Shown in pieces: positions 1 through 64,000 of a stretch of 64,000 nt of DNA; within the stretch, counting starts at the first letter, position 1; each line of letters starts with the position of its first letter. This DNA comes from Promethearchaeota archaeon Loki_b32 (lineage in GTDB: Archaea > Asgardarchaeota > Lokiarchaeia > Sigyniarchaeales > SOKP01). The position numbers were made by a program, and so were the translations under genes. The notes beneath the pieces were generated by a model that ran no database searches, was not told where the DNA came from, and saw only the letters and a list, made by a program, of their open reading frames with translations. The stretch lies in contig NJBH01000006.1 of the NCBI GenBank assembly GCA_005223125.1, positions 46,316-110,315 of the forward strand, given 5' to 3'.

Positions 1-14
1 TAGGATATTTTCCA

Positions 15-374
15 ATGATTATAGATGAAGATGTAGTTGGTAACATTACATTCATACATCAAAATTCAGGCAAAACTTACACTTTTAACTATACTATTAT
101 TGGATATTTAATGTATCAGAAAATGATATTTGATACAAGGATATGGTCTATGAACCCCGGTAAATATAATGTATCATGGGATAATAATTATAACCGATAT
201 GAATACTATTTCACAACATATGGATTATTTAATTTTTTTCCTAATGAGGATAAATATCCTACTAATATGGAAACAATTATGTTAATTGTTTCAATTTTTG
301 GTTTAGTAGCGCTTTTAATTGGGGCAATAAAAAAATACCATAAAACAAAACGAGATTATGCTTACTATAAATAG
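15..374 (+). CDS. hypothetical protein with C-terminal TM anchor; reading frame is open to the window edge, so it may be 5'-truncated
   Basis: ORF track; hydrophobic IMLIVSIFGLVALLIGAI near the C-terminus; no stop between position 3 and the ATG at 15 in this frame; no recognisable catalytic motif. Confidence 0.3.
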   Translation: MIIDEDVVGNITFIHQNSGKTYTFNYTIIGYLMYQKMIFDTRIWSMNPGKYNVSWDNNYNRYEYYFTTYGLFNFFPNEDKYPTNMETIMLIVSIFGLVALLIGAIKKYHKTKRDYAYYK

Positions 375-413
375 TTATTCTATAATTGTTTTATTTAATT
401 ATTAAATAATTTT

Positions 414-1547
414 CTATTTTCTTATTGACTCTAAAATATAATCAGTTATATATTTACTTTCTTTGTCCATTTGATTCTTATAATTAACATATCTAAAATT
501 AAAAACGCATAAAGGACAAGAGGACACAATTTCTTTTGTATCAATATTATTGAATAATTCTTTACCTATTTTAATACAAATGCTACTATCAACACCTCTA
601 ATTCCGGAACCTGATCCACAACAAGGAGATTCTTCTGGATTTGTAGTTAATTCTTTAAATTCTAACCCACATTTCTTTAAAAGCTCTCGAGGTTCAGAGT
701 AAAGAAGACCACTTTTATATTTTCTCCCAACTCGGCAAGGATCATGATAGGTAATTGGTTTATTCAACGGTTTTAAAGTAATTTTTCCTTCTTTTTCTAA
801 ATCATAAATAACATCAATAATATGTCTCACATTTACTTCAAAATCCTTAAAATATTTCCTGTAAACTTTGTAAAAGGCATATAAACATCCACCACATGTA
901 ACAATTAAGTTCTTTACTCCGATTTTTTTAAAGAGTTCAATGTTTTCCTGAAAAATCTTTTTAGCAACATCAAGATTTCCAGCGGAATATACATATTCTC
1001 CACAACATGGTTCCTTTTCTAAAATTTTAAAGTTATAACCAGCAAGTATTAAAATTTTATAGGGAGTAAGAGCACTTTCTTTCACACGAAACGAAGACAT
1101 GCATCCTAAAAATAACAGAGTATCTGAATCTTTCTTTTCAAATAATTCTTTTGTTTTATAACTTTCAGGTAACCAATTTAATCTCTCTTCTGGGTTTCCA
1201 CCAACAGAGTTGTCTTTTTCTATAATTCCTCTTATGATTTTATTGTGTATTTCTAGTGGTGCTTTATTTTCTTCTACAAGTCTAACTTTAGATGAATGAA
1301 TAATTTCCGATATTTGAATTTCTTGTTGACAAGTTAAATCACATAATGCACATAATGTACAAGTATATAGACTAATGCGTTCTTCTTCTGAGATCTGATT
1401 ATTAGAAAAAACTTTTTCAGCTATTTTTAATCTTCCGTTAGGTGATTTTAATTCATCGTTAGTAACCATGTAAGTGTCGCATATTTCCATACAATCCTTA
1501 CAGTCTATACATGAATTTATTTCGGTTAATAATTTATTAACGTCCAT
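414..1547 (-). CDS. (Fe-S)-binding oxidoreductase, HdrD/GlpC-like (2x[4Fe-4S] plus two CCG domains)
   Basis: CIDCKDCMEIC and CTLCALCDLTC (CxxCxxCxxxC) at the N-terminus; CCG-domain signatures EPCCGEY and SPCCGSGSG, plus TCGGC and SSCPLC. Confidence 0.75.
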   Translation of the reverse strand: MDVNKLLTEINSCIDCKDCMEICDTYMVTNDELKSPNGRLKIAEKVFSNNQISEEERISLYTCTLCALCDLTCQQEIQISEIIHSSKVRLVEENKAPLEIHNKIIRGIIEKDNSVGGNPEERLNWLPESYKTKELFEKKDSDTLLFLGCMSSFRVKESALTPYKILILAGYNFKILEKEPCCGEYVYSAGNLDVAKKIFQENIELFKKIGVKNLIVTCGGCLYAFYKVYRKYFKDFEVNVRHIIDVIYDLEKEGKITLKPLNKPITYHDPCRVGRKYKSGLLYSEPRELLKKCGLEFKELTTNPEESPCCGSGSGIRGVDSSICIKIGKELFNNIDTKEIVSSCPLCVFNFRYVNYKNQMDKESKYITDYILESIRK

Positions 1548-1676
1548 TTCAATATCATTTATCTTAATATTAGATTATATACTAATTTTTCTAACTTATA
1601 ATGACCAAATTTATATTAATCGCTTTATAAAAATAAGTAAATAGATTGAAAACATATAAATAATTCGGGAATTTTT

Positions 1677-4064
1677 ATGAAAAGGGTAGTAATAGTTGGA
1701 GGAGTTGCAGGCGGAGCTTCTGCAGCTGCTAGATTAAGACGTTTAAAGGAAGATTTTGAAATTATAATGTTGGATAAAGGTCCATATGTCTCATTTGCAA
1801 ATTGTGGATTATCTTATTATGTGGGGAATATAATAAAGGATCGTGAGTCTTTAGAGTTAGTTACACCAGAAAGCTTTCTTGAAAGATTCAATATTGATGT
1901 TAGGGTTAATAGTGAGGCCACTTTAATTGATAAAGTAAATAAACGAATCAAAGTAAAAGATTTAAGACAAAATAATGTGTACACTCTTGAATATGATTAT
2001 TTAATCTTAGCAACAGGGTCAAAACCAATAGTACCTCCATTTGTAGGGCTTGAATATGTTCCTTATTTTACGGTATGGACTATTCCTGATGCTGTAAAAA
2101 TAAGAGATTATGTTGAAAAATATCATATAAAAAACGCAGTTATCGTTGGTGGTGGTTTTATTGGATTAGAAATGGCAGAAAACTTAGTAGAGAAAGGAGT
2201 GAAAGTAAAAATTGTTGAAATGCGGAATCAAGTTATGCCTCCAATTGATAAAGAAATAGCACAATTTATTCATCAAGAATTATTACTGAATGGAGTTTGT
2301 CTTGTTTTAGAAGATCCAGTAGATTCCTTCGGGAGGACAGAAAAAGATAAGCCGTTTGTTAAGACAAAAAGTGGTCGAATAATAGAAACAGATTTAATTA
2401 TTTTATCTATTGGTATTAGACCAGAAAGTACTTTAGCTAAAAATACTGATTTAGACTTGACAGAGAGAGGATATGTTATTGTTAATAACAAAATGCAGAC
2501 TTCTGATCCGAATATTTATGCTGTAGGTGATATAGTTCAAGTTCAACATTTTCAAACTAAAAAGCCGATATCAATAGCTTTAGCAGGCCCAGCAAATAAA
2601 CAAGGTAGAATAGCAGCAGATAATATTGCTGGAAGAAATTCTGAATATAAGGGTGTTATGGGAGCATCCGTTGTTAAGGTTTTCGATGTAACAGTCGCGT
2701 CTGTGGGTTTAACAGAAAAACAATTAAAAAATTTAGAAATCAATTATAATAAAATATATATTCACCCTAATAATCATGCAGGGTACTATCCTGGAGCTAT
2801 CCCTATAACACTCAAATTAATTTTTGAAGTTCCTAGTGGTAAAATTCTTGGGGCTCAAGCTGTTGGAGGACCAGGTACAGAAAAAAGAATTGATGTCATC
2901 TCCGCTGTAATCAAATTTGATGGCACCGTATTTGATTTGGAAGAATTAGAATTAACTTATGCCCCTCCATATGGTTCTGCAAAAGATCCGGTTAATATGG
3001 CTGGATTCGTTGCAGCTAATTATCTTAGAGAGGATATGCCCATTTGGCACTGGCATGAATTAACTAATGTGAAAACTAACGGTGCACTTTTATTAGATGT
3101 TAGAACAAAAGAAGAATTTGCTGCTAGAACCATTGATGGCTCATTAAATATTCCAATTGAGGAACTCAGAAAGCGATTAGATGAAATTCCTAAGGATCAA
3201 TCAATATATGTTTACTGCGAAGTTGGATATAGGAGTTATTTAGCATTGAGAATTCTACTGCAAAGTGGGTTTAATGAAGTCTATGAATTAACTGGGGGGT
3301 TTAAAATTTTCGAGATGGCAAATGCTACTACAGAAGAAATAATGGCTGCCTGTGGTGGTTCCGAGTATGTTATTGAAGAATTTGTTCATGAAAAAGCTAC
3401 TGAAAGTGAAGATTATATAGAAGTCGATGCGTGTGGATTATCTTGTCCAGGTCCTCTCAATGCATTAATTAAGTCTCTTGATACTTTACCTGAAAATAAA
3501 AAATTAAAGATTTACACCACTGACCCGGGATTTAAATCTAGTGTTGAGGCATATTCTAAACTAAATGATGCTGTAAAATTGTTAAGTTTAGGAAAAGAAC
3601 GAGGCAAATTAGTCGCTACTTTAATAAAAATCCAACCCACAGTGGAAATAATAACACCTGTTAAAAAGAAATCCAGAAAAGAATTAAGATCTCCGGATGC
3701 ACCTTCAATTTCAGATATTAACGCTGATGAACTATTTGAGCGCATTAGTACTGAGGATGAGCCACCACTTATGATTGATGTTCGAACGCCTCAAGAATAT
3801 AATGGGCAACATGGTTATATAAAAAATACGAAATTAATTCCTTTAGGTGAATTATTAAATAATCCAGATGCCATAAAAGATTATAAAAGTGAAGAAATCA
3901 TAGCAATTTGTCACTCTGGTTCGCGTTCGATGATGGCAGCTCAAATTTTAGCTCAAGCGGGATTTAAAGATATTAGAAATTTAACTGGTGGAATGATGGC
4001 GTGGCATAGAAAAGGTTTTCCTGTGGAGTTAAAAATAAGAGGAATGACAGAAACTTATTATTAA
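1677..4064 (+). CDS. CoA-disulfide/persulfide reductase-like flavoprotein fused to rhodanese, TusA/SirA-like and a second rhodanese domain
   Basis: GGVAGGASAA FAD loop; SFANCGLSYY redox Cys typical of CoADR/Nox; GGGFIGLE NAD loop; rhodanese loops CEVGYRS and CHSGSRS; TusA-type CGLSCPGPL. Confidence 0.8.
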   Translation: MKRVVIVGGVAGGASAAARLRRLKEDFEIIMLDKGPYVSFANCGLSYYVGNIIKDRESLELVTPESFLERFNIDVRVNSEATLIDKVNKRIKVKDLRQNNVYTLEYDYLILATGSKPIVPPFVGLEYVPYFTVWTIPDAVKIRDYVEKYHIKNAVIVGGGFIGLEMAENLVEKGVKVKIVEMRNQVMPPIDKEIAQFIHQELLLNGVCLVLEDPVDSFGRTEKDKPFVKTKSGRIIETDLIILSIGIRPESTLAKNTDLDLTERGYVIVNNKMQTSDPNIYAVGDIVQVQHFQTKKPISIALAGPANKQGRIAADNIAGRNSEYKGVMGASVVKVFDVTVASVGLTEKQLKNLEINYNKIYIHPNNHAGYYPGAIPITLKLIFEVPSGKILGAQAVGGPGTEKRIDVISAVIKFDGTVFDLEELELTYAPPYGSAKDPVNMAGFVAANYLREDMPIWHWHELTNVKTNGALLLDVRTKEEFAARTIDGSLNIPIEELRKRLDEIPKDQSIYVYCEVGYRSYLALRILLQSGFNEVYELTGGFKIFEMANATTEEIMAACGGSEYVIEEFVHEKATESEDYIEVDACGLSCPGPLNALIKSLDTLPENKKLKIYTTDPGFKSSVEAYSKLNDAVKLLSLGKERGKLVATLIKIQPTVEIITPVKKKSRKELRSPDAPSISDINADELFERISTEDEPPLMIDVRTPQEYNGQHGYIKNTKLIPLGELLNNPDAIKDYKSEEIIAICHSGSRSMMAAQILAQAGFKDIRNLTGGMMAWHRKGFPVELKIRGMTETYY

Positions 4065-4175
4065 TCTAATCTCCTTTAGATTTTTCTTTAAATTATAAGT
4101 AAAAAAGTTAAAAAAAAGGCGAAATAATATAAATCCAGATATATTCATATATAACGAATTTCCAATTTATAAAAT

Positions 4176-4181
4176 GGAGGT
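4176..4181 (+). promoter_or_regulatory. Shine-Dalgarno-like GGAGGT 8 nt upstream of the rubrerythrin ATG
   Basis: aaaatGGAGGTtaaaaactATG read directly from the sequence. Confidence 0.5.
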
Positions 4182-4189
4182 TAAAAACT

Positions 4190-4780
4190 ATGAAAGAAAC
4201 TGCTAAAAAATTATATACTGCATATGTTGGAGAATCACAAGCTAGAAATAGATACAATTATTTTTCTAAAATTGCTAAAAAAGAAGGATATGCAATTATA
4301 TCTAAAATTTTTGACGAGACATCGGATCAAGAGAAAGAACATGGCAGCTGGTTTTATAAAATGCTACAACAGTTCAAAAAAGAAGAACCATTTGATGAAA
4401 TGAAAGTACTTCCCGATGCAGCATTTCCAACAACCCATGGAACCACAATTGAAAATTTAAAATCTGCAATAGCAGGAGAAGACTTGGAATGGCAAACACT
4501 TTATCCTGATATCGCTGAAACGGCAGAAAAAGAGGGGTATCCTGATATTGCGACAAGAGTACGTGCAATCATGGTTGCTGAAAAACATCATTCAGAACGA
4601 TATGGGAAACTCTTGAAATTAGTTGGTGATGATGCATTCTTCAAACGTGGATCAAAAGTCGTTTGGATATGCATGGAATGTGGTTATGAAGTAGAAATGG
4701 ATGAATTACCCAAAGATTTTGTATGTCCAAGTTGTTCACATCCCCGAGCATATTACAAAAAGAAAAGTGAGGATTTCTAA
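4190..4780 (+). CDS. rbr: rubrerythrin
   Basis: Diiron ligand pattern E...EKEH...E...EKHH in a ferritin-like domain, plus C-terminal rubredoxin-like CMECGY...CPSCSHP. Confidence 0.9.
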   Translation: MKETAKKLYTAYVGESQARNRYNYFSKIAKKEGYAIISKIFDETSDQEKEHGSWFYKMLQQFKKEEPFDEMKVLPDAAFPTTHGTTIENLKSAIAGEDLEWQTLYPDIAETAEKEGYPDIATRVRAIMVAEKHHSERYGKLLKLVGDDAFFKRGSKVVWICMECGYEVEMDELPKDFVCPSCSHPRAYYKKKSEDF

Positions 4781-4871
4781 GAATACCAATGAATTTTTAA
4801 TTTAAAATCAAAATGATTAAATATTAAATTAAATGATTTAAAAAACAAAAAAATAGAATATGTGAAGAAAA

Positions 4872-5258
4872 ATGAAACAGAAAGAGATTTATAAATGCAC
4901 AATATGCGGAAAGGTAATAGAAATATTGAATCCAGGTGTTCCCGAAACAATCTGTTGCGGTCAGCCAATGAAACTTATGGAGGAACAAACTGCTGAATGG
5001 AAATCAGAGAAACATGTTCCCAAGATTACGATTGATGGTAATAAGGTTACTGTTGATGTTGGAATCTCAATGGGAACACCTCATCCTATGACTGATGAGC
5101 ACTACATTATGTGGATTGAAATAATTTGTAAAGATGGATGTTACGAAAGAAGGTTTTTAAAGCCTGGAGCCGAACCTAAAGCAACCTTTACTGTTGCTAG
5201 TCCAGAAGGACTCTGGGCACGAGAATATTGTAATCTCCACTTCTTATGGAAAAGTTAA
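4872..5258 (+). CDS. dfx: desulfoferrodoxin (2Fe superoxide reductase)
   Basis: N-terminal desulforedoxin-like CTICG...CCGQPM; EKHVPKI; HPMTDEHYIMWIE; CNLHFLW centre II ligands. Confidence 0.85.
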   Translation: MKQKEIYKCTICGKVIEILNPGVPETICCGQPMKLMEEQTAEWKSEKHVPKITIDGNKVTVDVGISMGTPHPMTDEHYIMWIEIICKDGCYERRFLKPGAEPKATFTVASPEGLWAREYCNLHFLWKS

Positions 5259-5381
5259 ATTTGAAATCAATTATTTTTCTTTTTTTTTTATTTATTTGCT
5301 TTAAAATAATGAAATTTTAAGAGTTTAAAACACATTTAGTAATATCAAAATCAATTAAACAATGCTTATTCAAAAGTAATA

Positions 5382-6737
5382 ATGAATATCTTTTTACAAT
5401 TATTTGTAATCTTCTGTTTTGGTATTGTTATTGTAGCACTTTTTCGTGAAAAGACTGATTTTTTAACTTATAGTGTAGTAGCTATGCTAGCAGCAGCTAC
5501 AGCTACATTCCTTTTTACTCCAGAGCCTTTTTCTATTGAAGAATTTATTTTAGCAATAGAATGGCCTGTTATTTTTTTCTTAATTTCTTTATTTACAATT
5601 GTTGTTATTTTAGAAGAACAGCTTATTTTTCAAGAAATTGCATTGAGAATAACAAAGAAATTCCATACAAACACCCGAAAGTTTTTTTGGGTAATTTGTT
5701 TAATTTCAACCTTAAGTGCGGCTTTTATTGAAGATGTTTCAGTGGCAATTATATTTATTCCTATGATTATTAGTACAAGTGAAAAAATGAGAATTAATCC
5801 TACACCAATACTTCTCGGAATGACAATATGTATTAATCTTGCCTCAACTCTGACCCCTTTTGGGTCAGCTGAGAATATTTTAATAGCAAATAGATTTAAT
5901 CTTTCAGCAACCTGGTTTTTTAGGAATCTAGCAGTTTATTTTATTATCGGTACTTTACTAACTTTATTTCTTTTGGACTATTTTGTTCTCAGAAAGCATT
6001 TAAATGATATTTGGGTTCCCCATTGTGAGGAATATAATGAACCTCTAGAAAATCAACATATAGAAGAACATGAGTTAGTGATTCTTGAAGATTCAATTAA
6101 TCATAAGGTTTTTTATCGTAATTTAGGGATGTTATTTATATTTTTTATATTGTTAATTATTATTCCAGATATCTTATTTGTTGGGCTTTTAGGAATGCTA
6201 TTATTTGTATTTATTAATCCGCGTAGAGATGAAGCGGGTAAGAAGAAACCAGATATATCATATTATTTTACGAAAGTAGATTTTAAATTACCATTCTTTT
6301 TTATTAGTCTATTTGTTCTTGTATTTTGTTTTGAGAAAGTAGGTTTGATTAATATTATTGAACATTTCGTTATATCAATTACTCCAAGTAATCTGTTTTT
6401 ATTAAGTATTTCAATATTAATTATTACATCACTTCTATCAGGCTTTCTCGATAATGTTCCAGTGACTGTTCTTTTCATACCGATTATGCAAGTTTTAATA
6501 AGCACTGGTTTTTCATCAGTCCCGCTTTTAATTGCTTTCATTTTAGGGATAAATTTAGGTGGCAATTTTCTACCTCAGGGTAGTGCTGCAGATATGATGA
6601 CATTAGATTTATCAACTAAATATTGTGTTGAAGGAATGAATTATAAGAAACTGTTAAAAATAGGAGGATTATTTGCCTTCTTGCATATAATTTTAGGAAT
6701 TGCATATCTTGCAATTATAATTTTTATATTCTTTTGA
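5382..6737 (+). CDS. ArsB/NhaD/SLC13-type (CitMHS-like) ion permease
   Basis: Polytopic membrane protein with a central hydrophilic loop; clear paralog of 42541..43836 (shared AFIEDxS, LTPxxS, GGNFLPQGSAxD segments). Confidence 0.6.
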   Translation: MNIFLQLFVIFCFGIVIVALFREKTDFLTYSVVAMLAAATATFLFTPEPFSIEEFILAIEWPVIFFLISLFTIVVILEEQLIFQEIALRITKKFHTNTRKFFWVICLISTLSAAFIEDVSVAIIFIPMIISTSEKMRINPTPILLGMTICINLASTLTPFGSAENILIANRFNLSATWFFRNLAVYFIIGTLLTLFLLDYFVLRKHLNDIWVPHCEEYNEPLENQHIEEHELVILEDSINHKVFYRNLGMLFIFFILLIIIPDILFVGLLGMLLFVFINPRRDEAGKKKPDISYYFTKVDFKLPFFFISLFVLVFCFEKVGLINIIEHFVISITPSNLFLLSISILIITSLLSGFLDNVPVTVLFIPIMQVLISTGFSSVPLLIAFILGINLGGNFLPQGSAADMMTLDLSTKYCVEGMNYKKLLKIGGLFAFLHIILGIAYLAIIIFIFF

Positions 6738-6781
6738 GTTTAAATTATCCCTAGATGAAAAAAGGGTGAGTTTAATAAAAA

Positions 6782-7330
6782 ATGACCAAAAATAAAGCAA
6801 TTATTTTGGATAGGGATGGTGTGTTAATTGAAGATAAAGATTACGCTTATAAGATTGAAGATTTTGAATTGTTACCTGGTGTAATTGATGGGTTAAAATT
6901 ACTTAATAAAAAATTTCTCTTTTTTATAGTAACAAATCAATCAGGTATAGGGAGAGGCTATTATACTATTGAAGATTTCCATAATTTTAATAATTATTTA
7001 ATAGAGATATTAAAACAGAAAAAAATTGAAATTCTAAAAACTTATTTTTGTCCTCATATAAGAGAGGATAACTGTGATTGTAGGAAACCAAAAACAAAAT
7101 TTGTTGATGAAATTACTAAGGAATTTAATGTTGACATGAAAAGATCATGGATGATTGGTGATCATCCATCAGACATACAGTTTGGAATAAATGCAGGTTG
7201 TAAAACAATTTTTCTCACTACTGGGCACGGTGACAAACACATTGATGAATTAGAAACAGTGAAAATTAAGCCAACCATGATATGTAATAATTTCTTTATA
7301 GCAGCAAAAGAAATTATGAGAAGGCTATAA
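6782..7330 (+). CDS. HAD-IIIA phosphatase, GmhB / histidinol-phosphatase-like
   Basis: DRDGVLIED, TNQSGIGRGYY, zinc-loop CPH...CDCRKPK, GDHPSDIQFGINAGC. Confidence 0.75.
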   Translation: MTKNKAIILDRDGVLIEDKDYAYKIEDFELLPGVIDGLKLLNKKFLFFIVTNQSGIGRGYYTIEDFHNFNNYLIEILKQKKIEILKTYFCPHIREDNCDCRKPKTKFVDEITKEFNVDMKRSWMIGDHPSDIQFGINAGCKTIFLTTGHGDKHIDELETVKIKPTMICNNFFIAAKEIMRRL

Positions 7331-7480
7331 ATGAAGTAAATTTACTTTAGTGAATTGTTTGGTAATTAATTTTTATAATCGATATTATAAAACTTACTAT
7401 GACTTTCTAAACAAGAAAAAACAAAATCAGTTAATAATTAAAAAATAATAAGGAAAGAAAATTAAGATTGTTCTAAAATT

Positions 7481-8659
7481 TTAAGTACGTTTTTTTCCAA
7501 GGTAAGGCATTGCATGCTCATATCTTTTCATGACAAATCGAGAAATCACAATTCTTTGAATTTCACTTGTACCTTCATATATTTGGTATAATTTTGCATC
7601 TCTAAATAGTTTTTCAACAGGATATGTTCTCAAGTAACCATAGCCTCCAAAGATTTGTACTGCTTCTGTTGTAACGTTCATAGCAACGTCCGAAGCAAAA
7701 GCTTTGGCTATTGCGGAACTCAAATTATTATCCATACCTTGATCAGCTTCCCAAGCTGCTTTATATGTTAATAAACGTGCGGCTTCAATATCTTTATACA
7801 TATTGGCTATTTTTTCTTGAATTACTTGATAATTTCCAATTGGTCTTCCAAAAGTTTCTCTCTTTTGGGCATAATCGATAGAATATTCCATTGCAGAACG
7901 AGCACATCCAACTGCAAATGCACCAATTGCTGGACGTGTGTGAGCAAAAGTTTGCATACCTAAGACAAATCCTCGTCCTGGTTTGGCAAGAACATTTTCT
8001 TTAGGGATTCTCACATCTTTTAAACCAATTGATACAGTATTTGATGATCTCTGACCTAATTTAGGAATATGCTTACCCAATTTTACTCCTTCGTATTTAG
8101 TATCTACTATAAAAGCAGCAATCCCTTTATGTTTTTTCTCGGGATCAACCGTTGCAAATACAGTAATATAATCAGCATATCCCCCGTTAGTAATCCAAAA
8201 CTTATTTCCATTTAATATGTATTCATCTCCATCTTTTTCTGCCTTACATTTCATTCCTGCGACGTCAGACCCCATCGTTGGTTCAGACGTTGCAAAAGCA
8301 ATCAGTTTAAACTCATTAACTAATTCCGATAATATCCTTTGCTTTTGTTCTTCATTTCCACCAATAACTATTGGTTCAGCACCAAGATTATTATCAAAAA
8401 TAGAAGTAGCAATACCTGGACATGCAGATGAGATTTCCTCAACGACAATACAGGAGTTTACTAAACCAAAACCAGGACCCCCATACTGTTTAGGGATTCC
8501 TAAATTTAATAAATTTTCTTCCCAGGCTTTTTTTATAACAGGCAAAGGAAATTCTTCAGATTCATCATATTTCCTTGCAACTGGTAATACTTCTCTGATA
8601 GCAAACTCTCTTGCTTTTTTCTGTAGAGCCTTTTGTTCTTCTGAAAGTAAAAAATCCAT
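7481..8659 (-). CDS. acyl-CoA dehydrogenase (short/butyryl-chain-like)
   Basis: TEPTMGSDVAG, KFWITNGG and YEGTSEIQRIVISR, canonical ACAD segments. Confidence 0.9.
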   Translation of the reverse strand: MDFLLSEEQKALQKKAREFAIREVLPVARKYDESEEFPLPVIKKAWEENLLNLGIPKQYGGPGFGLVNSCIVVEEISSACPGIATSIFDNNLGAEPIVIGGNEEQKQRILSELVNEFKLIAFATSEPTMGSDVAGMKCKAEKDGDEYILNGNKFWITNGGYADYITVFATVDPEKKHKGIAAFIVDTKYEGVKLGKHIPKLGQRSSNTVSIGLKDVRIPKENVLAKPGRGFVLGMQTFAHTRPAIGAFAVGCARSAMEYSIDYAQKRETFGRPIGNYQVIQEKIANMYKDIEAARLLTYKAAWEADQGMDNNLSSAIAKAFASDVAMNVTTEAVQIFGGYGYLRTYPVEKLFRDAKLYQIYEGTSEIQRIVISRFVMKRYEHAMPYLGKKRT

Positions 8660-8663
8660 AATT

Positions 8664-9869
8664 TTAACCCATTTTTTTAATTAATTTATCTACAATTTCC
8701 TTAAAGTTTAAATCCTCTGGTTTAGGAACAAACTTAATTTCTATAGTTTCTTCCATAACATCTATCTTAGCGGCTTTCATTTGTTCAACAATTTCTTTTA
8801 CCGCACCTCCGCCCCATCCAAATGAACCAAATGCTAAGCCAACCTTATTCATAGGTTTTAAGCCCTTTTGATAAGATAAATATTCTGCTACAGTTGGATA
8901 TAACCCGTTATTTAGGGTAGGACTTCCCACTAAGATAGCTCTTGTCTTCATAGCTTCTGTTATTACATCTGAATAATCAGCACTAGTTAATCTATACCTT
9001 TTTACCGAAATTCCTCTATGTTTTATCTCTTCTGTTAAGGCTTTAGCAATTTTAGCGGTACTCTCCCACATTGTGTCATAAACAATTAGAACACTATTCT
9101 CATCAATTTCTCCTTTACACCATTTAGTATATTTTTCAATTATTTCTGGAATATGACTTCTCCAGCATATGCCATGAGATGTACAAATGATTTCAATTGG
9201 TAACGCTCCAACCTTGGGTAATGTTTTTACTATTAATCCAGAAAGATGAAGTAGAATATTAGCATAATACTTTTCTGCTTCTTGAAAAACCTCAGTTAAA
9301 TCATTTTCATCATCCCAACGCTTAGATGTTGCATAATGTTGTCCAAAAGCATCATTTGAAAATAAGACATTTTTACCATTATCATCTGTCATAAAGGAAA
9401 CCATCGAATCAGGCCAGTGAATCATCGGTATAGGCACAAACGTAAATTTTTTACCATTACCTATCTCTAAAGTATCTCCTTCATTAACAGCTCTAATTTT
9501 ATTAAACAATTCTTCTTCAACTTCCCCATGATAATGGGCTTTTAAAATATCAACTCCTCTCTTCGAAGCAATTAATTCTGCATTTGGTAGATGTTTAAGA
9601 ATTAATGGAAATGAACCAGAATGATCCATCTCAACATGATCCATAATTAAGTAATCAATCTCAAAAGGATCGCACACATCTTTAATGCTTTTTAGAAAAT
9701 ATTCAAAGTATGGACGCTTAACTGTATCAATTAGCACGGTTTTCTCTCCTTTTACAATATATGCATTATAAGAACTACCTCGATTAGTCGAGTACCCATG
9801 GAAATTCCTTACTTCCCAATCCACATAGCCAACATAATAGATGTCTTTCATCAATTCTAAATGTGTCAT
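8664..9869 (-). CDS. fprA: flavodiiron protein (rubredoxin:O2/NO oxidoreductase, FprA/ROO type)
   Basis: Metallo-beta-lactamase-like domain with HVEMDH (HxExDH) diiron motif, followed by a C-terminal flavodoxin-like domain (LVGSPTLNNG). Confidence 0.9.
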   Translation of the reverse strand: MTHLELMKDIYYVGYVDWEVRNFHGYSTNRGSSYNAYIVKGEKTVLIDTVKRPYFEYFLKSIKDVCDPFEIDYLIMDHVEMDHSGSFPLILKHLPNAELIASKRGVDILKAHYHGEVEEELFNKIRAVNEGDTLEIGNGKKFTFVPIPMIHWPDSMVSFMTDDNGKNVLFSNDAFGQHYATSKRWDDENDLTEVFQEAEKYYANILLHLSGLIVKTLPKVGALPIEIICTSHGICWRSHIPEIIEKYTKWCKGEIDENSVLIVYDTMWESTAKIAKALTEEIKHRGISVKRYRLTSADYSDVITEAMKTRAILVGSPTLNNGLYPTVAEYLSYQKGLKPMNKVGLAFGSFGWGGGAVKEIVEQMKAAKIDVMEETIEIKFVPKPEDLNFKEIVDKLIKKMG

Positions 9870-10013
9870 TTCAATTTCACCTCTATTTATTAGGATTTAA
9901 TTATTTCGTAATATTAATATAAATCAAGTTAAAAACTTATATTCTATTTAATATAAAATTTCTCAGAAATTAAGCAATAAAAAAAAAATTAAAAAGAAGT
10001 AAAATTTTTTTAG

Positions 10014-10160
10014 TTATTCAATTTTTTCAAACATATCCTTTCCTACACCACAGACTGGACAAGTCCAATCATCCGGTAAATCTTCAAATTTAGTTCCCTC
10101 AGCTTCCTCATCGTAGATATATCCACACGCGGTGCATTCCCATTTTCCCAAACTAAACAC
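10014..10160 (-). CDS. rub: rubredoxin (48 aa; absent from the ORF track because it is short and has a non-ATG start)
   Basis: Manual minus-strand translation: (V/M)[47 protein letters not shown]-stop. Classic CxxCG...CPxCG. GTG at 10160 is the first start after an in-frame TAA; TTG at 10151 is an alternative. Confidence 0.8.
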
Positions 10161-10402
10161 ATCCTTATAATTTTAAATTGAAGTAATTGACGTTATAGAT
10201 TGAAATTGAAAATATATTAAATATATTAATTTAATATTTTATAAATTAATCCAATTAGATTTAAGAAGCAATGAACCAATTCAAAATAATAATTAAAATC
10301 TGTTAAAAAAAATAAGGAATAAATAAAAAAAATTAGAGGTTAAGTTCTATAATTTTCTCTTGGTGTATCTTTTGCATCTATATATTGAAAATTTTTATCA
10401 AC

Positions 10403-11755
10403 TTATTCATTATTTTTTTTCTTAAACTCTTCTTTAGGTCCTTTACAACCAGGACATTTGAAATCACCGGGTAGATCTTTAAAGAGGACTCCCATTTTAG
10501 ATTCATCATATTCTTTTCCGCAATTGTTGCATATATAAGTATATAATTCTAATAACTTTTTCAACTCATCAATGTCTACATCTTGTTCCATCTTGCTGTA
10601 TACATAAGACATAGCTTTATTTTCACCAAATAAGATAGCTCCTTTAAGTTTACTTTCTTTAAGAATTATTTTTTGATAACAACAATCTTTTTTATCAGCT
10701 TTTTTCAAAATTTCCCAAGCGCCACCTTCTTCCTTTGAAGGATCTATAATCCCTATCGAAGTTAATTCTAATCCAACAATTTTGAGTGTACTTTTAGGAG
10801 TTGTTCCTTTATAATCAACTTTTTTTAATCCAAGTACAGAAGAAGCAACAATTTTTGATTGTTCCATACACGCTGGAATAATGCCCCAGATTTGATTTTT
10901 ATATTCTATACAATCCCCAACAGCAAAGATATCTTTTTCGCTGGTTTCTAAAAATTTATTAACAATAATTCCCCTTTTTGTATCTAAATTTGCATCTTTA
11001 GCTAATTCATTCGTAGGCCTAATACCTGCTTGAATTAATATGATATCTCCTTTTATTATTTCCCCTCCTTTTAACATAATTCCAGATACTGTTCCATTTC
11101 CTATTATCTCTTCAGTGGTAGCATCTAAAACAACTTTAATTCCTCTACTTTCAATTTCATTTCTTAACATTCCACCACATTCTATATCTAACTGTCTTGG
11201 CAATAAACGAGGGAAAAATTCTACAACTGTTGTGTTTAAATTGTTATTATTCATTTGATTTGCTAATTCTAACCCAAGCAATCCACCACCAATTATGATT
11301 GCTTTTTTAGCATTTTTACTCTTAATAAAATCTTTTATCTCTAAAGCATCATCAATACTTCGTAAAGTAAATAAACCGGTCCTTTTATCTTTCATTTCAA
11401 CAGCATTCTTAATAGGAGGAATATTGGGGGTACTTCCGAGAGCTAAAACAAGTTTATCATATGCAATAGGGTCATCTTTACCCTCAATTTGAATTGTTTT
11501 ATTATTTGGATTGATTTTATTGATTTTTTTGTTTAAATGTAAATTTAACCGCTTGTTTTTATACCAATCTTCTTTAAAAACAATTAAATCATCAATAGTT
11601 ACTTTTTCAGATATCAATTCTGGTAAATTGACTCTTGTATAGTAAGGATATTTCTCTTGTGTATATATATCGATTTTTACATCATTATTGAGAGATCTTA
11701 TATTTTGAGCAGTAAAAGTCCCAGCTACATTATTCCCTATTATTACAACTTTCAT
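10403..11755 (-). CDS. NAD(P)H:rubredoxin oxidoreductase-like flavoprotein with fused C-terminal rubredoxin domain
   Basis: VVIIGNNVAG and IIGGGLLGLE dinucleotide loops, AVGDC; C-terminal CNNCG...CPGCKGPKEEF rubredoxin-type knuckles. Confidence 0.8.
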   Translation of the reverse strand: MKVVIIGNNVAGTFTAQNIRSLNNDVKIDIYTQEKYPYYTRVNLPELISEKVTIDDLIVFKEDWYKNKRLNLHLNKKINKINPNNKTIQIEGKDDPIAYDKLVLALGSTPNIPPIKNAVEMKDKRTGLFTLRSIDDALEIKDFIKSKNAKKAIIIGGGLLGLELANQMNNNNLNTTVVEFFPRLLPRQLDIECGGMLRNEIESRGIKVVLDATTEEIIGNGTVSGIMLKGGEIIKGDIILIQAGIRPTNELAKDANLDTKRGIIVNKFLETSEKDIFAVGDCIEYKNQIWGIIPACMEQSKIVASSVLGLKKVDYKGTTPKSTLKIVGLELTSIGIIDPSKEEGGAWEILKKADKKDCCYQKIILKESKLKGAILFGENKAMSYVYSKMEQDVDIDELKKLLELYTYICNNCGKEYDESKMGVLFKDLPGDFKCPGCKGPKEEFKKKNNE

Positions 11756-11951
11756 AGAATAACTAGTTTGTAGATCTTATTTTAAAGTTATTATTATATA
11801 ATGTAATCTTTAAGGATAATCTCTATGTACCTGTACGAAATTATAATTATATTATAATCTATATACTCATTCATTGTAACAATATCAAAAAAACAAAGGT
11901 TAAAAGTCCCTAAAATTAAGAAGTAATAAAAAAATAGAAATAATTAAAATT

Positions 11952-12338
11952 TTAATCAAGAAGTCTTTTTTCTCCTTTTAGAGTTTGTATTTTACTAATT
12001 TCTTGAGTTACTTCCAGTGTTCCTAAGTAATTTCCTTCACTATCTCTTACAGGAAAATATCGAATATATAAGAATAAATCGCCTAAAGGAATCCAAAACT
12101 CAGCAAAATCTCTTGTATTTTCTTTAAATCCCTTCAATATCTCATTTACCTTATCAAGGCTTTTAGGCGGATGACAATTTTGAATTTTTTTTCCTATTAC
12201 AGCTGGAGTTCGTTTAAAAATTCTCTTATCTCCTTTGCTATAATATTTTACTTTATCCTCTGCATCAATAAAAGACATTTCAAGAGGTAAAGTATCAATA
12301 ATTAATTCTATTAACTCAATTGGTAAGTTTTCTAACAA
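11952..12338 (-). CDS. PAS-like sensor domain protein (COG2461 / DUF438-associated type)
   Basis: RTPAVIGKKIQNCHPPKSLDKVNEILKGFKENTRDFAEFWI matches, from memory, the conserved core of the PAS module found with DUF438/hemerythrin proteins. Confidence 0.5.
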   Translation of the reverse strand: MLENLPIELIELIIDTLPLEMSFIDAEDKVKYYSKGDKRIFKRTPAVIGKKIQNCHPPKSLDKVNEILKGFKENTRDFAEFWIPLGDLFLYIRYFPVRDSEGNYLGTLEVTQEISKIQTLKGEKRLLD

Positions 12339-12452
12339 TTCTTCTTCACTGGTATAATTATTAAGTTGATATAATTTAGTTTAGCATTTTATATATTTTA
12401 AATGAACATGTTCGAAATTAAAATTATATAATCACTTCCATTTGATTTAATC

Positions 12453-13238
12453 ATGACTGAAGCAAAACAAAATAAAATAATAAAAAGAAAAATCATTGAG
12501 ATTGATGAAGATCTTTGTACAGGATGCGGAAATTGTGTTGTAGATTGTGCAGAGGGAGCTTTAAAAGTAATCGATGGAAAAGCTAGGGTTGTAAATGAAG
12601 TTTTCTGCGATGGTCTCGGTGCTTGTATTTCTGGTTGCCCTGAAGGCGCACTTGAAATAATCGAAAGAGAAGCTTTAGAGTTTAATGAGGAGGCTGTCGA
12701 GAAACATTTAGAGTCTATGAACCATAATGAACAGGTTGAAACGGAACAAATAAAGCAGATTGTTAATGAACATGCACATCAATGTGGGTGCCCTTCAGCT
12801 CAAACAATGATTTTTAATGAACCTGAGGTACAAACAGAAGTAGCGGGAAAGATTCCTTCAGCTCTACGACAGTGGCCTGTTCAAATGCATTTAATCAATC
12901 CTCGAGCACCATATTATCAAGGGGCAGATGTATTGCTCGCGGCTGATTGTGTTGGTTTTTCCTATGGTGATTTTCATAGAGATTTCTTGAAAGAAAAGTC
13001 GATAGCGATTGCCTGTCCTAAACTTGACCAAGGGAAAGACATTTACATAGAAAAAATTAAATCCTTGATTGATGACGCGAAAATAAACACATTAACAGTT
13101 GTTATGATGGATGTTCCATGCTGTTCAGGCTTATTAGCTTTAGCTCAAGAAGGTGCAAAACGGGCAAGCAGAAAAGTTCCTATTAAATTCGTAGTTGTAG
13201 GCATACAAGGAAATATTATAAAAGAAGAATGGATATAA
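12453..13238 (+). CDS. 4Fe-4S dicluster domain protein with Cys-rich C-terminal domain
   Basis: CTGCGNCVVDC and CDGLGACISGCP; C-terminal ADCVGF...ACPKLD...DVPCCSGL. Confidence 0.6.
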   Translation: MTEAKQNKIIKRKIIEIDEDLCTGCGNCVVDCAEGALKVIDGKARVVNEVFCDGLGACISGCPEGALEIIEREALEFNEEAVEKHLESMNHNEQVETEQIKQIVNEHAHQCGCPSAQTMIFNEPEVQTEVAGKIPSALRQWPVQMHLINPRAPYYQGADVLLAADCVGFSYGDFHRDFLKEKSIAIACPKLDQGKDIYIEKIKSLIDDAKINTLTVVMMDVPCCSGLLALAQEGAKRASRKVPIKFVVVGIQGNIIKEEWI

Positions 13239-13260
13239 TTTTTTTATAATTTTTATTTAA

Positions 13261-13914
13261 TTATTTTTCGAATAAGACTTTCTTTTTAATGATTTTTCTA
13301 AGCATCACTGATAGTGCTGATTTAGATTTACCCATCTTGTTAGCTAATTCTTCTAGAGAAATTTTTCGAGGAATTTCAAAAAATCCTAAAGAGATTGCTT
13401 TATCAAGTATATTTGATTCATTATAAGTTAACTTGTTTTTATCATCTTCAATATTATATGGAGAAATTCCAATTCTGAGTAATTCAAATTTAATATTTTT
13501 CTGTTCAAAAATGGTTAATAATTGATCTATCCGATCTCTGCTTGATATTAACCTCCAATATGCAAATCCGTCTTCTACTCTTACTGGGAAGTCCACAAGA
13601 ACTCCACATTTTATAATAGCATATAGCAAATAAGGATCTTTTGTTTTTACATTAAAAACTGCTTTATTTTCTTCCATTTCTAAAATACTTAGCTCAAAAA
13701 CAGAAGAATGATTTCTAATGACTTCTAATATAGAGTCTAAATTGTAATGTTTTATTTCAATTACGCTATTACCAATGGATCTCTCAAGATCATAGGGAAG
13801 AAAATGTGAAATTTCCATTTTTATATCAGGAAAGTGATTAAAAATTTCAGAGATCCATATTTGTTTTGGAAACTTAATCTTGATTCTTGCTAAACTCGCT
13901 TTACTTGAATCCAT
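13261..13914 (-). CDS. HTH_10 (Bat-like) DNA-binding regulator
   Basis: C-terminal LTYNESNILDKAISLGFFEIPRKISLEELANKMGKSKSALSVMLRKIIKK fits the LTxxQxxxLxxAxxxGYFxxPR HTH_10 pattern. Confidence 0.6.
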   Translation of the reverse strand: MDSSKASLARIKIKFPKQIWISEIFNHFPDIKMEISHFLPYDLERSIGNSVIEIKHYNLDSILEVIRNHSSVFELSILEMEENKAVFNVKTKDPYLLYAIIKCGVLVDFPVRVEDGFAYWRLISSRDRIDQLLTIFEQKNIKFELLRIGISPYNIEDDKNKLTYNESNILDKAISLGFFEIPRKISLEELANKMGKSKSALSVMLRKIIKKKVLFEK

Positions 13915-14000
13915 CTTTAAATATTAGTATTTTAGCCTTTAAAACTTTTTTTTATTCAATAATGATTAATTATTAATAAAAACAAGTTAAATGCATTATT

Positions 14001-14603
14001 ATGGTAGAAAGAAAGAATCTTTTACTTGGAATTTGTGGAAGTCCTAGAAAACAGGGAACTGAATATGCGGTTCAATATGCCTTGAACTATGCAGCGGAAA
14101 AATTTGAATTTGATACTGAGTTTTGGAGTGTCAGAAATAAACAAATTAACTTTTGTCTTCATTGTGATTATTGCATTCGAGAAAAAAAAGGGTGTGTTAG
14201 TAAAGATGACATGGAGGAGCTTTATAGCAAATTGGAAGAAGCTAAATTTCTTCTTTTTGGTACCCCAATTTTTCAAGGTAATTTATCGGGTCAACTGAAA
14301 ACTTTAATGGATCGCTGTCGTGCTATGATTGCTAAGAATCCGGATGTATTTAAAAACAAAATCGGGGCAGCTCTGGCAATTGGGGGAGATCGAAGTGGAG
14401 GACAAGAAATTGGAATCAGAAGTATTTTAGATTTCTTTCAGCAAAATCATGTAATAACTGTATCTGGTGGTGCTTTTGGAGCTAATCTTGGTGCAAGCTT
14501 ATGGAGTAGAGATATGGGAAAACAAGGTATCGAAGAAGACGAAGATGGTTTGAGAACAATCCGAAAAGTAATAAAAAGAATGGTAGAATTTAAAAAAAAT
14601 TAA
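14001..14603 (+). CDS. iron-sulfur flavoprotein (Isf) / NADPH-dependent FMN reductase family
   Basis: GICGSPRKQG flavodoxin-like loop and compact cluster motif CLHCDYCIREKKGC (CxxCxxCx6C). Confidence 0.75.
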   Translation: MVERKNLLLGICGSPRKQGTEYAVQYALNYAAEKFEFDTEFWSVRNKQINFCLHCDYCIREKKGCVSKDDMEELYSKLEEAKFLLFGTPIFQGNLSGQLKTLMDRCRAMIAKNPDVFKNKIGAALAIGGDRSGGQEIGIRSILDFFQQNHVITVSGGAFGANLGASLWSRDMGKQGIEEDEDGLRTIRKVIKRMVEFKKN

Positions 14604-14616
14604 ATTTTAGAAATAA

Positions 14617-14913
14617 CTATTTAACTCCAAATAATTTCTTTGCTTCTTTCTCTCTAAGTCCGGAGATACCCCAGAGCTCCTTAAACCAGTATTTTCCTTT
14701 ATGTATAACAACAGGGGTATTCACAATACAGCCATCAGCGTCACAGAATGTCTTTAAGAAATTATCATCATGTAATAGCTCGTGTACAAATTCCTCATCA
14801 TTTATATCTCGTTCAATGTATCTAACGTTGCGTTCATTTAACCATTCTTTTAGTTCGTGGCATCTGTGGCAATTCTCCTTTGTTATCACTAAGGGAGTCT
14901 TTGATTCAGCCAA
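14617..14913 (-). CDS. glutaredoxin/NrdH-like thioredoxin-fold protein
   Basis: CHRCHELKEWLNERNVRYIERDI: CxxC followed by the typical Grx beta-alpha-beta context. Confidence 0.65.
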   Translation of the reverse strand: MAESKTPLVITKENCHRCHELKEWLNERNVRYIERDINDEEFVHELLHDDNFLKTFCDADGCIVNTPVVIHKGKYWFKELWGISGLREKEAKKLFGVK

Positions 14914-15068
14914 TTATTATCATCTCATTTTTATTGTTTCTTTAAAGGTTATCTTTAAAATAAATAAAAGGTATAAAAAATATTTAGATTCTAATTTATA
15001 AAAAAATTGATTATATTTTTTATTAGATATCTTAAAAAATTAATCAATGGTTTGATAATATAAAAAAA

Positions 15069-15263
15069 TTATTTGTAATTCTCTGGTCTTTTTCTCTTTA
15101 GACTATCCTTATATGAGAGTAACATTTGTTCAAACAATTCTGGACCCAAGAATAATTGATAACATGTTTTCCAAACCACCTTTTGGGTTTTCTTATCAAT
15201 TTTTCTTTTTCTATTTATATTAATATTATTTGGGATCTGATAGAGATCAACAATTTCCTTCAA
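15069..15263 (-). pseudogene. probable out-of-frame 3' continuation of the LAGLIDADG domain of the upstream ORF
   Basis: This frame stays open upstream across the TAA of 15281..17158. Its length and pattern fit the missing second half of LAGLIDADG domain 2. Confidence 0.45.
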
Positions 15264-15280
15264 AAAGCATTTCTTTGTAT

Positions 15281-17158
15281 TTAAAATCTTGCCGACATAC
15301 CTCCATGATGATTTCCATCCCCATCATAAAATCCCATTAAAAAATTCAATGCTAATCGCCCATCCTCTGTTAGTATTAATTTCCCATCTGGATTTGCTTT
15401 TCTGGCTTGACTTATAAGATCTTTTATAATATATGGAACATGGCCTTTATACTTAAACTTAAGAATTCCAAGTTTTACTAAATCAAACCACATTGGCTTG
15501 CAGCCGAAAAAAACTCTTGAACTAAGTATGGTTCTTAACTCTCCATTTTCATCTTTATATAAGTAAGTTTCATCAAAAATTCGATCCTGTTCATACCCTA
15601 CAGCGGTAGCAAATTTTTCTACCACAATTCGATCTTTTCTTTTTAATTTAAGTTGTATTTGGTAATGTTTGTTGCCATATTGAGAAACCCATCCATCTGA
15701 GCACAACCATCCAAACCAATACATTATTTGAGGATCTTTGTTTATATCACTGAAGAAATTAGGTTTCGTTATAGTATATTTCTGGTTAGCATAATCTGGT
15801 ATTTCAGGATTGCAATTTTCATATTTTTCAACTAATTTTATAACTTTTTTAGCTTTATTACCTAAAAATAATTTTAAATTATCTCTTATTATTGACAATC
15901 TTCTTTTCGTTAATATAAAATTTTTATTTCCTCGAATGTATCCCATCATTCGATATCCATATCCGAAAATTAAAGCAATATCTCCAAGTGTAGTTGTAAC
16001 ACTCTTAGAAATCTTTCCTAACTCATTTCGAAGTTTTTTGATAAGTAAATCAAGAGATATATGACATTCTTTATGAGAATTTATTAATTCATAACAGAAA
16101 TTAGCTTTATTTCCAAATTTCTTTCTTATTTTTTTTTCCAATTCATTGAGATTTTTTTCAGGAAGGATGTATTTTGAGTTTTTCTTATGATATTGCAGTC
16201 TTTCTGAAACATATCCGTCATGGTGTCCCCATAATTTCGAGAGATCTTTCAAAGTAAATCCACTATGACCTCTTAAAACTCTATTTGGATTTAAATTATA
16301 CATTTCTTTTGGATAATTATTTAATATATTCAACAATTCATCTATGAAATTTTTTACATTGTACTCCATAGAATCAATTTCTTCTTCAAATGGCAGACCA
16401 TCTTCTCCCATTTTAATGTTTTTAGTGTCTTTACCATAATATAGTAAATAAAAAGGATAATGTTTTAGATCTTTTAGAATAGTTGCTTGAAATTTGGGAA
16501 GATTTTTCATTTCCCACATATCAGAGACTAACCTAAACACTAATTTTGTTAACCATAATAAATAGATTATAAAATGCTTTCGATACTCTTGAATTGAACG
16601 TAATTTTGTTTGTAATAGTTTCAACCATTCCTCAAATTCCTCAGTTGTTAACTCATGTAGATTCTCTAAATAAGAACTATGTATTCGCTTGTCTATTATA
16701 GGTTTAACTTTTTTTGTAAGAGTGATGAGAATGGATTGCGTTAAACCTACTTGATGTATATTTACATCATTATCTTGCTCCCATTCTCTTATATTCTTAT
16801 AAATTAAACGAGAAATTACAACAATTAAATTTTCTTTAAAGATTTTAGGGAAGCCTTTATCTCCCATAATCACATTTACAGAATACTTTTTGGTTTTTGT
16901 CAGTTTACTGATACTTTTAACTATAGACTTTTTCTTTTTTTTAACTTTATCTTTAGAATTTGAGGTTCTCTCATAGTTCTCTTTAATAATTCCCTCTTGA
17001 GGACTAATACTCGAAATATTAATCTCTATTCCACAGAATTCACAGACTGCAGATTCTTGTTCTTTAATTATTTTTTGAATAATATCATTTTGAAATTCCC
17101 AACCACAATATTTACAAGAATTTGAAGGACTCTTCTGATTTTCAATCATATAAAACAA
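15281..17158 (-). CDS. Zn-ribbon protein with C-terminal double LAGLIDADG homing-endonuclease-like domain (truncated or frameshifted)
   Basis: N-terminal CKYCGWEF...CEFCGIEI; motifs FGWLCSDGWV and LMGFYDGDGN about 125 aa apart; the ORF stops only 12 aa after the second motif. Confidence 0.6.
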   Translation of the reverse strand: MFYMIENQKSPSNSCKYCGWEFQNDIIQKIIKEQESAVCEFCGIEINISSISPQEGIIKENYERTSNSKDKVKKKKKSIVKSISKLTKTKKYSVNVIMGDKGFPKIFKENLIVVISRLIYKNIREWEQDNDVNIHQVGLTQSILITLTKKVKPIIDKRIHSSYLENLHELTTEEFEEWLKLLQTKLRSIQEYRKHFIIYLLWLTKLVFRLVSDMWEMKNLPKFQATILKDLKHYPFYLLYYGKDTKNIKMGEDGLPFEEEIDSMEYNVKNFIDELLNILNNYPKEMYNLNPNRVLRGHSGFTLKDLSKLWGHHDGYVSERLQYHKKNSKYILPEKNLNELEKKIRKKFGNKANFCYELINSHKECHISLDLLIKKLRNELGKISKSVTTTLGDIALIFGYGYRMMGYIRGNKNFILTKRRLSIIRDNLKLFLGNKAKKVIKLVEKYENCNPEIPDYANQKYTITKPNFFSDINKDPQIMYWFGWLCSDGWVSQYGNKHYQIQLKLKRKDRIVVEKFATAVGYEQDRIFDETYLYKDENGELRTILSSRVFFGCKPMWFDLVKLGILKFKYKGHVPYIIKDLISQARKANPDGKLILTEDGRLALNFLMGFYDGDGNHHGGMSARF

Positions 17159-17504
17159 TAAATCCTATTTATATTTAAATAAAAAATGTCAAAATTGAAT
17201 TCATAATAATTTTAAAATCTAGGTATTTAAAGCAAAAAGAAGAAGTACTCTGGATTTTTATCTTTTGTTAATGTATTGATCTACACTGTATGTTCGCCCT
17301 CCTCCCCCTATGTGAACTTACAAAAGAAAAACGATATCCAATGAAGATAAATTCTTATAAAAAATATTTTAAAATTATCTATGGAAACTATTGAAAATAA
17401 AAATAAAACACAACTTTTCACATTCCTTTTTACTTTATTTTCGGTAATTTTTAATAATTTATTATGATCAGATTCTTATTTTTTATTCTTATTCTTATCT
17501 TAAG

Positions 17505-17954
17505 ATGGATCAAAAAACTCAAAATGAAGCATTTAATAGCTATGTAAAAATTCTATTTAATAGTTTGGGTTGGAAAGAGAGAGCTTTCGCTGCTCAAAAT
17601 CTTGGTCAACTAAAAGAAGGGAGAGCAACTAACATTTTAGCTAGAGCTTTGAAATCGGAGAAAGATGATGTTGTTATTAACCGTATAATTGAGGCTATGG
17701 GTGAGATTAAAGATCCAAAAGCTACAATGCTAATAGTCAATTTTTTAAAACAAGAGTTAGAAAAGCCTGAAGAAGATCAAAATAAAACAAGATTATTTAT
17801 AGTTATAGAAAGCCTTATGAAAATTGGAGATAAAAGAGCACTAGAGCATTTAGGCATATTATTAGATTCCTGTCATAGTGATATCAGAAAACTTACAGAA
17901 GAAGCTTTTGAGTGTATCGATCCAAAATGGAAACTAAATATAAAATCTGTTTGA
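17505..17954 (+). CDS. HEAT/PBS-lyase-like repeat protein
   Basis: Repeats of the type RAFAAQNLGQLKEGRATNILARALKSE..VVINRIIEAMGEIKDPKA. Confidence 0.65.
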   Translation: MDQKTQNEAFNSYVKILFNSLGWKERAFAAQNLGQLKEGRATNILARALKSEKDDVVINRIIEAMGEIKDPKATMLIVNFLKQELEKPEEDQNKTRLFIVIESLMKIGDKRALEHLGILLDSCHSDIRKLTEEAFECIDPKWKLNIKSV

Positions 17955-17992
17955 ATCAAAAACTTTTTTAAAAATGAGGAAAAAATAAAATT

Positions 17993-18304
17993 ATGTCTGA
18001 ACTTATTGAAAAACTAGCACAATCTGTTGAGGGTTCTAAGAAAAATAGAGATATTACAATACTCACCTTGTCTACGTGTATGTGGTGCAAAAAATGTAAA
18101 ACTTGGTTGAAAGAACGTGATGTACAATATAAATATGTCGATGTAGATCAAATTGATTTTAAAGAAAAATCAAAAATAATAGATTATTTAAGAGATAAAT
18201 ATCAAAGTAGAATTTCATATCCGTTTATGATCTGTGATGATGAGTTTGTAGTAGGTTATAATCCAAATAGATATGAAGAATTAATGAAAACTGGAGGGGA
18301 TTAG
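17993..18304 (+). CDS. glutaredoxin-like protein
   Basis: CMWCKKCKTWLKERDVQYKYVDVD; 1-nt gap to the FTR-like gene. Confidence 0.65.
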   Translation: MSELIEKLAQSVEGSKKNRDITILTLSTCMWCKKCKTWLKERDVQYKYVDVDQIDFKEKSKIIDYLRDKYQSRISYPFMICDDEFVVGYNPNRYEELMKTGGD

Positions 18305-18305
18305 A

Positions 18306-18671
18306 ATGGATATGAAAACAAAAGATGGAATGCTGGAATATTGTAATAAAGTTTGTGATACAAATAATTGGATATTGAATAAAGATCAAGAAACTCTAAA
18401 TAATTTGATTGAAGGTTTAGTGGATAATAAAAATAATCTCGGATATCAATCATGCCCATGTCGTCTTGCCTCTGGTAATCGAGATTTAGACCGAGATTTA
18501 ATATGCCCTTGTGATTATGCTCCGTTAGATATAAATGATTATGGCACGTGTTATTGTAATTTATACTTCCGTTCTGATTTCTATGAAACTGTTGGAGAAT
18601 TATTTGTTCTTGTTCCAGAAAGAAGGCCTGTTGAGAAAGAAAAAGCTGTTTTAGAACATTTTAAAAAATAA
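18306..18671 (+). CDS. ferredoxin:thioredoxin reductase catalytic-subunit-like protein
   Basis: CPC...CPC...CYC arrangement (SCPCRLASG...LICPCDY...GTCYCNLY), equivalent to the FTRc CPC/CPC/CHC cluster-disulfide motif. Confidence 0.8.
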   Translation: MDMKTKDGMLEYCNKVCDTNNWILNKDQETLNNLIEGLVDNKNNLGYQSCPCRLASGNRDLDRDLICPCDYAPLDINDYGTCYCNLYFRSDFYETVGELFVLVPERRPVEKEKAVLEHFKK

Positions 18672-19074
18672 TTTTTGTTTCTAAATTTCTTTTTTTCTAT
18701 TAAATTAAATTATTTAATTTGAACTTCATTTTTTATTTATAAATAAAATCCTTAAATAGTACAGTTACTCTTTGTAAATTATGACAGATAATGAAATAAC
18801 TGATGATGAATTAGAAGAAGAACTCGATAAATCTTTTAGAGAAAATGAAGCTAAAAGAGACTGGTGTGGTAAACCTATGCCAAGCTCACGTGAAACAGGA
18901 GTCCAAAGAACAAATGTCAAACTTAAAAAAGATTAATATTTTTCTTTTTCTTAAATTTTTCAGGATAGTATTCAAATACATTAAATTTTAAAACTTGTTT
19001 TTGACATCAAATATCAATTCAGTATGGTAGATCTTATGGTCAAAGAGAGAATATGTGCAAATTATTAATGTAGT

Positions 19075-20724
19075 TTATTTAGAGATTTTAATTTCTGGAA
19101 TTTCTACGATGAAATTACTTCCTTTAGTATAATCATTTTCTAAACGATTTTCAACCCAAATTTTACCATGATAACTTTCAATAATCTTTTTCACAAGTGA
19201 TAAGCCAATCCCCATTCCTCTTATATTATTATCTTTATTGTGTCCCTTTTGAAAAATGGATTTCTTTTTTTTGTCAATAATACCAAAACCATTATCTTTG
19301 AATTCCATTTTAACATAATTTTTCTTATCAAGAAGGGCTTTAGTAATATCAACTTGGATTTTAACAGACTCATTTTGGTTATATTTTATTGCATTATGTA
19401 AGATATTTTCAAACACATCTAATAGAAATTCATTAGCATCGACGTATAATTCATTATTAACTTTTTTGATTTGGATATCTAATTTCTTTTCTTGAGCACT
19501 TTTATTCGCAAATTGTATTGCTTCATCTAAAATCCCATTAATCTCAACTGGTTTTAATGAAATTTCTGATTCTTCAAGTTTAGAAAGTTTGCGTACATTA
19601 TTAATTAATTTGACCCCTCTATCAATTTGATTATCAATTATTTGAAAAAATTCGTCTAAATTATCAAAACTTTCTGATTTTTCTTTCAATATTGAGATTA
19701 ATTCTGCTGAGGATTTAATATTATGAAAAATATTGTTTATATCATGCGTAAAAATATCTTTAAAGAATTCTGCTCTCTCATATGCCTCTCGATATCTATT
19801 TTCAGATTTTCTTAATTCTTGTTCAGCATGTTGATGTTCAGTAATATCTTTAAAGCTCCACACACGTCCTACTCTCTCTTCATCTTGGATTAATGGACAA
19901 GAATATTGTTCGAATATTCTTCCATCCTTAAAAAAAATCATATCATAACCATCCTTGGATGATTTTTCAAGATTTCTAAGTTTTAATAAGAATTTATCTG
20001 GATCATTAAGTTGATCCAAGATATAATTTAATAACTTAGTGAAATCTTTCTGATCAATGACTTCATCTGGAATACGCCACATATAAATGAACCTTTCATT
20101 TAAATGCGTAATAACATTATTTATATCAACAACAAGAATTCCATCTGCTGTCGCTTCGAATGTGGCTCTTAATAATTCTTGACTCTCCTTTAATGCTTTT
20201 TCAGCATTTAATAGTTCAATAGTATCACCTAAGCTTTGACCAAATATCCGCAAAATCACAAAATCCTTACCTTTCCATTGAATTTTCTCTTTAATTTTAC
20301 TAAAACACACAAATCCAGTTATCGCTCTGCTAATATAGATGGGAAAAGCTAAAAAAGATTGGATACTTTGTATTTCCATAAATTTCTTTACTGATTGAGC
20401 TCCATTTGGTAAATTAGAAACATCTCGAATATTAATAAAACTAATTTTCTTAACTTGATTTATCCACCAGGAAATTATTCTAATATCTACTTTTTGAAGA
20501 TTTTTAAGTTGGGAATTAATCCCTTCTGAACACCATTCATGGGTATTTCCAAAAAATTTTTTGTTATCATCAAAAAGAAAAAGAGTAACTCGATCTGCTT
20601 TTGATACAATTCCCATGTCTTCAAAGGATGAATTAATCGCTTCATCAAGATTTACTCTACCTACAAATCGAGAAGAGATACTTGAAATTACTTTTTCAAA
20701 ATTTAATCTACTTTCAAGCGACAC
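19075..20724 (-). CDS. cytoplasmic sensor histidine kinase (GAF-PAS-HisKA-HATPase)
   Basis: H-box FTHDINNIFHNI; N/G boxes NILHNAIKYN and GMGIGLSLVKKI; PAS-like ADGILVVD...RVWSFKDITEH. Confidence 0.8.
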   Translation of the reverse strand: MSLESRLNFEKVISSISSRFVGRVNLDEAINSSFEDMGIVSKADRVTLFLFDDNKKFFGNTHEWCSEGINSQLKNLQKVDIRIISWWINQVKKISFINIRDVSNLPNGAQSVKKFMEIQSIQSFLAFPIYISRAITGFVCFSKIKEKIQWKGKDFVILRIFGQSLGDTIELLNAEKALKESQELLRATFEATADGILVVDINNVITHLNERFIYMWRIPDEVIDQKDFTKLLNYILDQLNDPDKFLLKLRNLEKSSKDGYDMIFFKDGRIFEQYSCPLIQDEERVGRVWSFKDITEHQHAEQELRKSENRYREAYERAEFFKDIFTHDINNIFHNIKSSAELISILKEKSESFDNLDEFFQIIDNQIDRGVKLINNVRKLSKLEESEISLKPVEINGILDEAIQFANKSAQEKKLDIQIKKVNNELYVDANEFLLDVFENILHNAIKYNQNESVKIQVDITKALLDKKNYVKMEFKDNGFGIIDKKKKSIFQKGHNKDNNIRGMGIGLSLVKKIIESYHGKIWVENRLENDYTKGSNFIVEIPEIKISK

Positions 20725-20933
20725 TGAAATGCTCCTTAATGAAAAGAACTGAAATTAAATCCCTTATGTTATTTAAATATAATAGAGAAAGCTGAATCTA
20801 CAAATATGATAAATTAGATATTTTTAAATTTATGGAAAGGGAAAAAGCAGATCTCTATGTGTAAAATAACTGCTAAATTCCAAATTTGTGTTTCAATTTA
20901 TGAAATTTATAAAATTTAGTACTTTTAATATAT

Positions 20934-22094
20934 TTGATTGATTTGGAATGCAACAATATTACATTTGAAAAAGAATCTGAAAAGAATCATAAAAAATTTA
21001 CTTTAAGAGAATTTGGAGGAGCCTTTGGAGATTGGGGTACATTAGTACCATTTATAATTGGATATATATCAATAGTAGGTTTAAATCCCGCAGGAATTTT
21101 CCTTACACTAGGAATAACAAATATCATTTTAGGGATAAAATTTAATCTTCCGCTTCCTGTACAACCACAGAAGACGATTGGTACAGTGGCTATATCAAAA
21201 GGATGGGATCCTAATATGGTTATTTCCACCGGTTTTGGAACGGGGGTCGTATGGTTTCTACTTGGCTTCTCAAAAAAGCTTAATAAAATCGTAAGTAAAG
21301 TTCCAATTGTAGCAGTAAGAGGAATCCAACTTGGTTTAGCATTAATATTAGGCTGGACAGGATTAAAGTTATTTAGTGAAAATTTATTTCTTGGTTTTAT
21401 ATCGATTGCAATCATCTTAATTTTAATAAAGAATAAGCCGATCCCTTCAGCTATTATTCTTACTTTTGGGGGGATTTTAATCATGTTTTTTACACAGACC
21501 ATTTTTATTTCAGAATTAGAATTTGGTTTTCCATTATTAACGTTTCAAATACCTACATGGGATAATTTTTTACTTGGAATGGTGTACGCGGGGTTTGCAC
21601 AATTATTTTTAACTTTAACAAATGTTATGGTTGCTACTGTTGTTTTAATTAAAGAGTTGTTTCCTGATAGGGAAGGGATAGACGCTAATACTTTAGCTTT
21701 CAATATGGGCGCTATGAATTTAATTAATCCTTTTTTGGTGGGAATGCCATTATGCCATGGATCAGGAGGATTAATGGCACAATATGCTTTTGGAGCTAGA
21801 ACGGGAGGTTCCATGATAATGGAGGGCGTAATGGAATTGATTCTCGGATTATTTTTTTCTGAAGCTTTACTTATACTTTTTACAGAGTTTCCTATGGCTA
21901 TTTTAGGTGCTATGCTTATTTATACCGCCTTTTTATTAGGAAAAATTGCACTCAGCGATTTTAATATAAAAGTATTCCCAATAATCTTAACCTCTGCAAT
22001 TATTTGCTTTTCTATTAATATTGCAATTGGTTTTCTGATTGGATTAATAATTTATTTATTTTTTACTAAAGTAATTGAAAAAACTGATAGTTAA
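20934..22094 (+). CDS. sulfate/molybdate-transporter-like membrane protein (MOT/SulP-related); TTG start
   Basis: Polytopic; N-terminal LREFGGAFGDWGTLVPFIIGY resembles the putative sulfate/molybdate transporter family, from memory. Confidence 0.5.
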   Translation: MIDLECNNITFEKESEKNHKKFTLREFGGAFGDWGTLVPFIIGYISIVGLNPAGIFLTLGITNIILGIKFNLPLPVQPQKTIGTVAISKGWDPNMVISTGFGTGVVWFLLGFSKKLNKIVSKVPIVAVRGIQLGLALILGWTGLKLFSENLFLGFISIAIILILIKNKPIPSAIILTFGGILIMFFTQTIFISELEFGFPLLTFQIPTWDNFLLGMVYAGFAQLFLTLTNVMVATVVLIKELFPDREGIDANTLAFNMGAMNLINPFLVGMPLCHGSGGLMAQYAFGARTGGSMIMEGVMELILGLFFSEALLILFTEFPMAILGAMLIYTAFLLGKIALSDFNIKVFPIILTSAIICFSINIAIGFLIGLIIYLFFTKVIEKTDS

Positions 22095-22234
22095 GCTTTA
22101 AATTAATCTTTTGAAATATTAGTATAATTTTATAAGATTTTATTCAAAAACGATTCATAACTAATTTTTTTTATATTTTAAACAAAAAATTATTTTAAGT
22201 GTGAAAGCAAATATTCATAATAGATTGAATTGTA

Positions 22235-22939
22235 ATGGGTGATTTTATGTTATTTTCACAAAATGAAATGGATAATGTCAAAAGAGAAATGGCTAAGTTA
22301 AAGGATAATGTTGTTTTAAAGCTATTTACTGATTTCAAAACCCAAGAAGATGGAACAAAACTAAGAAAATGCATGGCATGTGAGGGTACGTATGAGTTAT
22401 TAAAAACTTTAGAAGAACTTTCTAATGGAAAATTAAAAATTGATGAAATATCTATTGAAGAAAATGAAGAAGAAGCAAAAAAATTCAATGTTACTAAAAT
22501 TCCAGCCATATTGTTTGTAGATCAAAATGATAAAGAAATAATCCGATATTTAGCACATCCAACTGGATCTGAATTTGTACCTTTTCTTAATAGTATTCAA
22601 TATTTTTCAGGAGTAAGACCTTACTATGCGGATCAAATCCTTACTCATCTTAAAAAGATAGATAAGTCAAAAATGAAAATTTTTATAACTCCGACATGCC
22701 CTTACTGTCCGGCCACAGTTCCTGTTTTAACCCTCTTTGCTATCGTTTCTAAGGGAAAAGTTACGGCGGAAGTGATTGATGTTAACTTGAACCCGGATTT
22801 AGGAATGAAATATCAAGTACAAGGAGTACCTCATACAGTTGTCAATGAGAAAGACCACATATATGGAATGTTTAGTCCCCAAGATTTATTAGATAAATTA
22901 ACTAAGGGACAGAGAGATTTTGGTGGAATGTATGCATAG
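22235..22939 (+). CDS. protein disulfide oxidoreductase (PDO, double thioredoxin-fold)
   Basis: Two units with CMACEG and CPYCP redox motifs; paralog of the next gene; start uncertain (ATGs at 22235, 22247, 22268). Confidence 0.75.
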   Translation: MGDFMLFSQNEMDNVKREMAKLKDNVVLKLFTDFKTQEDGTKLRKCMACEGTYELLKTLEELSNGKLKIDEISIEENEEEAKKFNVTKIPAILFVDQNDKEIIRYLAHPTGSEFVPFLNSIQYFSGVRPYYADQILTHLKKIDKSKMKIFITPTCPYCPATVPVLTLFAIVSKGKVTAEVIDVNLNPDLGMKYQVQGVPHTVVNEKDHIYGMFSPQDLLDKLTKGQRDFGGMYA

Positions 22940-22943
22940 GAAA

Positions 22944-22949
22944 GGTGAT
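22944..22949 (+). promoter_or_regulatory. Shine-Dalgarno-like GGTGAT 8 nt upstream of the PDO-2 ATG
   Basis: aaaGGTGATtcataaaaATG. Confidence 0.5.
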
Positions 22950-22957
22950 TCATAAAA

Positions 22958-23641
22958 ATGTCTTCAGACGATCGATATAAGGAAATAATTAGACGTGAAA
23001 TGTCTAAATTAAAAAAGCCTGTTAAACTGAAGGTTTTTACTTCACAAAGAATAGGACCAAATGGAACTCAAATAAGAGCTTGTATGGATTGTGGTGAATT
23101 TATGGCTTTATTAAGGATTTATGAAGAAAATTCAAACGGTATGCTGACAATTGAAGAACTTTCAATAGATGATAACCCAGAATTCGCAAAAAAGTTTGAC
23201 ATTAATCGAGTCCCAACAATACTTTTTATAGATGATAATGGTCGAGAGATAATCAGATATTTAGCAGCTCCAAAAGGGGGAGAGATCCAACCTTTCATCC
23301 AGGCTATATTTAACTTTGCAGGAACTCCCAATTATTATGAGGCTACAATAAAAAAAAATCTAGATAGGATACAACCATCTACTATTAAGGTAATGATGAC
23401 AGAGACGTGCCCCTATTGTCCTCAAGTAATTGCTATAAGTAATTCCTTCGCAATTGCTTCTGAGGGGAAGATTAGAACCGTAATTATCGATATCGCGGCA
23501 AATCCTGATATAGGTCAATATTATGATGCTGCTGGTGTTCCATATACTATTATTAATGATCAAAAGACTTTAGTGGGAATGGTTGGGCCAAATGAAATTT
23601 TAAGCGCCTTGATTGGAGGGAATATTCGTGTTCAATATTGA
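22958..23641 (+). CDS. protein disulfide oxidoreductase (PDO) paralog
   Basis: CMDCGE and CPYCP motifs; collinear similarity to 22235..22939. Confidence 0.75.
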   Translation: MSSDDRYKEIIRREMSKLKKPVKLKVFTSQRIGPNGTQIRACMDCGEFMALLRIYEENSNGMLTIEELSIDDNPEFAKKFDINRVPTILFIDDNGREIIRYLAAPKGGEIQPFIQAIFNFAGTPNYYEATIKKNLDRIQPSTIKVMMTETCPYCPQVIAISNSFAIASEGKIRTVIIDIAANPDIGQYYDAAGVPYTIINDQKTLVGMVGPNEILSALIGGNIRVQY

Positions 23642-23642
23642 T

Positions 23643-24572
23643 ATGGAAGCTATAGATTTCGAAAAAACTTATGATCTAATTGTATTAGGGGGTGGACCCA
23701 CTGCGATTGGATGTGCCATTTATGCTGCTCGATTCGCGATGGATGTACTGGTTGTTGGAAAAACTTTTGGTGGATTGATAGCGACTACTCATATTGTTGA
23801 AAATTATCCTGCAATTACATCCATAAGTGGTCAAGGATTAATGGATATGTTTAAAGATCATATGGACTCACTTAGTATCCCATATATATCAGATCAGATA
23901 CGCAGTATTGATAAAGTTGATGATTATTTTGAACTTCGTTCCTTCTTTCAGAAATTTAAAGCACATTCAATTTGCATAGCAACTGGTTCAGAAAGACGGA
24001 AATTAGGTATACCTGGAGAAGAGGAATATACTGGTCGAGGTGTTTCATATTGTGCCACTTGTGATGGTCCCTTTTACAAAAATAAAGTAGTATGTGTAAT
24101 AGGAGGAAGTGATTCTGCTGCTAAAGAAGCGCTGTTTTTAGCACAAAACACCAAAAAAGTATATATTATTTATCGGGGAGAAGATATTAGAGCTGAACCT
24201 ATAAACAAAAAACGTGTATTTGAAAATGAAAAAATAGAAATTATCTACAAAACTAATGTTGTTGAAATAAAAGGGGAAGGGAATGTAAAATCTGTAGTTT
24301 TTGATAATGATATCGAACTCGTTGTTGATGGTGTGTTTGTTGAGATTGGTTCAATTCCTAATTCTGATTTAGCAAAACGTATTGGTGTAGAAACAAATGA
24401 AAAAGGAGAAATTAAAATAAATCGTAAGTCAGAAACAAATATTACTGGTATTTTTGCTGCAGGAGATGTTGCTGATGCCCCTTTTAAGCAAGCAATTACA
24501 GGAGTTTCTGAAGGAGTAATAGCTGCATACTCTGCTTTTGATTATGTTAAAGAAATGAATATAGAATATTAG
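23643..24572 (+). CDS. trxB: thioredoxin reductase
   Basis: GGGPTAIGCAIYAAR, redox CATCDG, GGSDSAAKEA, AAGDV. I chose the ATG at 23643, 1 nt after the PDO-2 TGA, over the overlapping TTG at 23613 in the ORF track. Confidence 0.85.
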   Translation: MEAIDFEKTYDLIVLGGGPTAIGCAIYAARFAMDVLVVGKTFGGLIATTHIVENYPAITSISGQGLMDMFKDHMDSLSIPYISDQIRSIDKVDDYFELRSFFQKFKAHSICIATGSERRKLGIPGEEEYTGRGVSYCATCDGPFYKNKVVCVIGGSDSAAKEALFLAQNTKKVYIIYRGEDIRAEPINKKRVFENEKIEIIYKTNVVEIKGEGNVKSVVFDNDIELVVDGVFVEIGSIPNSDLAKRIGVETNEKGEIKINRKSETNITGIFAAGDVADAPFKQAITGVSEGVIAAYSAFDYVKEMNIEY

Positions 24573-24632
24573 TAGTATTTTTTTCTTTTGATTTTTAGTT
24601 AAACTTTAAAAAAGAGTGAAAAAAAAGGAAAT

Positions 24633-24947
24633 TTATTCAATATTTATTTCAATACTATGAAATTCGGGCTCTTTGAACGGTACTTCAATCTTTAAAAGTC
24701 CATTTTTATAAATTGCTTTTGTTTCTTCTGGTTTAATTAGACAGCAAACACCATAGGAACCTATATAAACAGTGTCTTCAGTTTCTCCTTTAATGAAAAA
24801 ACTGTCATCATGCATTTTAAGCTTAATTGATTCTTTCTCTACTCCAGGCAGTTGTATTTCAATTTTATAAATGTTTTGTTCATCATCAGCCCAAGAACAC
24901 ACTTCTGGTGACATTAAATACTTTTCTTCTTCTTTTACTTCAGACAT
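24633..24947 (-). CDS. hsp20: Hsp20/alpha-crystallin small heat-shock protein
   Basis: alpha-crystallin domain YKIEIQLPGVEKESIKLKMHDDSFFIKGE...YKNGLLKIEVP; the internal ATG (MSEVKEEE) is preferred over the track's TTG at 25001. Confidence 0.8.
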   Translation of the reverse strand: MSEVKEEEKYLMSPEVCSWADDEQNIYKIEIQLPGVEKESIKLKMHDDSFFIKGETEDTVYIGSYGVCCLIKPEETKAIYKNGLLKIEVPFKEPEFHSIEINIE

Positions 24948-25130
24948 ATTTTTCACTTCAAAGTTAAAATTATATTTAGATTTAATTATTACTTCAACCA
25001 AAATAACCGATTTAAAAGTTCTTTCTATGGAATATTAAAGAAGGAGTGAATTTTCCTTAAAAATTAAATTGAAAATTTGTTTTTCCTTTAATTTAAAAAT
25101 TTTTAAAAAATATTGAATCGAGGGACGCTT

Positions 25131-26042
25131 TTATTGAGGATTAAGTGTAGGAGATCTAGCTGACATAAGTTCTAATATTTTCTCCCAATATTCTTTTATT
25201 TCCCAGTTTTGTTTTGTTTTTATTTTTTCAGAGACTTCCTTTAATAATTCCCTAATTTTAAGTGAATCAAAATAAGTTAAAATTGGGGCAATCACAGATA
25301 ACATATATTGTTTTTCTCCATATCTTTCATTTTTATCCGGAAATGAATCAAAAAATAGATAACCTTTTTTATCAATATTCTCAATATTAAGTAAAATACT
25401 TTGAGCTTTTGTGATTTTATCGTGTCCATAAATCGAAGTTGCAGCGTGGAACAATTGCTTGCCAATAGTGTTAATAGATAGGGTACAATTTTCTTCAGAG
25501 GGATAACTCTGTTTTAATATTGGTCCTGCAACATCATCCCAATATACCATTAATAAACATAATGATGGTTGATCTTTATTAATAATTGATGGATGCATTT
25601 CTATATTCAAGGATGAGAATATTTGTTTAATTTCCTCATCAATTTGATTGGATTTTTTATATCGAGCAATTTTACCAGAGATTGAAGCTAATAAATCTTC
25701 CTTTTTAAAAGGTTTTGTTATATAATCATCTACTCCTAACATTTTACCCAATCGAATATCTTCAGGAGTAGATTTTGCGGTTAGAAATAAGAAAGGAATA
25801 CGACTCAATTTTGAGTTAGATGAAACAGCAGCAAAAAACTCATAGCCATTCATGACTGGCATCATTATATCGCTTATTATTATATCAGGAACTTTCTCTA
25901 ATGTCAAAAGCATTTTAAGTGCTGTTTTACCACTAATTGCTGTGATTATATTGTAGTCACTTGCTTCAAGAATAAGTTTTAGATTAAATAAAATATCCTC
26001 GTTATCATCAACAACCATTAACAAGGGCTTTGAATCTGACAT
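25131..26042 (-). CDS. response regulator: receiver domain plus an uncharacterised ~160-aa C-terminal domain
   Basis: VVDDNEDI, phospho-acceptor context IIISDIMMP, LTAKS, ITKPF; the C-terminal half has no HTH or enzymatic motif. Confidence 0.8.
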   Translation of the reverse strand: MSDSKPLLMVVDDNEDILFNLKLILEASDYNIITAISGKTALKMLLTLEKVPDIIISDIMMPVMNGYEFFAAVSSNSKLSRIPFLFLTAKSTPEDIRLGKMLGVDDYITKPFKKEDLLASISGKIARYKKSNQIDEEIKQIFSSLNIEMHPSIINKDQPSLCLLMVYWDDVAGPILKQSYPSEENCTLSINTIGKQLFHAATSIYGHDKITKAQSILLNIENIDKKGYLFFDSFPDKNERYGEKQYMLSVIAPILTYFDSLKIRELLKEVSEKIKTKQNWEIKEYWEKILELMSARSPTLNPQ

Positions 26043-26115
26043 AGGGGAATTTCATCTATATTACTGATATCAATAATATTGATCCAATCAATATTTATAA
26101 TTTTTTTAGATCAAT

Positions 26116-28638
26116 TTAGTATGGTAGAAATAGATGAAATGTCGTTCCTTTCCCTAATTCACTCTCCACAATGATACTTCCTTTATGAGCATCAATTATA
26201 TCTTTTGCGATTGCTAATCCTAATCCTGTGCCAGCAATTTCAATTACATTGCTTGAACGGAAAAATCGTTCAAAAATGTGAGGTAAATCTTCCTTGGAGA
26301 TCCCACGACCACTATCTTTAAATTGTAAGAGAACTCCTGATTTTCCATTTAAATTATATTTACCCTGGTAATTATCAATAGATTTTATTTTTACTTTTGA
26401 ATATTCTTCTGAATATTTAATAGTATTATCGATAATAATTCGGAAAACTTGATCAATCCTTTTTGGATCCCCTCTTAAAAGAATGTTATCATCCACATTA
26501 ACTTCAAAATCTATATTCTTTTCCTGACCTATTGGTTCCATGAGATATAAGATTTCATTAATAATCTCTAAAGGTTTATATTCTTTCCATTCCAATTCTA
26601 ATCGATTTTCATCAATTCTTGAAATTGTTAATATATCCTCTGCTAAATCATTAAGTAGATGAATATTTTTTGAGATTCCATCCATTAATTTCTCTTCTAA
26701 ATCTTCGTTGAGAACATCTTTATGTTTAGTTAAATATTCCATCGACATTAATAAGACTGTAATTGGAGTCCGTAATTCATGTGAAACAGTTGAAATTAAT
26801 TGTGATAATCTCTCTTCTGCTCTTTTACGTTCTGTTATATCCAATCCATAAATATTTACATAATCCACATTTTTTACGGGAGTAACAACCAAAGTGTAAG
26901 TTCGACCATTTAAATTTACTTCAAGATCTATATTCACTTTTTTACTTAGAACTCTATTAATAGAGTCCTTTAATATTTTAGGGGTTGGACTTCCTTCTTC
27001 AATATTGAATAGCTCTCTACCCATTTTATTAGTGTAGATTACCAGTTTATTATTTATTCGCAAAACGGGGTTAGGATTTTCAGATGGGAACTTTGATAAA
27101 TTTCTAATTTTTTCTTCAGCTTTTTTTCTTTCAGTGATGTCTCTAAATGTCGATTGAAAAAATATCCTTCCAGATAATTTTATAACTTTTGCTGTTACAA
27201 AAACATCTATTATTTCTCCATTTTTTCTACGGAATTTTGTTTCAAAATCATCTCTACCTTCTCTCAATAATTTTTCTACATGAGCTTTTGTCTCTTCTGT
27301 GTTTTCTGTCATATCATAGTCATTTATTTGTAATTTTTGGAATTCATCACGCGAATATCCTAAAATATTACATACTACATCGTTAAATTCAACTGCTCTG
27401 AAAGTTTCAGGATCTAAAATAACAATACCATCAGGAAACTGTTCAAAAGTTGTACGATAACGAAGTTCAGCTTCTTGAAGTAGTGATTCAGATTTTATTT
27501 TCTCAGTAATATCTGTGGCAACACTAAGAAGAGCGGAATATTTTGCATCAACATCTTCTATTGGTTGTTCAACTATCCAATATGTCTTTCTACCAGCATG
27601 TAAATCAAAAGTTCGTTGATATGCTCGACTGGTCCCATTATTAATTGATTCACGATTACTAATTAAAAATTCATTAGCAATTTTTTCAGGGAACACATCA
27701 TGTAGAGTTTTTCCAATGAAATCTTCTGGATTTCCACCTAATTCCTCTGCAGCCTTTTTATTTACTAATAAATAGGTGCCTTTTTTATCAATCATTGTAA
27801 TACCTGCTCCAGAATGCTTAATAATATTTCTTAGTTCTAATTCACTTCTCTTGATTTTTCTAAATAATAGATCAAATGGTTCCTCGATTCCAATTTGAAT
27901 AATAGCTTTATATAAAAGGAAAAATGCGATTATTTTAAAGATATGTCCAATAAAATTAGGAAATTCATAAGCCCCGAAATAAAATGTGAACGCTAATTCG
28001 GCGATCATCGTTGCTATGATTGAGGTGATTATAAGATAGAAGACTTTTTTATCAAAATCCACTCTATTTTTAATAATAATCAAAAGACAAGTTAAAAGTA
28101 TGAAATTTATAACATATTCACTTACAATTTTAAACGACGTTAATCCAATACCATCAATATAACAAATTGGAAAAGAATTTGTAAAAATAAGTACTATTAA
28201 AATTATTGATATTATCAAATAAAAAATAGGAAGAAAAATTGATTTTACACTCCTTTTAATCATTAATGAAGCGAAGACACAAGATCCTGCTTGAAGATAT
28301 CTGGCTGCTATCCATAAAGATGTCGCAAGATTTGTCCCCCAATCCTCAAAAATCGGCAAACCAGGATAAGCAAGAGTATGAATTACGTCAATAATTCCGA
28401 TAAAAAGTGAGGATACTCCAAGAATTGAAAAAAAGGAATTTTTCATATATTTACGGGAGTTCCACCCAACTAAAAATACGCCTCCTGCAATTACAATACT
28501 AAATATCTCCGCGATACTATGAAATAGTAAGTAATCATAGAGACTTGTAAGGTAGACTAATAAGATTCCTATAAGAAGAACAGAAATTTCTATAATTTCT
28601 AGATTCAGTTTATGTGAAGATTTATGTTCTTTTGACAT
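26116..28638 (-). CDS. membrane sensor histidine kinase (multi-TM N-terminus, several PAS domains, HisKA, HATPase)
   Basis: ~250-aa polytopic N-terminus; three PAS-like blocks each ending in a DITE(R/K)K-type segment (TDITEKIK, RDITERKK, LDITERKR); H-box VSHELRTPIT; GTGLGLAIAKDI. Confidence 0.85.
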   Translation of the reverse strand: MSKEHKSSHKLNLEIIEISVLLIGILLVYLTSLYDYLLFHSIAEIFSIVIAGGVFLVGWNSRKYMKNSFFSILGVSSLFIGIIDVIHTLAYPGLPIFEDWGTNLATSLWIAARYLQAGSCVFASLMIKRSVKSIFLPIFYLIISIILIVLIFTNSFPICYIDGIGLTSFKIVSEYVINFILLTCLLIIIKNRVDFDKKVFYLIITSIIATMIAELAFTFYFGAYEFPNFIGHIFKIIAFFLLYKAIIQIGIEEPFDLLFRKIKRSELELRNIIKHSGAGITMIDKKGTYLLVNKKAAEELGGNPEDFIGKTLHDVFPEKIANEFLISNRESINNGTSRAYQRTFDLHAGRKTYWIVEQPIEDVDAKYSALLSVATDITEKIKSESLLQEAELRYRTTFEQFPDGIVILDPETFRAVEFNDVVCNILGYSRDEFQKLQINDYDMTENTEETKAHVEKLLREGRDDFETKFRRKNGEIIDVFVTAKVIKLSGRIFFQSTFRDITERKKAEEKIRNLSKFPSENPNPVLRINNKLVIYTNKMGRELFNIEEGSPTPKILKDSINRVLSKKVNIDLEVNLNGRTYTLVVTPVKNVDYVNIYGLDITERKRAEERLSQLISTVSHELRTPITVLLMSMEYLTKHKDVLNEDLEEKLMDGISKNIHLLNDLAEDILTISRIDENRLELEWKEYKPLEIINEILYLMEPIGQEKNIDFEVNVDDNILLRGDPKRIDQVFRIIIDNTIKYSEEYSKVKIKSIDNYQGKYNLNGKSGVLLQFKDSGRGISKEDLPHIFERFFRSSNVIEIAGTGLGLAIAKDIIDAHKGSIIVESELGKGTTFHLFLPY

Positions 28639-28712
28639 TATTTAAATATCTTTTCTATTATATTTTTAAATTTCCAACCTATTTAAAATTGAAACTAACT
28701 TACCAAAATTAT

Positions 28713-29261
28713 TTAGAAAACTGGAGATTTTTCAAAGAGAGCATATATCGTTGTTTTATATAATGTATAAATAAAACCTGGTGGTATGATATCTTTTATT
28801 TTTATAATAAGTTCATCAATGACCTTTTCAGTTAAATTTCGATCAAATGTTAAATCTGGATCAAATTTATGTAAAAAGATAGAAAAATCAATACCGTTTT
28901 TTATTTCAATTGAGTTTATCACTTTCTTCATGTATTCTAGCGCGATATGATAACGCTTAACGTCTTGGATATCAATTACATATATAATTTTACTTGTTCC
29001 CTTTATATACTTATTAAAATCGTTGAAATAATCATCAAGATACGCTTGCTGACCCCCAAGATCCCAAATAGAATATTTTGAATTTAAGACTTCAAAATCT
29101 TGCACATCAGGACCTTTCGTAGGCATTGGAGTGTTAAAAGCAGAGATACCCTTGATACCCTTCAAACAATTTAATATCGTTGTTTTCCCACTATTATCTA
29201 ATCCAATTAATACAATTTTAATTGAATCGACTCTTGATTCATTGGTTTTTAAAGTTTTCAT
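28713..29261 (-). CDS. Arf/Sar/Rag-like small GTPase
   Basis: G1 GLDNSGKTT (Arf-like GLDxAGKT), G3 WDLGGQ, G4 variant LHKFD. Confidence 0.8.
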   Translation of the reverse strand: MKTLKTNESRVDSIKIVLIGLDNSGKTTILNCLKGIKGISAFNTPMPTKGPDVQDFEVLNSKYSIWDLGGQQAYLDDYFNDFNKYIKGTSKIIYVIDIQDVKRYHIALEYMKKVINSIEIKNGIDFSIFLHKFDPDLTFDRNLTEKVIDELIIKIKDIIPPGFIYTLYKTTIYALFEKSPVF

Positions 29262-29300
29262 AATTAATCAAAAATATGTTTGAGCATTTTTTTTTAAGAG

Positions 29301-29639
29301 CTATGTTAATGTATCATGTATATCAACATCTCTTATATCTTTGAATTTCTCTTTATATATTTCAGCTACAAGTGAATTTATTCTGTTAAGCAAATTAAAG
29401 ATACTTAGATTTTTAATTTTGTAGTATTTTATATTGTTTTTTTTCTCATATTCGATGAGATTGTTATCATAAAGCATGTTTAAATGCTTTGAGATAGTTG
29501 ATTGTGATTTATTTAAATTTTTTTTAATTTCTAATGAGCTCTTCTCACTTCCCTTTAAGAGATCTAAAATATCTAATCTTGTAGGATCTCCTATGATCTT
29601 TAGGAACTCAATAACACCTCTTCTAAATTCGCTCATCAA
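29301..29639 (-). CDS. ArsR-family winged-helix regulator
   Basis: LKIIGDPTRLDILDLL...SQSTISKHLNMLYDNNLI. Confidence 0.75.
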   Translation of the reverse strand: MMSEFRRGVIEFLKIIGDPTRLDILDLLKGSEKSSLEIKKNLNKSQSTISKHLNMLYDNNLIEYEKKNNIKYYKIKNLSIFNLLNRINSLVAEIYKEKFKDIRDVDIHDTLT

Positions 29640-29768
29640 ATACCAGAAGCATGTTTTATTAAAATTTTATTTTTATAACTTTTTAAACCTTATTTTAATA
29701 GTTTATTAATATTTCATTATTAATACGAAAATCACAAAGATTTAAATATTATGCTATCGTTATATTGT

Positions 29769-29788
29769 TATATCGCTATATCGCGATA
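29769..29788. promoter_or_regulatory. tandem TATATCGC x2 overlapping the perfect palindrome TATCGCGATA; candidate operator
   Basis: Read directly from the sequence; lies 44-63 nt upstream of the preferred ATG (29832) of the first Lrp-like gene, as a GC-containing island in AT-rich spacer. Confidence 0.25.
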
Positions 29789-29831
29789 CATGAATATTGA
29801 TCTTTTTTTTATCAAAAGATGGAGAAAGAAA

Positions 29832-30344
29832 ATGATAAGTGAAAAAATAGGAATGGATGATATTGATTGTAGAATTATGGATTTAATTCAAAGAGAACCA
29901 AGTCTTACACATACTCAGATTGCAGAACATGTGAATCGCAGTCAACCTACCGTAGGAATGCGGGTCAAAAAGCTGGAGAAGTTAGGGGTTTTGAAATATC
30001 AGGCTGGTGTAAATATCAAAACAGCAGATCTATATTTTGCTAGGATTGATCTTCAAACAAAGAACCCAAAAAGGATATTTTCTATGGTGGAAAACTGTCC
30101 ATTCATGCTCACCGCGTTCAGACTGAGCGGAAGTACAAATATTAGTATTTTAGTAGCAGGTTCATCCTTAAAGGACCTCGATCATGTAGTAAATCATCAT
30201 CTTCGAGGTGATCCAGAAGTTATTACTGTCCATATGGATATTATTGAAGATGTTGCAGGAGATCTTGTTTTACCAATAGATTTAAACCTTGGTTATAGTA
30301 AAATCGATTTAGAAAATTACTGTTGTGGCAAATGTAAAGATTAA
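29832..30344 (+). CDS. Lrp/AsnC-like regulator with Cys-containing C-terminal tail (paralog 1)
   Basis: HTH IDCRIMDLIQREPSLTHTQIAEHVNRSQPTVGMRVKKLEKLGVL plus a RAM-like domain; the ATG at 29832 with GGAG 7 nt upstream is preferred over the track start 29751. Confidence 0.7.
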   Translation: MISEKIGMDDIDCRIMDLIQREPSLTHTQIAEHVNRSQPTVGMRVKKLEKLGVLKYQAGVNIKTADLYFARIDLQTKNPKRIFSMVENCPFMLTAFRLSGSTNISILVAGSSLKDLDHVVNHHLRGDPEVITVHMDIIEDVAGDLVLPIDLNLGYSKIDLENYCCGKCKD

Positions 30345-30383
30345 TTTACATACAATCTATTTTTCTTTAATAGGATTATTTTT

Positions 30384-30623
30384 TTAATCTATTATTAATA
30401 CTTTTAATTTACATGCTGTAGTACAGATGTGACATTTAACACATCTGTCTTCGCGATCTTCCACCACGATACATTTAGGGATAGAGTCTTTATTAATAAC
30501 CGTGTAAATTCCTCTAAAGCATGCTTCTTCGCAAGAAAAATCTTTACATTGCGCACACTTAGAGGATTCAATATGATGAAATTTATAACTTTCAATAGTG
30601 TCTCGATTGTCTGCTTCACTCAT
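30384..30623 (-). CDS. small 2x[4Fe-4S]-type ferredoxin
   Basis: CAQCKDFSCEEAC and CVKCHICTTAC. Confidence 0.7.
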   Translation of the reverse strand: MSEADNRDTIESYKFHHIESSKCAQCKDFSCEEACFRGIYTVINKDSIPKCIVVEDREDRCVKCHICTTACKLKVLIID

Positions 30624-30715
30624 TAATAATTAATCATATTAAAAACATCATTTATTCATTTGTTTTATATTATATAACATAATTTTTTAATTCCAGTAAA
30701 AATCAATTATTATCA

Positions 30716-31384
30716 ATGACTTCAGAAAAACAACCGATACTTGAGATACCCAACTTAATGAAAGAATTGTTTGTATCACGTCCTAATCGCTTTGTTGGTG
30801 AAATAAAATACAAAGGAAAGATAGAGTCTGCTCATATTCATGACCCCGGAAGATTGAAAGAATTACTTATTGAAGGGGCTGAAGTGCTATTTACACACTC
30901 ACGAGGAAAGTTAAAATATTATATTAAAGCTGTTTATGATGATGATGAATGGGTTCTTATAGACACCGCTTTACACTCAAATATTGCTCAAAAAGTTTTT
31001 GAACTTTTACCAGAGTTTTCTAAAGTGAAAGAAATAAGAAGAGAAGTAAAACTAGGGAATAGTAGGATAGATTTTCTTCTTGATGATGTACCATTAGAAG
31101 TAAAGGGTGTGACTCTAGTTAAGGAAGGTATAGCACTGTTTCCGGATGCTCCTACTGAACGAGGAGCTAGACATGTCAGAGAAATTATTGAACATAATGG
31201 AATTATATTTTTCTTAATCTTTCGTAAAGCAAGGTGTTTTTCTCCAAATTTAGAGATGGATCCCAAGTTTTCCAAAAATTTAAGCGAAGCAAGAAAAAAA
31301 GGTATTAAAATTTTGGCAGTTCAGATTAGCTTTGATGGAAAAACAGTTTATTACGAGGGGAAAGTAGATCTGATGTTATTTTAA
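30716..31384 (+). CDS. sfsA: SfsA-family nuclease (sugar fermentation stimulation protein homolog)
   Basis: SRPNRFVGEI...AHIHDPGRLKELL...RIDFLL...EVKGVTL...FPDAPTERGARH. Confidence 0.85.
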   Translation: MTSEKQPILEIPNLMKELFVSRPNRFVGEIKYKGKIESAHIHDPGRLKELLIEGAEVLFTHSRGKLKYYIKAVYDDDEWVLIDTALHSNIAQKVFELLPEFSKVKEIRREVKLGNSRIDFLLDDVPLEVKGVTLVKEGIALFPDAPTERGARHVREIIEHNGIIFFLIFRKARCFSPNLEMDPKFSKNLSEARKKGIKILAVQISFDGKTVYYEGKVDLMLF

Positions 31385-31510
31385 AACACCTTCAATATTA
31401 GCTTTTAGAACAGAAAATAAAGAAGACTAATTTTTTATAAATTCACCCTAATATTTTATAATTTGTAAAAATTGTTACTTAATTAGTAAAAAAAATTTAA
31501 CGAGAATATT

Positions 31511-32050
31511 ATGATATCGGATAAATTAAAGCTTGATGAAGTTGACAAGCAAATAATTGCTCTTGTTCAAGAGGATCCTAACCTTACACATACAGAAATC
31601 GCTTCAAAAATAAACAGATCGCAACCAACCGTTGGTATGCGTATAAAAAAGCTGGAAAAAAATGGTATTCTCCAATTCCAACCCGGTATCAATTTTAAGA
31701 AAGTTGATTTGTACCTCGCAACGGTTGAGTTAAAAACTAAAAATCCGGATGAAATTATGGATATGGCTAAACACTGCCCATTCATGTTAAACGCATTTCG
31801 CTTGAGCGGGGAACACAATATTTGCATATTACTTGCAAGTTCTAAGCTTCAGAAACTTGATAATATTGTTAATTATCATTTTCGAAATAATCCTCAAATA
31901 AGCAGTGTTTCATTGGAAATTGTCCTTGATATTGCTAAGGATTTCATTTTACCGATTGATTTTGATTCAGAAGATCATGACCCTACACTCGAGGATGGAT
32001 GCGGGGAGAAGTGTCGTTGGAAACTTGCAAAAAATAAGAAACTAGGGTAG
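31511..32050 (+). CDS. Lrp/AsnC-like regulator with Cys-containing C-terminal tail (paralog 2)
   Basis: VDKQIIALVQEDPNLTHTEIASKINRSQPTVGMRIKKLEKNGIL; collinear with paralogs 1 and 3. Confidence 0.7.
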   Translation: MISDKLKLDEVDKQIIALVQEDPNLTHTEIASKINRSQPTVGMRIKKLEKNGILQFQPGINFKKVDLYLATVELKTKNPDEIMDMAKHCPFMLNAFRLSGEHNICILLASSKLQKLDNIVNYHFRNNPQISSVSLEIVLDIAKDFILPIDFDSEDHDPTLEDGCGEKCRWKLAKNKKLG

Positions 32051-32067
32051 CCCAATTCCTTTTTATA

Positions 32068-32634
32068 CTAGGTTTCTTTTTCAATATTAAATTTAAATTT
32101 AGGAATTTCATCTTGAAGCAAGCAATCTGGCCCACAATATCTCCCATCAAAGTTTTCGATTTGAAAATCTATGGGAACAACAAAATCATGGATTGATTCA
32201 ATTAAAATATTGGTTTTAACATTAATAACATTATCATCACGTCTGAAACACAAATCTACGAGTTTTTCAATGGTTTGAAGATTTGATGCTGCGATAAAGC
32301 ATAGTACGTTAAATTCCCCCGAGGTTTTAAATGCATGGTTAATAAACGGACAATTTACAATTTTCTTAACAATTGCTTCAACATCTTTAGTAGAAAGATA
32401 AACTATAGCAACTTTGATATCAACTTTTTTAATATTGAAGCCTACTTGTTTTGTAAGCAGGTGTTTTCTTTCTAATTTTAGGATTCGAGCCCCCACAGCA
32501 GGTTGAGATTTTTCAATTTCCTTAGCTATATCACTGTGAGTGATACCAGGGTTCTCCTCAATCATTTCAATGATTTTCTTGTCGGCCTCATCTATAGAAA
32601 GCAGATCTGAAAAATTTTTCTTCTTCATATCCAT
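32068..32634 (-). CDS. Lrp/AsnC-like regulator with Cys-containing C-terminal tail (paralog 3)
   Basis: ADKKIIEMIEENPGITHSDIAKEIEKSQPAVGARILKLERKHLL; collinear with paralogs 1 and 2. Confidence 0.7.
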   Translation of the reverse strand: MDMKKKNFSDLLSIDEADKKIIEMIEENPGITHSDIAKEIEKSQPAVGARILKLERKHLLTKQVGFNIKKVDIKVAIVYLSTKDVEAIVKKIVNCPFINHAFKTSGEFNVLCFIAASNLQTIEKLVDLCFRRDDNVINVKTNILIESIHDFVVPIDFQIENFDGRYCGPDCLLQDEIPKFKFNIEKET

Positions 32635-32820
32635 ACTATTTCAATTTTTTTTTTTTTTTTCATGTCTAAGCCCTTCAAAACAAGACATTAATTTAAATGT
32701 AATTTCAATGAATTTAAATATTTATAAAGAGAACAATTATCGAAATTAAGAATATTTAGTCAATATATTTTTTTTTATAAGTCTAATTTTTCTTTAATAA
32801 ATGGAAGATGATCGCCTTCT

Positions 32821-33783
32821 TTATAATACATTAGTAAAAATATTAATGATAATTATTACTACAGCGAAACCTACTAAGCCAATAAGGAATTTCAATGGAT
32901 CTCCTTTTTCTTTTTCTGGTATCACTTCCCTTACTATAACGTATAAAATGACTCCAGAAATGAAAGAATAAAATAGAAATAAGAGTTCGATATTATCTGG
33001 TAAGAGTGAGTTAACTAATAGCCCAATTATAATGCCGGTTGGAGCGGCGGCATATGATAAATACTTAATAAGAGGTTCTTCTTCAAATTTATTATCTTCA
33101 TAGATTTCTAAGTCAGTGAATGCAAGATGTGCTTCAGATCGTTTAGTTACAACAGTTCTAAACAAGGCATATATGAAAAAGAGAATACCTCCTATTAATT
33201 CAATGCGTAATAATCCAACTAAAATAATTCCTACGAGAAAATGGTAAATGTAATCTGTAATAAATCGGAAATTTGTTAATTCTTTATTAATATGATTTTG
33301 AATCTTTATTTTATAGTTATTTATTTCAATTTTCATTCCCTCCTCTTGTTTATTTAATGCAGAGAGTGTCTGGGCTATTTCTCTTAGAACAGCTTCATCT
33401 AGATTTTCGTGTGTTAATTCCTTTGTGAGAATTTTTTCCATATTGCGTTCCACACTTTCTAAAATTTTCTCTTTTTTGAGCAATTTTCTCATTTTTCTTT
33501 GTGTTTTCACTTCAACTTTCTGCAAAATTAATTTTTCAGAGATGTGAACAAAAGAAAAACCAATTAGGACAAAAAGATATTCAAATAATTTTAAATCAAA
33601 AGGGAATACTGGTAATCTTTCAGCAATTTCTGGAAGGACAATCAAGAAAAAATAAGCTACTGATATACCAGCAATTAATGAGGCATGTACTTGAATGAGA
33701 TTTTGCTCAAAATGTTCTGTGATAAAAAATAAGATACCAAAAGCTAATGCAAGAATAACAACTATTATTAAATCAACACTCAT
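32821..33783 (-). CDS. polytopic membrane protein with central charged coiled-coil loop (ZIP-like topology, degenerate motifs)
   Basis: 3 TM, then a ~90-aa K/E-rich loop, then 4-5 TM; C-terminal GVILYVIVREVIPE is reminiscent of ZIP TM8; canonical HNxxDG/HExPE motifs not seen. Confidence 0.35.
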   Translation of the reverse strand: MSVDLIIVVILALAFGILFFITEHFEQNLIQVHASLIAGISVAYFFLIVLPEIAERLPVFPFDLKLFEYLFVLIGFSFVHISEKLILQKVEVKTQRKMRKLLKKEKILESVERNMEKILTKELTHENLDEAVLREIAQTLSALNKQEEGMKIEINNYKIKIQNHINKELTNFRFITDYIYHFLVGIILVGLLRIELIGGILFFIYALFRTVVTKRSEAHLAFTDLEIYEDNKFEEEPLIKYLSYAAAPTGIIIGLLVNSLLPDNIELLFLFYSFISGVILYVIVREVIPEKEKGDPLKFLIGLVGFAVVIIIINIFTNVL

Positions 33784-33938
33784 TAATATTGAAAATAGAT
33801 TTAAAATTTAATAAAGTTGTAGTAATAAGCAAAGCTATAAAATTCATATGAATTTCAATAAATATATAGACATTTAAGGTTCATAGGTGATATTTAATCG
33901 AGTTTCTAATTATAACATCAACTGAAGATAAAGCATCA

Positions 33939-34772
33939 ATGAATATAAGAGAGAATTTTTTAAATTCTAAAGTTCATAATTTCGAAGAAACAGATATTAG
34001 GTGGCATAAAAATCCAATATTTAAATTAAAAGGGAATTTTAAAGAAAATGAAATATTTTTAGGTTTAACAAAAGAGCCATTAATTTTTCTGAATGATTTA
34101 AGATTAGATGAGTCAGAGTTAAATCCCGATTTACTTATTTTTGCAAGTCGACACACTTCAAAGACTGCTCGACCAGCATTTTTAGTCCATACTACAGGAA
34201 ATTGGGGTGAAGATGCAGATTTTGGTGGCAATTCTCAAGATTTATCAAAAACAAGCGCTTTACTTCACAAGGCAGGATTTGTTTCATTGATTGAACAAGA
34301 ACTTTCGCCCCAATTAGCAGAGTTTTCGATTGATGTTGAAGTTACTCATCATGGGCCTACAATATTAGAAAAACCCTTAATATTCATGGAATTAGGGAGT
34401 AGTAAGGGAGAGTGGATTATTAGTAATGCGGGAGAACTTCTTGCCAATGTAATAATTAACACAATCTTCAAATACTTAGAATTTAATGAAAAAAAAAGTG
34501 ATATAATAGGTTTGGGTTTTGGAGGAACACACTATGCTCCAAATTTTAATAGACTTATTCGAAACAAGAATATTGCAATGTCTTTTATTTGTCCCAAATA
34601 TTATGTTCAACAATTGAATGTAGAGTTGATATCAAAAATGATTAATAATACGCTTGAAAAAGTTGATTATTTCATTGTTGATTGGAAAGGGACCAATTCT
34701 GAAAATAAAAAGCATCTAATTCCTCTTTTGGAAGAATTTAAAATCCCAATAAAAAAGACAAAAGAGTTTTAA
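33939..34772 (+). CDS. dtdA: D-aminoacyl-tRNA deacylase, archaeal type (DTD2)
   Basis: FASRHTSKTARPAFLVHTTGNWG and VEVTHHGPT segments, and a size typical of the family. Confidence 0.75.
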   Translation: MNIRENFLNSKVHNFEETDIRWHKNPIFKLKGNFKENEIFLGLTKEPLIFLNDLRLDESELNPDLLIFASRHTSKTARPAFLVHTTGNWGEDADFGGNSQDLSKTSALLHKAGFVSLIEQELSPQLAEFSIDVEVTHHGPTILEKPLIFMELGSSKGEWIISNAGELLANVIINTIFKYLEFNEKKSDIIGLGFGGTHYAPNFNRLIRNKNIAMSFICPKYYVQQLNVELISKMINNTLEKVDYFIVDWKGTNSENKKHLIPLLEEFKIPIKKTKEF

Positions 34773-34802
34773 TGTTCCAGTATTTAGAAAATTGAGCTAA
34801 AC

Positions 34803-35672
34803 CTAATTTGGTTCTTCCTTTATTTTTTCATAGTATTTAACTAAATTTTTAAAAACAAAATTAGTAGGAGAAAATCCTTGAGTTGCGGTTTTTAGCAGAA
34901 TTTTCTGAAGAAAATCATGATATTTTATATTCTGATCTAAAGTCACATTTAATTCTCTGATGTTAAAGAAGCTACGAAAAAATAACGTTGGCCAATCTAC
35001 CAAAGATTGTAGTAATTGAGTATAAACTAATTTTCCATCCTTGGTTAATGCTATTTCCTTATTTAAATAGTAGTAATTAGTTTTCCCCTTCTTTTCTACA
35101 ATAACAATTCCTTCTGCCTCAATTTCTTTCATAAGGTTATTTACATCAGCTAGTTCTATACCTTTCATATTTAATTTCTTTAAACTATACAAAATTTCCA
35201 AATCTGATAGACCTTGTAATTTAATCAATGTATAATTTCTGCCAATTATGTTGTATTTCAATGGAACAGATTCATGATCTAATTTATTATATTGTATTAA
35301 ATTGCCCAAAATTTCTTTTGCTATGAAATATTTTAAAATTAATTGATCCTCTTCAGAGAAATCTTTCTTAAATAATTCTGAATCGAAATAAGAACTATAT
35401 AAGGTGTGCAATAATGTTTTTGTAGAATAAAATCCATCCACCGTAGCTTGTTCAACGTTTTTTAAAACATCAATCCTGTAATCAATATCCTTTAAGAATT
35501 TAGTTTTGTCAAGAGGTATTTGGCGGACAATATGAGGTTTTTCATCAAAAGGTTTTAAGTATTCATCCCATTTTTTTTTGAAACGAGGGGATTGAGTTTT
35601 TACTATTTTGGAGAGTTTGTATACTACCTCAAAAAGTTTATTTAGAAATTCAGTTTCAGAAACCTTAGTCAT
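34803..35672 (-). CDS. hypothetical protein with possible winged-helix module
   Basis: LSDLEILYSLKKLNMKGIELADVNNLMKEIEAEGIVIVEKKGKTNYYYL resembles a wHTH; otherwise no motif. Confidence 0.3.
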   Translation of the reverse strand: MTKVSETEFLNKLFEVVYKLSKIVKTQSPRFKKKWDEYLKPFDEKPHIVRQIPLDKTKFLKDIDYRIDVLKNVEQATVDGFYSTKTLLHTLYSSYFDSELFKKDFSEEDQLILKYFIAKEILGNLIQYNKLDHESVPLKYNIIGRNYTLIKLQGLSDLEILYSLKKLNMKGIELADVNNLMKEIEAEGIVIVEKKGKTNYYYLNKEIALTKDGKLVYTQLLQSLVDWPTLFFRSFFNIRELNVTLDQNIKYHDFLQKILLKTATQGFSPTNFVFKNLVKYYEKIKEEPN

Positions 35673-35867
35673 CCTTGAAATACCTTAGCCTTAATCCATT
35701 TTTTTTTTTCCTTCTATTAATAATATTATGACCTAAATATTTTTAAATTTTAGATAAAAAAACGAATGCGATCATACAATTAGAGCACAGATTTTAATTT
35801 ATAAAAATTTAAATAAAAAAAATATAATTATTGAAAATTTGTTATTTAACACGATGAAGGTTATTTA

Positions 35868-36326
35868 TTAACCCTCTTTTCTGAATTTCATATATGAAAC
35901 TATACATAATGAGAATATTATTATATAGAGCGTCATGAGAATTGTTAATAATATGCTAAATTCACCTGCACTGGCAAATAAAGCTATAGCACGAATAGAT
36001 AATATAATGCTTATTGCTGTGAAGACATTGCATATAATACTTACTGTTTTAAATTTTCTCAAGGCAATTTGAAGTATACCTAAAACAACATAAATTATAA
36101 CAGCAATTACAGTACCAATAATAGTCATTAATAAAGCAAATATAACAATTGCAATACCTTCAAATAAACTCACCGCTTCATCGAGATCAATAATGAAGGC
36201 AGAATAAATCACTGTTGCATTTATATCAAGAAAGAAGGTAACAATTCGCAATATTGCAACTAAAATACATAAATTCCCCGCAACGATTCTTAAAATTTTA
36301 TTAATTTCCATATTAGATTCTCCCAA
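35868..36326 (-). CDS. small integral membrane protein (4 TM), hypothetical
   Basis: Hydrophobicity pattern only. Confidence 0.4.
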   Translation of the reverse strand: MGESNMEINKILRIVAGNLCILVAILRIVTFFLDINATVIYSAFIIDLDEAVSLFEGIAIVIFALLMTIIGTVIAVIIYVVLGILQIALRKFKTVSIICNVFTAISIILSIRAIALFASAGEFSILLTILMTLYIIIFSLCIVSYMKFRKEG

Positions 36327-36422
36327 AATTATAATTTTAATTTATTAATTAATATTAACTTAAATATTTTAAAAAATATTCTTCTTATTTGCCTATAAAT
36401 AATTGTGAAACGAGAAGAAAAA

Positions 36423-36812
36423 ATGAAAATTGAGCATGTAGCTGTAGGACACAATTCTGAATTAGAAGCGGATATGTTTTTTATCGAATTACTTGGAATG
36501 AAAAAAACGCGATCAAAATCAGTTCCCGCTGATTTAATGGAAAAGTTTTTTAGTGTGAAAAGAGAACATACACTTCTAGTTTATGAATATGCAGATTTGA
36601 ATTTTGAAGTGTTTATTACTGATGATAAAAGTAAAGCAAGTGATATGTTTACTCATTGTTGCTTATTGATTGATAATAGAGATGAGTTTGTTGATAAAGC
36701 ATCCTCAATGGGATATGACGTAGTGAAAGTTCCTAGAGATGTTAGCAATGGATATTATCTTTTTATAAGAGATTCCTTTCACAACATTTATGAAATTAAG
36801 GAAAATATGTAA
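36423..36812 (+). CDS. glyoxalase/VOC-family protein
   Basis: MKIEHVAVG...FFIELLGM N-terminal beta-alpha-beta-beta-beta module; ATG at 36423 preferred over the GTG at 36405. Confidence 0.6.
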   Translation: MKIEHVAVGHNSELEADMFFIELLGMKKTRSKSVPADLMEKFFSVKREHTLLVYEYADLNFEVFITDDKSKASDMFTHCCLLIDNRDEFVDKASSMGYDVVKVPRDVSNGYYLFIRDSFHNIYEIKENM

Positions 36813-36892
36813 ATTGATTAATCTGATTTTTTTAAAATCCCTGAATTTTTAATGATTTCCATATGGTCAAACGCTAATTTTAAAGAAGAGAC

Positions 36893-37246
36893 TTATGTTA
36901 AGGGTACCAGTTCTAATTCAGCCGCATCATCTTTGGCTTTTGGTTTTTCCTTTTTTGTCTTCGGTTTACATAAGAAAGCAATAGAAACAGTATGTCCCCT
37001 CGGATCACGTTTAGGATCGGAAAAAACTCCAATTACATTGATAATGTTCACATTTATGTTTGTTTCTTCAAAAGCTTCCCTAATACACGCTTCTTCTACA
37101 GTTTCTCCTATATCTACAAAACCTCCTGGCAGTGCTAAATCCCTCATGAAAGGAGGGTTTTTTCTCCGAATCAGAACTAAATCTCTTTTGTTATTAACCA
37201 AAATGACTGCATCAACAGTTAATAAGGGAGTTAATGGTTTAGGCAT
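36893..37246 (-). CDS. NUDIX hydrolase
   Basis: Nudix box GGFVDIGETVEEACIREAFEETNI; the ATG at 37246 lies 1 nt after the upstream gene's TAA. Confidence 0.8.
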   Translation of the reverse strand: MPKPLTPLLTVDAVILVNNKRDLVLIRRKNPPFMRDLALPGGFVDIGETVEEACIREAFEETNINVNIINVIGVFSDPKRDPRGHTVSIAFLCKPKTKKEKPKAKDDAAELELVPLT

Positions 37247-37247
37247 A

Positions 37248-38069
37248 TTATTCATCCCATACTTCTGATGCAAGTAAATGCTCTATCCTTGTTTTCCTAG
37301 GTCTAATAAATTCTGTATGATGTTCCTTACGTTCCACTAATAAACTTTTCTCAAGATTAATTGAATTAACTATGTAGACTTCTAAATCCCCTTCATTAAG
37401 AAAAATATGATTAAAACTAGGCGAATCATCAGCGCGGACTTTATTTGAAGTTGAAGTACCACAATAAAGAAATGTTGTACTTGAAGAATTCTTCCAAGAA
37501 ATTGTATAAGCATGAGGAACATGGCGATGACCCATTAATACTAAATCTATTTCAAATAAATTAGTAAACTCTAGAATTTCTCCAGCATCTCGAACAGTTG
37601 TAAATTTTTGTCCAGACATTGGAATAGGAATTAAATGGTGATGTAATGCAATTACTCTATCTTCTAAATTCCTGTTAAATTGGCGTGCTAACCAATCGAG
37701 TTGCTCGTCACCGATTTCGCCAGACGCGATATCATCTTTCGCAGAGCAAACACCTACTATTATGGCATCTTTTTCATTTAGAACCACTCTAGACCTTCTT
37801 GGTCCAATTATTTTCTCAAAAAATACGAGACCAGAATTTTTGGCATCATGATTGCCGGGTACTGCCATGAATTTAGTAATATCTTTTATTCTTTTAATAT
37901 ATTGAACTACATTTTTAAATTGAACAACCCTTCCCTTATGTACAATATCTCCCGTACATATCACTATATCAGGGCGAATTTCATCAATGTAACTAATAAT
38001 ATTTTCGAATAGGTCTTCTCTAAACTCACTTCCATAATGTAAATCACTGATTTGTATGATTTCTACCAA
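37248..38069 (-). CDS. calcineurin-like metallophosphoesterase
   Basis: ISDLHYG, TGDIVHKG, PGNHD, ALHHH, GHRHVPH. Confidence 0.8.
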   Translation of the reverse strand: MVEIIQISDLHYGSEFREDLFENIISYIDEIRPDIVICTGDIVHKGRVVQFKNVVQYIKRIKDITKFMAVPGNHDAKNSGLVFFEKIIGPRRSRVVLNEKDAIIVGVCSAKDDIASGEIGDEQLDWLARQFNRNLEDRVIALHHHLIPIPMSGQKFTTVRDAGEILEFTNLFEIDLVLMGHRHVPHAYTISWKNSSSTTFLYCGTSTSNKVRADDSPSFNHIFLNEGDLEVYIVNSINLEKSLLVERKEHHTEFIRPRKTRIEHLLASEVWDE

Positions 38070-38310
38070 TATTTCAGCACACCATCATATTAAGTTTAAT
38101 TTTTAAGAGAGAATTTCTATAATTTATAAATTTAATAATTAGTACTAAATTTAAAATGTTTTTGATGAGATAAAAATCTTAAACAAAAAAGATTAGATTA
38201 TGAATATTTAAGTTAAATAAAAGCTAAAAAATATTTAGTTGTAGTTCTCTACATTGAAAGAATGAATTGTCATAGCAAGTTGCTGTAATTTGCGTTGAAA
38301 AATAGTAGGT

Positions 38311-41277
38311 TTAAATGTTCTTTATTTTACCTTTAATACAAGTTTTAACATCATCAATACTTATTTCCTTATCATTGATAAAACCCTGCCCATAATCTTT
38401 TTTACCTCCACCCTTTCCATTAAACATGATCACAACATCTTTAACAAAGGTACCCACATTAAACTCAGATTCTTGAGCAGGTTTAGAACCTATCATTCCC
38501 AATACCATGATTCCTTTTTCAGTTTTATTTGTAAAAATAGCAATAACATCATTAGAATATTTCATCACTCTAACTGAGAAGTTTTTCAGATCATCTTGAG
38601 ATAAACCATCAAAAGATTCTATAATCAACTTGTAGTGTTTAAATGTTTGAGCGTTATTGACAAGATCCTCAATATAATCGTCACTAAGAAGGTTTTTCAT
38701 CTGCTTGATCTTTTTTATTCCCTCAGCCCATTCACTATAAAACTTTTGAATTTTACTTGGTACATCATCTTTTTTAACACTTAAAAATTGAGAAATTTCG
38801 GATAGAACATCTACTTCAAATGTTTCATTAGATGTTAGTTGTAGATCTCTCTCATTTATTATACCGGACTTAAGAGTTTTATTTACATTTTTCCATTTTT
38901 CGAATAACTCTACTACCCGGTTGACGAGTTGTTTGCGTTCAACTTTTAAAATTCTTTTTAATTCATCAAGAATTCTTTTATGTTTTTCTTTTAACTTATT
39001 TGTTGCTTCCCCGGCAACAAATGTAAGTCTGACAATACCATCTTGTATCTTTTGTGATTTAGTGATATGTATATATCCAGTTTCTGAAGTGTTATTTAGA
39101 TGTGTACCACCACAAGCCTCAACGTCAACCCCGGGAATCTCAACGATTCTTAAATTTTTTCCGGGTACAGCTCCTCCTTGATAAATTGCCATACCATATT
39201 TTTGTTCTGCTTCAGTACGAGGTATGAAGTCTAGATGAAGATCTATGCCTTTTTCGACTATCTGATTTGCTCTCTTTTCAATTTCCAGAATTTTTTCTCT
39301 AGGAATTTGTTCATAATGTGTAATATCCAAATGAGAATTTTTTAACGTTTTTTTAGCCCCTGCTTGATTTATATGACTTCCTAAAACATCTCGTGCTACC
39401 GCATTAACAATATGAGTAGCAGTGTGATGTTGTGAGAGCTGAGTACGCCAATTTTTATCAACTTCTACGTTAACAATATCTCCCTCATTAAAAGTAAGAT
39501 TCTCATCTAAAACATGAACGGTATAATTACCTTGTTTAAAAACATCAGAAAATTTTTGTCCATTAATTGTTCCTACATCATGAAGTTGCCCTCCAGAGGT
39601 AGGATATGCAACGGTTTTATCCAAAATAACCATTTTATCAATGATTTTTAGAACCGTCGCTTTATTTGAAATCTCAGTATAATCATAATAATAAAGTGAT
39701 TTTGTTTCAGGGATTCCTCCTAAATCCAATTCAATTTCTTTTATTGTTGCATGAATTTGCTCGTTTATTTCATGTCTTTCAACTACTAAATGATAAAAAT
39801 CGTCAGGAATATTTACTTTTACACCATAATTTTTAGCTGCTGTTTTTACCATATCAGGGCTTATACCATTAGAATCATATAATTCTATTAGAGTTTCAGT
39901 AGAAATTTCACCTTTTTTTAAGATTTTTTCTAGAATTTTTCCTGCTTTTTTCTTAGTAGCATAAAATTTCTCTTTTTCAACATCTAAGATTTCGCGAATT
40001 TCATCTAAATGTTCTGAAACTTCAGGAAATATACCTTCCAGTTCTTTAGCATGCCAAGTACACACATCAGCCATATTAATATCCCAATTGAATTTATCGA
40101 TAAAACTTATAGCTCGTCGAAATATTACTCTTAAATTATATCCTCCACCAACATTTGAGGGAAGCTTTCCATCATTTATCGCAAAAAGTAAGCTACGCGC
40201 ATGCTCAGCAATAGAATATAGTGCCGTCATCGGTAAAACTTTTTGTTTTAATTCCTTTACTCCAATCTCTAATTCTTTAGCAACGCGATTCCAAGCTTCA
40301 TCCATATTGTCTACTTCATCCACATTTAGATAAGCAGAATATTGTGAAAAACGATTATATAACTCTAAGTCTAACTCGATTTTAGTGATTACTCTTAATT
40401 TTGACAAAACAAAAGGAAATATAGCCTCGTACATGTTAGGTGTGCCTTGTGAAAACCATGCTACACGCTCTTGACCAAGTCCCATATCAAGAACTTTAAG
40501 TTTAAGTTCACGTGGGCCTTCAGGAGTTTGTTCAAACATAGTATAAACTTGATTAAATAGCTCTACACCTCTACTGAAGAATTCAAGACTACAACCAAAG
40601 GAACCTCCTCCAGCCCAAGAGTCTTCATGTATTGTTATTTCTTCTTTTGGTAAACCTACACCCTTATGAATAAAATCATGTATATCCATAAATAGTTCAC
40701 CTTGATTCCATTCTTCGGGGGATACAAACGAATGTTGCCCAATCATTACGAAACCAGTGTTGTGTGAACCTGTTATCCCCACGTTTTCAATGTCATTAAA
40801 CCTTAAACAAAACTGGGGGATTACTAGCTTTTTAGCGGGAGGTTCTACTTCTCCCGTAATAACATAGGGTTGGAATGCAGATATTGAAGCAATTGTAAAT
40901 TCCGAAGTTGGATTCCATCGAGCTACGCAGGGATATCTTTTTATGGGAAGGTAACCTCGGGGTTCTAAAATCTCTACGATTTTTTCCCAAACTCCAATAA
41001 AGGACAATTCTACTTTAGAGGGATTATTAATAACAACTTGAAATCCTCCTGAACATGTGGGATCTCCACAAACTTCTCTGTTTTTAAGTGTAGTCCAGAA
41101 ATAAGTGCCACAACATTCACAATTTTTTCTCATATATCCTAATTCTCTGAGTTCAGTAGTAGGAAAATAAGCATCAGGATTTCTTGAGGCTATTTTTTTG
41201 AAATTTTGTTTTAACTCTTTATCTGTGTGAGCATCCTTAAATTCCAACTTTTCTTTATCTGAGAGCACTATAATCAA
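38311..41277 (-). CDS. alaS: alanine--tRNA ligase, archaeal type (TTG start in track)
   Basis: CECCGTYFWT N-terminal Zn element, FEMLGQ-like IGQHSF region, editing-domain HHTATH and CGGTHL, C-terminal DHHA1-like GGGKKDYGQG. Confidence 0.95.
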   Translation of the reverse strand: MIIVLSDKEKLEFKDAHTDKELKQNFKKIASRNPDAYFPTTELRELGYMRKNCECCGTYFWTTLKNREVCGDPTCSGGFQVVINNPSKVELSFIGVWEKIVEILEPRGYLPIKRYPCVARWNPTSEFTIASISAFQPYVITGEVEPPAKKLVIPQFCLRFNDIENVGITGSHNTGFVMIGQHSFVSPEEWNQGELFMDIHDFIHKGVGLPKEEITIHEDSWAGGGSFGCSLEFFSRGVELFNQVYTMFEQTPEGPRELKLKVLDMGLGQERVAWFSQGTPNMYEAIFPFVLSKLRVITKIELDLELYNRFSQYSAYLNVDEVDNMDEAWNRVAKELEIGVKELKQKVLPMTALYSIAEHARSLLFAINDGKLPSNVGGGYNLRVIFRRAISFIDKFNWDINMADVCTWHAKELEGIFPEVSEHLDEIREILDVEKEKFYATKKKAGKILEKILKKGEISTETLIELYDSNGISPDMVKTAAKNYGVKVNIPDDFYHLVVERHEINEQIHATIKEIELDLGGIPETKSLYYYDYTEISNKATVLKIIDKMVILDKTVAYPTSGGQLHDVGTINGQKFSDVFKQGNYTVHVLDENLTFNEGDIVNVEVDKNWRTQLSQHHTATHIVNAVARDVLGSHINQAGAKKTLKNSHLDITHYEQIPREKILEIEKRANQIVEKGIDLHLDFIPRTEAEQKYGMAIYQGGAVPGKNLRIVEIPGVDVEACGGTHLNNTSETGYIHITKSQKIQDGIVRLTFVAGEATNKLKEKHKRILDELKRILKVERKQLVNRVVELFEKWKNVNKTLKSGIINERDLQLTSNETFEVDVLSEISQFLSVKKDDVPSKIQKFYSEWAEGIKKIKQMKNLLSDDYIEDLVNNAQTFKHYKLIIESFDGLSQDDLKNFSVRVMKYSNDVIAIFTNKTEKGIMVLGMIGSKPAQESEFNVGTFVKDVVIMFNGKGGGKKDYGQGFINDKEISIDDVKTCIKGKIKNI

Positions 41278-41513
41278 ATTATATTAATCAAAACTATTTC
41301 ATATAATAATTAAAAGAATTACGATTCTCCTATAATAATTTCATTTTATATTTTATTTCTTAACAATTTTATTATATATTTTCTGAATTTAACTTCTAAT
41401 AAAAAACAGTAACGTTATCTATACTACTCCGCTGATAAAGCTTTTAAACTATAAAATTAATTTTTACTTACAAAAATATCTAATTTAGAATTATATAGAG
41501 AGGTAGAAATCAA

Positions 41514-41816
41514 ATGGCTCATATGTTAGTTACAGGTTGGTATCCACCAAATAAAGCTCAAGAATTACTGAAAGTGTTTATGTCAAAGGATAAACCAGCA
41601 TACCCCGATTTCGTAAAAAAAATCCATCACTGGACAGTAGTGTCTTCAGATGGTTATTATAAAACATATGCCGTATATGAATTTCCAGATGATAAAATAA
41701 TAGAAACACAGAAAGCACTTGGTAAAAGATATATTTTATATGCCACAGTGGAGGGCTACAGATACTATCCTGAATTATTAATGGATGCTGAAGAAGCGAT
41801 CAAACTTCTTCTTTAA
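41514..41816 (+). CDS. hypothetical small protein
   Basis: ORF only; preceded by gagaGGTAGaaatcaaATG. Confidence 0.35.
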   Translation: MAHMLVTGWYPPNKAQELLKVFMSKDKPAYPDFVKKIHHWTVVSSDGYYKTYAVYEFPDDKIIETQKALGKRYILYATVEGYRYYPELLMDAEEAIKLLL

Positions 41817-41840
41817 TTTTAATAACTTTTTAATTTTTTT

Positions 41841-42287
41841 TTATAATTCTAAAACCTGAAGTCTTGAGTATCCGTCTTTTATAAAATCATAATCAAGAAG
41901 TTCTATTTTTTCAGGTATAATTTTTAATATTAGTTTTCTTCTTCCTCGCACAATTTTTTGAGCTTTTTCGAATTCTGTATCTCCTTCTTTTAAAAGCATT
42001 AACCTATTTTTGCCAGAAGCAGTAATTTGCATTCCTTGGATTTTACCCTCAGATAATGGTGTATATATACCAATACTGATATTAGGATTTTGTTCTATAT
42101 TTTTAACTTTCCTTCCAGGAGCAGGGCCAACATAAATATTAAAACTATCCTTTTCTGTATAAAAATCCATCGGAGTTGCGCGAGGAATATTATTATTGCA
42201 AGTACAGAGAACTAATACTTTCCTCTTATCCAAATATTCACGAATTTGTTTTTTAAGTTCTTCTTTAGGCATTTCTTTTTCATTCAT
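41841..42287 (-). CDS. pyridoxamine 5'-phosphate oxidase-like FMN-binding split-barrel protein
   Basis: KVLVLCTCNNNIPRATPMDFY..., size and pattern typical of the family. Confidence 0.55.
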   Translation of the reverse strand: MNEKEMPKEELKKQIREYLDKRKVLVLCTCNNNIPRATPMDFYTEKDSFNIYVGPAPGRKVKNIEQNPNISIGIYTPLSEGKIQGMQITASGKNRLMLLKEGDTEFEKAQKIVRGRRKLILKIIPEKIELLDYDFIKDGYSRLQVLEL

Positions 42288-42540
42288 TTTTGAAATCTCA
42301 AATTAATCTCATTTAGATTATTTATTACAAATGAATAAATGAAGATAAATTTTTGAAAAGTAGTGATAAAATACTTAGTTTTTTTATAATCCATCTTTAA
42401 CAGAATTACCAGAAACGAGATAATTTCACAAAATTGTAAAATACATGATGAAATTGAAAAAGATCCTGAAGATCAAGTTTCTTTTCTTGTTGGGGTAATT
42501 TAAGTGATACTTTTTAAGATAAAAACCATTTTTTTATTGA

Positions 42541-43836
42541 ATGAACTTACCTGCAATACTATTGATTTTGGTTTTATTTGCCATTTTGATGGCTTTTTTT
42601 TCTCAAGATAAGATCGATTATTTCCCTATTGCATTAATCATCGGAGCCATCGCAGTAGTTTCAATGCTCACAATTTTTAATGTTGGAGAGGAAGAAATTA
42701 TTGGATTTATTGATTTTAACACGTTAATCTTCATATTTGCTATGCAGATAATTATCTATTATGCAACTAATGACCGAGTTTTGGAATATATCGCAGTTAA
42801 ATTGATTCATATCACGAAAGGGAATAACCGGTTATTCTTCTATATGATTTGCCTGTTTACAGGTACTTTAGTTGCTTTTATCGAGGATTTAACCCTCTCG
42901 TTGATACTAATTCCATTAATCTACAGAACATGCCGAATATTAGAGATACGTCCAGGTACTTACATGATGGGGATGACCATTACTATAAATATCGGGGCAA
43001 TACTCACACCTGTCTCGAGTTTAAAAAATTTGATAATCGGTGAGGAATTTGGGTGGGGTTTTGGTCAATATCTTGCCAATATGGGTATTTTATTTATAAT
43101 TACGTTAGTATCCACCATTTTCTTAATGGATTGGTTCATACTGAAAAAAGAAGAAAAACCAACTGAACGAAATAAGAAGATATTATTGGAAATACTGGAC
43201 CCGGGAATTGTGATCCAGAATAAAAAGTACTTTTTAATGACAATTGTCATTGTTCTATCCACTTTTGTGTTCATGTTCTTAGGATTCGCCCCTGCTCTTG
43301 TCGCGATCATATCTGCAGCTATTCTTCTCCTTATCCACTCTAAGAATTCTAAATTCTCGGATATTAAAGACGATATCCCATTGAGAATCATCATTATATT
43401 TGCGATTTTGTTCATTCTTTCAAATTCTTTATCACGATTTGGCTTTTCAGAGTTGATCTCCACAGGTCTGGTAAACATGTCAAATAATAACATTTATCTA
43501 GCCGTATTGATAACATTAAGTCTCTCGTCTCTCTTGTCCGCTTTTCTAGCGGGTACACCCGTTACCATCATCCTTCTTCCGATTTTTTCGACACTCATAG
43601 GAGAGGGTTTCTTTCCTAACCCGATCATTATTGCTTTCATAAGCGGGGTTAACATGGCAGGTAATTTTTTACCGCAGGGTTCTGCTTGTGATCTTCTCAC
43701 CCTTTCATTAGCAAAAAAATACAAAGTGGTGAATTTGGATTACAAGCGTTTATTAAAAAATGGCGCGGTTTTCGCTATGATGCACTTCCTCATTATATTG
43801 GCTTATACAATGGTCTATACTTTAATTTTAAGTTAA
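42541..43836 (+). CDS. ArsB/NhaD/SLC13-type ion permease (paralog of 5382..6737)
   Basis: AFIEDLTLSLILIP, LTPVSS, GNFLPQGSACD shared with the paralog. Confidence 0.6.
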   Translation: MNLPAILLILVLFAILMAFFSQDKIDYFPIALIIGAIAVVSMLTIFNVGEEEIIGFIDFNTLIFIFAMQIIIYYATNDRVLEYIAVKLIHITKGNNRLFFYMICLFTGTLVAFIEDLTLSLILIPLIYRTCRILEIRPGTYMMGMTITINIGAILTPVSSLKNLIIGEEFGWGFGQYLANMGILFIITLVSTIFLMDWFILKKEEKPTERNKKILLEILDPGIVIQNKKYFLMTIVIVLSTFVFMFLGFAPALVAIISAAILLLIHSKNSKFSDIKDDIPLRIIIIFAILFILSNSLSRFGFSELISTGLVNMSNNNIYLAVLITLSLSSLLSAFLAGTPVTIILLPIFSTLIGEGFFPNPIIIAFISGVNMAGNFLPQGSACDLLTLSLAKKYKVVNLDYKRLLKNGAVFAMMHFLIILAYTMVYTLILS

Positions 43837-43960
43837 GAAATTCATATTTTTTACCCAATCACGTTATGAGTGAATATACTTGTGAAATCAGATTTAGAGA
43901 GATTAAGATAATTTTATTTAAATCTTTGAAATCCTGTAGAAACGATACTAATTGTTTATC

Positions 43961-45106
43961 TTAAAACCCAACAATGTTTGTATTTCCAAAATCAATATCT
44001 GAATCTACAGCAGTTCGCACGTATGGAGATACAGGTCCATTTGCTAGAACCATTATCTTTATTTTGGAACCCATATCAGGTTTATTTTGAACTCCAAATT
44101 TTAGTTGAGCATCTTCTGGAATCCCATTTGAAATAGTAGAAATTACTTTATCAACTTTTGATAATGTTAATGTATGATCACCGGTGACCGAAACCAAACA
44201 TCTATTCACTTGACTTGGATCTGGCTTCAATAAAGGATTATTTAAGGCTAATTTTGCCTTTTCAATTAAATCTGACTCATCTCCTAAACATTCCGCTATA
44301 CCAATTAAACCAGAAGGATATTTACCAGTTGGATTTTCCAGTAGAGTCTTTTTCACATCTGCAAAATCTATATTGACTAAACCACAATTATTAATCAAAT
44401 TTACAACTTCACCTATATTTCTTATTAGAATTTCATCCATAATTTTAAATCCTGTTATCATAGGGATTTTTCCAACAATTCCGAGCAGATTATCATTTGG
44501 AATTGGAATTAGAAAATCAGAGTATTTAGCAAGGTTTTTTAACCCTAAACTTGCTCTAGCAGATCTTTGTTTACCTTCAGATTTAAACGGAAGTGAGCAA
44601 AAAGTTGCAACAATGGCATTATTCTTTTTTGCTTCTTCTGCAATAATGGGAGCTGCTCCAGTACCTGTACCCCCGCCTAAACCACATGTTAAAAAGATAA
44701 TATCTCCATTTAACGTTTGATTTAGCCTTTCACGGTCTTCTTCAGCAGCTTCTGCACCGACATGGGGGTCATTTCCTGAACCTAACCCATTACAAAGCTC
44801 TTTTCCAATTAAGATTTTATGTTTTGAATTTGAGTAATACAAATCATGGGCATCAGTATTTATTGTAATTGTTTCAGCATGATTGAGGCCCATATCCTCT
44901 AATCGTGAAACAGTGTTATTTCCTGCTCCTCCGACACCAACCACATATGTCTTAATTTTTAATACTTTCAATAAGTCAGCCAAATACTTATCATCGTCGC
45001 AATTTGGATTTGAATTGGGATTTTGGTTATGTTGAGCTATTTCATTAAACCTCTCTCTTACCGATGATCGCTTTTTGGCTAAATCTAAAATATCGTCAAC
45101 ACTCAT
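43961..45106 (-). CDS. ftsZ: cell-division GTPase FtsZ
   Basis: GVGGAGNNTV, tubulin signature GLGGGTGTGAAPIIAE, NTDAHDL (T7-like). Confidence 0.9.
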   Translation of the reverse strand: MSVDDILDLAKKRSSVRERFNEIAQHNQNPNSNPNCDDDKYLADLLKVLKIKTYVVGVGGAGNNTVSRLEDMGLNHAETITINTDAHDLYYSNSKHKILIGKELCNGLGSGNDPHVGAEAAEEDRERLNQTLNGDIIFLTCGLGGGTGTGAAPIIAEEAKKNNAIVATFCSLPFKSEGKQRSARASLGLKNLAKYSDFLIPIPNDNLLGIVGKIPMITGFKIMDEILIRNIGEVVNLINNCGLVNIDFADVKKTLLENPTGKYPSGLIGIAECLGDESDLIEKAKLALNNPLLKPDPSQVNRCLVSVTGDHTLTLSKVDKVISTISNGIPEDAQLKFGVQNKPDMGSKIKIMVLANGPVSPYVRTAVDSDIDFGNTNIVGF

Positions 45107-45350
45107 GATATATCATCTAAAAAATTAGGTTATTATAATACGACAACGATATCAGTATAATATAACTAAATAATATGAAGATAATATTGGCGAAATATTC
45201 AACATAACCAAATGTTTTTGTAATAAGTGTAAGTCGTTAATTTTATTATTATATCAATTTTTTCGTTTGAAATAAAGGACAAATCATTGCAGAATAAAAT
45301 TTATAAGTCTAAATTATCATGATTATCATGGCTTAAGGGTATAACAAAAT

Positions 45351-45590
45351 ATGGAAATTGATAATACAAAAACTAGCAGTAATGAGTCATTGGATGGCTC
45401 AAAACATGATGATTTAATTAAAGTTAGGGCTACAATTTCTTGTCCGAATGGCGATTACAAGAAGATATTTAGAAATCAATTTCTAAGAAAAGAAATAGAA
45501 ATGATGATTGTTACCTTCAAAGTGTTTGATTGGTTAACATGCAATAAATGTGGGGAACTCTTAAAGTTAGATTTGGAGTTTTCTATTTAA
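45351..45590 (+). CDS. hypothetical small protein
   Basis: ORF only; one CNKCG knuckle. Confidence 0.25.
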   Translation: MEIDNTKTSSNESLDGSKHDDLIKVRATISCPNGDYKKIFRNQFLRKEIEMMIVTFKVFDWLTCNKCGELLKLDLEFSI

Positions 45591-45670
45591 GATGTTAAAA
45601 ATTCTATATAACACATTTACCTTTACTTATTTTTGGTTATAAGAATAACTGTTAAGAATTTGATTTTTCC

Positions 45671-46981
45671 TTATATTTTAAGATTAATTTGACCATACGT
45701 ACCACCACCTCCAGGAGTATATTCAATTTCATTGTTTCTAAAAGCTCGTATAACTGAGGCAATAGTTGGATCAAATTTTTCAATTTTACTAATTGGGAGA
45801 TTGATTAAAATTTCAAATTCAGGTCCAAGTTCGCTTATTATTTTGTTATATTCATTTAAAACCGTTTTACTTGTTGAGCTTTTAATATTTTTGATGGAAC
45901 GGATAATATCAATTAATGGAACGGCGTTTATATAATTAGGTCTATGATCTGGATGAATAGGATTTTCCGATGTAGAAATAACATCTATTCTTTCACTTAC
46001 ACCTAACTTTACTTTAAAATTTTTACCAAATTCTTCCTTACATGCAGGACATACTATTTTATTATCTGCTACTTGCTTTATATATTGATTTTTAGCTGTT
46101 TGAGGATTACTCGAAAATATCGCAATGAAATTTTCAGTAATCGAATATTGGTTAAATACATTTTGGATGGTTTTTTTTGCTTTCTTAAAAATAATTCTCC
46201 TTCGGCACTTATTACAAAACATTTTGTAGTATTTTCCAAGTTTAGGATGTAAGCCTACATTTAATGATATTTTTCTCCCATCTTTTCGTTTAAGCGCTAA
46301 TAAGATTTCTTCAAAAGAGGGATTATCAATATCAAATCTATTAAATTCCCTGCCTAGAGAACGTGGGTTTTGAGAATGTGCATCACTATTACTTAAAAAA
46401 GTTACATCTTTTAGACATTTCAATCTGTCTGCGAGATGAGTATTGGCAGATAATCCTAATTCTATAAAGAATATATTTTTTGTAGCATCCTGGTAGCAAT
46501 CTTTAAGAGTTTTAAACTTATTCTGTCGGAATATTGCTTTAAAGGGTGTAAAAGCATGAGCGGGTCCAATTATAGCACCCTCATCGGAGATAATATCAAC
46601 TAATTCTGGTGGAGATAAATTAACCCTAGGACGCCCACCCCATTCACCTAAAATATTGGTTGAGTAGGGTACTAATTTCTTTTGAATATTTTTTACCATA
46701 TCAAAATCTTCAAAAAAAACAACTTCATGTACACTTTCTTGATCTTCAATTTCAGTTTGAAGAATAAAATAAATATCCTTATAACAATACGCTCCATCTT
46801 TATCTTTTTCTAATTTGTTCTCTAAGTATTTCAACCAATCTGGTTGCAATACATCTCCTGTACCTAAAATGTTTAAACCTTTTTTTTTACAGGTTTCTAA
46901 CATCGTGTCCAAATTCAACGTTTTTGATACTGCAATTGAATGAGGGGAGTGTATATGTAGGTCGGCATTGAAGATATTCAT
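45671..46981 (-). CDS. PHP-domain endonuclease Q-like protein
   Basis: ADLHIHSPHS PHP start, SDAHS, internal Zn finger CNKCRRR...CPACKEE; size ~430 aa as for archaeal EndoQ. Confidence 0.7.
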   Translation of the reverse strand: MNIFNADLHIHSPHSIAVSKTLNLDTMLETCKKKGLNILGTGDVLQPDWLKYLENKLEKDKDGAYCYKDIYFILQTEIEDQESVHEVVFFEDFDMVKNIQKKLVPYSTNILGEWGGRPRVNLSPPELVDIISDEGAIIGPAHAFTPFKAIFRQNKFKTLKDCYQDATKNIFFIELGLSANTHLADRLKCLKDVTFLSNSDAHSQNPRSLGREFNRFDIDNPSFEEILLALKRKDGRKISLNVGLHPKLGKYYKMFCNKCRRRIIFKKAKKTIQNVFNQYSITENFIAIFSSNPQTAKNQYIKQVADNKIVCPACKEEFGKNFKVKLGVSERIDVISTSENPIHPDHRPNYINAVPLIDIIRSIKNIKSSTSKTVLNEYNKIISELGPEFEILINLPISKIEKFDPTIASVIRAFRNNEIEYTPGGGGTYGQINLKI

Positions 46982-47053
46982 TTTTTTCGAAATTAAATAG
47001 TAATTTTATACATTACATTAATTTCAATTTAATTAAGATTCTTTTATTTTTCC

Positions 47054-48100
47054 CTAAATAATGATCAATTTATCTTGAATTGGATCATTTAGTAAAATCC
47101 TATAATATTCCATATCATCTTTAAACCTTGCTTTTTCTAATTTACCTTCAACTATTACCTTTTCACTTTTTTTTACATGCTCACAAAAACGACCTCTAAA
47201 TGAATTAATTTCATTTATGTCTCTCATATCTATATCTTTTGCATTAAAATTGCTTTTAAGAATTTTTATGGGATTTATTTTATATGAACAAGGAGTAAAA
47301 ATTGAATCTTTTGAATCTAAAATATCGGCTTTGAGTCTAATTCTTCCAATATTTTTATATTGATAATCATAAAAATTGCCATTCCAATCTTTAGGACTTT
47401 TAATATATCTTATAAAAAAATCATGGTTCATATGCTTGCCTTGATGTAACTTGCGTTGTTCACTCCTAAGAAAATCATTAAAAGGAATATCAGATCCACC
47501 AACTCTCCACTCATAATGAGATTTATACTCATCTAGGTTATACTTCCGACAGTCATTTAATTCATTAAATATTTTTACTAATTTCTCTTGAAATTTTAAA
47601 CTTGTTTCTGTACCGTATATTATTATATCAATATCAGATTTTTCAGTATTTAATCCTACCATTGTTGATCCTGTTATACCTATTGATTTTTCAGGAAGAT
47701 TGCCTTCAGTTATAAATAAATTACATAAATTTTTAGAACATGTTTCTATGTATGATAAATTATCTTTATCTAATAGGGTCTTAAAGAAACTTCGTGGAGT
47801 ATAAATTTTTTTAATTTCTTGTATTTTGACTCCTTGGACTTCTAAGTCAATTTCTTTAGAATAAAAAAGGTAATCGGGATAATTCTCTCTCAAAAAGGAA
47901 TATCGTTCATATAATTTATAGACTTTTTTAAAATGGATGCCTTTTTTTATCCTTTCTCCATCTGGATGGGGATAAAATCGTAAAAAGCAGATGATATAAT
48001 CATTTGGATGTAGTAACCCTTTTACATCAAAAAACAAATTATCATTTTTTGTTTCTATATAATCTCCTTCAATTCCTTCAATATTTTTCATGAATTTCAC
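47054..48100 (-). CDS. Pol-beta-superfamily nucleotidyltransferase (archaeal COG1665-like)
   Basis: GITGSTMVGLNTEKSDIDIIIYG (GS...DxD) in mid-protein. Confidence 0.55.
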   Translation of the reverse strand: MKFMKNIEGIEGDYIETKNDNLFFDVKGLLHPNDYIICFLRFYPHPDGERIKKGIHFKKVYKLYERYSFLRENYPDYLFYSKEIDLEVQGVKIQEIKKIYTPRSFFKTLLDKDNLSYIETCSKNLCNLFITEGNLPEKSIGITGSTMVGLNTEKSDIDIIIYGTETSLKFQEKLVKIFNELNDCRKYNLDEYKSHYEWRVGGSDIPFNDFLRSEQRKLHQGKHMNHDFFIRYIKSPKDWNGNFYDYQYKNIGRIRLKADILDSKDSIFTPCSYKINPIKILKSNFNAKDIDMRDINEINSFRGRFCEHVKKSEKVIVEGKLEKARFKDDMEYYRILLNDPIQDKLIII

Positions 48101-48111
48101 AATATTAGTAA

Positions 48112-49266
48112 TTAATACTTTGAAGGCGTCTTAGTTTTAATTTTTGAGGGAGTCTTCGATTTAATTTTTCTTAAATCTCTTTCAAATTGTCTTTTTTCAT
48201 TTAGAAATCGTTGCTTATCTTTTTCTAATTTATTTCTTTCACGTTTAATAATATTTTTTTCGCTTTCTAAGTTTGATTTTCGTTTTTCTAATTGTCTATA
48301 TTCATTATTTAATCGTTTAAACTTTTCCTCTAAATTGGGAATTTTCCGGTTTAAGGACTGATACTTATTTTCTGCAGCTGGAACTTTTCTTTGTAATTCT
48401 TTTAATCTTGCCTCTTGTTGGCGTCTTCTTTTCTCCAACTCATTTGCATTTCTATCAGCTTTTTCTCTGGTCTTTTTTAGATCAACTTTTTTCTTGTTAA
48501 TCTCACGAGCTTTTAGATCTAAGTCTTGTTTTTTATATCGAGTTTTTTCTCTTTCTTCTTTTAATTTTTTCTTTTCATCAGAAATACGATTTTTTTCATC
48601 AATAATCTCTCTCCTTAAGCTATTGATTTCCCTATTTAAACGATCTCTTTCTTTATTTAGATCTTTAATTTCATTTCTTAAATCCATTAATTTATCTTCC
48701 AAATCATTAGTAGTTCTGTTCAAGGCATTTTCTCTTCTTTCCATACCAGGAAGTTTCGTTTTAATTTCCTTTAAGCGATCTTCTGTTCTTGCCTTTTCTT
48801 TCTCTAAATATTTTTTTTCATTTCCAATTTCTTCTCTAAGTTTATCTAATTTATCTTGAAATCTTTCCAATTCAGCATTTTTTTGATCTAATTCATCATT
48901 CTTTCTTCTGATTTTATCTTTAAATTGCCGTTCTTTTACATTTAACTCGTTTTTTTGTTGTTCTATTTCATTTTTCGCCACTTTTAATTCATTTCGCAGA
49001 TTATCTCGTTGTTCAAGAAGATTTTTAACTTCAAATTCTCTATCCTTTCTTTTTCTTTCAAGATCCTCAATATTATACTTATAAGCCTCAATTTGATTAA
49101 TTATTTTTTCCCATTCACTCTTCTCTTTATCCAGTTTGATTCTTTCTTTTTTTATTTTCTTAAGTAATTTTTTTTCTGGAATTGTTTCAAGTTCTTCCTC
49201 AGGTGTTTTTTCCCGAATTTCATATTTAGGAATTGGTTTGTCATCCATGTTATTTCTACAATTCAC
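48112..49266 (-). CDS. K/E/R-rich coiled-coil protein (archaeal coiled-coil protein type)
   Basis: Almost entirely heptad-like charged sequence, with an internal duplicated module RLKE(I/L)..K(L/V)P..E....LNR; the first ATG is at 49248 (track start is a GTG at 49266). Confidence 0.5.
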   Translation of the reverse strand: MNCRNNMDDKPIPKYEIREKTPEEELETIPEKKLLKKIKKERIKLDKEKSEWEKIINQIEAYKYNIEDLERKRKDREFEVKNLLEQRDNLRNELKVAKNEIEQQKNELNVKERQFKDKIRRKNDELDQKNAELERFQDKLDKLREEIGNEKKYLEKEKARTEDRLKEIKTKLPGMERRENALNRTTNDLEDKLMDLRNEIKDLNKERDRLNREINSLRREIIDEKNRISDEKKKLKEEREKTRYKKQDLDLKAREINKKKVDLKKTREKADRNANELEKRRRQQEARLKELQRKVPAAENKYQSLNRKIPNLEEKFKRLNNEYRQLEKRKSNLESEKNIIKRERNKLEKDKQRFLNEKRQFERDLRKIKSKTPSKIKTKTPSKY

Positions 49267-49454
49267 TTTATTTTTTAATTAAATTATATAATTATTGACT
49301 CTAAAGTGTTTGCATTCAAATTGCAATATTTAACTTTTTCTAACTGTTAAATCCATTTATATATTATAGTTTCTATTATTTTCATACTTAAAGTACTTAA
49401 AACTATAAAAATTCTCTATATTATAAATAAACCTATAATAACAGTGGTTATATT

Positions 49455-49877
49455 ATGAGTTTTGATGAAGAGGAAGAGTTTGACGAGGAATTCGACGAAG
49501 AAGATCTCGATGAAGAGTTAGATGAGCAGGATGAAGAAGAATTTGAGGATGAATTAGAAGAACCTTCTATAGTAGCATCTACTGAAGAGCCTGAATCTAA
49601 AACTCCAGCAACTAAAGTAATAGCTGAAGGGAAAAAAATTTCAGTCTATTTTATGTCAACTATAGGTCCCGGTGAAAAAAAACAAAAACTAGTTATAAAT
49701 ACAGGATATAGTGTTGGAGATATTAAGGAAACAGTAGCAAATTTATTTGGATTAGATCCTGCTGATTTTCATTTATCATCAAGTGGAATTACAATGGATG
49801 AGAGCTCATCTTTAAGAGATTATAATATAAGTGATGGAGACGATATACTTCTAATTCCCGCTAGTACAGCGGGCTAA
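49455..49877 (+). CDS. ubiquitin-like beta-grasp protein with acidic N-terminal extension, C-terminus ...IPASTAG-stop
   Basis: C-terminal ~80 aa collinear with 51741..52076; terminal Gly directly precedes the stop; D/E-rich first ~45 aa. Confidence 0.75.
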   Translation: MSFDEEEEFDEEFDEEDLDEELDEQDEEEFEDELEEPSIVASTEEPESKTPATKVIAEGKKISVYFMSTIGPGEKKQKLVINTGYSVGDIKETVANLFGLDPADFHLSSSGITMDESSSLRDYNISDGDDILLIPASTAG

Positions 49878-49927
49878 ATTTCTAGAAAAAGTAAAATTTT
49901 CAAAGCAAGGTTTTATTTTCTTCACTT

Positions 49928-50716
49928 TTATTTTTTTTTTAAGGGAATCAGCGCAATTTCATCATCATCATCAATTTTATAATCTTTAATTTGTGAGTTT
50001 TCATTTAATAATATCCCCCCAGAAGAGAGAAGAAAGTCTTCTAAATTATAATCAAATAATCTCCCAATTCTCTCTTTAATTGGCTTTATTATCTCAGTTG
50101 TATCGAGTATAATTATCTTTGTTTTCTCGCCTGGTTCAAGTAAAGATCTTACATAAACACGGATCCGGTCTTCCATTTCAATCAGTTTCATAGGTTGTGT
50201 ATAAAATACCTCCTCATCAGTGTTATCTCTGGTCTTCAACATATTTTCGATTAACGTTTTTCTCTCATTTTCATCGAAATATAACATTTCCCGGATAAAC
50301 AAGATTTTGTCCACTTTTGATAAATCTAATAGGTTTATTTTATCTAATTCTTCTTGACTAAAAACTGAAAAGATATATTTATCGATTATTGGTATATCCT
50401 TATAGGACTCGCTGGATTCAGTATAATCTTCTATTAAAGGTATGGCATCAATGTAATCTTCAATGATATCAACTTGTTTCCGTTTAATTAATTTTGAATC
50501 AGGTAAGATTTTTTTTTTCTTTATTTTTTCATCCCAACTACCTTTAGACTGTATAACTGTATATACTGTACTAGTAGATAAGATCGCAACGCTACCTACT
50601 GTTAGAATGAGAAATAAGAAGGAATTTTCTATACTGAATAAGAAAAATAGGAAATAGACCAAAATACAAACAGTATAAAGAGCGATGACACTTAAAATTC
50701 TATATTTATTTCTCAT
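49928..50716 (-). CDS. membrane-anchored protein with C-terminal ubiquitin-like domain (no terminal Gly)
   Basis: Two N-terminal TM helices. The C-terminal segment IKERIGRLFDYNLEDFLLSSGGILLNENSQIKDYKIDDDDEIALIP aligns with the free Ubls (LF..DF.LSSGGI..EN...DY..D.D.I.LIP) but ends LKKK. Confidence 0.6.
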   Translation of the reverse strand: MRNKYRILSVIALYTVCILVYFLFFLFSIENSFLFLILTVGSVAILSTSTVYTVIQSKGSWDEKIKKKKILPDSKLIKRKQVDIIEDYIDAIPLIEDYTESSESYKDIPIIDKYIFSVFSQEELDKINLLDLSKVDKILFIREMLYFDENERKTLIENMLKTRDNTDEEVFYTQPMKLIEMEDRIRVYVRSLLEPGEKTKIIILDTTEIIKPIKERIGRLFDYNLEDFLLSSGGILLNENSQIKDYKIDDDDEIALIPLKKK

Positions 50717-50795
50717 AACTTTTTAATTAGATTATTTTCTGAATTTAAAATATATATTTTTTCTTATAAAGATCTATGGAATAATTTTGGAGTTT

Positions 50796-51473
50796 TTAAT
50801 GTGACACACCCTGAATTGATTTTCTAACTTTAGAATAGTTTTTTGTATCTAATTGGAATACAATACGATTTTTAATTTTTTCAATTTTTATTAATTTCAA
50901 ATCTGTTAAAATGTCTATGTATTTTTTGATGGTACTATGATTCTTTTTCAAGCTGTTTGCAATTTCTGTAATTTTTAATGTTTTATTTTCTTTTTTCATA
51001 AAGTTAATTATTTTTTGGACAATTTTCTTTTTTAAATAATAATACAACTCGTCAAGTTCTGGATTTGAATCAAATTTAAAGAAGATTCTATGATTGTTAA
51101 TTTGTTTTGATCTTACAAATAGGAATTTTTCTAAACATGATAAATGCCATAAAGCTTGATTACTTCCCATATTTAGAGCTCTCATTATCTCATTAATATT
51201 AGAAGGATTCTTTTTTATATAGTTATAAATCTCATTTCGTTTTGGATGTTCAATAATATTATTTTTCATTAATCTTGTTCCTGGGATAATAACACGTTTT
51301 TTTATTAAATCTTTTAAAATTAATTCAATTCTATTCTCATTTATATTTGGATTATATCTAACTCTATTATTTATATACGATATGATTTCTTTGATTGAAA
51401 AGAACGTTTTTTTTGTTAAATACTCTTTTACTAATTCAAGAACGACAGATTTTGCATTATCCAGAGAACTCAT
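50796..51473 (-). CDS. tandem winged-helix protein (ArsR-like wHTH x2)
   Basis: KRNEIYNYIKKNPSNINEIMRALNMGSNQALWHLSCLEKFLFV and LKITEIANSLKKNHSTIKKYIDILTDLKLI. Confidence 0.55.
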   Translation of the reverse strand: MSSLDNAKSVVLELVKEYLTKKTFFSIKEIISYINNRVRYNPNINENRIELILKDLIKKRVIIPGTRLMKNNIIEHPKRNEIYNYIKKNPSNINEIMRALNMGSNQALWHLSCLEKFLFVRSKQINNHRIFFKFDSNPELDELYYYLKKKIVQKIINFMKKENKTLKITEIANSLKKNHSTIKKYIDILTDLKLIKIEKIKNRIVFQLDTKNYSKVRKSIQGVSH

Positions 51474-51740
51474 GAGCCTATACTTGTATTATGTTGATTT
51501 TTCTTGTTAAGTAATTATATATTCTCTCTAAAACAACATTTTTTGATTAATATATATTAATAGGCATTCATACAATTTATAATATAATTTCTAAAGAATC
51601 CTAATTTGCTCCTTCTCTTATTTTTGATAAAACCATTAAAAACTTCAAAATCATTCCAAAGGGTTTTATTATATCTTTTTAATGCGATTTTATTAAGTTT
51701 ACAAAAATAAAAAAATAAAAAAAAAAAGGATGTGTAATAA

Positions 51741-52076
51741 ATGAGTTTTGAAAATGAATTTGATGAGGATTTAGTTGGGAAGGAGCCTGTAAAATCTAAA
51801 ACTCCCGCATCTAAAACCCCTTCAACAGGAAAGAAATTGACTTTGTATTTCATGTCTACTATTGGACCCGGTGAAAAGAAGGAAAAATTAACAGTAAATA
51901 ACAATAATCGTGTGAGTGATATTAAACAAACACTTGGAAATTTATTTGGACTTAATCCAAACGATTTTCATTTATCATCTGGAGGTATTACAATGGATGA
52001 AAATAGCTACTTAAACGATTATAGTGTAAGTGATGGCGATGATATTCTTTTGATCCCTGCGAGTACTGCGGGGTAA
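51741..52076 (+). CDS. ubiquitin-like beta-grasp protein, C-terminus ...IPASTAG-stop
   Basis: Paralog of 49455..49877; first gene of the Ubl-E1-E2-JAMM-RING string. Confidence 0.8.
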   Translation: MSFENEFDEDLVGKEPVKSKTPASKTPSTGKKLTLYFMSTIGPGEKKEKLTVNNNNRVSDIKQTLGNLFGLNPNDFHLSSGGITMDENSYLNDYSVSDGDDILLIPASTAG

Positions 52077-52108
52077 ACTTATATAATTTTCTTCATAAAC
52101 TATAATAT

Positions 52109-52140
52109 AAGGGCGCTAAGCCCTTTAATTTTTTTTATTT
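52109..52140 (+). terminator. 6-bp GC-cored hairpin (AAGGGC-gctaa-GCCCTT) followed by a T-rich tract
   Basis: Read directly from the sequence, 33 nt after the Ubl stop and ahead of the E1 gene. Confidence 0.4.
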
Positions 52141-52155
52141 TTTTAATAATTATAA

Positions 52156-53391
52156 TTGGTGATTATATTGGGAAAGAGTTCAGATTTTTTTAGTAGAGGC
52201 CTGACATCGGAAGAGAGAAATTTATACGACCGCCAATTTAGGCTTGAGGGATGGTCTCAGAAACTAGTAAAAAACACTCGAGTTTTGATAGTTGGAGTTG
52301 GGGGATTAGGTTGCGAAATCGCAAAAAATCTGGCAATGTTAGGAATAGGACATTTAGATTTAGTAGATTTAGATATTATTGAACATTCAAACTTAAATCG
52401 CCAAATTTTATTTACGGGTGCTAAATTGGGGGAACCTAAAGCAATCGTGGCGGCAAAAAAATTAACTGAAATAAATCCAAATATTAATGTAAATGGTTAT
52501 CATACTTCCTTAGAGCGCCTAGATCCTGCAATATATAGAGCTGCTGACGTTATTATTGGAGGTCTTGACTCCATGAACGCTCGATTGAATTTAAACGCTC
52601 AATGTGTAAGATTTAGGAAACCACTAGTAGATGGAGGTGTGTCAGGTTATCATGGTCATGTCTACACGATTTTTCCATTCAAAAATGCATGTTATGAATG
52701 TAACCCGCTCCCTATAGCTGAAAGTGATGAGATGGCTGCATGTACTGTAGTAGGAATACCAAGAAAGAGGATTCACTGCATTTTTAAAGGAGATATGGCC
52801 TTTAAAGAAAAATTCGATAGGGATCCTAATCCAAAAAGTGTTGTTGATATTAAATTCATTCAAAAAGTTGCTAATGAATTAGTAAATAAACATAATTTTC
52901 TCCCGGAATATACTCAAGATGATATTGTAAAGATTATCGATAGACATGATCCAGGAATAATTACCATAAATGCTGTCATTTCAGCATTACAATCTCATGA
53001 AGCTATAAAAATCCTTCATTGGAAAAAAGGACATATAGGTTTAGGTGAACCAATAAAAACCTATGTTATTTTCAATGCAATGACAATGATGTTTTATCAT
53101 ATTGAAAAAAAAAGAAATCCAGAATGTTCCCAATGTGGAAAAAAAGTTCGAAGATTTGTCGTGAAATTAAGAGCACGTTCTCCATGTATTAATATAATCA
53201 AAGTATTAGAAAAACATGGTTTTAAGTTAGATCCTGATCTCGAACCCGTAATAACATTATTGGATTTTAATGATATTAAGATGATTGATCTAGAACAGAA
53301 TCCAATTGAAAATGGTTTAAGAAATTACGAATTTATGACTGCTGCAGGGTTTAAAGATGGAGAAATTTTTGTAACCTTAAAATTAAAATAA
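52156..53391 (+). CDS. ubiquitin-activating E1-like enzyme (ThiF/MoeB/Uba family); non-AUG start
   Basis: YDRQ..., VGVGGLGCEIAKNLAMLGIG, DLDIIEHSNLNRQ, Zn pairs CYEC / CSQC, candidate catalytic Cys in MAACTVVG. No in-frame ATG precedes the nucleotide loop (TTG 52156, GTG 52159 or TTG 52168). Confidence 0.85.
   Translation: MVIILGKSSDFFSRGLTSEERNLYDRQFRLEGWSQKLVKNTRVLIVGVGGLGCEIAKNLAMLGIGHLDLVDLDIIEHSNLNRQILFTGAKLGEPKAIVAAKKLTEINPNINVNGYHTSLERLDPAIYRAADVIIGGLDSMNARLNLNAQCVRFRKPLVDGGVSGYHGHVYTIFPFKNACYECNPLPIAESDEMAACTVVGIPRKRIHCIFKGDMAFKEKFDRDPNPKSVVDIKFIQKVANELVNKHNFLPEYTQDDIVKIIDRHDPGIITINAVISALQSHEAIKILHWKKGHIGLGEPIKTYVIFNAMTMMFYHIEKKRNPECSQCGKKVRRFVVKLRARSPCINIIKVLEKHGFKLDPDLEPVITLLDFNDIKMIDLEQNPIENGLRNYEFMTAAGFKDGEIFVTLKLK
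52158..52163 (+). promoter_or_regulatory. GGTGAT Shine-Dalgarno-like element at the E1 start region
   Basis: ataattGGTGATtataTTG; it overlaps the first two candidate starts and lies 4 nt before the TTG at 52168. Confidence 0.35.
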
Positions 53392-53473
53392 AAAATTAAT
53401 CTAAAAATGTTTTAAATAAAAAAGATTAATTGAAAAAAAATATTAATTATAATAAAAAAAAAGGGTTGAGAAT

Positions 53474-54001
53474 ATGAGTATAAGAAGTAGTAGAATCTCG
53501 CAAGATTTTGCGGGATTAAAAAAATTGTATAAACAAGGAACTATTATTCAGTTAAAACCATTTAATCCAAAAAGAAAGAGTATTGATCATTTAGCAATTA
53601 CTATTAAAGGACCTAAAGGTACTGTTTATGCAGGTGGTCTTTTTAAATTAGAAATGAAATTCCCTGCTCAGTATCCTAGACAACCACCTTTTGTAAGACT
53701 GCATACTCCAATCTGGCATCCAAATTTTTGGGCAAAACCAAGTGAATATAAAGGACAAAGAAATATTTGTTTAGCATTAGTAGATCCCTCCCTAACTGGT
53801 AAAAGAGGAGGGTGGAGTCCATCAAAAACAGCGGTTACCGTTGTTCAAGCAATAATTGCTATGTTAAACACACGAGGTAAATATGTAAATCCTACCGATG
53901 TTTTTAATAAAAAAGCTGCGATAGAGATGATGAAAAATCAGAAGTTTTTTGAGAAAAAAGTGAAGAATCTCGTGAAAAAGTATGCAAATAAAAAATGGTG
54001 A
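53474..54001 (+). CDS. ubiquitin-conjugating E2 (UBC fold)
   Basis: IKGPKGTVYAGGLFKLEMKFPAQYPRQPPFVRLHTPIWHPNF (HPN), catalytic Cys in GQRNICLAL, WSP, conserved C-terminal helices. Confidence 0.9.
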   Translation: MSIRSSRISQDFAGLKKLYKQGTIIQLKPFNPKRKSIDHLAITIKGPKGTVYAGGLFKLEMKFPAQYPRQPPFVRLHTPIWHPNFWAKPSEYKGQRNICLALVDPSLTGKRGGWSPSKTAVTVVQAIIAMLNTRGKYVNPTDVFNKKAAIEMMKNQKFFEKKVKNLVKKYANKKW

Positions 54002-54002
54002 T
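53997..54002 (+). promoter_or_regulatory. GGTGAT Shine-Dalgarno-like element embedded in the E2 stop region, 7 nt before the JAMM ATG
   Basis: aaaaaTGGTGAttactttaATG; the TGA of E2 is inside the element. Confidence 0.5.
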
Positions 54003-54009
54003 TACTTTA

Positions 54010-54822
54010 ATGGAGAATAAAGAATTAGCCAATAGTTCAATCAAAGACGTAATTAAAAAGAAGATAAAAGAAAAAATAAAACAAGAATTACTAGATGAAA
54101 TATGTGAAGAACTTAAATTAGAGGAAGAAGAATTAACAGAAGAGATTTGTTCAATGCTTACTAAAAAAACCTCTGCCAAACCAATAATAAAACTTTCTAA
54201 GATACCTACCGTCAAAATAGAAGAGAAAAAGCATGTTGAAATACAAATAGAAGAGGAAATACAAAAAGAAGTTTATATTTCAGTAAAAAGTATACTTAAA
54301 ATAGCAAGTCATGCGCTTAAATATGCAAATTCTAAGATTCGAAGAGAGAATTGGGTGGAAGTTATTGGGCTTCTAGCAGGAAAATTAGATAAAAACGAAA
54401 TACTCCATATTGAAGATGCTTACCCAATGGGGCATGGAACGGCTGTATATGCCGAAATTAAAGATTATAAGAATTATGTGAGGGCATTTAAAGATATTAA
54501 AAAACAGAGATTATTTATATGTGGATGGTATCATAGTCATCCTTCATATGGTCTTTTTATGAGTAATGAAGATATGGGCACTCAAGCAAGATATCAAACA
54601 CTTTGGGATAAAGCAGTTGCTCTTGTTGTTGATCCATACCTAATTGACGGTACTTCACCAGGCTTTGAGATTTATAGCGCTAATTTGAAATCAAAAACAT
54701 GGTATCCATTATTATACGGGATTAAAGGGTCATTAGATGTAAGAATGTTACCTGAAATATTGAAATTTATGCATCCCCTCATTGAAGGAAAGCCAGTATA
54801 TCTTGAATATGATGAAGATTAA
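54010..54822 (+). CDS. JAB1/MPN/Mov34 (JAMM) metalloprotease, Rpn11/CSN5-like deubiquitinase with charged N-terminal extension
   Basis: EVIGLLAG (Glu), GWYHSHPSYGLFMSNED (HxHx7Sx2D). ATG 54010 is preferred because of the SD; the track start 53995 is in frame and also possible. Confidence 0.85.
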   Translation: MENKELANSSIKDVIKKKIKEKIKQELLDEICEELKLEEEELTEEICSMLTKKTSAKPIIKLSKIPTVKIEEKKHVEIQIEEEIQKEVYISVKSILKIASHALKYANSKIRRENWVEVIGLLAGKLDKNEILHIEDAYPMGHGTAVYAEIKDYKNYVRAFKDIKKQRLFICGWYHSHPSYGLFMSNEDMGTQARYQTLWDKAVALVVDPYLIDGTSPGFEIYSANLKSKTWYPLLYGIKGSLDVRMLPEILKFMHPLIEGKPVYLEYDED

Positions 54823-54836
54823 AACAGAAGAATTTT

Positions 54837-54842
54837 GGTGAT
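54837..54842 (+). promoter_or_regulatory. GGTGAT Shine-Dalgarno-like element 8 nt upstream of the membrane RING-like gene
   Basis: ttttGGTGATtttagactATG. Confidence 0.5.
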
Positions 54843-54850
54843 TTTAGACT

Positions 54851-56041
54851 ATGGCAAAATTTAAATCGGTAGTAATTTTTCTAGCGATATTTTGCTTAAT
54901 TGGTATAATCCATGGTGCTCTTCTAAATTCAATTAATGTTTTTGTAACTTGGTTGTTAATTGGAATTTGGTTAATTTATTCTTTCAAAGTTCTAAAAAAT
55001 ATCAAACAATATCGTGAATTTAATTCTCCTCATAATACTGCTTTTTTTACCATTGGTCCTGTTTTAATGGGAATTTTTTATTCAGTGTGGAGTAATTTCA
55101 CAGGTTTATTAGGAGAAAATCTTTTAGAAAGTACAGATTTATATTTAAGTTGGTGGAGTATACTATTTGGATTTCCCTATATATTATATGGTTCGATTTC
55201 TTTATACCGTTGTTTTAAAAAGTATAATGTAATACATTTTAGAAGGAAATCAATAAAAGCACGCACATTTGGTTTTATTTTAGGAATCTCCATTCTCCTG
55301 TTTATAATTATATACTGGATAAGTTTTTATTCAATTATAGACTTTTATGAATCTTTAATAACACCTCTCCATTTTTTAATAGATCTCAATCTATTAATAT
55401 TACTTATCAGTACTATACTACTATTAATAGTCCCTGGCTTGTTTGGTGCTCAAACTCCATTACCTCAACTAACTAGAGATTACATAGCAAGACGTACAAG
55501 CAGATTAAACAATTTAACATCACCCACCCCTAATCGACAAAGACAAACTGTTCGTACTACAACTAGATCATCTCCAACACCTTCAACAAGAACAGTTGCT
55601 CGCACAACAAGATCAGTTTCTCGTTCTGCAAGATCAACGCCTACAACAAATAGATATTCTACAAGCTCTAGAGAAAAAAAAACTACTCAAACTGTAGGCA
55701 GAAGAGCAACAGGACCAGTGCGAAGAAAAAAAACTGTTACAAAAATAAGCAATTTCAATTTATATAAACCAAAAGCAGCACGTCTTTCAACAGAGGATTT
55801 TAAATGTATTTTTTGTTTTAAGTTACCAGAATATCCTAAAGATAATGGTAGAGGAATAATATTGTGTCCAAAATGTAAATACCCCGCTCATGCTGACGAA
55901 TTTAAAGATTGGCTTCAAAGTTCTAACCTATGTTCTCGGTGTAATACACCAATTCCCTCAAGCTTTAGAAGAAATCCTAAAACCATAAGTGTAAAAAATT
56001 ATATAATCGTCATTAAGCATTTTGTAAGTAATAGGAGATGA
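54851..56041 (+). CDS. polytopic membrane protein with R/S/T/P-rich linker and C-terminal RING-like zinc finger (candidate E3)
   Basis: ~6 TM helices; ~80-aa low-complexity basic linker; CIFC-x16-CPKC-x4-H-x13-CSRC. Confidence 0.65.
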   Translation: MAKFKSVVIFLAIFCLIGIIHGALLNSINVFVTWLLIGIWLIYSFKVLKNIKQYREFNSPHNTAFFTIGPVLMGIFYSVWSNFTGLLGENLLESTDLYLSWWSILFGFPYILYGSISLYRCFKKYNVIHFRRKSIKARTFGFILGISILLFIIIYWISFYSIIDFYESLITPLHFLIDLNLLILLISTILLLIVPGLFGAQTPLPQLTRDYIARRTSRLNNLTSPTPNRQRQTVRTTTRSSPTPSTRTVARTTRSVSRSARSTPTTNRYSTSSREKKTTQTVGRRATGPVRRKKTVTKISNFNLYKPKAARLSTEDFKCIFCFKLPEYPKDNGRGIILCPKCKYPAHADEFKDWLQSSNLCSRCNTPIPSSFRRNPKTISVKNYIIVIKHFVSNRR

Positions 56042-56074
56042 AATAGGAAAAAGGATTTAAATATATTATTTTTT

Positions 56075-57010
56075 TTATTTTAACTTTTGTTTTAACGCCC
56101 CAATAGTAGTTTTTAATTCAGCATAAACATTAAAAATATGAATTGATTCAAAACTTTCAATTTTAAATTTGATTTCGAAATTATCTTCAATGTTAGGAAA
56201 ATCTCTTAACATGAAGTTTTTTGCCATTTCTCTAATCACATCTTCTGAAAATAACGGTTTTAGATGAGCGCTTCTTACTAATTCAGCTTCTTCAGGTCTT
56301 TTTAACACAGATTGTATTTTCCCACTCATTGAGTCTTCTATTACTTCAATAATATCTAAAACATCAATTTTATGGCCTGTTAAATCCTTTATTTGGACAA
56401 TTATTGATCCAATAGATCTTTGATTATGTGAGGAAAAAGGAAGTATATTTATTAATTTCTTAAGATCTTCTTCGCTAACATTTATATCTTTTCTTGTTTT
56501 AATTATTTCTTCGGCATATTCTTGAGACATTTCTTTAGCACAGGGACATACAGTTATCCCGACTGCGCTCGCACCCACAAAATAGTTAAAATCAATCTTT
56601 CCAGCTTCATCTCTTTTAGCTCTTACAAAAGAACTAATATTATAAGATTTTTGGATATTTCTGGAATTATTTTCTCTTACCTGAACAATTATTTTTCCTT
56701 CTAATTTAACTTCCGCTTTTGATGAATATGGATGTCTTTCTAAGAGTTTTTTAACGATTCTATCACCTACTAATTCAATTGTAGGCGTTGGTTTGTAAAT
56801 TACTTCATTTATAACTTCCTCTATTGTTTCAGAAGTACGCGACATATGTATTCCACGCTGTTTTGCGGGAAGATTAATCAGTGCTGAGATCGTGGGGTAA
56901 AATGAGTATTTTTTATTTTCTTGTACGATTTCAACTTTTTTCTCTAGTTCTACTATTCCAACTTTATCAATTGCAATGTCAATTGCTGAACCGGAATCCT
57001 GTAAATCCAT
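56075..57010 (-). CDS. mptA: GTP cyclohydrolase MptA (FolE2/type IB family)
   Basis: KQRGIHMSRTSE and ITVCPCAKEMSQE family signatures. Confidence 0.8.
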   Translation of the reverse strand: MDLQDSGSAIDIAIDKVGIVELEKKVEIVQENKKYSFYPTISALINLPAKQRGIHMSRTSETIEEVINEVIYKPTPTIELVGDRIVKKLLERHPYSSKAEVKLEGKIIVQVRENNSRNIQKSYNISSFVRAKRDEAGKIDFNYFVGASAVGITVCPCAKEMSQEYAEEIIKTRKDINVSEEDLKKLINILPFSSHNQRSIGSIIVQIKDLTGHKIDVLDIIEVIEDSMSGKIQSVLKRPEEAELVRSAHLKPLFSEDVIREMAKNFMLRDFPNIEDNFEIKFKIESFESIHIFNVYAELKTTIGALKQKLK

Positions 57011-57120
57011 TTTAAACTCGTGAATTTTAAATCACCAGAATTAAAAAATAATTTTATTTTGTTCTATTCATAAAGAAGATTAGATAAAATATAAAATAAT
57101 TTGAATTTTTCAAGAACTAA

Positions 57121-58290
57121 ATGCCTAATAAAAGTATTTTCAGCAAATTTGCATTAATAGGAGAAGATTTAGAACTTAAGCAAGATGTTTTATTAGAAAT
57201 CGATGAAGAAGGAAAGATAATTAACATCACAGATAATAATCCAGATATACACATCGAAATTTTTAAAAACGGTCAAAATTATTTGCTAATACCAGGCTTT
57301 ATTAATTCTCATACACATATAGGTGATAATTTTGCGAAAGAAGTTGGTTTTAATAAAGATTTGGTGGAGGTAGTTGCCCCACCATTTGGTCTTAAACATA
57401 AATTATTAAGACAAATCCCTGAACACATTAAAATTAAAGGAATTCAAAACGCAGTTTTAGAAATGCTTTCAAATGGTATTATATTTTTCATTGATTTTAG
57501 AGAGGGAGGTATTGAAGGTGTAAATCTTCTAAAAAAAGCACTTATTAAGAGTCCAATTAACTATATAATCTTAGGGCGATTTATGGATGAAAGTGAAATA
57601 GATTCTTATTTTGATTTAGCAGATGGAGTTGGATTATCTAGTTATAAACAAATTACTTCATCAAATGAAAAATATATTATAGCAGCCAAACAGAAATATA
57701 AAAAAATCATTGCTTGTCATTGTGCTGAAAAAACTCGCATTGATCTTTTAATAAATAAAATGTTTAATGAGAATCTTGTTGATGTCATCGTTCATGGTAC
57801 TAAATTTATCAAAAAAGATTTAGAAAAATTGATAGAAAATAAAAAATCTCTTGTTTTATGTCCTCGTTGTAATGGATATTTTGGAACTGGATTTCCACCC
57901 ATTAATGAAATTATAAAATTAGGAATTCCCTTATCATTAGGAACAGATAATTTAATGGTAAATAATCCCGATTTATTTGAAGAAATACGATATTTTTATC
58001 GGATTTCGAGAGTATTATGTAGTTATGATAAAGAACTTCAGTTTACTTCTAAAGATTTATTGAAAATGGTAACAATAAACGCCGCAAAAAATTTTAATCT
58101 TGAAAATGAGTTTGGTTCAATTTCAAAAGGAAAATTTGCTGATCTTTTTATAGTCGATCTCAATTGTCCAAATCTTTTTTCTTCTATATTAGATTCTAAT
58201 AATATATATAATTTAATTACTCAAAGAGTAAAATCAGAAAATATAATTAAGACCTATATTAAAGGAGAATTAGTGTTTGAAAGAAAGTAA
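57121..58290 (+). CDS. amidohydrolase-superfamily deaminase/chlorohydrolase-like protein (COG0402-like)
   Basis: PGFINSHTHIGD metal-binding start, HCAE, VHGT, GTDN. Confidence 0.7.
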   Translation: MPNKSIFSKFALIGEDLELKQDVLLEIDEEGKIINITDNNPDIHIEIFKNGQNYLLIPGFINSHTHIGDNFAKEVGFNKDLVEVVAPPFGLKHKLLRQIPEHIKIKGIQNAVLEMLSNGIIFFIDFREGGIEGVNLLKKALIKSPINYIILGRFMDESEIDSYFDLADGVGLSSYKQITSSNEKYIIAAKQKYKKIIACHCAEKTRIDLLINKMFNENLVDVIVHGTKFIKKDLEKLIENKKSLVLCPRCNGYFGTGFPPINEIIKLGIPLSLGTDNLMVNNPDLFEEIRYFYRISRVLCSYDKELQFTSKDLLKMVTINAAKNFNLENEFGSISKGKFADLFIVDLNCPNLFSSILDSNNIYNLITQRVKSENIIKTYIKGELVFERK

Positions 58291-58942
58291 CAAGCCCTAT
58301 GTCATTTTAAGCGCTGCAATGACTATTGATGGTAAAATCGCCACTAAGAAGGGCGATTCAGAATTATCCGATAAAGCGGATTGGAAAGAAGTACATAAAC
58401 TCCGAACTCAAGTTGATGCTATAATGGTAGGTAAGGGGACTATTTTAAAAGACAATCCAAAATTGCATATTAAATATTATAATCATCGAGGATATTATAG
58501 ACTTGTTCTAGACAGTAATTTAACGATTCCATTAGATTCCAATGTCATATCTTTTCAACAAGAAATTTATCCTACAATTATTTGTACCACTGAAAATGTA
58601 CCATTGGATAAAATAAAAAAGTATGAAGATAAAGGTGTTAAAATTATAAATGTTGGAGATGACAAACGCGTGAGTCTAATAAAACTTTTACCTATCCTAA
58701 AAAATTTAGGAATAAATACCATATTACTGGAAGGTGGTGGCAATTTGAATTGGAGTTTTATAGAAAATAATTTAATTAATGAAATACGGTTAACTATAGC
58801 TCCCTGGATTGTTGGTGGAAAGGAAGCAACAAGCCTAGTAGAAGGAATAGGATTTGAAAAGATAGTAAGTGCACCTAGATTTGAGCTTTTTGATGTTAAA
58901 GTTAGAACTTATTACATTACTCTAAGATATAAAAGGAAGTAG
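58277..58942 (+). CDS. 2,5-diamino-6-ribosylamino-4(3H)-pyrimidinone 5'-phosphate reductase (RibD C-terminal-domain type, archaeal)
   Basis: YVILSAAMTIDGKIATKKGDSELS...HKLRTQVDAIMVGKGTILKDNPKL...LLEGGGNLNWSF; TTG start overlapping the amidohydrolase by 14 nt. Confidence 0.8.
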   Translation: MKESNKPYVILSAAMTIDGKIATKKGDSELSDKADWKEVHKLRTQVDAIMVGKGTILKDNPKLHIKYYNHRGYYRLVLDSNLTIPLDSNVISFQQEIYPTIICTTENVPLDKIKKYEDKGVKIINVGDDKRVSLIKLLPILKNLGINTILLEGGGNLNWSFIENNLINEIRLTIAPWIVGGKEATSLVEGIGFEKIVSAPRFELFDVKVRTYYITLRYKRK

Positions 58943-58944
58943 TG

Positions 58945-60051
58945 ATGAGGGAAAATAAAATCACACAGTTAAAAAACCTGAAATTTAATAAAATAAGAGA
59001 AAAGGTTAAAGAAATAAAAACTGAATTATCTGAACAAGAACGTAGTGTGATTACTTACTCGAGAAATTTCACACTTTCTCTTTCAAACTATTGTGTTAAT
59101 CAGTGTGGATATTGTTATTATAATTATAAAATTCCTAAGCTAAATAGTGAAGATAATGTAATATTGCTTAGGAATGAGCAAATTGTGTCATATATTCAAG
59201 AAGCTCTTCAATATAATTGTAAAGAAGCCCTGATTATGTCTGGAGAACGCCCTGGAAGTTTTCAAGAAGTTAAAGAAGAATTGAAAAAAAGAAATTGTTC
59301 AGATTTTATAGAGTATGTAAAAAACGTTTGTACATATTTACTTGATTCTAAAATTCTACCTCATTCAAATTTAGGATTTTTAACTTATGATGAATTAATG
59401 GATTTAAAAAAATACAATGCTAGTATGGGGTTGATGCTTGAGGGTACTAGCATGAAACTTTTTAAAAAAGGGGAAGTTCATGAACATTCTCCTGGAAAAT
59501 TACCAAAAAAGAGAATAAAGCACATTACTGATGCCGGAAAATTAAAAATTCCGCTTACTACGGGATTATTGGTCGGTATTGGAGAGGTAATTGCAGATAT
59601 CATAGAAGATTTACATTTAATAAAAAATATCCATAAAAAATATGGACATATTCAAGAAGTTATTATTCAGAATTTTGTAAGGAAAGATAAGATTCCATAT
59701 CAACCTAAAAAGCCAATTGCCATCGAAGAGGTGCTAAGAATAACTGGAATAGCTCGAATTATTTTAGAAAATGAAATTGCGATTCAAGTTCCGCCTAACC
59801 TCATAGCTGGTTTTGAAAAGCATTTTCTCGATATGGGAGTTGATGATTTTGGAGGTATTTCTCCGTTTACATTAGATTATATAAATCCTAAAAAAATTTG
59901 GCCTCAAATTGATAATTTGAATAAAATTTGTAACGATAAAGGTTTTACACTCAAAGAGAGACTCCCTATATATGATAAGTTTGTAAATAAAGAAGGATTT
60001 TGCTCAGAAAATATTAAAAAAATAATTGATAATATAAATCTAGATGACTAA
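58945..60051 (+). CDS. cofG: FO (7,8-didemethyl-8-hydroxy-5-deazariboflavin) synthase subunit CofG, radical SAM
   Basis: CVNQCGYCYY cluster motif, size, and position before a CofH-like gene. Confidence 0.75.
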   Translation: MRENKITQLKNLKFNKIREKVKEIKTELSEQERSVITYSRNFTLSLSNYCVNQCGYCYYNYKIPKLNSEDNVILLRNEQIVSYIQEALQYNCKEALIMSGERPGSFQEVKEELKKRNCSDFIEYVKNVCTYLLDSKILPHSNLGFLTYDELMDLKKYNASMGLMLEGTSMKLFKKGEVHEHSPGKLPKKRIKHITDAGKLKIPLTTGLLVGIGEVIADIIEDLHLIKNIHKKYGHIQEVIIQNFVRKDKIPYQPKKPIAIEEVLRITGIARIILENEIAIQVPPNLIAGFEKHFLDMGVDDFGGISPFTLDYINPKKIWPQIDNLNKICNDKGFTLKERLPIYDKFVNKEGFCSENIKKIIDNINLDD

Positions 60052-61174
60052 TTCGCAATTTTTTGAACATATTAAATCAAATATAAAAGCGATTTTACAG
60101 AAGGCTTTAAATTCAGAGGAATTAAGCTCAGATGAAGCGCTAGAGTTATTAAAAGTAAAGGGAAAAGAATTCTTTGCCCTTCAGTATGTAGCTGATCAGA
60201 TCTGCTTTGAAAAAATGCAAAATATTGTAACCTTCGTAATAAATAGAAATATTAACTTTACAAATATTTGCTATCAGCATTGTAAATTCTGTTCTTTCAG
60301 TTTGCCAGCAACCCACACTAACGCATTCTTACTCACTATTGAACAAATTAGTGAAAAAGTAATTGAGGCAAAAAAAATTGGATGTACTGAAGTTTGTATT
60401 CAAGGAGGTATAAATCCAGATTTAAAGTTTGAATTTTATTTAGATATACTTAAAATTGTTAAGAAAATAGATCCAAATATTCATATTCATGCTTTTTCTC
60501 CACAAGAATTATTTTACATGTCAAAATTGTATGAGAACTCAATAGAAGATACTTTAAAGGAATTAAAAAAAGCGGGATTAGATTCAATTCCAGGAACAGC
60601 AGCAGAGATTTTAGTAGATGATATTCGGAAAATTATATGTCCTAATAAAGTTTCTACTCTACAATGGATTAACATCATTACTACTGCCCATAATTTGGGA
60701 ATCCCAACGACATCGACAATAATGTACGGGCATATAGAATCATTAAATGATCGAGTTACACATTTAGATGTTTTAAGAGAAATTCAAAAAGAAACTAAAG
60801 GCTTTACTGAACTTGTACCTTTACCTTTTGTAAAAGAAAACCCTATGTTATCTAAACTTGAAGATTTTCCGTTAAATCCAACCTATGGAATGGATGATTT
60901 AAAATTATTTTGTGTATCTCGGATATTTTTAAATGATTATATTGATAATATACAATGCAGTTGGGTAAAATTAGGTCCAAAATTTGCTCAGGTGTCTTTA
61001 AATTTTGGAGTAAACGATTTCTCAGGAACATTAATGGAAGAAAATATATCAAGAAGCGCTGGAGCAGAATTTGGTCAATATTTACCACCCGAAGAAATAA
61101 TTAATATAGTTAAAGCTGCTGGAAAGAAACCTACACAAAGGGATACTCTATATAATATATTGAAATATTATTAA
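60044..61174 (+). CDS. cofH: FO synthase subunit CofH, radical SAM
   Basis: NRNINFTNICYQHCKFCSF; overlaps cofG by 8 nt. MqnC/MqnE cannot be strictly excluded without a search. Confidence 0.7.
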   Translation: MTNSQFFEHIKSNIKAILQKALNSEELSSDEALELLKVKGKEFFALQYVADQICFEKMQNIVTFVINRNINFTNICYQHCKFCSFSLPATHTNAFLLTIEQISEKVIEAKKIGCTEVCIQGGINPDLKFEFYLDILKIVKKIDPNIHIHAFSPQELFYMSKLYENSIEDTLKELKKAGLDSIPGTAAEILVDDIRKIICPNKVSTLQWINIITTAHNLGIPTTSTIMYGHIESLNDRVTHLDVLREIQKETKGFTELVPLPFVKENPMLSKLEDFPLNPTYGMDDLKLFCVSRIFLNDYIDNIQCSWVKLGPKFAQVSLNFGVNDFSGTLMEENISRSAGAEFGQYLPPEEIINIVKAAGKKPTQRDTLYNILKYY

Positions 61175-61176
61175 AA

Positions 61177-63033
61177 TTAATGACTTTGTAGATATTCTAG
61201 AATATAGCGTTGTGCTATTAGATCCGAATTAACCATACCCAAAACTTTTCCCTGTTCTACTACTGGCATTGCAGAAATTTGGTATTGCTCTAATTCACGA
61301 ACTATGTCTATAATGGAAAAATCTGGAGATGCTATAACAACATCCTTAGTTATTACTTTATCAAGAATGACATCACAACTATTAGAGGCGACCGCGGCAG
61401 TTATATCCCAATCTGTTACAACTCCTACAAGTTTGTTCTCAGAAAGTACTGCAATTATTCCACTTTTATTTTGTATCATTAATGCAGCAGCCTCCTGTAT
61501 TTTACTTTTTACATCAATTGTTGGTATTGGAATCATTATGTCTTTTGCTGTACGTTCCCTTTCCTTAACAGTTAAACGTTGAAGACTGATACGTTCAGCT
61601 GCCGTGCATGGAAGCATATCAGGGTGTGCTGCTAATAAATCAACTAATTCACTCATATTACGATGAATTACATCTTCCCTATATTCCTCACCTGCTTTTA
61701 AACGTTGTTTTGAAAGCTCAATAAACTCTTTTGAATAACCTTTTAACCATTTTTCTACTGCTTTACGATCTCCTAATATTTCTTCCGGTATTTGTAATTG
61801 ATCCGGAGATTTAATGATATGTTCTTGAGCAGCAAAAATTACACCTCCAGAATTTACAAGGTAATCGTTAGCAATCATTACTCCTTTTTCTCCGTATACA
61901 ATTTGCTCCATTCGAGTTCGTGCCGCCTTTCGATTAGGATCTGGAGAATAGGTATTTGCTCCTTCTATAATCACAACCCATTTTCCCATACGATCCACGG
62001 TTATCGATGGATTTTCAGAAGCTCTTACACCTAGATAGTTGAATATTGGAGCTGCAGGAACTAAGCAAAAAGCATTTTCGAGAAGTAAATTATTTCTATT
62101 AGTAGAAAATTTTGTAGGGTGTTTATATCCCTCTGAAAAAATCTTTTCTTTAAAAAAAATATTAGTAACTAAACGTTTTTCTTCCCATATTTTAAAAAGT
62201 TCCCTAATCGGTAACCCTGACTCATTATACAAATAGCCTTCCAAATCACTTACACCTATTACTTTAGCATCAGGAATTCTTTCATATAATATACGTGCTG
62301 CATGAGCCCCAACAGCTCCGAAACCTTGAATCAAAATTTTAAGATCTTTGGTTTCTGGAATTTCTAAGTTAACAAATTGGGGAAGAACTCTTAATCTCGG
62401 CATTATCTCTAATAACGTTTGCAAAGCAATTACAACACCTCCTGCTGCTGCGCCGAGTTCATCAATCCGATTTCCTCCCATATCTGCAGGTTTAGAAAGA
62501 ACACTATCTATACCATTCTCAATTGCAATGGTCTTCATATCAGCATCATTAGTACCAACATCTGGCCCTGGAAGATAAATATTACTATATCGCTTAATTA
62601 AGCGCGCAAAGCCACCAATTACTTTATCATGTTCCTCTAGCGAGAGATCTCTTTCAGCAACAATCCCAGATTTTCCACCACCATATGGAAGATTAGCTGC
62701 TGCGTTTTTTAGCGTCATACCTCTAGCTAAATTATGAATATCTGAAGGTACTATATCTGGGAGCATTCTTATCCCTCCCATTGATGGAGAACCCATAGAC
62801 AGGTTGTCAACTACTAAATATCCCCCAATTTCTAACTCTGATGTTTCATCCCATAAGCAAGCAACAAGATGAGGCCCTAATTTATCAACAACAATCCCGA
62901 TTCGAGATAAAAGGTGCTCATCTATATTACTAAACTCTAAATAACATTTACCATTATCTTTTTTAAGTCGGGTTTTGAGCGTTGCTTCTGGGAGACGCTC
63001 ATGAAGAAATGATTTCATTTTTTTTGGTATCAT
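61177..63033 (-). CDS. Glu/Leu/Phe/Val-family (glutamate) dehydrogenase fused to a C-terminal CBS pair
   Basis: GGIRMLPD, LPYGGGKSGI, IQGFGAVGAHAA; two CBS modules in the last ~125 aa. Confidence 0.8.
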   Translation of the reverse strand: MIPKKMKSFLHERLPEATLKTRLKKDNGKCYLEFSNIDEHLLSRIGIVVDKLGPHLVACLWDETSELEIGGYLVVDNLSMGSPSMGGIRMLPDIVPSDIHNLARGMTLKNAAANLPYGGGKSGIVAERDLSLEEHDKVIGGFARLIKRYSNIYLPGPDVGTNDADMKTIAIENGIDSVLSKPADMGGNRIDELGAAAGGVVIALQTLLEIMPRLRVLPQFVNLEIPETKDLKILIQGFGAVGAHAARILYERIPDAKVIGVSDLEGYLYNESGLPIRELFKIWEEKRLVTNIFFKEKIFSEGYKHPTKFSTNRNNLLLENAFCLVPAAPIFNYLGVRASENPSITVDRMGKWVVIIEGANTYSPDPNRKAARTRMEQIVYGEKGVMIANDYLVNSGGVIFAAQEHIIKSPDQLQIPEEILGDRKAVEKWLKGYSKEFIELSKQRLKAGEEYREDVIHRNMSELVDLLAAHPDMLPCTAAERISLQRLTVKERERTAKDIMIPIPTIDVKSKIQEAAALMIQNKSGIIAVLSENKLVGVVTDWDITAAVASNSCDVILDKVITKDVVIASPDFSIIDIVRELEQYQISAMPVVEQGKVLGMVNSDLIAQRYILEYLQSH

Positions 63034-63215
63034 AATATCAACCTATTGAAGGCAATTTCACTAGTAAAAGTATGATATATAAGTATAATAATTATTTAAA
63101 TTTCAACTCATTAACTTCTAATAAAATTTAGTTAATGCAATTTTTTATTGAATTAACAATTTTATTAATTATCTTATTAAAAATCAAAATTAATATTAAA
63201 ATTATAAAGAAACAA

Positions 63216-63515
63216 ATGGTGGTTGTAATTCCAATAACCTTAATTGCTACAGTTCGAGTGAAAAATGGAAGTATGGAAAAGGCAATTGAAGCCTTAAAAG
63301 AAGTTGTACCTAAAATAAAAGAATCAGAACCAGGATGTTTACAATACATTCCTCACACAATAAAGGGAGAGGAAAATTCAATTATTTTTTATGAAGTATA
63401 TGCTGATTCTGATGCATTGAAACAACATAATAAAAATTTAGGTAAGAACATGGCAAAACTAGGTCCACTTTTAGAACCTGGAATCGATGTAAAGAAATGT
63501 CATGAAATTGTTTAA
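63216..63515 (+). CDS. ABM-domain (antibiotic biosynthesis monooxygenase-like) protein
   Basis: IATVRVKNGSMEKAIEALKEV...GCLQY...IIFYEVYADSDALKQH; the internal ATG at 63216 is preferred over the low-complexity track start at 63135. Confidence 0.55.
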   Translation: MVVVIPITLIATVRVKNGSMEKAIEALKEVVPKIKESEPGCLQYIPHTIKGEENSIIFYEVYADSDALKQHNKNLGKNMAKLGPLLEPGIDVKKCHEIV

Positions 63516-63531
63516 TACATAATTTTTTTTT

Positions 63532-63999
63532 TTATTCATCTTGGATATAAGGTTTTCCAAAAAATATGCAAATTTCTGCTTTTTTCAATTCTCTACCTAA
63601 ATAATTTAAATGATATACATCTTGCGTCAATTTAGATTGAATTATCTTTTTACTTAGTGCTTCAGAATTATCTCCAATAAAAGTCTGGAGTAAAATATCA
63701 TCATTTGTATAGAAGAGAACATAAATTTTTCTTAAATAATGATTTACATAAATCCTAAAATAACCGTTTTCATCAGGAGTATATTCAGGAATTAATTCAT
63801 TTACTAATATTGCTCTTTTGTCATTAAATTTTGGTGTTTTTTCATTTATTTTTCCCTTGGCTCTGAAAACTGAAATGCCTTGATTTATAGGAGGTGTTTT
63901 TTTGTGTTTAGCTACAAAATTTAACTTTACACTTTCTTTTAGTTCTCTTACTCCTCCCATCAATTTTGTACTATGTTCAACAGTAAAAAGAACGCCCAT
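63532..63999 (-). CDS. DUF4346-like domain protein; may continue beyond the window edge
   Basis: C-terminal GYFRIYV...HLNYLGRELKKAEICIFFGKPYIQDE resembles, from memory, the domain found with pterin-binding / MtrA-like proteins. Confidence 0.35.
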   Translation of the reverse strand: MGVLFTVEHSTKLMGGVRELKESVKLNFVAKHKKTPPINQGISVFRAKGKINEKTPKFNDKRAILVNELIPEYTPDENGYFRIYVNHYLRKIYVLFYTNDDILLQTFIGDNSEALSKKIIQSKLTQDVYHLNYLGRELKKAEICIFFGKPYIQDE

Positions 64000-64000
64000 A

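What the first reader, a model, noticed from the sequence alone, without database searches (positions are those of the whole stretch)
25131..29639. Eukaryote-like small GTPase encoded in a string with a two-component phosphorelay
Four consecutive minus-strand genes are separated by only 39-74 nt: an ArsR regulator, an Arf/Rag-like small GTPase, an 840-aa membrane PAS histidine kinase, and a response regulator whose output domain is neither DNA-binding nor an obvious enzyme. This arrangement suggests that a prokaryotic His-Asp phosphorelay is functionally wired to a eukaryote-type GTPase switch. The regulator's output domain is a candidate GEF, GAP or effector partner. Asgard genomes are known to be rich in small GTPases, but their regulators and inputs are largely unknown.
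Basis: partly seen in the sequence, partly recalled or inferred. Interest (0 to 1): 0.75.

Follow-up and report, generated by a model that had tools for sequence, protein, structure and literature searches.

The report
Phosphorelay-controlled GTPase switch in Asgard archaea
A conserved Asgard-archaeal gene cluster places a bacterial-type sensor kinase and response regulator beside a eukaryote-like small GTPase, and the regulator's unassigned output domain is predicted to be the kind of "longin" domain that switches off Rag/Arf GTPases in eukaryotic nutrient signalling, which gives a concrete, testable GTPase-regulator pair.

Summary
Four minus-strand genes (ArsR, 182-aa Arf/Rag-like GTPase, 840-aa MASE3-PAS histidine kinase, 303-aa response regulator) lie 39, 74 and 73 nt apart.

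The regulator's C-terminal half has no Pfam or PDB sequence match. An MSA-based AlphaFold model (pLDDT 82) gives a longin fold. Its best Foldseek hits are the GAP longins NPRL2, Npr2 and FLCN, followed by FNIP2 and Lst4. The domain carries the published GAP-longin signature: WDxxxGP before strand 2 and a conserved Arg in the β4-β5 loop. That Arg aligns with the SMCR8 R147 and FLCN R164 arginine fingers.

The cluster is collinear in 32 of 50 species-representative Asgard genomes. All 16 informative metagenome contigs found by starting from the GTPase also carry the regulator. GTPase-regulator proximity survives in three other gene arrangements, and the same longin family occurs fused directly to small GTPases.

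Best model: phosphorylation of the REC domain controls a longin GAP (less likely a GEF or platform) acting on the neighbouring GTPase. The co-evolving ArsR protein may be the readout.

Fusions of NPRL2-like longin domains with two-component domains were already noted by Liu et al. 2021. I found no description of the GTPase-containing cluster. Verdict: a new variant of a known kind, supported by computation only.

The parts
29301..29639 (-). ArsR/SmtB-type winged-helix regulator (112 aa, no cysteines). It is the first gene of the cluster and is almost always directly upstream of the GTPase.
   Evidence: Pfam HTH_5 2e-13 and NCBIfam HTH_metalloreg 1.9e-17. It stays adjacent to the GTPase when that pair is inverted (L050, L053) and in ArsR-GTPase pairs that lack the HK-RR (L093). 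Its pairwise distances co-vary with those of the GTPase (r = 0.66).
28713..29261 (-). Small GTPase consisting of a G domain only (182 aa), Arf/Rag-like. G1 is GLDNSGKT (29181-29204), G3 is DLGGQ (29049-29063), G4 is HKFD (28860-28871, Rag-type), G5 is KTTIY (28743-28757).
   Evidence: Pfam Arf 1.4e-23 and Gtr1_RagA 1e-14. The best PDB sequence hits are 8yl2_A at 4.5e-23 and 8zla_A at 4e-18, both deposited as 'GTP-binding protein' and sharing HKFDP and T(T/S)IY; Arf1 and Arf6 follow at about 1e-14. The G motifs are invariant in 17 orthologues. It is the only small GTPase in the 64-kb window.
26116..28638 (-). Membrane sensor histidine kinase (840 aa). Domains: MASE3 (27877-28545), PAS (27499-27837), PAS (27109-27462), a third weak PAS, HisKA (26608-26808, phospho-His620 at 26779-26781) and HATPase_c (26122-26472).
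   Evidence: Pfam MASE3 1.3e-76, PAS_9 8e-22, HisKA 6e-11 and HATPase_c 5e-25. NCBIfam MASE3_PAS_HK 4.6e-106. HK-REC distance correlation is r = 0.68, as expected for a cognate pair.
25131..26042 (-). Response regulator (303 aa). It consists of a REC domain (25680-26018, phospho-acceptor D58 at 25869-25871), a flexible linker, and a longin-type output domain (25158-25565).
   Evidence: Pfam Response_reg 2.8e-23. D12, D13, D58, T88 and K110 are conserved in 103 homologues. The MSA-based AF2 model of aa 130-303 has pLDDT 82 and pTM 0.76, with topology b-b-a-b-b-b-a-a.
25521..25541 (-). W168-D-D-V-A-G173-P174 motif at the b1/b2 turn of the longin domain. It corresponds to the 'WD' and 'GP' motifs of GAP longins.
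   Evidence: W, G and P are present in all 56 locus copies (D169 is N or H in a few, D170 is E in two) and in 92-96% of 104 family representatives clustered at 50% identity. The spacing is the same as C9orf72 W33-D34...G38-P39 (PMC12290439). hhalign puts the motif in register with C9orf72, SMCR8 G68-P69 and NPRL2 G20-P21.
25323..25325 (-). R240 in the b4-b5 loop (NERYGEKQYM). This is the candidate arginine finger.
   Evidence: It is invariant in 103 homologues and in all 56 locus copies. About 83% of the distant representatives carry an Arg in this loop. It aligns with SMCR8 R147 and with FLCN R164.
29751..30344 (+). Divergently transcribed Lrp/AsnC-family regulator. It is a conserved neighbour of the cluster and may not be part of the mechanism.
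   Evidence: Pfam HTH_24 2e-13 and AsnC_trans_reg 3e-4, the latter below Pfam's cut-off. It is present next to ArsR in essentially every complete locus, including the rearranged ones.
24633..25001 (-). HSP20 small heat-shock protein downstream on the same strand. It is a frequent but dispensable neighbour, and its true start is probably the internal ATG.
   Evidence: Pfam HSP20 2e-9. It is present in most loci but absent in L006/L041, L040, L043, L007, L008 and L028, which keep the four-gene core. T-runs follow the RR gene and the HSP20 gene.

Best explanation
The cluster is one signalling module in which a two-component phosphorelay sets the nucleotide state of a small GTPase.

Shown from sequence: the MASE3/PAS histidine kinase has an intact H-box and ATPase, the regulator has an intact phospho-acceptor pocket (D58), and the two co-vary like a cognate pair.

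Predicted from structure: the regulator's output is not DNA-binding. It is a longin domain of the FLCN/NPRL2/SMCR8/C9orf72 type, with the WD...GP motif and a conserved loop arginine.

Inferred:
- Phosphorylation of REC, probably through REC-mediated dimerisation that brings two longin domains together as in the eukaryotic longin dimers, exposes or assembles a surface that binds the switch regions of the neighbouring Arf/Rag-like GTPase.
- R240 is inserted next to the catalytic Gln71 (DLGGQ) and stimulates GTP hydrolysis. The regulator is therefore a phosphorylation-gated GAP.

More speculative: the GTPase state is read by the ArsR-type regulator encoded immediately upstream. This would give a pathway that otherwise lacks a DNA-binding response regulator a transcriptional output.
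For: Fold:
- The AF2 model has pLDDT 82 and topology b-b-a-b-b-b-a-a.
- Foldseek top hits are NPRL2 (2.6e-5), yeast Npr2, FLCN (TMq 0.59), FNIP2, Lst4 longin, a Lokiarchaeal longin, DENND10 and a chain of the C9orf72-SMCR8 complex.
- PAS/LOV folds appear only at E > 0.02, and no SNARE, TRAPP or adaptin longins are among the top 50.
- The identities of the NPRL2, Npr2 and FLCN sequences in those entries were checked by sequence.

Motifs:
- WDxxxGP and R240 are conserved family-wide.
- They match the GAP-longin signature defined in PMC12290439.
- hhalign gives E = 1.1e-4 against C9orf72 and 7e-4 against SMCR8, with R240 on R147. Thirty shuffled controls gave E of 0.056 or worse.

Linkage:
- 32 of 50 species-representative loci are collinear ArsR-GTPase-HK-RR. 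Every locus with at least 55% RR identity and enough DNA has the cluster.
- 16 of 16 informative metagenome loci found from the GTPase side carry the RR.
- Proximity is kept in convergent (L050, L053), divergent (L091) and HK-RR-RR-GTPase (L103/L104) arrangements.
- The flanks differ while the core is kept.

Fusions: the same longin family is fused to a Ras-type (P0142) and an Arf-type (P0178) GTPase domain, and to HK-REC hybrids.

Other:
- The GTPase has a catalytic Gln.
- ArsR-GTPase distances correlate at r = 0.66 and GTPase-longin at r = 0.44, against GTPase-HK at 0.27.
Against:
- Sequence-level homology to eukaryotic GAP longins is weak. hhalign probability is 15-57%, there is no Pfam hit to PF11704, PF06218 or PF15019, and there is no PDB sequence hit.
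- Eukaryotic GAP longins act as heterodimers inside larger complexes with DENN or C-terminal domains, which are absent here.
- The best sequence match, C9orf72, is not the arginine donor in its complex.
- Most longin and roadblock platforms are GEFs or scaffolds.
- A divergent clade of REC-longin regulators (44-51% identity, nine loci) has no orthologous GTPase nearby.
- At least one ArsR-GTPase pair has no HK-RR within 6 kb (L093).
- The GTPase co-varies more strongly with ArsR than with the longin domain.
- Most complete loci may come from one Asgard class, so some of the conservation is inherited synteny.
Confidence: 0.5

Rival explanations
1. The wiring is the same but the activity differs. 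The phosphorylated regulator's longin domain acts as a GEF, a nucleotide-state-specific effector or a recruitment platform for the neighbouring GTPase, as most longin and roadblock dimers do (TRAPP, Mon1-Ccz1, Ragulator, MglB). It would not be an arginine-finger GAP.
For: All the linkage and fusion evidence fits this equally well. Reviews quoted in PMC10933270 and PMC13408092 state that longin and roadblock platforms act mainly as GEFs. RomR/RomX was recently reassigned from GEF to effector of MglA. DENND10, from the DENN family, is also among the Foldseek hits.
Against: The closest structural matches are specifically the GAP longins. The GP motif, reported absent from non-GAP longins, and the loop arginine are the most conserved features of the family.
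Confidence: 0.25
2. There are two separate modules that merely travel together. ArsR and the GTPase form one unit. The HK and the REC-longin regulator form another, whose longin domain acts on a different target, such as one of the many other small GTPases in the genome or a non-GTPase partner.
For: ArsR-GTPase and HK-REC form the two strongest co-variation pairs, while GTPase-longin is only r = 0.44. The pairs separate as units in L050 and L053. ArsR-GTPase occurs without HK-RR in L093, and REC-longin paralogues occur without a nearby GTPase. The longin family is also fused to PAS, RsbRD_N and DUF1638 domains.
Against: The two units stay adjacent in four different gene orders and in every informative orthologous locus. 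Direct GTPase-longin fusions show that the family works with small GTPases.
Confidence: 0.17
3. The C-terminal domain is a PAS/GAF-like ligand-binding or dimerisation module, and the gene order is inherited synteny with no functional link to the GTPase.
For: PAS/LOV structures appear among the lower Foldseek hits at E 0.02-0.08. Longin, profilin, PAS and GAF folds are topologically related. Wider synteny (Lrp, ferredoxin, SfsA, TrxR) is also conserved in many loci.
Against: GAP longins outrank PAS hits by about three orders of magnitude and have probability 1.0. The motif match is specific. The core is retained where the flanks differ and through rearrangements.
Confidence: 0.05

Closest known systems
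Eukaryotic longin-domain GAP complexes: GATOR1 (NPRL2-NPRL3-DEPDC5) for RagA/B, FLCN-FNIP for RagC/D (yeast Lst7-Lst4), C9orf72-SMCR8-WDR41 for Arf
   Same: The fold is the same and these are the best structural matches. The GP motif lies before strand 2 and the arginine lies in the b4-b5 loop, aligned to SMCR8 R147 and FLCN R164. The WD...GP spacing is as in C9orf72. The partner is an Arf/Rag-like GTPase with a Rag-type HKxD G4 motif.
   Different: This is a single 303-aa protein with no DENN or C-terminal domain and no obligate heterologous partner. Input comes from a covalently attached REC domain rather than from amino-acid sensors or lysosomal scaffolds. The GTPase lacks the Rag C-terminal roadblock domain. 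No Pfam-level sequence match exists. GAP activity is untested.
NPRL2-like longin domains fused to two-component domains in Asgard archaea (Liu et al. 2021, Nature; bioRxiv 10.1101/2020.10.19.343400, Fig. 5c)
   Same: This is the same kind of domain fusion in the same organisms. The authors already proposed that Asgard growth regulation combines prokaryotic two-component systems with 'eukaryotic' regulators.
   Different: Their text describes no cognate GTPase or conserved operon for these fusions, and it says most such genes are not in conserved neighbourhoods. The GP/Arg signature, the conserved ArsR-GTPase-HK-RR cluster, its rearranged variants and the GTPase-longin fusions of this family are documented here.
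Myxococcus xanthus polarity module: MglA (small GTPase), MglB (roadblock GAP), RomR (REC response regulator)/RomX, with Frz chemosensory input
   Same: It is a prokaryotic small GTPase regulated by a roadblock/longin-superfamily protein, with a REC-domain protein in the circuit.
   Different: REC and the GTPase-regulating fold are on different proteins. The regulator is a roadblock rather than a longin. MglA is a different GTPase family. RomR's role as GEF or effector is disputed. No classical HK-RR pair is encoded in an operon with the GTPase.
REC-NitrOD3 (Roadblock/LC7-related) response regulators of Thaumarchaeota (Galperin et al. 2018, PMC5847659)
   Same: It is an archaeal response regulator whose output domain belongs to the roadblock/longin superfamily.
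   Different: It has a different fold subclass and phylum. No GP/Arg signature and no linked small GTPase were reported.
Asgard Rag-like/Arf-like GTPases fused to longin or roadblock domains (Tran et al. 2024, PMC10933270; PDB 8yl2, 8zla, 8yqg)
   Same: The window GTPase's closest solved relatives by sequence are 8yl2_A and 8zla_A. An Asgard longin, 8yqg_B, is among the structural matches.
   Different: Here the GTPase is a stand-alone G domain and the longin sits on a response regulator. Tran et al. state that MK-D1 GTPase genes are generally not in operons with longin or roadblock genes. This cluster is an exception.

Membership tests
Two-component system (HisKA-type kinase with cognate REC response regulator) | Kinase with an H-box histidine in a HisKA dimerisation domain and a HATPase_c catalytic domain | tested here: met
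   HisKA 5.7e-11 and HATPase_c 4.9e-25. His620 lies in SHELRTP.
Two-component system (HisKA-type kinase with cognate REC response regulator) | REC domain with the acidic pocket, phospho-acceptor Asp, and conserved Thr/Ser and Lys | tested here: met
   Response_reg 2.8e-23. D13, D58 and K110 are invariant, and D12 and T88 are at least 90% conserved, in 103 sequences.
Two-component system (HisKA-type kinase with cognate REC response regulator) | Phosphotransfer from the kinase to the regulator | not testable with these tools
   The only evidence is adjacency in all loci and HK-REC co-variation of r = 0.68.
Longin domain fold | Five-stranded antiparallel sheet with b-b-a-b-b-b-a-a topology | tested here: met
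   The AF2 model (pLDDT 82) has E33-40, E44-51, H61-76, E85-91, E96-106, E114-123, H128-146 and H153-165. This is a prediction, not an experimental structure.
GAP-type longins (FLCN / NPRL2 / SMCR8 / C9orf72) | Closest structural similarity is to this subgroup rather than to SNARE, TRAPP, adaptin or SRX longins | tested here: met
   Foldseek ranks 1-10 are NPRL2, Npr2, FLCN, FNIP2 and Lst4 (E 2.6e-5 to 1.8e-3). None of the other longin classes is among the top 50.
GAP-type longins (FLCN / NPRL2 / SMCR8 / C9orf72) | GP motif at the end of the b1-b2 loop or the start of b2 (PMC12290439) | tested here: met
   G173-P174 starts b2 in the model. It is conserved at 92-100% and aligns to the GP motifs of C9orf72, SMCR8 and NPRL2.
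GAP-type longins (FLCN / NPRL2 / SMCR8 / C9orf72) | Arginine finger in the b4-b5 loop | tested here: met
   R240 is invariant in the orthologues and aligns with SMCR8 R147 and FLCN R164. Only position and conservation were tested, not catalysis.
GAP-type longins (FLCN / NPRL2 / SMCR8 / C9orf72) | Significant sequence-profile match to the family (PF11704, PF06218 or PF15019) | tested here: inconclusive
   There are no Pfam hits for the window protein or for 27 family members. hhalign gives E 1e-4 to 2e-3 at probability 15-57%, which is better than 30 shuffles (E of 0.056 or worse) but not conclusive.
GAP-type longins (FLCN / NPRL2 / SMCR8 / C9orf72) | Longin followed by a DENN or family-specific C-terminal domain, working as a heterodimer in a larger complex | tested here: not met
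   The protein ends about 8 residues after the longin helices, and no second longin gene is in the cluster. L104 has two tandem REC-longin genes.
GAP-type longins (FLCN / NPRL2 / SMCR8 / C9orf72) | Stimulation of GTP hydrolysis on a cognate GTPase | not testable with these tools
   This needs biochemistry.
Rag/Gtr GTPases | G domain with an HKxD G4 motif and a TSIWD-like G5 motif | tested here: met
   HKFD is invariant at H131, K132 and D134, and the G5 motif is KT(T/S)IY. Gtr1_RagA scores 55 bits against a cut-off of 22. That HKxD and TSIWD are the Rag-type motifs is from my own knowledge of the family, not a tool result.
Rag/Gtr GTPases | C-terminal roadblock domain mediating heterodimerisation | tested here: not met
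   The protein is 182 aa and consists of a G domain only.
Arf family GTPases | WDxGGQ switch II and the best Pfam match to Arf | tested here: met
   The switch II sequence is WDLGGQ. Arf scores 83.7 bits and is the top family.
Arf family GTPases | N-terminal myristoylated or amphipathic helix and an NKxD G4 motif | tested here: not met
   The N-terminus is MKTLKTNESRVDS, which is hydrophilic and has no Gly2. G4 is HKFD.
ArsR/SmtB metalloregulators | Winged HTH of the HTH_5 type | tested here: met
   HTH_5 2e-13 and NF033788 at 62.8 bits against a cut-off of 55.
ArsR/SmtB metalloregulators | Cys/His metal- or thiol-sensing site | tested here: not met
   The 112-aa sequence has no cysteine. It is therefore unlikely to be a classical metal sensor.

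The most novel reading that the evidence does not exclude
The cluster is a compact prokaryotic-style counterpart, and possibly a relative of the ancestor, of the eukaryotic GATOR1/FLCN-Rag axis. A membrane sensor kinase phosphorylates a REC-longin protein. That protein then acts as an arginine-finger GAP on a dedicated Rag/Arf-like GTPase, and the GTPase controls an ArsR-type transcription factor. This would be the first His-Asp-gated longin GAP and the first small GTPase inserted as a relay between a two-component system and transcription.
Probability: 0.3. Interest if true: 0.85.

Novelty: new variant of a known kind. Interest (0 to 1): 0.65.

Why it matters
Asgard genomes encode many small GTPases and longin or roadblock proteins, but which regulator acts on which GTPase, and what lies upstream, is largely unknown. 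Tran et al. 2024 note that the genes are generally not in operons, which makes matching difficult. The 2025 survey of GAP longins asks which Asgard GTPases the GP-motif longins act on.

This cluster supplies a specific answer that can be tested with two small soluble proteins, a 182-aa GTPase and a 303-aa regulator. It comes with a built-in switch (D58 phosphorylation) and obvious point mutants (R240, G173/P174, W168).

If the GAP activity is confirmed, the catalytic mechanism of the GATOR1/FLCN/C9orf72-SMCR8 complexes would date to before eukaryogenesis. It would also show that this mechanism was first controlled by a prokaryotic phosphorelay.

Tried and rejected
- Single-sequence AlphaFold of the full regulator gave an unusable model (pLDDT 37). 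It was replaced by an MSA-based model of aa 130-303.
- Profile searches of the C-terminal domain against PDB sequences gave nothing real. Pfam scans of 27 family members also gave nothing real.
- hhalign against single FLCN and NPRL2 sequences was not significant on its own (E 0.26-0.48 with the narrow profile; FLCN 0.48 and NPRL2 3.5e-3 with the broad profile).
- Vertebrate-only SMCR8 and C9orf72 profiles did not raise the probabilities (31% and 15%), probably because the database hits were low-diversity exon fragments.
- A fused-chain complex prediction was considered and dropped. The tool returns no inter-chain confidence and accepts only window or database sequences.
- The mirror-tree analysis gave only a moderate GTPase-longin signal (r = 0.44) and pointed to ArsR-GTPase instead. 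It is confounded by shared history.
- The sigma-70 promoter scan was not used because the organism is archaeal. Inspection of the intergenic sequence by eye found T-runs after the RR and HSP20 genes and none of T6 or longer inside the cluster. This is weak evidence in a genome of about 29% GC.
- Supplementary data of PMC12290439, which hold its Asgard longin sequences, are not held. I could not check whether any of its 15 Asgard longins are REC fusions.
- Rfam and tRNA scans of the window found nothing.

Full report
**Observation**

The gaps are 39, 74 and 73 nt.

Pfam and NCBIfam confirm each assignment with large margins:
- The GTPase matches Arf (83.7 bits) and Gtr1_RagA (55 bits).
- The kinase is MASE3, two or three PAS domains, HisKA and HATPase_c.
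- The regulator has a REC domain at aa 9-121 and no significant match for aa ~130-303.

The catalytic residues are intact. These are kinase His620; regulator D12, D13, D58, T88 and K110; and GTPase motifs GLDNSGKT, DLGGQ, HKFD and KTTIY. The window contains only one small GTPase, one such regulator and one longin-type domain.

**What the regulator's output domain is**

A search with aa 125-303 found 127 proteins. Nearly all are about 300 aa long with the same REC-plus-X architecture. All carry Asgard labels or come from uncultured archaea, and identity in the X domain is 52-91%.

A single-sequence AlphaFold model was useless (pLDDT 37). With a 103-sequence alignment, the model of aa 130-303 reached pLDDT 82 and pTM 0.76, with topology b-b-a-b-b-b-a-a. 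This is the longin fold.

Foldseek against the PDB put the following at the top, at E 2.6e-5 to 2e-3 and probability 1.0:
- human NPRL2, yeast Npr2 and FLCN (TMq 0.59);
- FNIP2 and the Lst4 longin;
- a Lokiarchaeal longin, DENND10 and a chain of the C9orf72-SMCR8-Arf1 complex.

PAS/LOV folds appear only at E > 0.02. SNARE, TRAPP and adaptin longins do not appear in the top 50. I confirmed by sequence search that human NPRL2 is present in the top-scoring GATOR1 entries and that 8adl_S is Npr2 and 6ulg_L and 6nzd_H are FLCN.

**The catalytic signature**

A 2025 survey (PMC12290439) defines the GAP longins by three features:
- a GP motif just before or at the start of strand 2;
- an arginine finger;
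- a WD motif five residues upstream of the GP motif, in C9orf72.

The survey reports these in some stand-alone Asgard longins.

The window protein has W168-D-D-V-A-G173-P174 at the b1/b2 turn and R240 in the b4-b5 loop. W168, G173, P174 and R240 are invariant in 103 homologues. They are present in all 56 locus copies, including the most distant ones. In 104 representatives clustered at 50% identity, W, G and P occur in 92-96% and the loop Arg in about 83%.

hhalign results with the broad family profile:

| Target | E-value | Register |
|---|---|---|
| C9orf72 | 1.1e-4 (127 columns) | WD...GP in register |
| SMCR8 | 7e-4 | GP on G68-P69, R240 on the R147 arginine finger |
| FLCN | not significant | local match puts R240 on R164 |

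Thirty shuffled controls gave E of 0.056 or worse. No Pfam or PDB sequence search detects the relationship. Homology therefore rests on structure plus motifs. It is strongly suggested but not proven.

**Is the neighbourhood conserved?**

Starting from the regulator, a scan of one genome per species returned 50 loci, all Asgard MAGs. They break down as follows:
- 32 have the collinear ArsR-GTPase-MASE3 kinase-regulator order.
- 1 more is cut within the GTPase gene.
- 6 are cut too close to the regulator to be informative.
- 2 (L050, L053) have the ArsR-GTPase pair inverted immediately downstream of the regulator.
- 9, all from a divergent 44-51% identity clade, keep an adjacent kinase but have no orthologous GTPase nearby.

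Every locus with at least 55% identity and sufficient DNA has the full cluster. Loci such as L006/L041 have different flanks but retain the core plus the divergent Lrp gene.

Starting independently from the GTPase in metagenome contigs:
- All 16 loci with a GTPase of at least 45% identity and at least 4 kb downstream carry the REC-longin regulator.
- Further arrangements appear: divergent (L091) and kinase-regulator-regulator-GTPase with tandem REC-longin genes (L103/L104).
- Exceptions exist. L093 is an ArsR-GTPase pair with nothing else within 6 kb.
- GTPase paralogues at 39% identity or below show no linkage to the kinase or regulator.

**Fusions**

An exhaustive profile search found 198 family representatives. 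Most are REC-longin proteins. Pfam shows other architectures as well:
- P0142: a Ras-type GTPase domain fused to this longin, with WDDRIGP and YRGDRKNYM.
- P0178: an Arf-type GTPase domain fused to this longin.
- P0162 and P0168: hybrid kinase-REC-longin proteins.
- PAS-, RsbRD_N-, DUF1638- and kinase-longin fusions.

The GTPase fusions are independent evidence that this longin family works on small GTPases.

**Sub-structure of the cluster**

Pairwise-distance correlations over 27 loci give HK-REC r = 0.68, ArsR-GTPase r = 0.66, GTPase-longin r = 0.44 and GTPase-HK r = 0.27.

The inverted ArsR-GTPase units and the ArsR-GTPase pairs without a kinase point the same way. Together they suggest two sub-modules, ArsR plus GTPase and kinase plus regulator, that are usually joined.

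The ArsR protein has no cysteine, so it is not a classical metal sensor. Inside the cluster there are no T-runs of six or more. T6/T5 and T8/T6 runs follow the regulator and HSP20 genes. This is compatible with co-transcription but weak in such an AT-rich genome.

**Mechanism**

Shown by sequence:
- The kinase is competent.
- The receiver is competent.
- The GTPase has a catalytic glutamine.

Predicted: a longin output domain with the GAP signature.

Inferred:
- Phosphorylation of D58 gates the longin domain, probably by REC dimerisation that assembles a longin dimer.
- The longin domain binds the neighbouring GTPase and supplies R240 as an arginine finger.

Speculative: the GTPase state is read by the ArsR regulator.

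A GEF, effector or platform role is the main rival. A model in which the two modules are functionally separate is next.

**Comparison with what is known**

- Liu et al. 2021 already reported NPRL2-like longin domains fused to two-component domains in Asgard archaea and proposed a link to growth control. The fusion is therefore not new.
- I found no paper describing a cognate GTPase or this conserved cluster.
- Tran et al. 2024 explicitly say Asgard GTPase genes are generally not in operons with longin or roadblock genes.
- Galperin et al. 2018 list REC-roadblock-like regulators in Thaumarchaeota but no REC-longin.
- The Myxococcus MglA/MglB/RomR system is the nearest functional analogue in bacteria.

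**Verdict**

The finding is a new variant of a known kind. It is of real interest because it offers a small, defined GTPase-regulator-input set for experiments. All evidence is computational.

Noticed in passing
window 29301-29639 and 28713-29261; loci L093, L105-L107: The ArsR-type regulator and the small GTPase behave as a tight pair. Their distances co-vary (r = 0.66). They invert together. ArsR-GTPase pairs also occur without the kinase and regulator, including around more distant GTPase paralogues (38-41% identity). This suggests a small GTPase working with a winged-helix transcription factor.
   Followed up: partly
L104:1479-3414 (also L103): Two tandem REC-longin response-regulator genes sit between a kinase and the GTPase. 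Both have the WD..GP and VRGG motifs. They could form a longin heterodimer like NPRL2-NPRL3 or C9orf72-SMCR8.
   Followed up: no
proteins P0142, P0178, P0125, P0129, P0135, P0266: The same longin family occurs fused to Ras-type and Arf-type GTPase domains, and to RsbRD_N, DUF1638, PAS and a HATPase_c kinase core without REC. It appears to be a widely reused signalling output module.
   Followed up: partly
L047:5807-7489; L055:8198-12054: In one MAG labelled Helarchaeota, one longin-domain copy sits at the C-terminus of a 560-aa protein with a non-REC N-terminus. The other REC-longin gene is followed within 4.5 kb by three small-GTPase-like ORFs that are not orthologous to the window GTPase.
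   Followed up: no
window 29751-30344(+), 31511-32050(+), 32068-32634(-): Three paralogous Lrp/AsnC-family regulators with Cys-containing C-terminal tails (CCGKCK, CGEKC, CGPDC) cluster next to the module, together with a small ferredoxin-like ORF (30384-30623) and SfsA (30716-31384). This synteny is conserved in many related loci.
   Followed up: no
window 22235-24572(+) and 24633-25001(-): A redox and stress gene set lies directly downstream: two paralogous thioredoxin-fold proteins, a thioredoxin reductase whose ORF overlaps the second by 29 nt, and HSP20. It is conserved beside the cluster in most loci but not all. This may hint at the physiological context (redox or proteotoxic stress) or may be mere synteny.
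   Followed up: partly
window 26043-26115: The kinase-regulator intergenic region contains a perfect short palindrome, ATTGAT-TGG-ATCAAT. Its significance is unknown in a genome of about 29% GC.
   Followed up: no
window 19075-20724(-): An orphan PAS/HisKA histidine kinase with no adjacent response regulator lies about 5 kb from the cluster. A 546-aa PAS/HisKA kinase lies at a similar position in L001.
   Followed up: no
loci L017, L024, L026, L037, L038 (record titles): Several MAGs are labelled Hermod-, Thor-, Hod- or Odinarchaeota. They share 60-74% identical regulators and extended synteny with MAGs labelled Promethearchaeota, so some phylum labels in the records may be unreliable. The true phyletic breadth of the cluster is therefore uncertain.
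   Followed up: no

Follow-up and report, generated by a model that had tools for sequence, protein, structure and literature searches.

A response regulator with a predicted longin output domain, encoded near an Arf/Rag-like small GTPase in a Lokiarchaeal genome

We report here that the output domain of a response regulator from Promethearchaeota archaeon Loki_b32 is predicted to adopt the longin fold, and that this protein, which we refer to as REC-longin, is probably a phosphorylation-controlled regulator of a small GTPase encoded in the same gene string, most likely a GAP. A preliminary description of this DNA had suggested that a REC-longin protein could regulate an adjacent GTPase under phosphorylation control. 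We favour such a role on the strength of a conserved gene neighbourhood, natural fusions, and a conserved GP motif and arginine in the longin domain. The gene lies in a 64,000-nucleotide stretch of contig NJBH01000006.1 (G+C content of about 30%), referred to below as the window, where it is the fourth member of a tight string of minus-strand genes. In order of transcription, these are:

29301..29639, minus strand: ArsR-type HTH regulator, at the head of the string (Pfam HTH_5, 2.1e-13)
28713..29261, minus strand: Arf/Rag-like small GTPase, 182 aa (Pfam Arf, 1.4e-23; Gtr1_RagA, 9.6e-15)
26116..28638, minus strand: membrane histidine kinase, 840 aa, with MASE3-PAS-PAS-HisKA-HATPase_c architecture (Pfam)
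25131-26042, minus strand: REC-longin response regulator (303-aa open reading frame, sequence read directly)
24633..25001, minus strand: Hsp20 small heat-shock protein (Pfam HSP20, 2.1e-09)

The histidine kinase gene is located 73 nt upstream of the response-regulator gene and the Hsp20 gene 129 nt downstream of it. We observed the same gene order in 15 other genomes and in loci L001 and L002, and in the latter 2 loci the ArsR and Hsp20 genes also keep their positions. The protein itself could be divided into a receiver, a linker and an output domain, as follows:

25680..26018, minus strand: REC receiver domain, residues 9-121 (Pfam PF00072, E 2.8e-23)
25869-25871, minus strand: codon of D58, the phospho-acceptor (sequence reading)
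25560..25679, minus strand: linker, residues 122-161 (full-length AlphaFold2 model)
25161..25559, minus strand: longin domain of the folliculin/NPRL2/SMCR8 type, residues 162-294 (AlphaFold2 models, structural search, Foldseek, ESM Atlas neighbours, hhalign)

The receiver scored 82.6 bits against PF00072, for which the cut-off is 30.2, and its catalytic set (D12, D13, D58, T88 and K110) is intact; D13, D58 and K110 are each at least 90% conserved in the full-length alignment. In the full-length AlphaFold2 model the receiver alpha5 is prolonged to residue 144, giving a helix from 114 to 144, and is followed by a flexible tether (145-161) that was modelled with low confidence (pLDDT 55-64 across residues 141-160).

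We used an alignment of 92 output-domain sequences (A1) to fold the window's copy of the domain with AlphaFold2. The domain model had a mean pLDDT of 81.7 and a pTM of 0.74, with values of 79-97 in the core blocks, and the full-length model was concordant with it (pLDDT 85.2, pTM 0.75). The predicted elements are strands at 162-169 and 173-180, a helix at 190-205, strands at 214-220, 225-235 and 243-252, and helices at 257-275 and 282-294, for a beta-beta-alpha-beta-beta-beta-alpha-alpha topology in which the sheet carries no N-terminal helix. These results could be compared directly with the preliminary description, in which residues 140-303 had been placed at 25131-25625; translation of the minus strand confirmed this placement, with the stop codon included in the interval. 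Each of the segments that it had read as strands (CLLMVYW, GPILKQSYP, SILLNIEN, KGYLFFDSF and YMLSVIAPI) coincides with a predicted strand, both of those that it had read as helices (SINTIGKQLFHAATSIYG and LKIRELLKEVSEKIK) coincide with predicted helical elements, and the beta-beta-alpha-beta-beta-beta-alpha order that it had deduced from hydrophobic periodicity reappears in the models. The response regulator has 310 close homologues, each about 303 aa long, and an exhaustive HMMER search recovered 163 representatives of the output-domain family at 50% clustering; W168, G173, P174, P181, M247 and Y257 are near-invariant in this family. A single sequence that shows the pattern by chance is thereby excluded, as the domain is conserved across a family.

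The domain model was then compared exhaustively with 48,161 PDB chains. The top match was 8yqg, a longin from Lokiarchaeota (Z 12.7, rmsd 2.5 A over 126 residues), followed by the longin of K. lactis Lst4 (Z 11.9) and by FLCN (Z 11.5); the 3 best longins aligned over 123-130 residues at 2.5-3.0 A. Npr2/3, NPRL2, C9orf72/SMCR8, FNIP2, CPLANE, TRAPPC2, sedlin, DENND1A and VAMP7 were found at Z 8-10, and Mon1-Ccz1 and the longins of SNAREs and of the adaptor sigma/mu subunits were also among the matches. All of the top ten matches, and most of the 18 with Z of at least 8, are longin domains; the matches covered residues 31-168 of the model and spanned both of its C-terminal helices. Foldseek gave a concordant picture, with matches to GATOR1, the SEA complex, FLCN-FNIP2, DENND10 and Lst4 (E 3e-5 to 3e-3). 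The nearest ESM Atlas clusters, at TM 0.57-0.68, were Heimdall- and Promethearchaeal proteins that carry PF11704 (Folliculin) or PF06218 (NPR2), an archaeal family of longin-GTPase fusions and, from eukaryotes, SMCR8, the FLCN/SMCR8-type uDENN, C9orf72 and Avl9. In the aggregate, the models support the assignment of the output domain to the longin fold, as the preliminary description had proposed, and the PAS/GAF-like or all-helical fold that it had named as the refuting outcome did not appear.

Residues 135-303 matched no Pfam or NCBIfam family, the output domain did not reach the curated cut-offs of PF11704 or PF06218, and no PAS or GAF match was returned by Pfam for the response regulator or for the 92 family members. 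A Pfam scan of the latter yielded nothing above threshold (DUF2536 in 7 members at E of 0.005 or higher, and PF11704 once at E 0.17), and a search of PDB sequences with the domain alignment returned designed helical proteins only, at E >2.

A relationship to folliculin-type longins emerged from profile comparisons with Asgard proteins. According to a 2025 survey (PMC12290439), GAP longins, namely those of FLCN, NPRL2, SMCR8 and C9orf72, are marked by a GP motif where beta2 begins and by an arginine finger, both of which are absent from non-GAP longins such as those of TRAPP, DENND and adaptin; an Asgard 'Folliculin/SMCR8 longin' class carries the same 2 marks, and in C9orf72 an essential WD is located five residues ahead of the GP (W33-D34...G38-P39). 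Corresponding elements could be identified in the REC-longin output domain:

25521..25541, minus strand: W168-D169-D170-V-A-G173-P174, WD and GP motifs in the beta1/beta2 hairpin (conservation, alignment)
25323..25325, minus strand: Arg240, candidate arginine finger in the beta4-beta5 loop (conservation, alignment)

In this sequence G173-P174 opens beta2, and the spacing from W to G equals that of C9orf72. Within the family, W168 is present in 89/92 members, D169 in 73/92, G173 in 85/91 and P174 in 84/92, while R240 is kept in 67/88 and missing in 21/88. We ran the Pfam Folliculin model against 151 genomes from this phylum, 24 of which encode proteins that exceed the curated cut-off; the genome of the window gave one sub-threshold match, on another contig, and the window contained none. 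The longin regions of PF11704-positive Asgard proteins were assembled into an alignment of 30 (A3), whose invariant residues are G, P, D, R and G. When the domain profile was aligned by hhalign with those of the PF11704-positive Asgard longins, probabilities of 97.7% and 97.5% were obtained (E 1e-12 and 8e-12, over 130-135 columns). These alignments pair WDDxxGP with FDExxGP and FDSxPDxxxRGG with FxIxDxxARGx, such that G173-P174 falls on the invariant GP of A3, and R240 on R85 of A3, the invariant R of 'ARG'. By plain HMMER, the A1 profile also matched four PF11704-positive open reading frames directly (E 8e-9 to 9e-6).

The step from the Asgard proteins to human folliculin was provided by a HMMER search of PDB with the A3 profile, which matched FLCN (6ulg_L/6nzd_H) at a marginal E of 0.0096; this search also returned coiled-coil spike and GCN4 chains through the helical tail of the profile, and only the FLCN rows are meaningful. 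In the resulting alignment the invariant ARG of A3 falls on A163-R164-G165 of FLCN, where R164 is the known catalytic arginine. On the evidence of the hhalign, HMMER and A3-to-FLCN alignments, the output domain belongs by sequence profile to the folliculin/NPRL2-type longins, as a divergent member, and its link to folliculin itself is transitive. By the same route R240 would correspond to the Arg164 finger of FLCN, an equivalence that is transitive and positional.

The GTPase encoded 2 genes ahead of REC-longin has features of the corresponding client class. Its diagnostic motifs are:

29181-29204, minus strand: G1, GLDNSGKT, an Arf-type P-loop (motif)
29049-29066, minus strand: G3, WDLGGQ, with the catalytic Gln71 (motif)
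28860-28871, minus strand: G4, HKFD, of the Rag type (motif)

The G1, G3 and G4 motifs are invariant across 52 orthologues. The solved sequences nearest to this GTPase are the Asgard proteins 8yl2 and 8zla/9m28 (a Lokiarchaeota Rag-like GTPase), and then Arf1/Arf6. From the Gln of WDLGGQ and from HKFD, the GTPase belongs to the class that is served by FLCN and GATOR1.

We used a neighbourhood survey of the window and 37 further REC-longin loci, drawn from 34 genomes, to map GTPase, kinase and REC genes. An Arf/Rag-like GTPase gene was found at most 2.8 kb away in 25 of the 38 loci, usually together with a histidine kinase gene. Six of the loci are on contigs too short for the flank, which leaves 32 that could be evaluated; 25 of these 32 therefore have the GTPase gene, and the remaining seven have full flanks and lack one. 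The background for comparison is that 3.9% of the window's own genome (24 such genes in 4.13 Mb) lies within 3.5 kb of a gene of this kind. It should be noted that many of the surveyed loci are orthologues in related genomes, and that the counts overstate their independence. The linkage persists across at least 4 gene arrangements, including changes in gene order and in the GTPase paralogue. The arrangement seen in the window, GTPase-kinase-REC-longin, accounts for 16 loci. At 4 loci REC-longin is directly before, or convergent with, the gene for a different Gtr1/RagA-like paralogue, and a second triad in the window's genome (contig C57) belongs to this group. The GTPase and REC-longin genes occur without an intervening kinase gene at 2 loci, and in a distinct lineage REC-longin adjoins Gtr1/RagA-like proteins of 414-462 aa.

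In some cases the 2 components are joined covalently. A natural fusion of a Ras-family GTPase with this longin domain, 378 aa in length, was found on eight metagenome contigs, and sister genomes encode single chains of 1130 aa that contain an Arf-like GTPase, the longin, PAS and GAF domains and a histidine-kinase ATPase; the longin of these larger fusions retains both the WD and the Arg. This longin domain was also observed together with RsbRD_N and TPR modules.

The candidate arginine was distributed unevenly among the surveyed loci. R240 was retained at 25 of the 25 GTPase-linked loci and replaced (by L, L, K, K and E) at five, none of which has a GTPase gene nearby; at three further loci R240 is retained and a nearby GTPase is absent. 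One of the paralogues in the window's own genome, the third (contig C24), has lost R240, has WE in place of WD, and has no nearby GTPase. For this split the face-value probability is about 0.003 (1287/501942), a figure to be read with the five losses representing perhaps two or three independent events. These observations are suggestive of a pattern in which R240 tracks the presence of a GTPase neighbour, among linked loci that are largely orthologues.

In the mechanism that we propose, the MASE3-PAS kinase would phosphorylate Asp58 of the receiver, and the resulting shift in receiver state would act, most simply, through dimerisation via the extended helix or through release of the longin from its tethered state. 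The longin would then engage the neighbouring GTPase in its GTP-bound form and insert Arg240 beside Gln71 of the GTPase, such that GTP hydrolysis would be accelerated. A prokaryotic sensor input might in this manner be wired to a GTPase switch of the eukaryotic type. The preliminary description had left the choice between GEF and GAP undecided; the GP and arginine motifs point to a GAP.

Eukaryotic longin GAPs are heterodimers with a second, non-catalytic longin (FNIP, NPRL3 or C9orf72), and they carry DENN or other C-terminal domains. We found no second longin gene in the operon and no C-terminal DENN or NPRL2-specific domain in REC-longin, which ends 9 residues past the last longin helix. 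The absence of a DENN domain and of a partner longin weakens the case for the predicted GAP role. With regard to the term 'uDENN-like' that had been applied earlier to the output domain, the likeness stands in the sense of a longin of the FLCN/SMCR8 type and does not extend to a DENN domain, as the protein ends at residue 303. We consider it possible, with somewhat less than even confidence, that in this operon a pre-eukaryotic version of the Rag-GAP nutrient-signalling module (GATOR1/folliculin) survives, for which a bacterial-style membrane histidine kinase would provide the input and in which a homodimeric REC-longin would stand in for the heterodimeric complexes of eukaryotes.

Several other explanations of the locus must be weighed against a GAP role. 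REC-longin could act on the neighbouring GTPase as a GEF, an effector or a scaffold, in the manner of TRAPP, Mon1-Ccz1, DENN, Ragulator, or RomR/RomX with MglA in Myxococcus. Most longin/roadblock platforms are indeed GEFs or scaffolds (PMC10933270; PMC13408092), DENND1A, TRAPPC2, Mon1-Ccz1 and CPLANE were all among the structural matches, and the neighbourhood and fusions speak for coupling to a GTPase and not for its direction. We nevertheless regard such a role as rather unlikely, given that the GP motif and an arginine equivalent to FLCN R164, both GAP-specific according to PMC12290439, are conserved here, that the arginine was lost solely where no GTPase gene is linked, and that the best structural matches are longins of GAP complexes. 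A more distant relation to the GTPase is envisaged if the longin domain serves as a general interaction or dimerisation output that is independent of GTPases, for example in recruitment of Hsp20, and if the linkage reflects co-regulation within a stress operon. Such independence has precedent in the SNARE and adaptor sigma/mu longins, which work without GTPases (PMC10933270), and would accommodate the seven full-flank loci that lack a GTPase gene, the conserved ArsR and Hsp20 neighbours, and the joining of the domain to RsbRD_N and TPR modules. It accounts poorly for a linkage that outlasts changes of gene order and of GTPase paralogue, for the covalent GTPase-longin fusions, and for conserved GAP-type residues that co-vary with GTPase linkage, and we judge it to be quite improbable.

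Finally, the C-terminal domain might instead be a small-molecule sensor of the PAS/GAF type or a roadblock. LOV/PAS and GAF chains, which are related alpha/beta sandwiches, were in fact matched at Z 6.4-6.6, at low rank, with Foldseek probabilities of 0.8-0.9; roadblock chains were matched at Z 6.5-7.1, and NitrOD3, a roadblock-related output, is known from thaumarchaeal response regulators (PMC5847659). Roadblock/LC7 domains follow an alpha-beta-beta-alpha-beta-beta-beta order, in which an N-terminal helix lies on the sheet and no more than one helix is C-terminal; the roadblock reading was set aside on the basis of the two C-terminal helices, the lack of a packed N-terminal helix and the lower Z. 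The topology and the low Z-scores argue against the PAS/GAF reading. Given also that longins make up the top ten matches and most of those at Z of 8 or more, with both C-terminal helices covered, that the order of helices is that of a longin, and that the profile homology is to folliculin-type longins, we consider a different fold to be very improbable indeed.

The predicted GAP role can be viewed alongside several known systems. As regards proteins of this general kind, fusions of Asgard NPRL2-like longins with two-component domains were reported by Liu et al. (preprint 10.1101/2020.10.19.343400, Fig. 5c; Nature 2021), who proposed in the preprint that growth in Asgard archaea is controlled through two-component systems with eukaryote-like regulators. 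Their proteins are alike in kind to REC-longin as far as the preprint describes them, in that a longin of the NPRL2/FLCN type is combined in these archaea with REC or histidine-kinase modules. The preprint text mentions neither an operon with an Arf/Rag-like GTPase nor GP/arginine motifs nor a link between arginine and GTPase for REC-longin. To the kind of fusion that had already been described there, our observations add the conservation of the operon and the arginine pattern. In the literature that we searched, we found no description of the kinase/REC-longin/GTPase operon, its independent arrangements, the mega-fusions or the R240-GTPase correlation.

With the eukaryotic proteins FLCN (Lst7), NPRL2 (Npr2) and SMCR8/C9orf72, REC-longin shares the longin fold (Z 9.8-11.5), and it has in common with the eukaryotic GAP longins the GP motif, the WD-x3-GP spacing (C9orf72) and an arginine that corresponds to R164 of FLCN; a GTPase of the client class, Arf/Rag-like, is encoded next to it. 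It differs from them in being fused to a receiver and in lacking a DENN/NPRL2 C-terminal domain and a partner subunit, and its neighbouring GTPase lacks the C-terminal roadblock domain of Rag. The best structural match, 8yqg, is from the same archaeal group and is the longin of a Roadblock-Longin protein of Lokiarchaeota, dimeric in the solved structure; however, it shares 10% sequence identity with the REC-longin domain, and the protein pairs its longin with a roadblock and not with REC. We found no paper describing 8yqg in the literature searched.

Control of a small GTPase's roadblock/longin-superfamily regulator by response regulators is also seen in Myxococcus, for MglA/MglB with RomR, FrzX and FrzZ (PMC13408092, PMC9481161). 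In Myxococcus, the receivers and the roadblock GAP MglB are separate polypeptides, whereas in REC-longin a receiver and a folliculin-type longin are contained in one chain. The Thaumarchaeota REC-NitrOD3 proteins resemble REC-longin in combining an archaeal receiver with an output of the roadblock/longin superfamily; NitrOD3 is related to Roadblock/LC7 (PF03259) and not to longin, and PMC5847659 does not mention a GTPase linkage.

Asgard genomes are rich in small GTPases and in longin and roadblock proteins. According to Tran et al. (PMC10933270), the GTPase genes of Asgard archaea are as a rule not found in one operon with longin/roadblock genes, which makes the pairing of regulators with GTPases difficult, and the GTPase partners of the GP-motif Asgard longins were left open in PMC12290439. 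The present locus is a useful exception to this rarity: together with about two dozen others like it, it places a specific GTPase/regulator pair side by side, with a putative on/off handle at Asp58 and a candidate catalytic residue at Arg240. Should the prediction for this pair hold, the GAP mechanism of folliculin/GATOR1 would be older than eukaryotes and would have been wired first to two-component sensing, and a longin GAP would require neither a DENN domain nor a second subunit; should it fail, the conserved motifs would need another explanation. As to the distribution of such proteins, we observed REC-longin homologues in metagenome bins assigned to Lokiarchaeota/Promethearchaeota and to Hod-, Thor-, Hermod- and Kariarchaeal lineages.

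Fusion of a longin domain to a GTPase was observed in the following proteins:

L081:1608-5000, minus strand, 1130-aa fusion ORF (genome G049, contig C11)
L080:76-1212, P0154, 378 aa, Ras/Roc-family GTPase with longin domain (metagenome contigs)
L003:1216-1998, plus strand, folliculin-type longin-GTPase fusion (Loki_b32 contig C39), running into the contig end

The 1130-aa protein, which has similar ORFs in G065, G109 and G104, begins with a region of ~150 aa, followed by an Arf-like GTPase (residues 153-314) and a longin domain of the type in our 92-sequence alignment (A1; residues 302-407), in which W168-D169 and the candidate arginine finger, Arg240, are retained and G173-P174 is replaced by GL. 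The chain continues with two PAS domains, one GAF domain and a histidine-kinase ATPase, so that a single polypeptide combines GTPase, longin and kinase. In P0154, the GTPase (residues 10-172) is joined directly to an A1-family longin (217-372), and an assembly artefact is unlikely because the 8 members of its cluster each come from a separate contig. The Loki_b32 ORF carries a folliculin-type longin (motifs FDENGP...DDEARG) and, in the same chain, an Arf-like GTPase (GLDKAGKS and WDLGGQ); its score against Pfam Folliculin, 20.2 bits, is slightly under the cut-off of 23.3 bits.

The domain also occurs with TPR repeats:

L075:4526-6445, minus strand, TPR-longin protein (similar ORFs in L077 and L079)

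These proteins, of 640-650 aa, have a longin region that matches the A1 family (E 1e-12 to 1e-15) and retains WDGPP and DDRG; TPR plus longin is an additional architecture for the domain. In further arrangements, drawn from P0127 (359 aa), P0169, P0178 and P0266, the longin domain was paired with RsbRD_N or with HATPase (550 aa), or was part of a hybrid HisKA-HATPase-REC-longin protein (618 and 821 aa). REC-longin proteins of 406-443 aa had an additional uncharacterised C-terminal region of ~120 aa.

Two further loci concern REC-longin genes themselves:

C24:190782-191279 (Loki_b32; L008:8780-9667), minus strand, third REC-longin paralogue
L064:4165-4464, plus strand, 99-aa free-standing ORF, C-terminal half of the longin domain

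The C24 paralogue is surrounded by FAD-oxidase and CCG-domain genes and lacks a GTPase neighbour; WD is changed to WE and Arg240 to Glu, and it may have acquired a different role. A complete REC-longin gene is located 0.5 kb upstream of the 99-aa ORF, which spans the domain from the FD...R loop to its C-terminal side and may have arisen by partial duplication or by the splitting of a gene.

In the window, the GTPase-kinase-REC-longin genes are bordered as follows:

24633-25001, Hsp20, downstream
29301-29639, ArsR-type regulator, upstream

Both positions are kept in distant bins (loci L001 and L002) that carry Hod- and Thorarchaeota labels. Together with the recurrence, on the far side, of an SfsA gene, a small ferredoxin-like ORF and an AsnC-type regulator, this conservation hints at a stress-related regulon.

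Follow-up and report, generated by a model that had tools for sequence, protein, structure and literature searches.

Described ubiquitylation systems and the Loki_b32 locus

The operon of Caldiarchaeum subterraneum encodes Ub, an E1-like protein, an E2-like protein, srfp and an Rpn11-like protein, and it has been reconstituted in vitro (PMC5654768, PMC6043591). In Helarchaeia, an E1/E2/RING-E3 cascade mono-ubiquitylates UEV-Vps23 (bioRxiv 10.1101/2023.07.25.550441). In Lokiarchaeota the Ub region lies apart from the ESCRT region (PMC9192718); the Asgard E3 survey of the same study used only InterPro entry IPR018611, thus a protein like the candidate E3 described below would have escaped it.

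We analyzed a window of 64 000 nt, the whole stretch of Promethearchaeota archaeon Loki_b32 DNA presented above. All eight ORFs of the initial annotation (49455–56041) were confirmed (Table 1). Five of them (51741–56041) are co-directional, in the order Ubl–E1–E2–JAMM–TM-RING, and tightly packed, with intergenic gaps of −7 to 82 nt (the E2 and JAMM genes overlap by 7 nt). The identities proposed for the first four were borne out by Pfam as well as by matches to solved structures; judged by its sequence, the locus is a complete eukaryote-type Ubl–E1–E2–JAMM module. It has in common with the Helarchaeia system that both are Asgard eukaryote-type cascades, and no ESCRT genes were present within 10 kb, which fits the separation reported for Lokiarchaeota. 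As in Caldiarchaeum, genes for the five functional classes are clustered here. However, the Caldiarchaeum E3 is a small soluble RING protein, whereas the candidate here is a 396-residue six-helix membrane protein with Glu at ligand position 6 of its RING; the Caldiarchaeum Ubl ends with Gly-Gly, the Ubl here with Ala-Gly and with a 30–60-residue N-terminal extension added; and the JAMM gene lies here inside the operon, co-directional with its neighbors.

Table 1. Features of the locus (coordinates in the window) and the evidence for each
Feature	Coordinates	Strand	Evidence
Ubl-2 (P1), 140 aa	49455..49877	+	Pfam ubiquitin 25.8 bits; local alignment to P4
Putative membrane-anchored non-conjugatable UBL protein (P2), 262 aa	49928..50716	-	hydropathy, paralogy to P1/P4
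Tandem winged-helix protein (P3), 225 aa	50796..51473	-	HTH_5, HrcA_DNA-bdg
Divergent intergenic region P3/Ubl-1, 267 bp	51474..51740	.	alignment of 63 unique orthologous regions
Ubl-1 (P4), 111 aa	51741..52076	+	Pfam ubiquitin 26.4 bits
E1 activating enzyme, about 410 aa	52156..53391	+	ThiF E = 1.4e-61
E2 conjugating enzyme, 175 aa	53474..54001	+	UQ_con E = 3.6e-26
JAMM/MPN+ isopeptidase, 275 aa	53995..54822	+	JAB E = 1.5e-15
TM-RING protein (P8), 396 aa, candidate membrane-embedded E3	54851..56041	+	AlphaFold2 model, synteny
P8 membrane domain, six predicted helices, N-in/C-in	54851..55441	+	model, charge distribution
P8 linker, about 75 residues, predicted disordered	55526..55750	+	pLDDT below 50
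P8 RING-type domain	55796..55960	+	conservation, Foldseek, profile search

Conservation of the operon

The operon was found in 188 species-level genomes, plus Helarchaeota and Heimdallarchaeota LC_3. The initial annotation had proposed to compare gene order across Asgard genomes; the five-gene order is kept in all 71 related genomes with enough sequence (with the JAMM and TM-RING genes 3′ of the E2 gene in 71/71 loci with room for them), and it recurs in Helarchaeota, Heimdallarchaeota LC_3 and GCA_048882505. As this order and the AG tail are shared by relatives, the membrane E3 candidate and Ala-Gly are not unique to the locus but represent the conserved condition of a widespread Asgard operon. 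Thus, of a composition that had been suggested to be possibly new, the upstream block P1–P3 is indeed lineage-specific, while the Ala-Gly tail and the membrane RING are widespread.

Ubl proteins and enzymes

The three UBLs, Ala-Gly tails and two membrane anchors noted earlier are all real, as seen from sequence, Pfam and hydropathy. An N-terminal extension, acidic/Lys-rich and of ∼30 residues in P4, strongly acidic and of ∼60 residues in P1, precedes the beta-grasp domain; both proteins score above the Pfam ubiquitin gathering cut-off (25.4 bits), and P1 aligns as a paralogue of P4. Both end with IPASTAG-stop, so P4 is encoded in mature form; relatives of P1 end with STAG, SIAG or SVAG, some with an extension. 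The AG terminus is invariant among 145 homologous Ubl genes, 38 of which continue for 1–8 residues beyond it, suggesting that this Gly is the mature, conjugated end. The extended Ubls can be likened to Caldiarchaeum pro-ubiquitin, which is cleaved by Rpn11 (PMC5654768, PMC6043591). Counted against conjugation is the terminal dipeptide itself, Ala-Gly rather than Gly-Gly.

The E1 has a GVGGLG nucleotide loop at residue 47 and CxxC motifs at 179 and 324; Cys196, within AACTVV and aligned to the Cys of FPGCTIRN in Uba2, is the candidate catalytic residue. TTG is only a tentative start codon (no ATG occurs in frame close by), and the protein carries a C-terminal extension of roughly 80 residues. 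The E2 had been called ‘textbook’. That holds for HPN (82–84), Cys99 and WSP (114–116), all invariant columns in the family alignment, but not for the spacing: 14 residues separate Asn84 from Cys99, and alignment with Ubc15 shows a 7-residue insertion between HPN and Cys that is conserved in the family. Its PDB matches are Ubc15, Ube2R and Ubc13 (about 1e-14). The JAMM protein, behind a Lys/Glu-rich N-terminal extension of roughly 90 residues, carries the E...HxHx7Sx2D motif (E122, H180-S-H-x7-S-x2-D193); among solved structures it is closest to the Caldiarchaeum Rpn11-like protease 6fjv (4.5e-17), followed by Rpn11, CSN5 and AMSH. All three enzymes resemble their eukaryotic or Caldiarchaeum counterparts more closely than they do MoeB/ThiF or defence-system models.

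The membrane RING protein

P8 has a hydrophobic N-terminal half and a Cys/His finger in its C-terminal part; it had no Pfam match, and its database copies are all named ‘hypothetical’, without annotation. The AlphaFold2 model built from a diverse alignment (mean pLDDT 85.6) contains six TM helices (residues 2–25, 28–56, 64–80, 101–123, 137–162 and 179–197, pLDDT above 95) and a C-terminal beta-beta-alpha domain. The linker (T20, R15 and S11 of 75 residues) differs in length and sequence among relatives. Within the membrane domain, conservation is highest in the cytoplasmic loops 46–63 (NSPHNT) and 119–138, the latter forming a beta-hairpin that has 8 Lys/Arg; by the positive-inside rule, the RING lies on the predicted cytoplasmic side.

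The finger had been described as RING-like, and the C-terminus of P8 is predicted to adopt a RING/U-box fold. Its ligands follow the pattern C319-x2-C322-x16-C339-P-x-C342-x4-H347-x2-E350-x3-W354-x6-C361-x2-C364, overall C2-C2-H-E-C2; seven ligands are canonical, but position 6, where RING fingers carry Cys or His, is a conserved Glu, so the finger does not have eight Cys/His. Among 62 diverse family members, the six Cys, His347 and Trp354 are invariant, Glu350 is kept in 61, and position 320 (Ile in P8) is I/M/L in 60. Ile320 and Trp354 we take, from the c-Cbl–UbcH7 interface, to be E2-contact positions of canonical RINGs. With Glu at one of the eight ligand positions, zinc site 1 may be altered or lost; AlphaFold does not model metals. 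RING/U-box E3 domains, the HRD1 RING included, dominate the best 50 Foldseek matches (probability up to 0.98); the E-values are weak (0.09–2), as all 396 residues of the model served as query. Against 1.84 billion proteins, a RING-domain profile hit no more than 116 clusters, and the weakest-scoring ones carry His in place of Glu350 and pass Pfam zf-RING_2, a model that 12/62 P8 family members match below threshold. The finger is thus homologous to proteins that pass zf-RING_2.

A polytopic membrane domain with a cytosolic RING is also the design of Hrd1, Doa10/MARCH6, the MARCH RING-CH family, RNF145 and TMEM129, an architecture that would carry E2~Ub to the membrane surface. The P8 spacing, C-x2-C...C-x2-C-x4-H-x2-[E]...C-x2-C followed by Trp, presumably recalls C4HC3 RING-CH/PHD. 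P8 differs from the eukaryotic proteins in that a long, basic, disordered linker carries its RING at the C-terminus, with Glu as ligand 6, and in that its membrane domain has no detectable homology to any of them: Pfam, fold and sequence searches revealed none to Hrd1 or Doa10, and the PDB, searched by fold and by sequence, gave no match to this domain.

The upstream block

In P2, two N-terminal TM helices are followed by a conserved middle region and then by a C-terminal UBL, which on alignment is clearly paralogous to P1 and P4, although its Pfam ubiquitin score (22.3 bits) is slightly under the cut-off. It ends with ALIPLKKK, without Ala-Gly; the termini of 63 unique orthologues are IPSRKE-like, with AG in none. 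Of the 385 clusters in the family, the 120 best listed have lengths near 264 aa throughout, and those of them that carry names come from Lokiarchaeia-type MAGs. Eukaryotes have membrane-tethered non-conjugatable UBL proteins as well (MUBs of plants and animals, HERP/Usa1, TMUB1), which dock E2s, E3s or Cdc48/proteasome factors at membranes. P2 can be likened to them in architecture, as it joins a membrane anchor to a cytosolic ubiquitin fold without terminal Gly; its anchor is formed by two N-terminal helices and not by prenylation, and its UBL and the conjugatable Ubl of this locus are recent paralogues.

P3 matches HTH_5 (3.3e-8) and HrcA_DNA-bdg (3.6e-6), both over threshold, and thus has two winged helix-turn-helix domains of ArsR/HrcA type; across 64 orthologues there is almost no variation in the recognition-helix region GSNQALWHLSCLEKF. 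It is probably a DNA-binding regulator, divergent from the operon. The intergenic region between P3 and Ubl-1 contains two conserved non-coding blocks, at ∼51551–51588 and ∼51635–51680, with TATA-like elements, to which one could ascribe a function. The block P1–P3 is a Lokiarchaeia add-on, with a putative link to the operon that rests on paralogy of the UBL domains.

Alternative explanations

Gene content (Ubl, E1, E2, JAB) resembling that of Bil operons, together with CBASS E1–E2 models matching the E1 adenylation domain (6.5e-18), could point to an antiviral conjugation system of the Bil or CBASS Cap2/Cap3 kind rather than a housekeeping one. We consider this highly improbable: the PADLOC matches are far weaker than that to eukaryotic E1 (1.8e-40) and marginal for E2 (0.003) and JAB (0.001), no effector gene is present at the locus, and the operon has a fixed position amid housekeeping genes in about 60 species, unlike a defence island. 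It is also very unlikely that sulfur carriage, in the manner of MoaD/ThiS/Urm1/SAMP, is the main role of Ubl and E1 rather than protein modification. Single-Gly or non-GG termini do occur in sulfur carriers, and MoeB and ThiF models match the E1 (about 1e-43); among solved structures, however, SUMO E1 Uba2 (1.8e-40), Uba1 and Uba3 come before MoeB and ThiF. The E1 has no rhodanese domain, the same operon encodes a canonical UBC E2, a JAMM isopeptidase and a RING protein, and there are no molybdopterin or thiamine biosynthesis genes among the neighbors.

Greater weight should be given to two alternatives that concern parts of the scheme. The cascade could be real with P8 not its E3: the finger would then serve for non-catalytic interaction, P8 would be a membrane receptor, scaffold or principal substrate, and conjugation would proceed without an E3 or via a soluble RING protein encoded elsewhere. 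The only PDB matches to the finger by sequence are indeed non-catalytic zinc fingers of IFT144/WDR19 of IFT-A, with CPxC[KR][YF]PA...CxxC in common at marginal E-values (0.008–0.06), so a purely structural role is possible. Structural RINGs of GATOR2 and IFT-A are among the fold matches, a metal ligand is replaced by Glu, small soluble relatives of the finger in metagenomes have the full C4H2C2 pattern and pass zf-RING_2, and in Caldiarchaeum E1 and E2 modify themselves with no E3 present (PMC5654768). Yet the IFT-A fingers and GATOR2 RINGs are parts of coat-like complexes not encoded with E1/E2 genes, while the P8 gene directly follows E1–E2–JAMM in every locus examined (Loki, Hel, Heimdall), Ile320 and Trp354 are as conserved as the ligands, and active E3 RING/U-box domains account for most of the fold matches; we regard this explanation as unlikely. 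Somewhat less doubtful is that P1–P3 stand functionally outside the module, adjacent through shared chromosome ancestry, with P3 an unrelated regulator and P1 and P2 in another pathway. Adjacency is not independent evidence of function here because synteny in these loci is just as strong for unrelated neighbors on the flanks (nucleotidyltransferase, coiled-coil protein, GTP cyclohydrolase, amidohydrolase); in three genomes a rearrangement parts the block from the operon and leaves it with its upstream flank, and the loci of Hel, Heimdall LC_3 and GCA_048882505 have neither P2 nor P3. On the other hand, P1 is a close paralogue of the operon Ubl with the same IPAS[TIV]AG end and so would almost certainly need the same E1; the P2 UBL falls within this paralogous group; two tandem AG-ended Ubls lie 5′ of E1 in Heimdall LC_3 and GCA_048882505; and P3 and the Ubl gene flank a conserved divergent region.

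Proposed mechanism and significance

We favor, with moderate confidence, the reading in which the five genes specify a Ubl conjugation cascade at the cytoplasmic face of the membrane. The Ubl would be produced ready to use, or in some relatives as a precursor trimmed back to Gly; its terminal Gly would be adenylated by E1, carried as a thioester on Cys196 and taken over by Cys99 of E2. P8, with six helices in the membrane and both ends cytoplasmic, would hold its RING/U-box domain on a flexible tether of ∼100 residues, bind E2~Ubl and favor transfer to lysines on proteins in or near the membrane, perhaps on P8 itself as well. The Rpn11-like JAMM would take the tag off and, where Ubls are extended, also mature the precursor. 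In the upstream block, P1 would be a further Ubl fit for conjugation, with an acidic tail; P2 would most plausibly offer a Ubl-binding component (E1, E2, JAMM or a receptor) a fixed place to dock; and P3 would be a winged-helix regulator.

An ERAD-like fate of tagged proteins (extraction and degradation), as opposed to a proteasome-feeding role, is a reasonable but putative reading of the membrane anchoring, and ESCRT-type sorting would be equally possible. The vicinity of the locus encodes no partners for Cdc48 recruitment or luminal recognition. The membrane RING of P8 suggests that in these relatives of eukaryotes protein tagging takes place at the cell membrane.

Gene content of the region

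The window is AT-rich (G+C ∼30%). DNA of the region was 97.5% identical to contigs of GCA_023705845.1, GCA_023131085.1 and one ENA metagenome (Promethearchaeota, Lokiarchaeia-type), and 78–80% identical to other species of the group. All eight ORFs which the initial annotation had assigned to a ubiquitylation module were found at their coordinates (see table), and so were the enzyme motifs: HPN (residues 82–84) and Cys99 in the E2, E122 and H180-x-H-x7-S-x2-D193 in the JAMM protein, GVGGLG and Cys196 in the E1; Pfam confirmed every identity claimed for the Ubl, E1, E2 and JAMM proteins. The five operon genes are packed closely, with gaps from −7 to 82 nt. Exact-sequence look-up gave no record for the E1, which has a TTG start, nor for one further ORF of the window; an Rfam search of the window yielded zero RNA families.

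Two other genes of the window deserve mention. Genes for a large PAS/HisKA sensor kinase and a response regulator adjoin that of an Arf/Roc-family small GTPase, a eukaryotic signature protein unrelated to the ubiquitin finding. A Lys/Glu-rich coiled-coil protein is encoded just upstream of the ubiquitylation genes; the Helarchaeota locus has a similar gene, divergent and directly upstream of its Ubl gene, a likeness that may be compositional.

Coordinates of the features discussed (positions within the window unless another locus is named)
Feature	Position	Strand	Remark
Further ORF	10403–11755		
Arf/Roc-family small GTPase	∼28721–29269	−	mapped from locus L092:5734–6282
Coiled-coil protein	48112–49266	−	384 residues
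Ubl-2 (P1)	49455–49877	+	
P1 N-terminal extension	49455–49640		∼60 residues
Membrane-anchored UBL protein (P2)	49928–50716	−	
Tandem winged-helix protein (P3)	50796–51473	−	
P3/Ubl-1 intergenic region	51474–51740		267 bp, divergent
Intergenic block	51551–51588		
Intergenic block	∼51635–51680		
Operon Ubl-E1-E2-JAMM-TM-RING	51741–56041	+	
Ubl-1 (P4)	51741–52076	+	
P4 N-terminal extension	51741–51840		∼30 residues
E1	52156–53391	+	
E2	53474–54001	+	
E2 segment with insertion	53717–53770		residues ∼82–99
JAMM protein	53995–54822	+	
TM-RING protein (P8)	54851–56041	+	396 residues
Helarchaeota gene similar to the coiled-coil gene	L007:4893–5996		367 residues
Heimdallarchaeota LC_3 alpha/beta-hydrolase	L006:9438–10190		250 residues
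CP070831.1 extra Ubl and E1 fragment	L089:4288–4985		E1 part 91 residues

Conjugation enzymes

By sequence, each enzyme of the operon has its nearest relatives among eukaryotic or Caldiarchaeum proteins, ahead of any prokaryotic alternative. The E1 (Pfam ThiF, 1.4e-61) carries the motifs of an adenylation domain and a catalytic cysteine; its nearest solved structure was the SUMO E1 subunit Uba2 (1.8e-40), then Uba1 and Uba3, with MoeB (1.3e-32) and ThiF (∼5e-26) behind all three, and Cys196 aligned to the Cys of the Uba2 segment FPGCTIRN. When a ubiquitin-fold domain was sought in the C-terminal 100 residues of the E1, PDB sequences gave nothing significant. The E2 (Pfam UQ_con, 3.6e-26) matched the UBC-fold enzymes Ubc15, Ube2R and Ubc13 at ∼1e-14. 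HPN and Cys99 are invariant in its family (175 residues, 60–97% identity; members include Helarchaeota, Sigynarchaeum and Heimdallarchaeota LC_3), whose own 7-residue insertion (FW[AP]KPxEYxGxRN) separates HPN from the active-site Cys and is invariant from Lokiarchaeia through Heimdallarchaeota LC_3. The JAMM protein (Pfam JAB/MPN, 1.5e-15) has the E...HxHx7Sx2D motif of Rpn11-like JAMM/MPN+ proteins; its nearest solved relative was the Caldiarchaeum Rpn11-like protease (4.5e-17), followed by Rpn11, CSN5 and AMSH.

Could these enzymes belong to a Bil or CBASS Cap2-Cap3 defence system? PADLOC defence models did match the E1 (6.5e-18, adenylation domain only), the E2 (0.003) and the JAB protein (0.001), but far more weakly, and the operon sits at a fixed position between housekeeping genes; the defence reading was rejected. 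A sulfur-carrier reading was weighed and rejected as well.

Ubiquitin-like proteins and their C-terminus

Both free Ubls scored above the Pfam ubiquitin cut-off of 25.4 bits (P4, 26.4; P1, 25.8), as expected if they are beta-grasp modifiers of the ubiquitin family. A di-glycine C-terminus was absent from the 145 Ubl genes of homologous loci, which end in Ala-Gly throughout, so that only the final Gly is common; all 145 carry the motif IP[AHVS]S[TIVQ]AG. Translation stops exactly at this Gly in 107 of the 145, and the other 38 run 1–8 residues past it (YF, RLI, TFK, KLI, KVFQIFLK and others). Since an invariant Gly followed by variable extensions is the signature of a processing and conjugation site, there is good comparative evidence that the Gly of Ala-Gly would be the activated terminus. 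The extensions match the pattern of Caldiarchaeum pro-ubiquitin, which is trimmed by its own Rpn11 (PMC5654768, PMC6043591). Standard di-Gly remnant proteomics would miss conjugates of Ubls ending in Ala-Gly; with its last Lys or Arg ∼50 residues before the terminus, the Ubl would yield no di-Gly remnant on trypsin digestion, and Asp-N or Glu-C would give one of the DILLIPASTAG type.

P1 and P4 are close paralogues that share one and the same terminus. The N-terminal extension of P1 is the longer and is strongly acidic, disordered and nearly all Asp/Glu; that of P4, also disordered, contains six Lys and precedes the beta-grasp domain. Such extensions are reminiscent of SUMO, with its N-terminal tail, rather than of ubiquitin. 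One could speculate about chains built on them.

The predicted membrane-bound RING protein

The fifth gene of the operon encodes P8, for which Pfam and NCBIfam gave zero matches and whose ∼400 database relatives are all named ‘hypothetical protein’. An AlphaFold model made from 64 close homologues was unusable (mean pLDDT 55.7); it was replaced by a second model (mean pLDDT 85.6) based on diverse relatives, which a profile built from the last 94 residues had gathered. Out of 1.84 billion proteins this profile picked no more than 116 clusters, almost all of 340–465 residues with the domain at the C-terminus. In the second model six transmembrane helices (pLDDT >95), with a beta-hairpin in the fourth loop, are joined by a disordered Thr/Arg/Ser-rich linker of ∼75–100 residues to a compact beta-beta-alpha domain that has further helices after it (residues 301–393, pLDDT >93). 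Lys and Arg are concentrated at the N-terminus, in loops 46–63 and 119–138 and after helix 6, and the remaining loops are acidic; by the positive-inside rule this distribution predicts that both ends, and with them the C-terminal domain, are cytoplasmic (N-in/C-in). The same two loops, predicted to be cytoplasmic, are the best conserved stretches of the membrane domain. Residues 1–200 had zero matches in Pfam, PDB sequences and Foldseek; the same three routes revealed no relationship of the membrane domain with Hrd1 or Doa10. Matches to PFF1_TM, a vacuolar protease membrane domain, in six of 62 family members were judged compositional; the one that was located fell on the Ser/Thr-rich disordered linker (16.8 bits, cut-off 32.3).

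Fold, transitive homology, ligand pattern and E2-contact positions all point the same way, to a RING-type C-terminal domain. Among Foldseek matches of P8 to the PDB the top 50 were dominated by RING and U-box domains (probability up to 0.98, target TM-score 0.5–0.77), mostly from E3s (Ring1b/Bmi1, LubX, HRD1, CHIP, Prp19, RNF146, Rad18, TRIM32) and in some cases from structural proteins (GATOR2, IFT-A); the E-values were weak (0.09–2) because the query was the whole protein. As modelled, then, the domain would have the RING/U-box fold. The weakest matches of the domain profile (E = 1e-4 to 1e-7, whole library) were small or multi-domain proteins, and the distant relatives so obtained pass Pfam zf-RING_2 with 28–45 bits (cut-off 27.3); within the full-length P8 family, zf-RING_2 matched 12 and Prok-RING_1 13 of 62 members, all below threshold.

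The predicted zinc ligands follow the pattern C319-x2-C322-x16-C339-P-x-C342-x4-H347-x2-E350-x3-W354-x6-C361-x2-C364 (RING region ∼316–370). Seven of them are canonical (six Cys and His347) and, together with Trp354, invariant in 62 family sequences with identity down to 17%. The sixth ligand position is taken by Glu350 (61 of 62 sequences), as is evident from soluble relatives of the domain having His at the matching place (AHxxHFxxWL). Ile320, directly after the first ligand, is I, M or L in 60 of 62 sequences; by analogy with c-Cbl and similar RINGs, we take Ile320 and Trp354, the latter in the central helix, to be the E2-contact positions.

Against the RING reading stands the failure of curated RING profiles, none of which matched the P8 of the window above threshold; the domain profile, searched against PDB sequences, produced marginal matches only, to the structural zinc finger of IFT144. 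The RING-like finger that had been proposed for this membrane protein is supported by fold and architecture, but the curated profiles fail and one ligand position is Glu.

Conservation of the operon

Scanning one genome per species, we found 188 genomes with an E2 of the operon type; the best 80 of the 188 loci were all Lokiarchaeia-type. JAMM and P8 genes lay downstream of the E2 gene in each of the 71 loci with enough downstream sequence, and the complete eight-gene order was seen in 55 loci; the comparison of gene order across Asgard genomes thus revealed a conserved neighborhood. Farther away, the order was Ubl-Ubl-E1-E2-JAB-(hydrolase)-TM-RING in Heimdallarchaeota LC_3, Ubl-E1-E2-JAB-TM-RING in one Helarchaeota contig and Ubl-Ubl-E1-E2-JAB-TM-RING in GCA_048882505. 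P8 homologues of these three loci are 23–43% identical to the P8 of the window and keep all ligand positions. With P8 present throughout, the membrane RING is a core part of a widespread Asgard operon rather than a local oddity.

The LC_3 hydrolase, of the alpha/beta type, is encoded between the JAMM and TM-RING genes of an otherwise collinear operon. Some MAGs bearing the locus were deposited as Hodarchaeota, Odinarchaeota, Hermodarchaeota, Thorarchaeota or ‘Nanopelagicaceae bacterium’ (DATKTW010000176.1). At these oddly labelled loci (L010, L012, L017, L037, L038, L063, L075 and others) the E2 is 88–97% identical and the synteny is that of Lokiarchaeia; organism labels or binning of the contigs look unreliable.

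Genes upstream of the operon

P2 consists of two N-terminal hydrophobic helices, a Lys-rich stretch, a conserved middle region and a C-terminal UBL (a ubiquitin domain near the Pfam threshold) paralogous to P1 and P4. The Lys-rich stretch after the helices should place the C-terminus in the cytoplasm. In 63 orthologues the UBL ends in ALIP[LS]-[RK]-K-[KE] and never in Ala-Gly, from which, together with the hydrophobic helices, we infer a membrane-fixed UBL that cannot be conjugated; a membrane anchor and a ubiquitin-fold domain lacking a conjugatable C-terminal Gly are thus both predicted. The family comprises 385 clusters; the best 120 of the 385 are all ∼264 residues long, and those with names come from Lokiarchaeia-type MAGs.

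P3 is a tandem ArsR/HrcA-type winged-helix protein according to Pfam, with nothing significant among PDB sequences; its recognition-helix region is nearly invariant among orthologues. Two blocks of the divergent intergenic region between P3 and Ubl-1 are kept in 63 unique orthologous sequences, in surroundings that are only ∼78% identical; with their TATA-like elements they are candidate promoter or operator sites.

Synteny of P1–P3 was rejected as functional evidence because unrelated flanking genes are equally syntenic. A rearrangement in CP070831.1 and JBHLNB010000039.1 parts P1–P3 from the operon, the block remaining with its upstream flank (in CP070831.1 the intact operon is ∼100 kb from the displaced block); in CP070805.1, P2 persists beside a truncated P3 and P1 is missing. 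Neither P2 nor P3 was found at the Helarchaeota, Heimdallarchaeota LC_3 and GCA_048882505 loci. The link of P1–P3 to the operon is therefore limited: UBL paralogy, and two tandem AG-ended Ubls in distant relatives, suggest it, rather than independent synteny. Beside the displaced P3-P2-P1 of CP070831.1 we observed an extra Ubl and a fragment of the E1 N-terminus (82% identity), which resembles the trace left by a duplication or rearrangement with a breakpoint inside the E1 gene.

Discussion

Ub-E1-E2-RING-Rpn11 operons of Aigarchaeota and Asgard archaea are established and accepted as forerunners of eukaryotic ubiquitylation. The Caldiarchaeum/Asgard-type operon has a di-Gly Ubl, whereas here the Ubl ends in Ala-Gly; its E3 is a small soluble RING finger, whereas here the RING is the C-terminus of a six-helix protein of 396 residues. 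In predicted topology P8 is like Hrd1 and Doa10/MARCH6, which also combine a polytopic membrane domain with a cytosolic RING.

The computed results, which cover domain identity, motifs, topology, fold and conservation, best support the reading that a cascade conjugates Ubl on the cytoplasmic side of the cell membrane. As for its chemistry, the Ala-Gly terminus would be activated by the E1 and the activated Ubl carried on Cys99 of the E2; acting as the E3, P8 with its tethered RING would bring E2∼Ubl to substrates in or near the membrane. Reversal of the modification would fall to the JAMM protein, and so would the maturation of Ubl precursors where these are present. At the same membrane P2 would most plausibly provide an immobile ubiquitin-fold domain for docking, and P3 may regulate transcription.

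The initial annotation likened the system to ERAD. Of the features seen, only the architecture, a polytopic membrane domain with a cytosolic RING, agrees with this label; the membrane domain of P8 has no detectable relationship to Hrd1 or Doa10. Cdc48 and proteasome genes were sought within 10 kb of the locus and none was found. ESCRT sorting is an equally possible fate of the tagged proteins; ubiquitin-dependent ESCRT sorting has been documented in vitro for Asgard proteins (PMC9192718; bioRxiv 10.1101/2023.07.25.550441).

A possibly new composition had also been suggested. In the literature searched we found no description of a membrane-embedded RING in an Asgard operon, of the Ala-Gly terminus or of the membrane-anchored UBL, though the original 2015/2017 Nature accounts lie outside it and may hold an earlier mention; PMC9192718, PMC5654768, PMC11354881, PMC13328587 and bioRxiv 10.1101/2023.07.25.550441 contain neither a membrane-anchored RING in an Asgard operon nor an Ala-Gly tail. 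The membrane RING itself, however, is not confined to this locus. An identification of the E3 of the Lokiarchaeia-type operon was likewise absent from the literature searched. The Asgard survey of PMC9192718 sought E3s via InterPro entry IPR018611 only; with P8 having no profile match, this would explain why it was overlooked. Surveys relying on domain annotation would in general overlook the E3 of such operons.

A bolder proposal, which we regard as tentative and rather unlikely, is that the Asgard core operon (Lokiarchaeia, Helarchaeota, Heimdallarchaeota LC_3) always had a dedicated membrane RING ligase, its six-helix domain unrecognised and missed by domain annotation. The ancestral ubiquitin system would then have been membrane-centred, using an Ala-Gly modifier to mark membrane proteins that were either to be extracted and degraded or to undergo ESCRT sorting, with a membrane-fixed decoy UBL as a dock in Lokiarchaeia; it would be a prokaryotic antecedent of ERAD- or MVB-type ubiquitylation.

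The operon offers a simple, testable set of five proteins whose chemistry is unusual in two respects: the Ubl ends in Ala-Gly, and one RING ligand position is Glu. If P8 works as a RING ligase embedded in the membrane, the Asgard system would have been wired to the membrane from the start; this, if true, would bear directly on how membrane proteins came to be sorted and quality-controlled through ubiquitin (ERAD, endocytosis/MVB).
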